Source of the DNA: a bacterium
GTDB lineage: Bacteria > JADJOY01
Direction of reading: 5' to 3'
DNA: 20,000 nucleotides
Assembly: GCA_046331705.1 (NCBI GenBank)
Contig: JAXLQJ010000010.1
Coordinates: forward strand, 180,005 to 200,004
In this document: piece by piece, positions 1-20,000 of the stretch
Layout: every line of letters starts with the position of its first letter
Numbering within the stretch: position 1 is the first letter of the stretch
The notes under the pieces: model-generated
The model's database searches: none
The model's input: the letters and a program-made list of their open reading frames with translations, nothing else
Told to the model about the DNA's origin: nothing
Program-made: the position numbers and the translations under genes

Positions 1-434
1 GCCGAGCAGGTACGCGGCCCGTGGGCGAGAAGGCGCCCAATCCATGGGGGCTTCGCGACATGCTCGGGAACGTCTACGAGTGGTGCAGCGACGGGTACGG
101 GCCGTACGCTCCGGGTGCGGTGCAAGACCCCGCAGGACCTGCCGAGGGCTCGCTTCGCGTGCTCCGTGGCGGCTCTTGGCTCTCGCACGCTGAGTACGTG
201 CGTGCGGCGCACCGGATCAGGGGCGGGCCGGACGCTCGCGACGGCTACCTTGGCTTCCGCCTTGCCCGAGGTCAGGGTGCGCCAGGCCAGGAAAGCGAGC
301 GTGCCGGAGGGGGCGCGGCGCGGGCCGGCCAGGCGGGGACCGCCGTCGGCCCGGCCCGAAGCACGCGACCCCAAGGCGTAAGCCAAGGAGCGGGTGTCAC
401 GAAGACGCGCGCATCGTCCAAGCGGAAGCAATAG
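1..434 (+). CDS. DGR target protein 1, C-terminal part (formylglycine-generating enzyme/FGE-sulfatase family, CLec fold); 5'-truncated by the window edge
   Basis: Frame is open from base 3: [28 protein letters not shown]...RVLRGGSW...R...LGFRLAR, the FGE-sulfatase signature motifs. Paralogous to the C-terminus of 2362-3258. Stop TAG 432-434. Confidence 0.92.
143..270 (+). repeat. DGR variable repeat VR1
   Basis: Ungapped 128-nt alignment to TR 2065-2192. 17 mismatches: 16 at TR adenines and one T>A (TR 2141 vs 219). Confidence 0.96.
271..284 (+). promoter_or_regulatory. IMH-like element of VR1 (GTCAGGGTGCGCCA)
   Basis: Identical 14-mer follows VR2 (3229-3242). TR continues with a different sequence (CGCACGAGCGGGCC), as expected for IMH versus IMH*. 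Confidence 0.7.
321..358 (+). other. Conserved hairpin downstream of VR1 (apex GGCGG-GGA-CCGCC, 332-344)
   Basis: Same 13-nt apex occurs after VR2 (3298-3310). Outer arms CGGGCCGG (321-328) and CCGGCCCG (351-358) are complementary. Confidence 0.6.
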
Positions 435-449
435 GCTCATGGCCAGACC

Positions 450-485
450 ACGCGCGGCCCTTGGCCGCGCGTCGCGCATTTTTCG
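450..485 (+). terminator. Perfect hairpin ACGCGCGGCC-CTT-GGCCGCGCGT followed by a T-run: terminator or DGR cruciform
   Basis: 10-bp perfect stem at 450-472, then CGCGCATTTTTC; lies just after the target 1 stop. Confidence 0.55.
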
Positions 486-515
486 CGAAGCTCACGAGTG
501 GGAGCCGCCGTGCGT

Positions 516-1010
516 ATGCGCTTCTTCACGATTCCCGTCTTCGCCGACGACACTGCCGCGAACGAGCTCAACGGGTTCCTCGCCTCCCGTCGCGTGCTTT
601 CGATCGATCGCCGGCTGATCGACGACGGCCCGGGGAGTGCTTGGGCCGTGTGCGTCACCTACCTCGACGCGACGAGCGGCGCGGCACCGATCAAGAAGGG
701 CAAAGTCGACTACAAAGAGGTGCTTTCCGACGGCGATTTCGCAGTGTTCGTGCGCCTGCGCGCACTTCGGAAGAGCTTGGCCGAGCGCGATGCCGTACCC
801 GCCTACGCCATCTTCACGAACGAGCAGCTCGCCGCGATGGTCGAGCGGTGAGTGAGCACGGCGGCCGACATCGAGTCGATTGAAGGTGTCGGCAAGTCGC
901 GGGTGGAGAAGTACGGCGCCGCGTTCCTCGAGATCCTGTGCTCCGCGGACCTCGCCGCGGCGCCAGCCGCCCTGACGGCCACCACCACCACCACCACCGC
1001 CGCCGAGTAG
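516..1010 (+). pseudogene. HRDC-domain DGR accessory protein interrupted by an in-frame TGA at 849-851 (ORF as read: 516-851)
   Basis: GGAG at 501-504, ATG at 516. ...FVRLRALRKSLAERDAVPAYAIFTNEQLAAMVER*VSTAADIESIEGVGKSRVEKYGAAFLEIL... forms one HRDC domain across the stop. The frame continues to TAG 1008-1010, 7 nt before the RT ATG. Confidence 0.85.
981..998 (+). repeat. (ACC)6 microsatellite encoding poly-Thr in the HRDC tail
   Basis: ACCACCACCACCACCACC read directly. Confidence 0.8.
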
Positions 1011-1017
1011 GCCGCCG

Positions 1018-2028
1018 ATGCCGAGGCGCAGCGCGGTCAGCCTCGGCGAGATCGCATCGTTCGAGAATCTGGCAGCGGCGTTCTGGCGCGCCGCCCGAGG
1101 CAAACGCCACCGGCTGGAGGTGCGCCGCTTCGAGGCGCAACTGGAGCACGAGCTGGCGGCCCTCGCCGCCGAGATCGTCTCGCTTCGTGTGCCGGTCGGG
1201 CGGTTTCACGTGTTCCAGGTCTTCGACCCGAAGCCGCGCCTGATTCACGCGCCGGCCTTTCGCGAGCGTGTGCTGCACCACGCCATGATGCGGCCGATGG
1301 AGCCCGTGCTCGATCGCTCGTTGGTCGACGACACGTTCGCGTGTCGCACGGGGAAAGGCACCTTGGCCGCCGTCGAGCGCGCGCAACACCATCTCAGACG
1401 CTTCTCGTGGTACGCGAAGCTCGATGTGAGGCGCTACTTCGCCAGTGTCGATCATGCGGTTCTTCGAGCGCTTCTCGAGCGCCGCTTCAAGGACCCGGGG
1501 CTTCTGGCACTTTGCGCCCGTGTGATCGATGCGCACCACGCGGCACCCGGGAAGGGCCTGCCCATCGGTGCGCTCACGTCGCAGCACTTCGCCAATCTCT
1601 ACCTCGCATCGCTCGACCGATTCCTCTTGGAGGAGCAGCGCGTGGCCGGGCTGGTGCGCTACATGGACGACGTGGCGTGGTGGTGCGAGACCAAGGAACA
1701 CGCTCGCGAATCGCTTCGAAACGCGGTCCAGTTGCTGCGCGAGCGACTACTGCTCGAGGTTCACCCCAACGCACGCGTTCAGCGCAGCTCGCACGGGCTC
1801 TCGTTCCTGGGTTTCCGCGTGCGGCGGGGCGCGTTGCTGCTTTCTCGGCGGCGGCGTGTGCGTTACCGGGCCGCTCGGCAACGCTGGGAAGAGGCGTTCC
1901 GCCTCGGCCTGGTCGAGGCCCGGACCCTCCAGGCTGGCTATGCCTCCGCGCTCGCGATCACGCTCCACGCCGAGAGCCGGGGCTGGCGCCGGGCGGAGCT
2001 GGTGCTCCATCCGCCGCTGGACGCGTGA
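1018..2028 (+). CDS. DGR reverse transcriptase (336 aa)
   Basis: RT motifs PKPRLIHAPAFRERVLHHA, FACRTGKGT, KLDVRRYFASVDH, GLPIGALTSQHFANLYL (the SQ motif typical of DGR RTs), YMDD and FLGF. No maturase or endonuclease extension. Confidence 0.96.
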   Translation: MPRRSAVSLGEIASFENLAAAFWRAARGKRHRLEVRRFEAQLEHELAALAAEIVSLRVPVGRFHVFQVFDPKPRLIHAPAFRERVLHHAMMRPMEPVLDRSLVDDTFACRTGKGTLAAVERAQHHLRRFSWYAKLDVRRYFASVDHAVLRALLERRFKDPGLLALCARVIDAHHAAPGKGLPIGALTSQHFANLYLASLDRFLLEEQRVAGLVRYMDDVAWWCETKEHARESLRNAVQLLRERLLLEVHPNARVQRSSHGLSFLGFRVRRGALLLSRRRRVRYRAARQRWEEAFRLGLVEARTLQAGYASALAITLHAESRGWRRAELVLHPPLDA

Positions 2029-2051
2029 GCGGCAGCTGGGTAGAAGGTCGG

Positions 2052-2331
2052 TGGACGAGAGTCACGAGGGCTCGAATCGCGTGATCCGTGGCGGCTCTTG
2101 GAACTCGAACGCTGAGAACGTGCGTGCGGCGAACCGGAACTGGAACGAGCCGGACGATCGCAACGACAACCTTGGCTTCCGCCTTGCCCGAGCGCACGAG
2201 CGGGCCGTGGTGCCCGCCCCTGACCCGACTCTCGTCCAGCCCGTCGGTGGGAACGCCGGCGGCAAACAGCAAGCGGGCGCCAGCGTGCCCGTAGCACGGC
2301 GGATGCCGCGTCGAGCGCTCGCTGGCCGCCC
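2052..2331 (+). ncRNA. Putative DGR RNA (TR plus structured flanks/spacer)
   Basis: Non-coding gap between RT and target 2. A 12-bp inverted repeat (2052-2063 / 2227-2238) encloses TR. Further hairpins: 2200-2217, 2241-2262 (GGAA tetraloop, two G-U pairs) and 2275-2331. Confidence 0.65.
2065..2192 (+). repeat. DGR template repeat (TR)
   Basis: 128 nt with 26 adenines, including 8 AAC and 1 AAT codons in the target reading frame. Matches VR1 and VR2 except at A positions. Intergenic. Confidence 0.96.
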
Positions 2332-2361
2332 ACCCTTCGTTTTGTGCAGCGGACGGTCGTG

Positions 2362-3258
2362 ATGGCGGCGGCCTTCGCTTCTCACCCGCTCGAGACGGGC
2401 GTGCCGCCGTCGTGGGCGTGCGAGTGGGGGGACGATCGCTACGGAGTGTGGGCGGGATTCGCGGTGGGCGAGGTCACGCACCGGCTGCGCTGGATCCGAC
2501 CCGGGACGTTCTGGATGGGCTCGCCAAAGGGCGAAGCGGGGCGGTGGCCGGACGAGGGACCGCGTCATCGTGTGACGATCCGCAGCGGGTTCTGGCTGGG
2601 TGAGATGCCGTGTACCCAGGCGCTCTGGGAAGCGGTGATGGGTGAGAACCCGAGCAGATTCCAGAGCCCTACGCGCCCCGTGGAGCGCGTGAGCTGGAGC
2701 GATTGCCAGGCGTTCCTCGCTCGCCTCGGCGAGCGCGTTCCGGAGCTTAAGCCGCGGCTGCCCACCGAGGCCGAATGGGAGTACGCGTGCCGCGCCGGGA
2801 CCACGACCAGCACCTATGCAGGCGAGCTGGTGATTCGCGGCGACAACGACGGCCCGGTGCTGGATGCCATCGCCTGGTACGGCGGCAACAGCGGTGTGGG
2901 ATTCGAGTTGGCCGAAGCAGAGGACTCCTCGAAGTGGCCGAAGAAGCAGCACCCGCACAAGAAGGCGGGGACTCGGCCCGTGGGCTTGAAGGCACCGAAT
3001 CCGTGGGGCCTCTGCGACATGCTCGGAAACGTTTGGGAATGGTGCGGCGATTGGTTTGGTGACTACGCCCCCGCAGCAGTGACCGATCCGACAGGACCGG
3101 CCGAGGGCTCGGATCGCGTGTTCCGTGGCGGCTCTTGGGGCTCGTACGCGCGGAGCGTGCGTGCGGCGTACCGGGACTGGTACGGGCCGGCGTTCGCATC
3201 GACTACCTTGGCTTCCGCCTTGCCCGAGGTCAGGGTGCGCCAAGCGAGGCCGCGGTAG
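2362..3258 (+). CDS. DGR target protein 2 (FGE-sulfatase/CLec fold); frameshifted inside VR2, corrected frame ends at 3491
   Basis: Motifs WIRPGTFWMGSP, EGPRHRVTI, TQALWEAVMGENPSRF, PVERVSW, RLPTEAEWEYACRAG, PNPWGLCDMLGNVWEWC, RVFRGGSW. The expected end [10 protein letters not shown] is in another frame after 3190. Confidence 0.92.
   Translation: MAAAFASHPLETGVPPSWACEWGDDRYGVWAGFAVGEVTHRLRWIRPGTFWMGSPKGEAGRWPDEGPRHRVTIRSGFWLGEMPCTQALWEAVMGENPSRFQSPTRPVERVSWSDCQAFLARLGERVPELKPRLPTEAEWEYACRAGTTTSTYAGELVIRGDNDGPVLDAIAWYGGNSGVGFELAEAEDSSKWPKKQHPHKKAGTRPVGLKAPNPWGLCDMLGNVWEWCGDWFGDYAPAAVTDPTGPAEGSDRVFRGGSWGSYARSVRAAYRDWYGPAFASTTLASALPEVRVRQARPR
3102..3228 (+). repeat. DGR variable repeat VR2
   Basis: 127 nt versus TR: 14 substitutions at TR adenines, one deletion at a TR adenine (between 3190 and 3191) and 2 non-A changes (3150-3151). 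Confidence 0.95.
3229..3242 (+). promoter_or_regulatory. IMH-like element of VR2 (GTCAGGGTGCGCCA)
   Basis: Identical to 271-284 and absent after TR. Confidence 0.7.
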
Positions 3259-3284
3259 CGGCCAGCCAGACCGGTGCGAGCGAG

Positions 3285-3324
3285 CGCGGGTTGGCGAGGC
3301 GGGGACCGCCGAGCAAGACCCGCG
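3285..3324 (+). other. Conserved hairpin downstream of VR2 (apex GGCGG-GGA-CCGCC, 3298-3310)
   Basis: Outer arms CGCGGGT (3285-3291) and ACCCGCG (3318-3324). Apex identical to the one after VR1. Confidence 0.6.
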
Positions 3325-3354
3325 GCGAGCGAGTGAAGCAAGAGCGAGTGCCTG

Positions 3355-3394
3355 CCGGCGCGGGGCGCGCCCCGCGCCGGTTTCGAAATTTTTT
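3355..3394 (+). terminator. 26-bp perfect palindrome CCGGCGCGGGGCGCGCCCCGCGCCGG followed by TTTCGAAATTTTTT: terminator or cruciform
   Basis: 3355-3380 is its own reverse complement; a T-rich tail follows. Confidence 0.6.
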
Positions 3395-3635
3395 GCCGGG
3401 GATCGTGCCTTTCGATCCCACGGTGCTGGCTCTCACAGTTCCGGGCGCGCCGCTGAGCTCGAGTGAGCTCACCGCGCGACATCCCGCGTGACTTGGCCTC
3501 GGACACCGCGCCACGCCCGCCGGGCGGGGGAAGAGGGCCGTCGAGGGACCGACGGCCCGCCAGTCGATCTGTGCAGCACGGTCTCGACGCTCAGCCTTCC
3601 ACCTCTTCGCGCGTGGGCGCTTCGCTGCGAGCGGC

Positions 3636-3661
3636 TGTAACGCTTGCGGCGCTCGGTGGAC
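3636..3661 (+). promoter_or_regulatory. ECF-sigma-type promoter TGTAAC-N16-GGAC upstream of the anti-sigma gene
   Basis: Same spacing and near-identical boxes as the copies at 3961 and 5194. Confidence 0.5.
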
Positions 3662-3708
3662 CGAACCTGGGGCGATTGCCGCGGCCCCGGCACGGGTGGA
3701 GCGAAACG

Positions 3709-3963
3709 ATGCGTTGTGTCGACGTCACCGAGCTGGTCACCGAATACGTCGAGGGGCGCATGCCCCTCGGCGAGCGCTTGCGATTCCAGCTCCACCTCGG
3801 TGCGTGCGGGCATTGCCGCGCCTATCTGGCGCAGATGCGCCAGACGGTTCGCGCGCTCGAGCGCGTCGCGCCGGCGCCCATGCCGCAGGACGTCCGCGCC
3901 GAGCTCGAGCGCCGCTTTCGCGATTGGTCGCGGACCAAGCCCTCGGACGGCGAAGCCGAGTGA
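3709..3963 (+). CDS. Zinc-finger (zf-HC2/ZAS) anti-sigma factor, 84 aa
   Basis: GGAG at 3698-3701. MRCVDVTELVTEYVEGRM...HLGACGHCRAYLAQMR contains the HxxxCxxC ZAS motif. Confidence 0.88.
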   Translation: MRCVDVTELVTEYVEGRMPLGERLRFQLHLGACGHCRAYLAQMRQTVRALERVAPAPMPQDVRAELERRFRDWSRTKPSDGEAE

Positions 3964-3986
3964 AACGCTTTCGCGCGATCCGCGAC
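3961..3986 (+). promoter_or_regulatory. ECF-sigma-type promoter TGAAAC-N16-CGAC upstream of doxX
   Basis: TGAAACGC-N12-CGCGACTGA; both boxes are identical to the copy at 5194-5222. Confidence 0.65.
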
Positions 3987-4065
3987 TGATAGCCGTGAGC
4001 CGCGGCACCGGGTGGCACCGACGATGGGGTCGGACACGCGGCGCGCGACGGCTCGAGAGGAAGCC

Positions 4066-4650
4066 ATGACTCACGCACACGCCACCGTCGCCACCGCCGC
4101 CGCCGTGAACCTCGCCATGCCCATCGCGGAGACTCCGATGTCCACCGATGCCAAGCCGTCGAATTTTCTGCGCTCGGCCATCGCCAAAGGCGAGGCACTC
4201 TACGGTGTGTTCACGCGGGTCGCGGACCTCCTGCCGCACCCCGTGCTGGCGATCCTGCGCGGGTATTGGGGCTACCAGTTCTTCCAGACCGGCAAGGGCA
4301 AGCTGATGGATCTGGCTTCCGTCACCGACTTCTTCGCTTCGCTCGGCATCCCGGCGCCCCATCTCAACGCCATGATGGCGGGCGCGACCGAGTGCGTGGG
4401 CGGGCTCTTGCTCTTGGTGGGGCTGGGATCGCGGCTCGTTTCGGTGCCGCTTTCCATCACGATGCTGGTCGCGTACGCGACCGCGCATCGCGAGGCGTTG
4501 CTCGGCATCTTCGGCGATCCCGACACGTTCTTGCAGCAGGAGCCGTTCTTGTTCCTGCTCACCGCGGTGTTGGTGCTCGCGTTCGGGCCGGGTGCCTTCT
4601 CGCTCGACGCGCTCGTGAAGAAGCTCGTCCAGAAACGTCGCGCCGCGTGA
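4066..4650 (+). CDS. DoxX family membrane protein (BufD-like)
   Basis: GAGG RBS before ATG 4066. LAILRGYWGYQFFQTGKGKL, FASLGIPAP, ECVGGLLLLVGLGSR and GPGAFSLD are DoxX motifs. Confidence 0.9.
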   Translation: MTHAHATVATAAAVNLAMPIAETPMSTDAKPSNFLRSAIAKGEALYGVFTRVADLLPHPVLAILRGYWGYQFFQTGKGKLMDLASVTDFFASLGIPAPHLNAMMAGATECVGGLLLLVGLGSRLVSVPLSITMLVAYATAHREALLGIFGDPDTFLQQEPFLFLLTAVLVLAFGPGAFSLDALVKKLVQKRRAA

Positions 4651-4712
4651 GGCGGCGACCGCTCCGGACCGCCAAAACCGCGCGCGGAGCCGGCGCGTAA
4701 TCAGGTAGCAGT

Positions 4713-4738
4713 CGCAACCAGGAACACGTCCAGCCGAA
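4713..4738 (+). promoter_or_regulatory. ECF-sigma-type promoter variant CGCAAC-N16-CGAA upstream of the bufferin-like precursor
   Basis: AAC-N16-CGA spacing shared with the other three copies; weaker match. Confidence 0.4.
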
Positions 4739-4793
4739 CCGGTCCATGGTGGACCCCACGAGCTGGCGATCGCAGGAAAAGGGGAGGTAGGTC

Positions 4794-5051
4794 ATGAACG
4801 CGAAGATCACGGGAGCTCTGGTCGCAACCGCCGTGGCGGGTCTTTTCATCGCGGGCGCCGCGAAGGCGGCGGAGGGTACGCCGGGCACCGGCGCCAAGGT
4901 GAAGTGCGAAGGCATCAACTCCTGCAAGGGCCACGGCGCGTGCAAGGGCGGGGGCCACGGCTGCGCCGGCCAGAACGGCTGCGCCGGCAAGGGTTGGGTG
5001 GAGACGTCGGCCGAAGAGTGCGCCGCGAAGAAGGGAAAGGTCGTCAACTGA
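4794..5051 (+). CDS. bufA2: BufA2-type bufferin-like precursor / small secreted Cys-rich protein (85 aa)
   Basis: Strong RBS GGAGG and Sec signal ending AAKA. Core KCEGINSCKGHGACKGGGHGCAGQNGCAGKGW...EECAAKKG has 6 Cys in NxCKG/NxCAG repeats. Adjacent to DoxX and an anti-sigma gene. Confidence 0.75.
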   Translation: MNAKITGALVATAVAGLFIAGAAKAAEGTPGTGAKVKCEGINSCKGHGACKGGGHGCAGQNGCAGKGWVETSAEECAAKKGKVVN

Positions 5052-5076
5052 TCGTTTCGGCCTCGGTCGCGGGTCG

Positions 5077-5117
5077 CGAAAGCGGGCGTGGGAGCGAATC
5101 CCACGCCCGTTTCGTTT
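5077..5117 (+). terminator. Rho-independent terminator after the bufferin-like gene
   Basis: CGGGCGTGGGA-GCGAA-TCCCACGCCCG (11-bp stem, 5083-5109) followed by TTTCGTTT. Confidence 0.8.
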
Positions 5118-5193
5118 GGGCGCGCCCGCGGCTCGTCAGGCGAGCGCCGCTCGCCTGCCCGCAACGCCACGAGCGCCTTCCTCGCAATCGAGC

Positions 5194-5219
5194 TGAAACG
5201 CGCGCGCGGCGAACGCGAC
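5194..5219 (+). promoter_or_regulatory. ECF-sigma-type promoter TGAAAC-N16-CGAC upstream of the aquaporin operon
   Basis: TGAAACGC-N12-CGCGACTGA, same boxes as 3961-3989. Confidence 0.65.
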
Positions 5220-5288
5220 TGAGAGGCGGGCGCCCGACGCGAGGTTCGCAGCGCCGCTCACCAGAAACGAACGCTCAGCGAGATCCTC

Positions 5289-6095
5289 ATGCGACGCGCC
5301 CTTCGTGAGCATTGGCCCGAGTACCTGATGGAGGCGGCGCTCCTCGGGATCTTCATGGTCCTCGCCACGGCGTACACCGTCGCCCTCGAGTACCCGGGCT
5401 CGCCGCTGCGCGCGGCGATCACGAGCGCCGCCGCGCGGCGCGCCCTCATGGGCGTGCTGATCGGCTGCACGGCGTACGCGCTGATCGTCTCGCCGTGGGG
5501 ACGGCAGAGCGGCGCGCACTTCAATCCCGCGACCACGCTCACGTTCCTGCGTCTCGGCAAGATCGGCGGCTGGGACGCGCTCTTCTACGTGGTCGCCCAG
5601 TTCGTGGGTGCGGTCCTCGGGACGGTGCTGATCCGCGCGCTGGTCGGCGCGCCGGTCGCTCATCCCACGGTGGCCTACATCGTGACGACACCGGGCGCGA
5701 GCGGCGTCGCCGCGGCGTTCGCCGGCGAGCTCGCCATCGCCTTCGGGCTGATGACGGTGGTGCTCACGGTCTCGAACCATCCCACGCTGCACACCCGGAC
5801 ACCGCTCTTCGTGGGAATCCTGGTCGGCACGTACATCCTCGTCGAGGCGCCGCTCTCGGGCATGAGCCTGAATCCCGCGCGCTCGTTCGCGCCGGCGCTG
5901 GTCGCCGATTGGTGGCCGTCGCTCTGGATCTACTTCACGGCGCCGCCGCTCGGGATGCTGCTCGCCGCGCAGTCGTACCTGGCGCTCGCGGGGGCCGAGA
6001 AGGTCCACTGCGCCAAGATCCATCACGTGGGCGACGCGCGTTGCGTCGTCTTCCACTGTCGCTTCGGCGATCTCGTCGCGACGAGCGCTCGCTGA
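5289..6095 (+). CDS. MIP/aquaporin family channel with Cys/His-rich C-terminal tail
   Basis: Two NPA boxes (SGAHFNPATT, SGMSLNPARSF) and multiple hydrophobic helices. Confidence 0.93.
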   Translation: MRRALREHWPEYLMEAALLGIFMVLATAYTVALEYPGSPLRAAITSAAARRALMGVLIGCTAYALIVSPWGRQSGAHFNPATTLTFLRLGKIGGWDALFYVVAQFVGAVLGTVLIRALVGAPVAHPTVAYIVTTPGASGVAAAFAGELAIAFGLMTVVLTVSNHPTLHTRTPLFVGILVGTYILVEAPLSGMSLNPARSFAPALVADWWPSLWIYFTAPPLGMLLAAQSYLALAGAEKVHCAKIHHVGDARCVVFHCRFGDLVATSAR

Positions 6096-6108
6096 CGGAG
6101 GCTTTGCC

Positions 6109-7653
6109 ATGTCCGCGAATCACTACGACGTCATCATCATCGGCTCGGGCGCGGGCGGAGGCACGCTCGCCTGGAAGCTCGCGCCGAGCGGCAAGCGCGT
6201 TCTCATCCTCGAGCGCGGGAGCTACGTGCCGCGGGAGCGCGACAACTGGGACTCGAAGAAGGTCATCCTGGAGGCGAAGTACCACGTCACCGAAGAGTGG
6301 TTCGACGCGAACGGGCATGGGTTCCATCCCGGCGCTCACTACAACGTGGGCGGCAACACGAAGTTCTACGGCGCGGCGCTGCTGCGCATGCGCGAGCGCG
6401 ACTTCGGCGAGCTGGCGCACGCCGACGGCATCTCGCCCGCATGGCCGATCTCGTACGACGAGCTCGAGCCTTATTACACCCAGGCCGAGCACCTCTACTT
6501 CGTGCACGGCGAGCGGGGTGTCGATCCCACCGATCCCCGCGCCAGCGCCGACTACAAGTACCCCGCGATGAGCCACGAGCCGCGGATCCAGGAGCTCTCG
6601 GACGATCTCGGAAGGCTCGGTCTCGCGCCGTTCCACGTGCCCGTGGGCGTGATGATCGACGAACGCAACCCACACGCGAGCCCGTGCATCCGGTGCAGCA
6701 CCTGCGACGGATTTCCGTGCCTGGTGAACGCCAAGGCGGATGCGCAAGTGGTGTGCGTGGATCCGGCGCTGCGGCATCCCAACGTGTCGCTGCTCACGGG
6801 CGCGATGGTCACCAAGCTCGAGACCAGCGCCTCCGGTCGCGAGGTTTCGAAGGTACACGTGAAGCGAAACGGCGCCCTCGAGACCTACAGCGCCGGCCTC
6901 GTGGTGGTCTCGGCGGGGGCCATCAACTCGGCGGCGCTGTTGCTGCGCTCGGCCAACGACAGGCACCCGAACGGCCTGGCGAATGGCTCGGACCAGGTCG
7001 GGCGGAACTACATGGCGCACGTCAACTCGATGATGCTCGCGATCTCCAAGCGCCCGAACCCCACGGTCTTCCAGAAGACGCTGGCCATCAACGATTTCTA
7101 TTTCGGCACCGACGACTACGCGCACCCGATGGGGCACATCTCGTTCGTCGGCAAGAGCGACGAGTACATGCTCGCCGCGGGCGCGCCCAAGATCGTGCCG
7201 GGGCTCACGCTCGACGTGATGGCCAAGCACTCGCTCGATTTCTGGATGACCACCGAGGATCTGCCGGATCCCGAGAACCGCGTGACGCTCACCGACGACG
7301 GCGCGATCCAGCTGCGCTATCGCGTCAACAACCTCACGTCGCACGGCATGCTGCAGAAGAAGCTCAAGTCGATGCTGGAGCACATCGGCTGCGAGGACCA
7401 CCTGCTGCCGCACAACTTCTACGTGGGCAAACGGATCCCGCTCGCGGGCGTCGCGCACCAGAACGGAACGGTGCGCTTCGGCTCGGACCCGCGAACGTCC
7501 GTCCTGGATCCCACGTGCAAGGCGCACGAGGTCGAGAACCTCTACGTGGTGGACGGCAGCTTCTTCCCCTCGAGCTCGGCCGTGAACCCGGCGCTCACGA
7601 TCATCGCCAACGCGTTGCGGGTGGGCGATCACCTCGCGACCCGGTTGGGCTGA
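6109..7653 (+). CDS. GMC-family FAD-dependent oxidoreductase
   Basis: DVIIIGSGAGGG FAD-binding motif, VGGNTKFYGA, CIRCSTCDGFPC, AHQNGTVRFG, ENLYVVDGSFFPSSSAVNPALTIIANALRV. Confidence 0.93.
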   Translation: MSANHYDVIIIGSGAGGGTLAWKLAPSGKRVLILERGSYVPRERDNWDSKKVILEAKYHVTEEWFDANGHGFHPGAHYNVGGNTKFYGAALLRMRERDFGELAHADGISPAWPISYDELEPYYTQAEHLYFVHGERGVDPTDPRASADYKYPAMSHEPRIQELSDDLGRLGLAPFHVPVGVMIDERNPHASPCIRCSTCDGFPCLVNAKADAQVVCVDPALRHPNVSLLTGAMVTKLETSASGREVSKVHVKRNGALETYSAGLVVVSAGAINSAALLLRSANDRHPNGLANGSDQVGRNYMAHVNSMMLAISKRPNPTVFQKTLAINDFYFGTDDYAHPMGHISFVGKSDEYMLAAGAPKIVPGLTLDVMAKHSLDFWMTTEDLPDPENRVTLTDDGAIQLRYRVNNLTSHGMLQKKLKSMLEHIGCEDHLLPHNFYVGKRIPLAGVAHQNGTVRFGSDPRTSVLDPTCKAHEVENLYVVDGSFFPSSSAVNPALTIIANALRVGDHLATRLG

Positions 7654-7666
7654 GACGGGGGCGATC

Positions 7667-8797
7667 ATGGCGAGCCATACGTTCCGTCGCGCCGCGCTGG
7701 CCGCGCTCTTCGCGATCGTCGCGAGCTGCTCGGCGCAGATCTCGGTCGATCACGCTCCCTCGCTGGGCCGGCCCGCGAGCGCAGATCCGGGTGCGCCGGT
7801 CGGCTCGATGGGCGCCGCTGCGACGGCGGCGCCGATGGTCGTGGAGGTCGGGCCGATCGGGTTCACGGTCTCCGACATGGATCGCTCCGTGGACTTCTTC
7901 ACGAAGGTGCTCACGTTCGAGAAGGAGTCGGACGTCGAGGTCGCGGGAGAGGCCTTCGAGCACCTGGAAGGCGTCTTCGGCGCGCGGGCGCGGGTGGTGC
8001 GGATGCGGCTCGGCGCGGAGCGCATCGAGCTGACCCAGTACCGGGCGCCGCGCGGACGGCCGATTCCCGTCGACGCACGCAGCAACGATCGCTGGTTCCA
8101 GCACGTCGCGATCATCGTCCGCGACATGGATGAGGCGTACGCGCGGCTCCGGGACCACGGCGTGGTGTACGCCTCGACGGGTCCGCAGCGCCTCCCGGAC
8201 TGGAACCCGAACGCCGGCGGAATTCAGGCGTTCTATTTTCACGACCCGGACGGACACGTGCTCGAGATCCTCGCGTTCCCCCCGGGCAAGGGGAACCCGA
8301 GGTGGCAGCAGCCCACCGATCGCTTGTTCCTGGGCATCGATCACACGGCGATCGTGATCGACAGCACCGCCGAGAGCCTGCGCTTCTATCGCGATCGACT
8401 CGGGCTCGCCGTGGCGGGCGCGAGCGAGAACTACGGCGTCGAGCAAGAGCACTTGAACGCGGTCTTCGGCGCGCGACTACGGATCACCTCGCTCCACGCC
8501 GAGCGCGGACCCTCGATCGAGCTCCTGGAATACCTCGCGCCCAGCGACGGGCGGCCCTATCCGCTCGACGCGAAGGCGAACGACCTCGTCCACTGGCAGA
8601 CGCGCGTGATGGTGCGCGAACCGGAGAGCGCGGAACGCACGCTGCTCGACGCCGACGTGCCGTTCGTGTCACCCGGGCTGGTTCGCCTCGACGGCGCACC
8701 GCTGGGCTTCCGATCGGGAATGCTGCTCAGAGACCCCGACGGCCACGCGCTCGAGTTGGTGGCCGAACCCGCACCGCACGTCGCCGCAACGCGGTGA
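7667..8797 (+). CDS. VOC/glyoxalase-fold protein, probable lipoprotein
   Basis: Signal peptide with lipobox IVASC. Repeated VOC motifs [21 protein letters not shown] and [12 protein letters not shown]. Confidence 0.85.
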
Positions 8798-8813
8798 CCC
8801 GAAAGAGCGAGCC

Positions 8814-11582
8814 ATGGCCACACGAAAGCCCATTCCTCTCGACTCGATGCGAGCTTCCTCGACCACCGCGCTGGCGAGCCGGGAGCGCGAGCGGCTCGCC
8901 GAGGATGCCGAGCGTGACCGCAACTGGAAGCGCTGGGGACCCTATCTCTCCGAGCGCCAATGGGGCACGGTCCGCGAGGACTACTCCGCGTATGGCTCGT
9001 GCTGGGACTACTTCCCGCACGACCACGCCCGCAGCCGGGTCTACCGGTGGGGCGAGGACGGTCTGCTCGGCATCACCGACCGCCAGTGCCGCTTGTGCTT
9101 CGCGGTGGCGCTGTGGAACGGCCAGGACCCGATCCTGAAAGAGCGTCTGTTCGGGCTCACGGGTCCCGAGGGCAATCACGGCGAGGACGTGAAGGAGCTC
9201 TACTACTACCTCGACTCCACACCCACGCACTCGTACATGCGGGCGCTCTACAAGTATCCGCAGGCGGAGTTCCCGTACGCGCGCCTGGTCGAGGAGAATC
9301 GCAAGCGCGGCAAGTTCGAGCCCGAGTACGAGCTCGTCGACACCGGCGTGTTCGACGCGGGCCGCTACTTCGACGTCGAGGTGGAGTACGGCAAGGCCGC
9401 GCCCAACGATCTCGCGATCCGGATCACGGTGACCAACCGCGGACCGGAGCGCGCGAGCCTGGTGCTGTTGCCGACGCTCTGGTACCGCAACACCTGGTCG
9501 TGGGGCTCGATGCACGAGGGCTATTGGGGCAAGCCGCGGATGCTGGTGGACGCCGACGGCAGCGTGATCGGCGAGCACGCGAGCCTCGGCCGCTATCGTT
9601 TCGTTCCCGGCGCCAGTCCCACCGGCGGCGCGCCCGAGCTGGTGTTCACCGAGAACGAGACCAACGGCGCCCGGCTCTTCGGCGTGCCGAACGCCGCGCC
9701 GTTCGTGAAGGATGCTTTTCACGAGTACGTGGTCCACGGCCGCGGCGACGCCGTGAATCCCGCGCGTGTCGGCACCAAGATGGCGGCGATCTACCGGCTG
9801 GAGGTGGCCGCGGGCGCGAGCGTCGCCGTCACCGCGCGGCTCTTCCCGGACGATCCGGCGCACCTGCATCCCTCGGCGGAATCGCCAGGCACGATCGTGG
9901 ACGGCGCCCGCCACGAGGCCGATGCGTTCTACGCGACGCACCTCCCCGCGCACCTCACCAGCGACGAGCGGCTCGTGGTCCGCCAAGGCTACGCCGGGAT
10001 GCTGTGGTCGAAGCAGTTCTACCACTACGTCGTGCGCGACTGGCTCGATGGCGATCCCGCCCAGCCGGCGCCGCCCGCCGAGCGCAAGACGGGTCGCAAC
10101 CACGATTGGCCGCACGTCTACAACCGCGACGTGATCTCCATGCCGGACAAGTGGGAGTATCCGTGGTTCGCGGCCTGGGACCTCGCGTTCCACATGCTGC
10201 CGTTCGCGCGCGTCGATCCGTGGTTCGCCAAGGAGCAGCTCGTGCTGCTCTTGCGCGAGTGGTACATGCACCCGAACGGCCAGATTCCGGCCTACGAGTT
10301 CGCGTTCTCGGACGTGAACCCGCCGGTGCATGCCTGGGCGTGCTGGCGCGTCTACAAGATGACCGCGAGCCGCGGGAACCGCGATCGCCTCTTCCTGTCG
10401 CGCGTCTTCCAGAAGCTCCTCATGAACTTCACCTGGTGGGTGAACCGCAAGGATCTGGAGGGCAACCACCTCTTCACCGGCGGCTTCCTGGGCCTCGACA
10501 ACATCGGTGTGTTCGATCGCTCGAAGGCGCTGCCCACCGGCGGCTTCCTGGAGCAGGCTGACGGGACCGCGTGGATGGCGTTCTATTCCGCGACCATGCT
10601 CTCGATCGCGCTCGAGCTGGCGAAGGACAACCCCGCCACCGAGGACGTGGCGAGCAAGTTCTTCGAGCATTTCGTCGCGATCGTGGACGCGATGAATCGT
10701 CTCGGCGGCACGGGGCTGTGGGACGAGGAAGACGGCTTCTACTACGACCAGCTCCACCTCGATGGGCGGCACACGCCGCTCAAGGTCCGCTCGCTGGTGG
10801 GGCTCATCCCGCTCATCGCGGTGGAGGTCCTGGAAGGCGAGACGCTCGAACGCCTCCCGGGGTTCTCGAAGCGCCTCGATTGGTTCCTGACGAACCGCGA
10901 CGACCTTCGTCAGACGATCTCGTACCTGGAGACGCGCGACGACGGCGAGCACCGGCACCGGCTGCTGGCGGTGCCGAGCCGCGAGCGGCTGGTGCGGGTG
11001 CTGCGCTACATGCTCGACGAGAACGAGTTCCTGTCGCCCTACGGCATCCGCTCGATCTCGCGCGTACACCACGATCACCCGTACGTCTTCCGGGTGAACG
11101 GCGACGACCATCGCGTTGCCTACGACCCCGGCGAGTCGACGAGCGGCCTCTTCGGCGGCAACTCGAACTGGCGCGGTCCCATCTGGTTCCCGGTCAACTA
11201 CCTCCTCGTCGAGGCGCTCGAGCGCTACCACCACTTCTACGGCGACTCGCTCGAGGTCGAGTGTCCCACCGGCTCCGGCCGCTTCCTGAACCTGGGCGAG
11301 GTGGCCCGAGAGATCGCGCGTCGCCTGAGCCGCATCTTCCTCCCCGACGAGCACGGCCGTCGTCCCTGCCACGGCGACGACGACCGCTACGCCGTCGATC
11401 CCGCGTTTCGCGATCTGACGCTCTTCTACGAGTACTTCCACGGCGACACCGGACGCGGTGTCGGCGCCAGCCACCAGACGGGTTGGACCGGCCTGGTGGT
11501 GCGCTTGCTGGAGAAGCACGCGCGCGCCGCCGAGCCCGCGCGCGACCACGATCACGCGGCGCCTTCGCCGGCGCACGGCTGA
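8814..11582 (+). CDS. MGH1-like / GH63-like glycoside hydrolase (922 aa)
   Basis: [63 protein letters not shown]. Confidence 0.92.
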
Positions 11583-11587
11583 CGGCC

Positions 11588-13540
11588 ATGAGCTCGTTCG
11601 ACGCGGACGCGGAATGGCTCGAAGCCGACGGGCTCGGCGGATTCGCCTCGGGCACGGTGGGCGGAGCGCGCACCCGCCGCTATCACGCGCTGCTGCTCGT
11701 GGCGTCCCAGCCGCCTGCGGGGCGCTTCGTGCTGGTGAACGGCTTCGATGCTTGGGTGGATTCGCCGGGTGCGGGCGAGCACGCTGGCTTCGAGGCGGTG
11801 CCGATCTCCACCCAGCGCTACGCGCCGGACGTGATCCATCCCCGCGGCATCGAGCGGCTTGCGAGCTTCGAGGCCGAGCCCTGGCCGCGCTGGACGTTCC
11901 GCCTGCCGGATGGCTCGTGGCTCGTCCAGGAGATCCTCGTCCTCAACGGGACGCCGACGACCTGCGTCTCCTGGCGCCACGAGAGCTCCCGCGGCAAGGT
12001 CCACCTGAGCGTGCGGCCGTTCCTGTCGGGGCGCGATCCGCACGCGTTGCACCGCGAGAACGGCGGCTTCGACTTCACGCCGCACGCCGAGCTGGGCTGG
12101 ATCCGGTGGCAGCCCTATCGTGACGTGCCCGCGGTGGTGAGCGGATCGAACGGGACGTTCCGAGCCGAAGCGCTCTGGTATCGGAGCTTCCTCTACTCCG
12201 AAGAGCGCGCACGCGGGCTCGACGACGTCGAGGATCTGGCCTCGCCGGGCGTCCTCGAGTTCGCGCTCGACGGCGGCGAGGCGCTGTGGGTGTTGAGCGC
12301 CGACGGCATCGATGCCGCGCCAGGCGCGCCGCGCGGCGCCGTCGAGGACTTCGTTCGCTCCGCCCGCTCGGCCGAGGTCGCGCGGCGCGCGGCGATGTCG
12401 TCGCGGCTCGAGCGCGCGGCGGCGGCGTATCTCGTGAAGCGCGGCGGCGGTTGCACGATCATCGCCGGGTATCCGTGGTTCGGCGACTGGGGACGCGACA
12501 CCTTCATCGCGCTGCGCGGGCTGTGTTTCGCCACGGGCCGCTTCGACGACGCGCGCCGCATCCTCGTCGAGTGGTCCGGCACGGTCTCGCAGGGGATGCT
12601 GCCCAATCGCTTCCCCGATCGCGGTGACGTGCCCGAGTACAACGCCGTCGACGCGTCGCTCTGGTACGTGATCGCCGTGGGCGAGCTTCTCGACGCCGCG
12701 GGCTCGGGGCGCGTGGCACTCACCGAGTCCGACCGCGTGCGGCTCGAAGCCGCGGTGCGCGCGATCCTCGACGGCTACGCGCGCGGCACGCGCTACGGCA
12801 TCCGCCTCGACTCCGACGGCCTGCTCATGAGCGGCGAGCCGGGGGTGCAGCTCACGTGGATGGACGCGAAGGTGGGCGATTGGGTGGTGACGCCGCGCAC
12901 CGGCAAGGCCGTGGACGTGCAGGCGCTCTGGCTCAACGCGCTGGCGGTGGGCGCGCGGCTCGATGCGTCGCTCGGCGCGACGCTCGCGCGCGGCGAAGCG
13001 AGCTTCCGCGAGCGCTTCTGGAACGACGCGCGCGGCGCTCTCTTCGACGTCGTCGACGTCGAGCACCGCCCGCACGAGAACGATGCGGCGTTTCGCCCCA
13101 ACCAGATCTTCGCGGTCGGAGGCTTGCCGCGGGCGATCGTGGAAGGCGAGCCCGCGCGCCGCATCGTCGACGCGGTGGAGGCGCGGCTCTGGACGCCGCT
13201 CGGCCTGCGCTCGCTGGCACCGAGCGAGCCGGGCTACACGCCGCGCTACCAGGGCGGGGTGCGCGAGCGCGATGGCGCCTACCACCAGGGCACGGTGTGG
13301 CCGTGGCTGGTCGGGCCGTTCGTGGAAGCGTGGGTTCGCGTCCGCGGCGCGACGGCGGAGGCCAAGCGCGAGGCGCGTAGCCGCTTCCTCGACCCGCTTC
13401 TCGAGCACCTCGACGAGGCGGGCATCGGGCACCTCTCCGAGATCGCCGACGGCGACGCGCCGCACACTCCGCGCGGCTGCCCGTTTCAAGCCTGGTCGGT
13501 CGGCGAAGCGCTCCGCCTCGATCGAATCGTCCTCGCCTGA
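11588..13540 (+). CDS. Amylo-alpha-1,6-glucosidase / glycogen-debranching (GDE N+C) family protein
   Basis: ATG 11588 just after the upstream stop. EWLEADGLGGFASGT, TRRYHALL, IAGYPWFGDWGRDTFI, LTWMDAK, AYHQGTVWPW, GCPFQAWSVGE. Confidence 0.92.
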   Translation: MSSFDADAEWLEADGLGGFASGTVGGARTRRYHALLLVASQPPAGRFVLVNGFDAWVDSPGAGEHAGFEAVPISTQRYAPDVIHPRGIERLASFEAEPWPRWTFRLPDGSWLVQEILVLNGTPTTCVSWRHESSRGKVHLSVRPFLSGRDPHALHRENGGFDFTPHAELGWIRWQPYRDVPAVVSGSNGTFRAEALWYRSFLYSEERARGLDDVEDLASPGVLEFALDGGEALWVLSADGIDAAPGAPRGAVEDFVRSARSAEVARRAAMSSRLERAAAAYLVKRGGGCTIIAGYPWFGDWGRDTFIALRGLCFATGRFDDARRILVEWSGTVSQGMLPNRFPDRGDVPEYNAVDASLWYVIAVGELLDAAGSGRVALTESDRVRLEAAVRAILDGYARGTRYGIRLDSDGLLMSGEPGVQLTWMDAKVGDWVVTPRTGKAVDVQALWLNALAVGARLDASLGATLARGEASFRERFWNDARGALFDVVDVEHRPHENDAAFRPNQIFAVGGLPRAIVEGEPARRIVDAVEARLWTPLGLRSLAPSEPGYTPRYQGGVRERDGAYHQGTVWPWLVGPFVEAWVRVRGATAEAKREARSRFLDPLLEHLDEAGIGHLSEIADGDAPHTPRGCPFQAWSVGEALRLDRIVLA

Positions 13541-13780
13541 CGTCGCGGAGGGCGTGCCTCCACGAGACGACGGTTGCGCGGATGATCCGCGTGGGGACGG
13601 GAAGGCTCGCGCCTCGTCGACGGCGGCTTGACGATCGTCAACGGAGTGTCGCGGACGCCCGCGACGACTCCTGGATTTCGCGAACGATTCTCGACGATCG
13701 GCCGACATTCGCCCGCGGATTCGCCGGCCAACGTCTTGCATCGTCTGTCTCCGTCGGCTTGCGCACGGAGGTCAGGGACG

Positions 13781-14731
13781 ATGCCACGAGGGATTGCGCG
13801 CGCGCTCTCGCGCACACTGTGGGTGGGTTTCGCGGGTTTGTTGACGATGGGCGCCGAGTGCCCACCGACCACCGAGTCCTGCGATCCCGCGCTCGGTACC
13901 ACGCGCGTGCAGTCGGTGATCGTGCTGGAGCGCGGCACTGGAGTGCCGCTCTCGGCGCAGCTCTACGCGCCCGATCCCAGCGCGTATCCGACCCGCCCGT
14001 ATCCGGTGATCGCGATCCTGCCGGCGGGGCTCTCCGACACGGACTCGGTCGAGTGGGCGGCGGATCGGCTGGCGGGATCGGGCTACGCGGCGATCACCGT
14101 GAAGCCGTCGAATGGCGGCAGCCCCGACTCGTACGACCTGGCGCTCTCGAGCGCGATCGACTTCCTCGCGTCCGCGGACGACCCGCTTCGCGCCGAGCTG
14201 GATCTCGGCCGCATCGGCATCGCCGGCTGGTCGCTGGGAGCTCGCTCGCTCACCAAGACCCAGGATCTCGACTCGCGCGTGAAGGCGATGGTGGCGTGGG
14301 ACAACCTCGCCGTGCGCGAGACCGGCGACGAGGGCTCGCCGACCTGCGCCTACACCGGCACCGAGTACCGCACGCCGCGCGTGCCCGCGCTGGGGCAGGC
14401 CTCCGACGACTGCACGCCCACCGACCCTGACGCGAAGAAGACGGCGTACGATTGGTGGCGCCGCAGCTCGATGCCCAGCATGGAGCTGGTGTTCGAGGCC
14501 TCCACCCACAGCTGGTTCGGCACCGGTTGGACGCCGGACAAGCACGACCTCGTGCACTGGTACACGCACGCGTGGTTCGACCGCTGGCTGCGCGGCGACA
14601 CCACCGCCACGAGCCGCTTGCTCGCGCGCAACGTCTGCGGTCAGGACGTGTCCGCGATGCTCGACGCGGACTTCCGCTCCGCCGCCTATCTGGACGGCCA
14701 CGACTGCGCGGACCTACGCGCCGGCTGCTGA
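13781..14731 (+). CDS. Exported alpha/beta hydrolase (dienelactone hydrolase/cutinase-like), probable lipoprotein
   Basis: GGAGG upstream, signal peptide ending LTMGAEC, nucleophile elbow RIGIAGWSLGA, candidate catalytic His in STHSWF. Confidence 0.8.
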   Translation: MPRGIARALSRTLWVGFAGLLTMGAECPPTTESCDPALGTTRVQSVIVLERGTGVPLSAQLYAPDPSAYPTRPYPVIAILPAGLSDTDSVEWAADRLAGSGYAAITVKPSNGGSPDSYDLALSSAIDFLASADDPLRAELDLGRIGIAGWSLGARSLTKTQDLDSRVKAMVAWDNLAVRETGDEGSPTCAYTGTEYRTPRVPALGQASDDCTPTDPDAKKTAYDWWRRSSMPSMELVFEASTHSWFGTGWTPDKHDLVHWYTHAWFDRWLRGDTTATSRLLARNVCGQDVSAMLDADFRSAAYLDGHDCADLRAGC

Positions 14732-14980
14732 GCCGCTTCAGGCGAAGCCCGTCCCGCACGGCACCGGCCGTAAGCGCCGGGTCGTCGTCGCGGGTTCAGC
14801 GTCGTGAGGCTTCGGTCGGAATCGAGGCCGGTGCGGTCGCGGTCCCGTCGTGGGTGACGGCGCGAGCGCGGGAGGGGGCCTCGATTGCCCCGACGTGCGC
14901 AGCGGCTGCGCGACCACGCGAGCTCACGTGGCGCTGCAGCCGCCGCTGACGTCGGGGCGAACGAGTCGTGCGAGGTGCGC

Positions 14981-15322
14981 TCAGACCATGTCCTTGAGCG
15001 ACTTCATCGGACGCGCGCGAACGCGCTTGCTGGCGGGCTTGGCCGGGAAGAACTTCTCGGTCTTGGTGAACGGATCCATGCGCTTGCCAGCCGCCTTGGC
15101 TGGGATGTTCTTCACCGTGAGCTTCAGGAGCCCCGGCGGAACCACGAACACGCCCGATCCCTTCTTGCCGAGGTTGGCCGAAGCGACGCCCGCGAGTGCT
15201 TCGAAGACACCCGCCACCTGCTTCTTCGCGAGCCCGGTCTTCTCAGCGATCGCCGCGTACACCTCGGACTTGGTGGGCGGCTTCGCCGTGGCGGACTTCT
15301 TCGCTGCCTTCTTGGTCGCCAT
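14981..15322 (-). CDS. HU/IHF-family histone-like DNA-binding protein with Lys/Ala-rich N-terminus (113 aa)
   Basis: RBS AGGAG. MATKKAAKKS...TKSEVYAAIAEKTGLAKKQV...DPFTKTEKFFPAKPASKRVRARPMKSLKDMV. Confidence 0.9.
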   Translation of the reverse strand: MATKKAAKKSATAKPPTKSEVYAAIAEKTGLAKKQVAGVFEALAGVASANLGKKGSGVFVVPPGLLKLTVKNIPAKAAGKRMDPFTKTEKFFPAKPASKRVRARPMKSLKDMV

Positions 15323-15542
15323 TCGTCGTCTCCTCTCTCTTGCCTTTGATCTCGTCTCGACTCGAGCCGCCCCATGCGGCCGAAGGATGAAGTGGAATGC
15401 GGCGAAATTAGGAGGATCGCGTGCGCGCGTCAAGCGGAAATCGGCATCTTTCGCGGGGCTTCGCGAAGATCTGCGTGCGATGCTGGGATACAATCTCGGG
15501 CCCACACGATCGCTACCGAGTCGCGACAGCGAGGAGAGAGTC

Positions 15543-16139
15543 ATGTCCGGCAAGCTCGAGTACTTCTACGACTTCGTCAGTCCTTTCACGTATCTCGCCA
15601 ACGGCCAGCTGCCCGGCATCGTGAGCCGCACCGGCTGCGAGCTGATCGCGCGTCCGTTCTTCCTGGGCGGGGTGATGAAGGCCACCGGCAACGCGCCACC
15701 GGTCCACGTCCCCGCCAAGGGCGCCTACATGTTCGGCGACCTGGGACGCTGGGCGCGCCGCTACGGCGTCACCATCCAGATGCCCGCCGTCTTCCCGTTC
15801 AGCTCGCTCAAGGCGATGCGCGGCGCCATCGTGGCGGAACGGGAGGACCGCGAGCGCGTCTATCGCAACGCGTGCTTCCACGCGATCTGGGCCGAGGGGA
15901 TCGACGTCAGCGGGAACGACGGCCTCGGGCTGGTGGCGGAGCGCGCGGGGCTCGATCCCGCCGCCTTTCTCGCGGCCATCGAGCAACAGGACGTGAAGGA
16001 CGCCCTCGCCGCCAACACCAGCGAGGCGGTCGAGCGAGGTGCCTTCGGCGCGCCCACGTTCTTCGTGAACGGCGCGGAGATGTTCTGGGGCAACGACCGG
16101 CTCGACTTCGTCGAGGAGGCGCTGCGCTCGGCGTCGTGA
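15543..16139 (+). CDS. 2-hydroxychromene-2-carboxylate isomerase / DsbA-like (GST kappa) family protein
   Basis: RBS GAGGAG. LEYFYDFVSPFTYLA, RPFFLGGVMKATGN, AVERGAFGAPTFFV, FWGNDRL. Confidence 0.92.
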   Translation: MSGKLEYFYDFVSPFTYLANGQLPGIVSRTGCELIARPFFLGGVMKATGNAPPVHVPAKGAYMFGDLGRWARRYGVTIQMPAVFPFSSLKAMRGAIVAEREDRERVYRNACFHAIWAEGIDVSGNDGLGLVAERAGLDPAAFLAAIEQQDVKDALAANTSEAVERGAFGAPTFFVNGAEMFWGNDRLDFVEEALRSAS

Positions 16140-16151
16140 CGCCGCGTCCGC

Positions 16152-17027
16152 TCAGATCCCGCGCGAGCCCAGGAACGCGAGCATCGCGTCGGCGAGCGCC
16201 TCGGGGCGCTCGTGGTGGATCATGTGGCCGACACCGTCGAGCTCGACGAGCCGCACGTCGCGAAACGCCGCGGCGCGTTCGCGCCAGTCCGGCACCAGGT
16301 CGCGAACCCAGCTCAGCTCGCCCATCACCACCAGCACGGGTGCCGTGACGCGATGCCAGAACGCGCGCGCTTGCTCGACGTAGAACGGCTGCGGCACGCG
16401 GCTCTTGTGGAGCGGATCGAAGCGCCAGCGGAAGAGCCCGTCGCCGCCGCGCTCGGTGCCGTGCGTCGCGAGCGCCAGCGCGCGCTCCTCGCCGAGGCGC
16501 GGGTTCGCGAGCCTGAGCTGCGCCGCCGCGTCGGCGATGGCGCGGTAGGGCCGCGGCACCTTCGCGAGCTGGTCGTGGTTGGAGCGCACCCACTCGGCGA
16601 ACTGGTCCGGCGCCGTGTCCGGGCGCATGTCGGCGGGCCCGAGCCCCTCGACGCTGACGTAGGCGCGCACCCGATCGGGGAAGGTGCCGGCGTAGAGCCC
16701 CGCCGCCATGCCGCCCATCGAGTGACCGACCAGCACCACCGGCCGGCCGCCGCCGAGCTCGCGCACCACGGCATCGATGTCGAGGACGTAGTCGGCGAAG
16801 TGGTAGTAGCCGCCGGCGCCGACCCAGCCCGAGAGCCCGTGGCCGCGCAGATCCACCGCCAGCACGCGGTAGCGCGCCGCCAGGCGCTCGGCCACCGGGT
16901 CCCAGGAGCGCGCGATGTCCATCCAGCCGTGGACCATCACGATGGGCTCGGCGTCCGCCGCGCCCCATTCGGCGACGTGGAGCCGAAGCCCGCGTTGGTG
17001 CTCGATGAAGCGGTCGGTGGGCTGCAT
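16152..17027 (-). CDS. Alpha/beta fold hydrolase
   Basis: VHGWMD, DLRGHGLS, VGHSMGG, GVGHMIHHERPE. Confidence 0.92.
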   Translation of the reverse strand: MQPTDRFIEHQRGLRLHVAEWGAADAEPIVMVHGWMDIARSWDPVAERLAARYRVLAVDLRGHGLSGWVGAGGYYHFADYVLDIDAVVRELGGGRPVVLVGHSMGGMAAGLYAGTFPDRVRAYVSVEGLGPADMRPDTAPDQFAEWVRSNHDQLAKVPRPYRAIADAAAQLRLANPRLGEERALALATHGTERGGDGLFRWRFDPLHKSRVPQPFYVEQARAFWHRVTAPVLVVMGELSWVRDLVPDWRERAAAFRDVRLVELDGVGHMIHHERPEALADAMLAFLGSRGI

Positions 17028-17037
17028 GCGAGCGTCC

Positions 17038-18195
17038 TCACACGTGTCGAAGCGCGTCCACGATCTCGAGCCGGGTCGCCGCGCGCGCCGGGAGCAGGCC
17101 GCCCAGCACACCGGAAGCGAGCGCCAGCGCCGCGCCGCCCAGCACGGCGCTGCGGGTCACGTCGAGCCGGAACGAGAGGTCGAAGAGATCCATGCCGTAG
17201 CCGTCGAACGCGTACGAGGCCGCGATCCCGAGCGCGCCGCCGAGGATCCCCACCAGCGTGCTCTCGATCAAGAGCCCGATGCCCACGGACCAGGCACCGA
17301 AGCCGAGCGCGCGCAGCGTCCCCATCTCGCGCACTCGCTTGCTCATCGCGGCGTACATGGTGTTCGCGCCCGCGAACACGGCGCCCAGACCCATGATCGT
17401 GCCGATCAGGTTGCCGAGGAACCGGAAGCCCACCGCCGAACGCGCCACGTCCTCGTAGTACTTGGGCTCGGCCTGCGCGTCGACGGAGACGGTCTTCGAG
17501 TCCTCGAGCGCTTTCTCGACCTCGCCGAGCCGGCGCGGCTCGGCGAGCCGCACCACCAAGAGCGAGACCTCGCTCACCATGTTCTCGCTCATGAGATCGT
17601 CGAGCTCCGCCCACACCTCGCCCTCGAAGATCTGGCCGGCGGCGGCGAACACGCCCACCACGCGGTGCATCTGGCGGCCGAACGCCAGCTCGTCGCCGAC
17701 GCCCACGCCGGCGAGCTTGCTCGGCAAGAGCGCGCCGATCAGCACTTCGCCGGGATGGGTGGGGAAGCGTCCGGCGAGCAAGCGGACGCCGCTGTGGACC
17801 GCGAACGCGTCGGGGGTGACGCCGCGGATCGGCACGTAGCGGGCGCCCTCCATCGAGCCGAGCGGCTCGCCCTTGCGGGGAACCGGTCGCTGCAGCAGGA
17901 GCTCGGCGCTCGCCAGCGGCTCGCCGCGACGGTCGCGCGCGACCGCCGGCTGATAGCGCACGATGTTCGCCGACTCGCGCGACAGCGAGGACGCCTCCGC
18001 CGAGGGCGCGCCCTTCGACATCACCAGCAGGTTGCGCGGGTCGCCGGTCGAGACCGCCACCCGCGCGATGCCGCTGGCGGTGGCCGCCATCACCACGAAC
18101 ACCAGCACGCTGGCGGCGACGCCGAGCACCACCACGCCGGTGGAGCGCTTGCGCGCCATCACGTTCCGCCACGAGTAGGTGAGGGGTAGCGGCAC
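17038..18195 (-). CDS. ABC transporter permease (MacB/FtsX family)
   Basis: YSWRNVMARKRST, NTMYAAMSKRVREMGTLRALGF, GGLLPARAATRLEIVDALR. GTG start inferred. Confidence 0.9.
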   Translation of the reverse strand: MPLPLTYSWRNVMARKRSTGVVVLGVAASVLVFVVMAATASGIARVAVSTGDPRNLLVMSKGAPSAEASSLSRESANIVRYQPAVARDRRGEPLASAELLLQRPVPRKGEPLGSMEGARYVPIRGVTPDAFAVHSGVRLLAGRFPTHPGEVLIGALLPSKLAGVGVGDELAFGRQMHRVVGVFAAAGQIFEGEVWAELDDLMSENMVSEVSLLVVRLAEPRRLGEVEKALEDSKTVSVDAQAEPKYYEDVARSAVGFRFLGNLIGTIMGLGAVFAGANTMYAAMSKRVREMGTLRALGFGAWSVGIGLLIESTLVGILGGALGIAASYAFDGYGMDLFDLSFRLDVTRSAVLGGAALALASGVLGGLLPARAATRLEIVDALRHV

Positions 18196-18205
18196 GGCGC
18201 GGCGC

Positions 18206-19357
18206 TCAGTCGGCGTGACGAAGGGCCTCGGTGATGGCCATGCGGCTCGCGTCCCAGGCGGGTTTGAGCCCGGCGAGCGCACCGATGGGCAGCGCCAAGA
18301 GCGACGATTGCAGCACCACCCGCCAGGAGGCCTGGATCTCGAGCCCCACCTCCTCGGGCAGCTTGATGAGCTGATACCGGAAGATCGTCCACGCCAAGAG
18401 CGCGCCGCCGATGCCGCCCACGGCGGACACCAGCGCGGCCTCGCTCACGACCATCGCCAGCACGCGCCGCGCGCTGAAACCGAGCGCCCGCATGGTGCCG
18501 ATCTCGTTGGTGCGCTCGCGCACCCCCATCGCCACCGTGTTCGCCACCACCAGCATCGTCACGCCGAGCGTCAGGTAGCCGATCACCGTGAGCGCTTGCA
18601 GCGTGTCGGCGAGGCCGCCGATCACGGTCTCGGTGAAGGCCTTCTCGGTGATGGTCTCGGTGGGCACCGTGAAGTTCCGGAAGCCCTCGTCGATGGTGCG
18701 TGCGACGGGGGTCGCCAGATCGGCCCGCGCCACCTTCACGATCACGAACACCGTCTTGCCGGTTCGCCCGTTCACGTCCTGGAGGTACTCGTCGTGGACC
18801 AGCAGCACGTCGCCGAAGTCGCCGTCGCGATCGAGGTTGCCGCGGATGCGCACCGGCAGGTTCTGGCCCTTGATCGGGTTGCGGAGCGTCACCTCTTGGC
18901 CGAGCTTCCAGCCGTGCTTTTCCAGCGTGCGGTCGCCCACCAACGCGGCGCTGCGCTCGCCGCGAAACGCCACCAGCTCCTCGCGCGAGGCGCCCTTGAG
19001 CTCGCGGACCTCGGCGATGGTGGCGGGGTCGACGCCGATCGCGACGTCGAACTCGCCCTTCTTCTTGCCCTCGCCGAGGAAGAAATCGTACGGCGTGAGC
19101 GCCACCACGCCGGGCACCGCGCGGATCTTGGAGAGATACGCGAGCGGGATCTCGGCGCGCCAGAAGCGAATCCCGAACTTGGGACGCAAGAAGAGCGTGG
19201 TGGCGCTGCCGGTGCGATGGATCACCTGCTCCAGCGTGAACAGGATGCTGGCGAGCGAGGTGTAGACGAAGAACGAGACCACGAGCCCGAGGAACGTGAG
19301 CAGCGTGCGGCGCGGATTCCGCGTCAGCCCCCGCAGCACCAGCTTGAGGACGTTCAC
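18206..19357 (-). CDS. ABC transporter permease (MacB/FtsX family)
   Basis: [55 protein letters not shown] start overlaps the ATPase stop. Confidence 0.9.
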
Positions 19358-20000
19358 GGTGCGATCTCGGGCGCGCACGCGTCCGCACCCGTCAATCGAC
19401 CCTTGTCGAGGTGGACGAGCCGATCCGCGGTGGCCGCCGCGCGCGGGTCGTGGGTGACCATGATGAACGTCTTCCCCGCGGTTCGGTTCAAGAGCCGCAT
19501 GATGCCCAGGATCTCGGTGCCGCTCACGGCGTCGAGATCGCCGGTGGGCTCGTCCGCGAGCACCAGCAGCGGATCGGTCACGAGCGCACGCGCGATCGCC
19601 ACCCGCTGCTGCTCGCCGCCGGAGAGCTCGGACGGTCGGTGGCTCAGTCGGTGCCCGAGACCCACCACGCGCAGCGCGGCCTCGGCGCGCACGATGCGCT
19701 CGTCGCGGTCGAGCGGCATCAGCGTGAGCGGCAATTCCACGTTCTCGACCGCCGTGAGCACCGGCATCAGGTTGTAGAACTGGAACACGAAGCCGATCGA
19801 GCGATTTCGCCACCGATCCAGCTCGCGCTCGCTCAGCCCCTGGATGTCGCGCCCCGCGATGCGAAGCGCGCCCGTGGTGGGCCGGTCGATGCCGGCGATC
19901 AAGTTGAGCAGCGTCGACTTGCCCGAGCCCGATGGCCCCATGAGCGCCACGAACTCGCCCGCGCGGATCGTGAGGTTCACGTCCACCAGCACCGGCACGT
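19354..20000 (-). CDS. ABC transporter ATP-binding protein (LolD/MacB-like); start lies outside the window
   Basis: Walker [10 protein letters not shown], signature [15 protein letters not shown], Walker [12 protein letters not shown]-loop VTHD. Confidence 0.95.

Follow-up and report, generated by a model that had tools for sequence, protein, structure and literature searches.

A chromosomal HRDC-type DGR with two lectin-like targets in a sludge bacterium, probably in decay

DGRs that carry an HRDC gene in the cassette have their prototype in Treponema denticola, which diversifies TvpA; features of this type are an FGE-subclass C-type-lectin target with a C-terminal VR, more than one target and a template repeat (TR) rich in AAC. 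Work by Kaur and colleagues in 2020 reportedly linked DGRs to MoxR/vWA/VMAP 'ternary' conflict systems, whose putative sensors the DGRs diversify. Published accounts cover both HRDC-type ('Architecture C') and two-target DGRs (Wu et al. 2018, PMC5758913); in that survey, avd accompanies HRDC in about half of the HRDC-type DGRs. MoxR-linked DGR targets are described by Dore et al. 2024 (PMC10907252), along with two-target loci written at different rates, 'degenerate' loci with pseudogenised parts, and related wastewater contigs; HRDC has 0 occurrences in the main text of that paper. The DGR of Bordetella phage BPP-1 has the order mtd-avd-TR-brt.

Here we describe a DGR in a 20,000-nucleotide stretch (the window; GCA_046331705.1, JAXLQJ010000010.1:180005-200004) of the genome of an uncultured sludge bacterium (8.2 Mb, 70% G+C), whose rpoB is at most 65% identical to those of the Myxococcota and Desulfobacterota-like genomes listed. 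The element is a real DGR that writes the ends of two lectin-like proteins, with a layout that is standard for its RT clade, and it adds one more chromosomal member to the HRDC-type and two-target classes already described. It resembles HRDC-type DGRs, the T. denticola element among them, in its HRDC gene, its AAC-rich TR and its more than one FGE-subclass C-type-lectin target with a C-terminal VR. It differs from them in that its HRDC gene is interrupted, the 95.7%-complete genome yields no Avd (PF05635), both targets lie inside the cassette on either side of the RT, and target 1 forms the end of a large protein of several domains that adjoins MoxR. Tandem CLec domains in one target are shared with the loci described in PMC10907252. 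With BPP-1 it has in common a homologous RT, an adenine-specific mode of transfer from TR to VR, a constant GC-rich block at the repeat 3' end and a structured RNA segment 3' of TR, but its accessory is HRDC instead of Avd, its TR comes after the RT and not before, it is chromosomal and not phage-borne, and its two targets are of FGE type, not Mtd. We put at roughly 0.7 the probability that this is a chromosomal HRDC-accessory two-target DGR core whose activity, in this copy, was lost recently or is now fading.

The reverse transcriptase (1018-2028, + strand; 336 aa; RVT_1, 2e-14) is intact. Against the PDB its best match is 8ub7_A (2.5e-38), a 328-aa protein that we take to be bRT of BPP-1, compared with 5.8e-13 for the best group II RT (GsI-IIC). 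Group II and retron models score 104 and 37.9 bits, far under their respective cut-offs of 300 and 235. DGR RTs are defined by the motifs I/LGxxxSQ and YxDD; here these read PIGALTSQ and YMDD, with the invariant residues I183, G184, S188, Q189, Y215, D217 and D218 retained, and in an alignment of 29 family members none of the 66 invariant columns is altered in this RT. Scores and motifs thus assign the RT to the DGR lineage, nearer to DGR RTs than to those of group II introns or retrons.

A repeat search of the window returned a single three-copy family, at 143-270, 2065-2192 and 3102-3229. TR (2065-2192, + strand) is non-coding and starts 37 nt past the RT stop; its 128 nt include 26 adenines, and in the target frame it contains eight AAC codons and one AAT. 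VR1 (143-270, + strand) has 17 mismatches to TR, 16 of them at TR adenines and the other at T2141 (hypergeometric P 8.9e-13). The best alignment of VR2 (3102-3228, + strand) has one gap, where VR2 lacks 1 nt between its bases 3190 and 3191, facing TR A2154, together with 14 substitutions at A and the changes T2113>G and G2114>C, so that 15 of 17 differences fall at TR adenines (hypergeometric P 6.6e-11). Ten of the 26 adenine sites are changed in both VRs, only two of them to the same base; six are changed in VR1 only, five in VR2 only and five in neither. This column tally and realignment reproduce the counts, and the enrichment at adenines, on which the original prediction of a DGR was built, and they reveal a TR/VR pair of the kind that characterizes DGRs. 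When TR was searched against all 8.17 Mb of the assembly, a step that the prediction had recommended for finding remote targets, no fourth copy came up; the next-best match is 29 nt long (E 0.03). As a candidate third VR we considered the C-terminus of the upstream FGE domain (FGE0), to which TR aligns only with indels and with 17 of 29 mismatches at non-A positions, so FGE0 is not a current target.

Given that the two targets are 70% identical paralogs, their ends might in principle have been homogenised by gene conversion beside an unrelated retron or group II RT. That the element is not a DGR at all is scarcely credible, because 31 of the 34 differences pooled over both VRs fall at the 26 TR adenines, because TR is non-coding and a TR-like piece likewise stands after the RT in 68 of the 79 related loci, and because the RT scores poorly against both models.

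At the 3' end of the repeats, 24 nt are identical in TR (2169-2192, + strand), VR1 (247-270) and VR2 (3205-3228). This block is GC-rich and, in the alignment, follows the last variable A. We call it IMH*-like after the definition in PMC5758913, its function here being putative. Just past it, GGTCAGGGTGCGCCA is common to VR1 (271-285) and VR2 (3229-3243) and missing from TR, a pattern that fits an IMH in the VRs and a non-identical IMH* in TR, as expected of a DGR. A 19-nt element occurs downstream of both VRs (327-345, + strand, and 3293-3311; 18 of 19 identical) and is missing after TR. It holds a small hairpin, GGCGG-GGA-CCGCC, and we have low confidence in it as a feature. As for hairpins or cruciforms, the sequence after VR1 folds no better than shuffles (z +1.23), and those after VR2 are weak (z -1.80; 8 of 200 shuffles).

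Target 1 enters the window as its 3' end (1-434, + strand), which encodes a C-terminal FGE/CLec domain (FGE1); the open frame begins 831 nt upstream of the window and specifies a 421-aa protein (P0128). Pfam FGE-sulfatase is matched at 1.3e-21 by the part in the window and at 2.2e-53 by the whole ORF, and the best solved relative is TvpA of T. denticola (2y3c, 4.8e-26). Target 2 (2401-3258, + strand) is a stand-alone FGE/CLec protein of 285 aa as annotated (P0121), with an FGE-sulfatase match (1.2e-43) that covers only profile positions 7-246 of 255. The Pfam matches end at the VRs, and a VR at the 3' end of a gene whose product has a variation-tolerant fold (CLec/FGE, as here, or Ig) is the placement known from DGR targets. 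Along with the DGR-type RT and the adenine-specific changes, the kinship to TvpA supports the original identification of a DGR with CLec targets. In a look for VR variants among proteins, both targets are singletons in 90% clusters, with no near-identical fragments within the length limits searched.

The two-target DGR first proposed is thus real, but several lesions had been missed: a TGA in HRDC, a frameshift in VR2, and frameshifts in MoxR and FGE0. Since the cassette is damaged as assembled, with the HRDC stop, the VR2 frameshift and broken upstream genes, current activity is doubtful.

The HRDC accessory gene (516-1010, + strand; Pfam HRDC, 2e-17) lies directly upstream of the RT, as in 73 of 73 related loci, but is cut inside the domain by an in-frame TGA at 849-851. 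The Pfam match, profile 2-68 of 68, runs across the TGA, which leaves a 111-aa product (516-851) and, from GTG 852 on, a remainder of 52 codons. At this site all 30 aligned homologs have a sense codon (R in 22, as read from the alignment), and in the same 30-sequence alignment the homologs run on past it through the invariant residues G130, G132, R135 and K138. HRDC lesions of other kinds occur in three of 73 related loci: one has a TAG in place of a conserved Gln codon, and the other two are frameshifted. These independent lesions point to sporadic decay rather than recoding; with sense codons in 30 of 30 homologs, and TAG or frameshifts elsewhere in the related broken genes, we reject programmed recoding of the TGA. 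No other HRDC accessory of the same family was found in the 95.7%-complete genome.

An alternative is that the DGR is fully active and that its lesions are either harmless or artefacts of assembly or consensus in a strain-mixed, hypervariable island. For HRDC, the TGA would then be read through, or the protein made as two polypeptides with a restart at GTG 852. The GTG does stand directly after the TGA, which makes two polypeptides conceivable, and the HRDC accessory is not known to be essential. Against this, the 111-aa product is present on three contigs from NCBI and Logan sources, and a contig of run X4 is identical to the window over 717-879, the HRDC stretch with the TGA. In a collection of 5.8 billion proteins there is no near-identical full-length form, the next best match being 60% identical.

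For target 2, the deletion in VR2 shifts the frame 37 nt before the VR2 end, and the lost 14-residue tail sits in another frame (ORF 3135-3491). In so hypervariable a stretch the deletion may stem from faulty assembly or consensus calling, or it may be just one of many alleles; in a fully active DGR it would be a transient allele, overwritten at the next homing event. Favouring such readings, the A that VR2 lacks is present after 3190 in contigs of X2 and X5, the two of four runs that cover the deletion site; X1 and X4 have no contig there. Frameshifted VRs opposite TR adenines are also described in other DGRs, where they are read as extra mutagenesis (PMC5758913).

Upstream, as assembled, FGE0 lies in five pieces in frames 0, 1, 2, 1 and 0, which implies at least four frameshifts, and MoxR has at least two, its homology to an intact MoxR (L019) crossing three frames. 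The matches of MoxR to AAA_5 and bpMoxR extend over no more than the first part of the profile. Unlike the MoxR/vWA/VMAP systems, the surviving N-terminal piece (302 aa) shows no vWA, and nothing in Pfam matches it at E up to 0.01; it is 30% identical to residues 271-456 of a 1272-aa protein (L016).

Several observations suit a fully active element. At least two strain types of the DGR locus coexist in sludge data sets; contigs from other runs (Logan contigs) differ from the window by 12-21 letters over VR1/VR2 and by 0-2 over the flanks; and the RT, with its family-invariant residues all kept, has a dN/dS of 0.17 relative to the sister strain L018, indicative of purifying selection. With the RT intact and under such selection, any loss of function must be recent. 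On the other side, rpoB (1410 aa) and rpoC (1495 aa) are open, so the assembly is not generally error-ridden, and with 16 kb downstream also free of breaks, errors would have to be confined to the island. VR1, moreover, still has an older TR base at 2141. We therefore regard full activity as unlikely, and the DGR copy is probably decaying. Decay is suggested by the HRDC stop, the VR2 frameshift, the frameshifts in FGE0 (at least four) and MoxR (at least two), and the lack of VR rewriting since the last TR substitutions.

The writing history of the VRs was read from TR alleles. The TRs of the window and L018 differ at five sites, and at three of these the non-A mismatches match L018. All three non-A changes between TR and the VRs, including that in VR1 (A at 219), equal the L018 allele, so every TR-VR difference can be accounted for by adenine mutagenesis plus TR drift. 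The two VRs differ in both their substitutions and their TR-allele footprints, and so were written on separate occasions, in agreement with the independent diversification originally proposed. The writing of VR2 may predate the TR change GC>TG at 2113-14, and that of VR1 may fall between this change and A>T at 2141, where a faithful new copy would have replaced the older base that VR1 retains. This pattern suggests that neither VR has been rewritten since the latest TR changes. One caveat here is that the footprints could also stem from partial, 3'-only conversions or from between-strain recombination.

The layout was compared with related loci. The original prediction had set the order target-HRDC-RT-TR-target apart from that of BPP-1. 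The TR does follow the RT, unlike in BPP-1, but the order is not unusual: it is found in 20 of 50 related loci with enough flank and is the commonest full layout. A VR-bearing FGE end lies upstream in 57 of 57 related loci, a second FGE gene downstream in 26 of 70, and MoxR upstream in 21 of 43. The island spans about 10 kb and also contains a trypsin-like peptidase, whose Trypsin_2 match (5e-06) spans profile 1-69 of 144 only and is counted here with the lesions, as well as the MoxR ATPase. Its neighbours, all with full-length Pfam matches, are glucokinase and 6-phosphogluconolactonase upstream and zf-HC2, DoxX, MIP, GMC oxidoreductase and GH63 downstream.

Carriage on a prophage or other mobile element would be in keeping with the G+C content of the island (0.64-0.68 versus 0.70 for the genome) and with the spread of the RT family over many phyla, which implies horizontal transfer. 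We nevertheless consider it very improbable. Among the ORFs scanned from 8 kb upstream to 17 kb downstream, Pfam identified no phage structural protein, integrase or transposase, in line with the original call of a cellular DGR, and the best phage RT is 34-40% identical, all 132 of 132 phage records falling below 60%.

By family resemblance, a chromosomal DGR of this kind would work as follows. The RT-TR transcript would be reverse-transcribed, probably primed from a conserved hairpin/GA element 3' of TR, with random bases inserted opposite the 26 template adenines. With the 24-nt invariant block as anchor, the cDNA would then take the place of VR1 or VR2. At most 16 codons would be recoded, for about 6e14 protein variants, and a stop codon would be impossible, none being reachable in the target frame from any A-containing TR codon. 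The setting would be that of the already described diversified sensor of a MoxR conflict system.

The putative priming element includes a hairpin, GCGGGC-CGTGGT-GCCCGC (2200-2217, + strand), directly 3' of TR and also present in the centroid fold. Following it, G2222, A2223 and C2225 are invariant across the RT clade (G-A-x-C, about 30 nt past TR). The stem covaries over 27 loci, with a score of 0.323 that 0 of 500 shuffles reach and slid controls of at most 0.192, for a hairpin picked by eye before its pairs were counted and after RNAalifold, run on the TR-downstream alignment, had given no pairs. A pseudoknot between the loop and 'CATCC' is unsupported, double changes being nearly absent and 64.8% of cells paired, and an Rfam scan of 1-4000 gave nothing relevant. 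By analogy with the BPP-1 spacer (PMC5703328), we infer a role for the hairpin in priming cDNA synthesis; together, the hairpin and G-A-x-C may serve the RNAs of HRDC-type DGRs as the element that primes cDNA, the counterpart of that spacer with its priming A56. Our literature searches found no published description of such an element. To our knowledge, the mechanism of Avd-less DGRs has not been reconstituted.

Tentatively, and with belief well short of even, we propose that this locus is a natural knock-out that records its own history in its VRs and, separately, that the post-TR hairpin and G-A-x-C form a cDNA-priming element. Under the first proposal, the nonsense mutation in HRDC, the sole accessory gene, coinciding with the halt in rewriting, would amount to evidence from the field that retrohoming in Avd-less DGRs requires the HRDC protein. 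The hairpin and invariant motif, found throughout the RT clade, provide a concrete candidate for the priming element of such DGRs. Comparison of TR alleles between strains, which explains all non-canonical (non-A) differences here and orders the homing events, might be extended to the 23% of DGRs reported with non-A TR-VR differences (PMC5758913).

A repeat search of the window returned a single three-copy family, at 143-270 (VR1), 2065-2192 (the template repeat, TR) and 3102-3229 (VR2), and this search, together with a column tally, bore out the repeats at the positions given in the original prediction. The TR holds 26 adenines among its 128 nt, and mismatches are concentrated at them, as had been claimed. 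VR1 differs from the TR at 17 columns, 16 of them TR adenines and the other T2141; VR2 aligns with a single gap, which can be placed only at TR A2154, and otherwise carries 14 adenine changes along with changes at T2113 and G2114 (hypergeometric P for adenine enrichment, 8.9e-13 for VR1 and 6.6e-11 for VR2). Both VRs are altered at 10 of the 26 A sites, with the same base at only 2 of these 10, which indicates that they derive from different cDNAs and upholds the earlier view that the two targets were diversified independently. In the target frame the TR contains 8 AAC codons and 1 AAT codon, A mutation can produce a stop from none of its 17 A-containing codons, and the variant ceiling is 4.5e15 at the DNA level and 6.3e14 at the protein level. 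The whole-genome search for remote targets that had been proposed was run, and no TR copy was found beyond these three in the 8.17-Mb assembly (118 contigs, 95.7% complete).

Targets 1 and 2, which carry VR1 and VR2 respectively, are both FGE-sulfatase/CLec proteins, mutually 70% identical; among solved structures, TvpA of Treponema denticola (2y3c) is closest to target 1. Past each VR lies a copy of a 19-nt element (327-345, 57 nt past VR1, and 3293-3311, 65 nt past VR2). The copies are identical at 18 of 19 positions and contain a 5-bp GC hairpin, the spacers between VR and element show little conservation, and no copy accompanies the TR. This element may act in target-side recognition, or it may be a mere duplication relic.

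The RT is encoded by an ORF at 1018-2028 (336 aa; RVT_1, 2e-14). Its best solved relative is 8ub7_A (2.5e-38), which we take to be the Bordetella phage bRT; group II and retron-type RTs come next at ∼6e-13, and none of the NCBIfam models for group II, retron and DRT RTs came near its cut-off. Of 8000 candidates scored, 1243 proteins reach E<=0.001, which makes this a very large family; the best non-self matches are about 336 aa long and 57-66% identical. Across a 29-member alignment, none of the 66 invariant columns is altered in the window RT, IG..SQ and Y.DD among them. No phage RT exceeds about 40% identity to it, and no phage genes were seen around the DGR, in line with the prediction of a cellular element. 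Elsewhere in the source assembly (G000, C2:164256-164954) there is a second RT gene, with an RVT_1 match of 1.3e-17 and a 540-aa open frame. It gave no match to the DGR RT family HMM at E<=1e-3, and hence probably belongs to a group II intron or another RT type.

The order target-HRDC-RT-TR-target had been set against the different order of Bordetella BPP-1; among relatives of this RT it is not unusual. We scanned 83 related loci with purpose-built HMMs, drawn from genomes of many phyla (Azospirillum, Rhodoblastus, Accumulibacter, Zoogloea, Thauera, Enhygromyxa, Ca. Electrothrix, Planctomycetota and Gemmatimonadota among them), and counted each feature over the loci with enough flank. HRDC lies directly upstream of the RT in 73/73 and a VR-bearing FGE end upstream in 57/57; a TR-like piece follows the RT in 68 of 79, a second FGE gene lies downstream in 26 of 70, and MoxR lies upstream in 21 of 43. 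The entire order FGE-HRDC-RT-TR-FGE is present in 20 of 50. These counts make the window's order the norm for its RT clade, and an intact version was seen in detail at two loci (L016 and L019); the Azospirillum griseum locus (L031) is a further intact relative. A published survey places HRDC DGRs in 'Architecture C' (14/372 DGRs) and counts 50/372 two-target cassettes (PMC5758913), and DGR-diversified CLec sensors adjoining MoxR and trypsin-like peptidases are among those described in PMC10907252. The DGR in the window is real; it is chromosomal, has two targets and an HRDC accessory, and belongs to a kind already described and widespread. On a Magnetococcales contig (L015, 2861-3151), there is a second TR-like open frame (translation ...RGGSWNNDARNVRAASRNGNHPDDRNDNLGFRCA...), 1.4 kb after the RT and beyond a 354-aa ORF.

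Upstream of the window (C10:180005-200004), glucokinase and 6-phosphogluconolactonase are followed by an island of lower G+C (0.64-0.68 versus 0.70 for the genome) at –6000 to 0 relative to the window (4000-10000 of the upstream stretch, L017). Its genes are a fragment encoding a trypsin-like peptidase, one for a MoxR-like ATPase and a large one ending in two FGE domains, FGE0 and the VR1-bearing FGE1. The peptidase match ends at 69 of 144, MoxR homology spans three frames, and FGE0 lies in five pieces (frames 0, 1, 2, 1, 0); all island genes upstream of FGE1 look frameshifted. The housekeeping genes flanking the island are intact, and the genes downstream are ordinary and complete (zf-HC2, DoxX, MIP, GMC oxidoreductase, glyoxalase, GH63, DSBA and a hydrolase). 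The stretch itself recurs in metagenomes from activated sludge, wastewater and digesters (12 studies).

The original prediction was right about the repeats and DGR anatomy; it missed these broken upstream genes, a TGA in the HRDC gene and a frameshift in VR2. The ORF upstream of the RT encodes an HRDC protein (Pfam 2e-17, profile 2-68 of 68, with the in-frame TGA read as X), and the TGA, at 849-851, falls mid-domain. A sense residue occupies this position in all 30 aligned homologs (R in 22, read by eye), which run on past it through invariant G130, G132, R135 and K138. Three contigs, of NCBI and Logan origin, carry the shortened 111-aa product; the protein collection lacks a nearly identical protein of full length, its next match being 60% identical. 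A search of the genome for a further HRDC accessory of this family turned up only a RecQ-sized ORF, and Avd was not found either. HRDC lesions of other kinds occur sporadically, in 3 of 73 related loci, and hence decay is favored over recoding; accessory-gene decay seems to be recurrent in the RT clade. At L029 (1115-1564) the break is a TAG where FTNEQL has its nearly invariant Gln; L062 (6509-6978) and L097 (6543-6981) carry frameshifts.

In target 2, the Pfam match ends at 246 of 255 and the C-terminal tail lies in another frame; the A deletion in VR2 puts its last strand out of frame. PMC5758913 reports TR-VR length differences in 25/372 DGRs, with a frameshift in 11 of those 25, and degenerate DGR loci, as well as unequally active targets within one locus, are noted in PMC10907252. 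To assess activity, we aligned assembled contigs of four sequencing runs (X1, X2, X4 and X5). Counted over all columns together, contigs over VR1 or VR2 (X2 44-274 and 2619-3232, X5 2775-3240, X4 2935-3182) show 12-21 differences from the window, versus 0-2 for X4 contigs over neighboring stretches. At least two strain types are present, one window-like (X4) and one like the sister strain contig L018 (X1, X2 and X5). The missing VR2 adenine is present in X2 and X5, the only two of the four runs covering the site, so the deletion is specific to the window's assembly or strain. The lesions could possibly be local assembly errors in a strain-mixed island. At the HRDC lesion, an X4 contig is identical to the window over 717-879. 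The rpoB and rpoC genes have open frames of 1410 and 1495 codons, showing that indels do not pervade the assembly in general. The window copy has probably been disabled recently. The RT dN/dS of 0.17 against L018 speaks against decay, so any loss of function must be recent. Strains also differ in the length of an (ACC)6 tract (978-997), which encodes a stretch of Thr residues in the tail of the HRDC ORF, immediately ahead of the RT gene, with 7 more bases in L018 and 6 gap letters in an X4 contig over 893-1100; the contig alignment skipped 970-1012 as a repeat.

L018, a metagenome contig whose RT is 96% identical to that of the window, also includes a TR, which differs from the window TR at 2113, 2114, 2141, 2163 and 2166. 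All three non-A VR mismatches fall at these positions and carry the L018 base (A at 2141 in VR1, GC at 2113-14 in VR2), and hence adenine mutagenesis plus since-drifted TR alleles explain every TR-VR difference. The simplest history starts from an ancestral TR with GC at 2113-14 and A at 2141; VR2 would have been written first, followed by the TR change of GC to TG, the writing of VR1, and the TR change of A2141 to T. As T is copied faithfully, VR1 has not been rewritten since that last step, and the 5' part of VR2 would not have been rewritten since the GC-to-TG step. Two caveats here are that strains may recombine and that, according to PMC5758913 and PMC5703328, the 5' boundary of conversion varies among DGRs.

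Immediately past the TR, a repeat end, a hairpin and an invariant G-A-x-C are common to 27 loci of the clade. In the window the hairpin is at 2200-2217 and the G-A-x-C at 2222-2225, with its invariant adenosine at 2223. The stem covaries, with a score of 0.323 reached by 0 of 500 shuffles and slid controls at <=0.192; stem pair 23-61, for example, is GC in 14, AU in 4, UG in 2 and CG in 1. In BPP-1, the stretch of RNA on the 3' side of the TR folds back, and cDNA synthesis is primed by an adenosine located 56 nt past the TR (PMC5703328). By analogy, we infer that the hairpin and G-A-x-C may play a role like that of the BPP-1 priming element; no description of them was found in the literature searched. 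The TR-allele reasoning and this TR-proximal hairpin are the only points at the window DGR that go past the routine.

Follow-up and report, generated by a model that had tools for sequence, protein, structure and literature searches.

How a DGR that lacks Avd makes and installs mutagenised cDNA is the question raised by the locus described here. DGR biochemistry has so far been carried out entirely on the Bordetella RT-Avd complex, according to the passages on this subject in PMC5758913 and PMC8632793. HRDC genes, classified as Architecture C, are reported for 14 of 372 DGRs in the accessory-gene passages of Wu et al. 2018 (PMC5758913), about half of them together with avd, and homing independent of Avd is already proposed there. 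Cassettes tabulated in the same passages are ordered TG-HRDC-RT-TR, HRDC-RT-TR-TG, TG-TR-HRDC-RT-TG and TG-HRDC-AVD-RT-TR, their HRDC genes measuring 441-492 nt. The calculated pI given for the HRDC proteins is 6.9 +/- 1.3, against 9.5 for Avd (PMC5758913). The HRDC gene of T. denticola measures 483 nt and overlaps the RT gene by 47 nt, as stated in the passage on that locus in PMC4891356. In the relevant passages of a review (PMC8632793) and of a 2023 survey (PMC10053308), HRDC is merely listed as an accessory. A full-text literature search returned no functional study of a DGR HRDC protein, and the published passages on HRDC accessories that were covered make no mention of an N-terminal domain of the HRDC protein.

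An earlier note on the same DNA had placed a protein with an uncharacterised N-terminal domain and an HRDC domain in the accessory slot of a DGR, had seen no Avd, and had suggested that the protein may replace Avd in an Avd-independent subtype. The analysis below followed up these claims using profile searches, structure prediction, related genomes and other assemblies of the same locus.

Layout of the cassette

The window, meaning the whole 20,000-nt stretch of DNA that was analysed, belongs to contig JAXLQJ010000010.1 of assembly GCA_046331705.1, an 8.17-Mb draft genome in 118 contigs with a completeness of 95.67%. Its first 3.3 kb are taken up by a DGR cassette with the order TG-HRDC-RT-TR-TG (Table 1). 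Both target genes matched PF03781 and carried their VRs at the 3′ ends. The TR began 37 nt 3′ of the RT gene, and TR and VRs differed almost only at TR adenines. The accessory gene is situated inside the cassette, adjacent to the RT gene and on the same strand. Target 1 extends beyond the window: its whole ORF comprises 421 aa and starts upstream (L004 11169-12434). The RT is the sole copy in the genome, and its identity to those of 55 related loci was 42-62%. It contains LPIGALTSQHFAN, which we take to be a DGR-type motif.

As had been proposed, the only family-supported genes between the end of target 1 and the start of target 2 were the accessory gene and the RT gene, followed by the TR, and a gap of 7 nt separated the TAG of the former from the ATG of the latter. 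The GC-rich element 3′ of VR1 holds a GGCGG-GGA-CCGCC hairpin. For the hairpins downstream of the VRs, the fold energy was no different from that of shuffled sequence (z -0.69 and -1.56). An Rfam search of positions 1-3600 of the window gave no match.

Table 1. Features of the DGR cassette, with positions counted from the first nucleotide of the window
Feature	Position	Strand	Remarks
Target gene 1, 3′ part	3..434	+	FGE-sulfatase / C-type-lectin-fold variable protein; Pfam E 1.3e-21, profile 164-255 of 255
VR1, variable repeat of target 1	143..270	+	87% identity to TR
GC-rich element 3′ of VR1	318..345	+	Second copy at 3284-3311 after VR2; direct repeat D3, 89% identical
GGGAG Shine-Dalgarno-like site with probable start codon GTG 510	500..512	+	Read from sequence; family consensus MxxRFFTIP
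Accessory N-terminal domain, residues 1-50	516..665	+	Predicted strand-helix-strand-strand; AlphaFold2 pLDDT 93.6
Accessory gene, first ORF, 111 aa	516..848	+	N-domain, linker, first HRDC helices
In-frame TGA, residue 112	849..851	+	Inside HRDC domain
Accessory gene, second ORF, 52 aa	852..1010	+	Last HRDC helices with invariant G124, G126 and K132, then Ala/Thr-rich tail; TAG stop 1008-1010
(ACC)6 run = Thr6	981..998	+	Length differs among strains: 6-nt gap in X2 and X3 contigs; variants P0273, P0274
DGR reverse transcriptase, 336 aa, intact	1018..2028	+	RVT_1 E 2e-14
TR, template repeat	2065..2192	+	Repeat family D1; alignments to VRs
Target gene 2, FGE-sulfatase fold	2344..3258	+	Pfam E 1.2e-43, match only to profile position 246 of 255; C-terminus frameshifted by 1-nt deletion in VR2
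VR2, variable repeat of target 2	3102..3229	+	Repeat search and TR alignment

Reading frame of the accessory gene

The earlier note read a single gene encoding MRFFTIPVF...WAVCVTY followed by an HRDC domain. The translation of 516-1010 agrees with this reading, but the frame is not open, as it is interrupted by a TGA at residue 112. Following the HMM search suggested in that note, PF00570 was found over residues 75-141 when the stop was read through (profile positions 2-68 of 68, E 1.9e-17). Taken separately, the two halves matched the profile only in part, over positions 2-38 and 42-68, the TGA lying between positions 38 and 42. The window copy thus has no open frame across the whole domain. 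The second ORF opens with a GTG directly after the stop (TGAGTG). The conserved N-terminal domain measures about 50 residues. GTG 510 is more likely to be the start codon than ATG 516, because it gives the family pattern M-x-x-RFFTIP and is preceded by GGGAG at 5 nt. The calculated pI of the window copy was 4.97. The family mean was 6.5 +/- 1.2, in agreement with the published 6.9 +/- 1.3.

At the alignment column of the stop, 108 homologs carried Arg (64), Lys (15), Gln (11), Gly (8) or other residues (10). Since Arg prevails at this column, the simplest origin would be a single change in an Arg codon, most simply CGA to TGA. The window copy is an Architecture C member by descent, but a broken one.

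The stop codon in other assemblies

We take the TGA to be a genuine nonsense mutation, common to at least two strain variants. A contig from run X3 spans positions 705-872 with 0 differences from the window, TGA included. The VR1 piece from X3 differed from the window at 23 places, so the X3 contigs are not simply the assembly of the window. In the protein collection, an identical 111-aa first-half product was called on 3 contigs, and 3 further contigs bore the second half as a protein of its own, 52, 51 or 50 aa long. One second-half variant carried Y133C and shorter Thr runs, corresponding to 913 A>G plus the 6-nt gap in X2 and X3. An intact near-identical allele was absent from the 401 protein hits, the best non-self identity being 62%. 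A metagenome scan using the 31 nt immediately after the stop gave no match. A scan using the TR end retrieved one 1281-nt contig, which runs from window position 947 on and thus lies past the stop. In 40 other genomes (4 of the same genus, 1 of the same family, the rest more distant) the accessory gene was absent, the sole match being a 259-aa HRDC protein.

These data also bear on the reading that an error of sequencing or assembly produced the TGA and that the true gene is intact, which we regard as very improbable. It would fit with a draft of 118 contigs, with several neighbouring genes that seem frameshifted and with a VR2 indel that is missing from another sample. Against it stand the identity of a contig from a different run, the calling of the two halves as separate genes in independent assemblies, and the nature of the change, which is a substitution and involves no indel.

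Decoding of the TGA as selenocysteine or under another genetic code was considered and rejected. Among the ARAGORN calls for the genome there was neither a tRNA-Sec nor a tRNA with a UCA anticodon, TGA also terminates the RT gene, and homologs carry Arg, Lys or Gln at the site.

Domain structure of the accessory protein

An AlphaFold2 model built from 109 sequences had a pLDDT of 90.3 and comprised an N-domain (residues 2-50), a flexible linker of low confidence (51-65) and a five-helix HRDC domain (66-148). The modelled HRDC domain was superposed on that of E. coli RecQ (1wud) with a TM score of 0.88 normalised to the target and an rmsd of 0.9 Å over 72 columns, and the family profile matched 1wud at E 1.4e-16. 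Fold and sequence are therefore alike across the whole domain. The family motif VPaYalFtneqL aligned with VPPYVVFNDATL of RecQ. The Tyr in this RecQ segment is Tyr555, a residue reported to matter for single-stranded DNA binding. Unlike RecQ, the accessory protein is small and stands alone, with another N-terminal domain and without the helicase core. The stop deletes the final pair of HRDC helices, with the invariant glycines and lysine listed in Table 1; the protein as encoded in the window is most likely non-functional.

Structure prediction of the N-domain alone, as the earlier note had advised, gave a pLDDT of 93.6 with the elements E2-7, H13-24, E26-35 and E42-50. W43 was invariant, and F4, P7, N19, F21, G38 and C46 were conserved at 90% or more. 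The domain belongs to no Pfam, NCBIfam or PHROGs family. A fold search against 48,161 chains yielded no Z of 5 (none above 4.8), the best Foldseek E was 0.35, and the best score in a protein atlas search, 0.80, was under the meaningful level. The top folds were 1jyh (SbmC; Z 4.7), 1jw3 (MTH1598; Z 3.9) and 1e4f (FtsA; Z 3.8). SbmC (GyrI), MTH1598 and FtsA 1C are examples of the SHS2 strand-helix-strand-strand fold. Rows for ACT, NikR, MinE and S6 equalled these three in Z, so the arrangement of the N-domain is probably just a common one and the similarity does not by itself point to a relationship.

A profile of the N-domain retrieved 2601 representatives at E <= 0.001. Among the best 150 of these, a Pfam HRDC hit was present in 33, and the start of an HRDC domain in 80 of the 122 proteins that were long enough. 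Fifteen inspected representatives were either truncated or had a wrong-frame or chimeric tail after the N-domain or partway through HRDC. No second architecture for the N-domain was seen among the best 150 of the 2601. Complex prediction of the N-domain alone with the RT, carried out with alignments A3 and A4, returned a score of 0.00, which weighs neither way.

Distribution of the family and comparison with known cassettes

The protein had 401 database homologs at E <= 0.001, the best non-self hit reaching E 1.6e-51, which places the accessory gene far beyond chance. Family members are two-domain proteins of about 150-170 residues. A scan of one genome per species gave 269 confirmed loci across many phyla. 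The earlier note depended on homologs occurring together with DGR RTs, and an RT homolog directly followed in all 80 kept loci; matches to FGE-sulfatase targets were also present in 78 of them. In 75 of the 80, the distance between the accessory stop and the extrapolated RT start was -32 to +8 nt. The accessory frame was open across the aligned region in every kept locus, with 3 fused to downstream frames, and stops occurred only in scattered fragmentary matches (42 genomes). Because the accessory gene is always directly 5′ of the RT gene and usually overlaps it, the two are probably made together.

In the published passages on Architecture C (Treponema denticola, Pelodictyon phaeoclathratiforme, Chlorobium chlorochromatii and Accumulibacter), an HRDC gene, there of about 147-164 codons, is located directly before the RT gene as it is in the window. 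FGE-sulfatase/CLec targets, non-basic proteins and the lack of avd in cassettes such as TG-HRDC-RT-TR are likewise described in these passages and shared with the window. The window differs in having the order TG-HRDC-RT-TR-TG and an in-frame stop in the HRDC gene. Judged only from their length, the Architecture C proteins would share the N-domain of the window protein.

The DGR of Bordetella phage BPP-1 resembles the cassette in its RT, its TR, the C-terminal VR in a CLec-fold target, the adenine-specific differences and the small accessory gene adjacent to the RT gene. The accessory proteins themselves are different. Avd of BPP-1 is a basic four-helix bundle, whereas the window protein is predicted to be beta-alpha-beta-beta plus HRDC, matched neither PF22296 nor PF05635, and is acidic.

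Avd and the RT lineages

The profile check for Avd was extended to the whole genome (95.67% complete), in which none of PF05635, TIGR02436 and PF22296 had a match at E <= 1. The accessory protein itself matched no Avd family, its modelled five-helix HRDC and beta-alpha-beta-beta domains being no basic four-helix bundle. Close family members were defined as matches to the family profile at E <= 1e-49, resulting in 54 places in 42 other genomes. None of the 54 had PF05635 or PF22296 within 10 kb. The nearest Avd-type match to a close member was a generic PF05635 protein at 12.6 kb (genome G009). A truncated copy with no adjoining RT (G028:C13, E 2.2e-35) had a PF05635 protein 3 kb away. Neither profile matched at E <= 0.01 in 7 of the 42 genomes, a soft figure as completeness is not given for these genomes.

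More divergent relatives behaved differently. In the same 42 genomes, 11 relatives with E 1e-23 to 4e-12 were situated directly 5′ of a bAvd match. Three such HRDC+Avd cassettes were inspected, and in each an HRDC protein of 174-202 aa was followed by bAvd (PF22296, E 1e-17 to 1e-20) and then by the RT. In one of these cassettes (L087; HRDC E 2.2e-21), the N-terminus matched the N-domain profile with a probability of 92.8% and E 3.9e-7, without W43 and C46; the N-terminus of a second relative had no significant match to that profile. Cassettes of the kind TG-HRDC-AVD-RT-TR (C1, e.g. Haliscomenobacter hydrossis) thus share the two-domain N+HRDC protein and the kind of target with the window, and their RT is about 46% identical. 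They differ in the bAvd between HRDC gene and RT, in the missing W43/C46 and in the placement of their RTs.

In a quick maximum-likelihood tree, unrooted, 56 RTs of the Avd-less class were found on one side of a branch with an SH-aLRT of 100, and 9 HRDC+Avd RTs together with 3 RTs having a bAvd match and no HRDC match on the other side; some clustering is expected, since similarity of the accessory protein was the criterion by which the classes were chosen. Avd-less and Avd-containing HRDC cassettes often occurred in one genome.

Taken together, an Avd-less DGR lineage with an HRDC accessory protein is supported. The subtype proposed in the earlier note is borne out by the absence of Avd from the window's own genome and from within 10 kb of all 54 members, yet it had been published before (Wu et al. 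2018). The window gene is a real accessory gene of a catalogued kind of cassette. Three points may be new: the N-terminal domain, the clear separation of HRDC lineages with Avd from those without it, and how large the family is. The question is thereby narrowed: the HRDC helper has two domains, of which the N-terminal one is in no family library, and HRDC cassettes without Avd belong to a different RT lineage from those with it.

TR/VR exchange and state of the cassette

There were 17 mismatches between VR1 and the TR, of which 16 involve TR adenines; at the 17th (TR 2141) VR1 carried the TR letter of a related strain. VR2 showed mostly adenine differences, plus 2 sites matching the TR of the related strain and a 1-nt gap. 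This gap falls on a TR adenine and shifts the last residues of target 2. Run X3 has an additional A behind 3190, where VR2 is gapped. The TR of the related strain (L086, 96% identical) differs from that of the window at 2113, 2114, 2141, 2163 and 2166. Its letters are carried by VR2 at 2113-14 and by VR1 at 2141, where the TR of the window has no adenines. As the VRs keep these letters, neither has been rewritten since the TR of the window changed.

Compared with L086, the RT gene showed 22 synonymous and 12 non-synonymous codon differences. Judged from its sequence, with the RT intact and synonymous changes in excess, this does not look like a dead cassette. In X4, 3 of the 3 listed VR1 differences were at TR adenines (2157, 2162 and 2168), so VR1 has diversified within the species. 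The X4 contig across 461-1604 had 6 differences from the window. Runs X1 and X2 gave no coverage of the VRs, an outcome that carries no weight. Near-identical alleles of target 1 were absent from the protein database (best identity 70%). Further upstream, neither a third FGE-sulfatase copy nor a MoxR-like ATPase gene is contained in a single frame. The cassette thus shows signs of decay or inactivity, namely the accessory stop, the VR2 frameshift, the split upstream genes and VRs written before the TR changed. Assembly errors could account for the frameshifts outside the accessory gene, the comparison with other assemblies covering the TGA only.

Possible role of the accessory protein

The account that we consider likely, taken as a whole and including its mechanism, is that 510/516-1010 is an HRDC-type DGR accessory gene of Architecture C, associated with an Avd-less RT lineage and carrying a real nonsense mutation. 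By analogy with RecQ, the HRDC domain may bind single-stranded or structured nucleic acid, either cDNA or the DNA where the VR ends on its 3′ side. The N-domain would serve as an anchor, either on the RT or for self-association. The protein would act at a step other than that of Avd, because relatives coexist with Avd. Handling of cDNA or target DNA seems the likeliest step, though still less likely than not.

A different role would be that of a functional Avd substitute, in which the N+HRDC protein binds RT and TR RNA, is needed for cDNA synthesis and docks to the RT by its N-domain. This is possible but doubtful. Its position directly before the RT gene in all 80 loci, the lack of Avd nearby, in the window's own genome and in 7 of the 42 genomes, and the invariant W43 and near-invariant C46 that are specific to the class and missing from the Avd-associated relative are all consistent with it. 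The replacement of Avd suggested in the earlier note is nevertheless weakened, since 11 relatives of the same two-domain layout adjoin bAvd, and the coexistence of HRDC protein and Avd in the sister group argues against a simple replacing role. The cassette order TG-HRDC-AVD-RT-TR appears in the tabulated part of Wu et al. (PMC5758913) as well. In addition, the family is near neutral and the window copy acidic, compared with a pI of 9.5 for Avd, and docking of the RT by the N-domain is conjecture. The nonsense codon also makes the window copy ill suited to represent a functional protein.

The gene could still work in spite of the TGA, by UGA read-through, by re-initiation at TGAGTG with the halves reassembling into an HRDC fold, or through the N-domain alone; we hold this to be unlikely. 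The stop is found in at least two strain variants and hence is not brand new, the second half and its tail are open in all three variants, and a GTG immediately follows the TGA. The variation of VR1 between samples at TR adenines and the intact RT, with its excess of synonymous changes, point the same way. The evidence against is that the stop occurs in 0 of the 80 related loci, so that no recoding site is conserved, and otherwise only in the scattered fragmentary matches of 42 genomes. Moreover, neither tRNA-Sec nor a suppressor tRNA nor an Rfam element was detected, the Y133C variant changes a residue conserved at 90% or more, which hints at relaxed constraint, and both VRs were last written before the TR changes at 2113-14 and 2141. 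Less probable again, and in our estimation a long shot, is a combination of the two readings, with N+HRDC an obligatory RT partner throughout a large Avd-less lineage, having a new RT-docking N-domain, and VR1 still diversifying with the split gene. If true, the protein would function despite a stop codon retained in more than one strain, either through read-through or as two polypeptides that associate non-covalently after termination and re-initiation at TGAGTG.

With the accessory gene of the window regarded as broken, as in the account preferred here, this copy is a natural nonsense allele, useful only where VR variation and the TGA can be tied together. Close members of the family are carried by the cultured strains Roseospira visakhapatnamensis JA131, Azospirillum brasilense HAMBI_3172, Rhodoblastus sphagnicola DSM 16996 and Planctomycetaceae SH139, which could allow a clean genetic test.

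Coexistence of cassette types

Avd-less HRDC cassettes were found together with an HRDC+Avd cassette in seven of the genomes searched (G005, G011, G014, G015, G021, G026, and G042). Both HRDC cassette types therefore coexist in one cell.

Target 2 and the template repeat

VR2 was found to be one base short behind position 3190, where the TR has an adenine (window 3186-3195 and 3135-3491). Because of this missing base, the C-terminus of target 2 (17 residues) is out of frame, and the conserved ending (11 residues) can still be read in the next frame. A contig from X3, a sequencing run of another sample, carries an A at the position where VR2 of the window is one base short.

The TR was compared with that of locus L086, from a related 96%-identical strain. 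Five differences were obtained, at 2113, 2114, 2141, 2163, and 2166, three of which account for the mismatches in VR1 and VR2 that do not fall on adenines and thereby place the TR change and the last homing in a relative order.

Sequence elements downstream of the variable repeats

A GC-rich 28-nt element, 89% conserved and a candidate target-site signal, is located about 50 nt past each VR (window 318-345 and 3284-3311), and no copy of it follows the TR. A 17-nt stretch at the VR1 3′ end (window 248-264; CCTTGGCTTCCGCCTTG) shows 94% complementarity with window 372-388, 107 nt downstream, and no counterpart of this pair was reported after VR2.

Neighboring genes

Features flanking the cassette, including those in L004, a longer stretch of the same contig reaching upstream of the window, are summarized in the table. 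The third FGE-sulfatase copy is split over two frames and continues into the target 1 ORF. Its end is VR-like and degenerate, and the copy is probably a decayed former target. In the MoxR-like ATPase, the Walker A motif and the LLDEIDK box are in different frames; its bpMoxR match (24 bits) was under the cut-off of that profile. DGR linkage to MoxR-vWA ternary systems is described in Kaur et al. (2020; PMC7159879). The three genes past the cassette look unrelated to it.

Features flanking the DGR cassette
Feature	Coordinates	Remarks
MoxR-like AAA ATPase	L004 7701-8647	about 3.4-4.3 kb upstream of window; AAA_5, E 9e-6
Third FGE-sulfatase copy	L004 10413-11400	about 0.6-1.6 kb upstream of window; adjoins target 1 on its upstream side
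zf-HC2 anti-sigma-like protein	window 3463-3963	
DoxX membrane protein	window 4012-4650	
MIP channel	window 5289-6095	

Within the cassette, the tail of the accessory gene contains an (ACC)6 run (window 981-998) of strain-dependent length (Thr6, Thr4 plus Ser, or Thr4).
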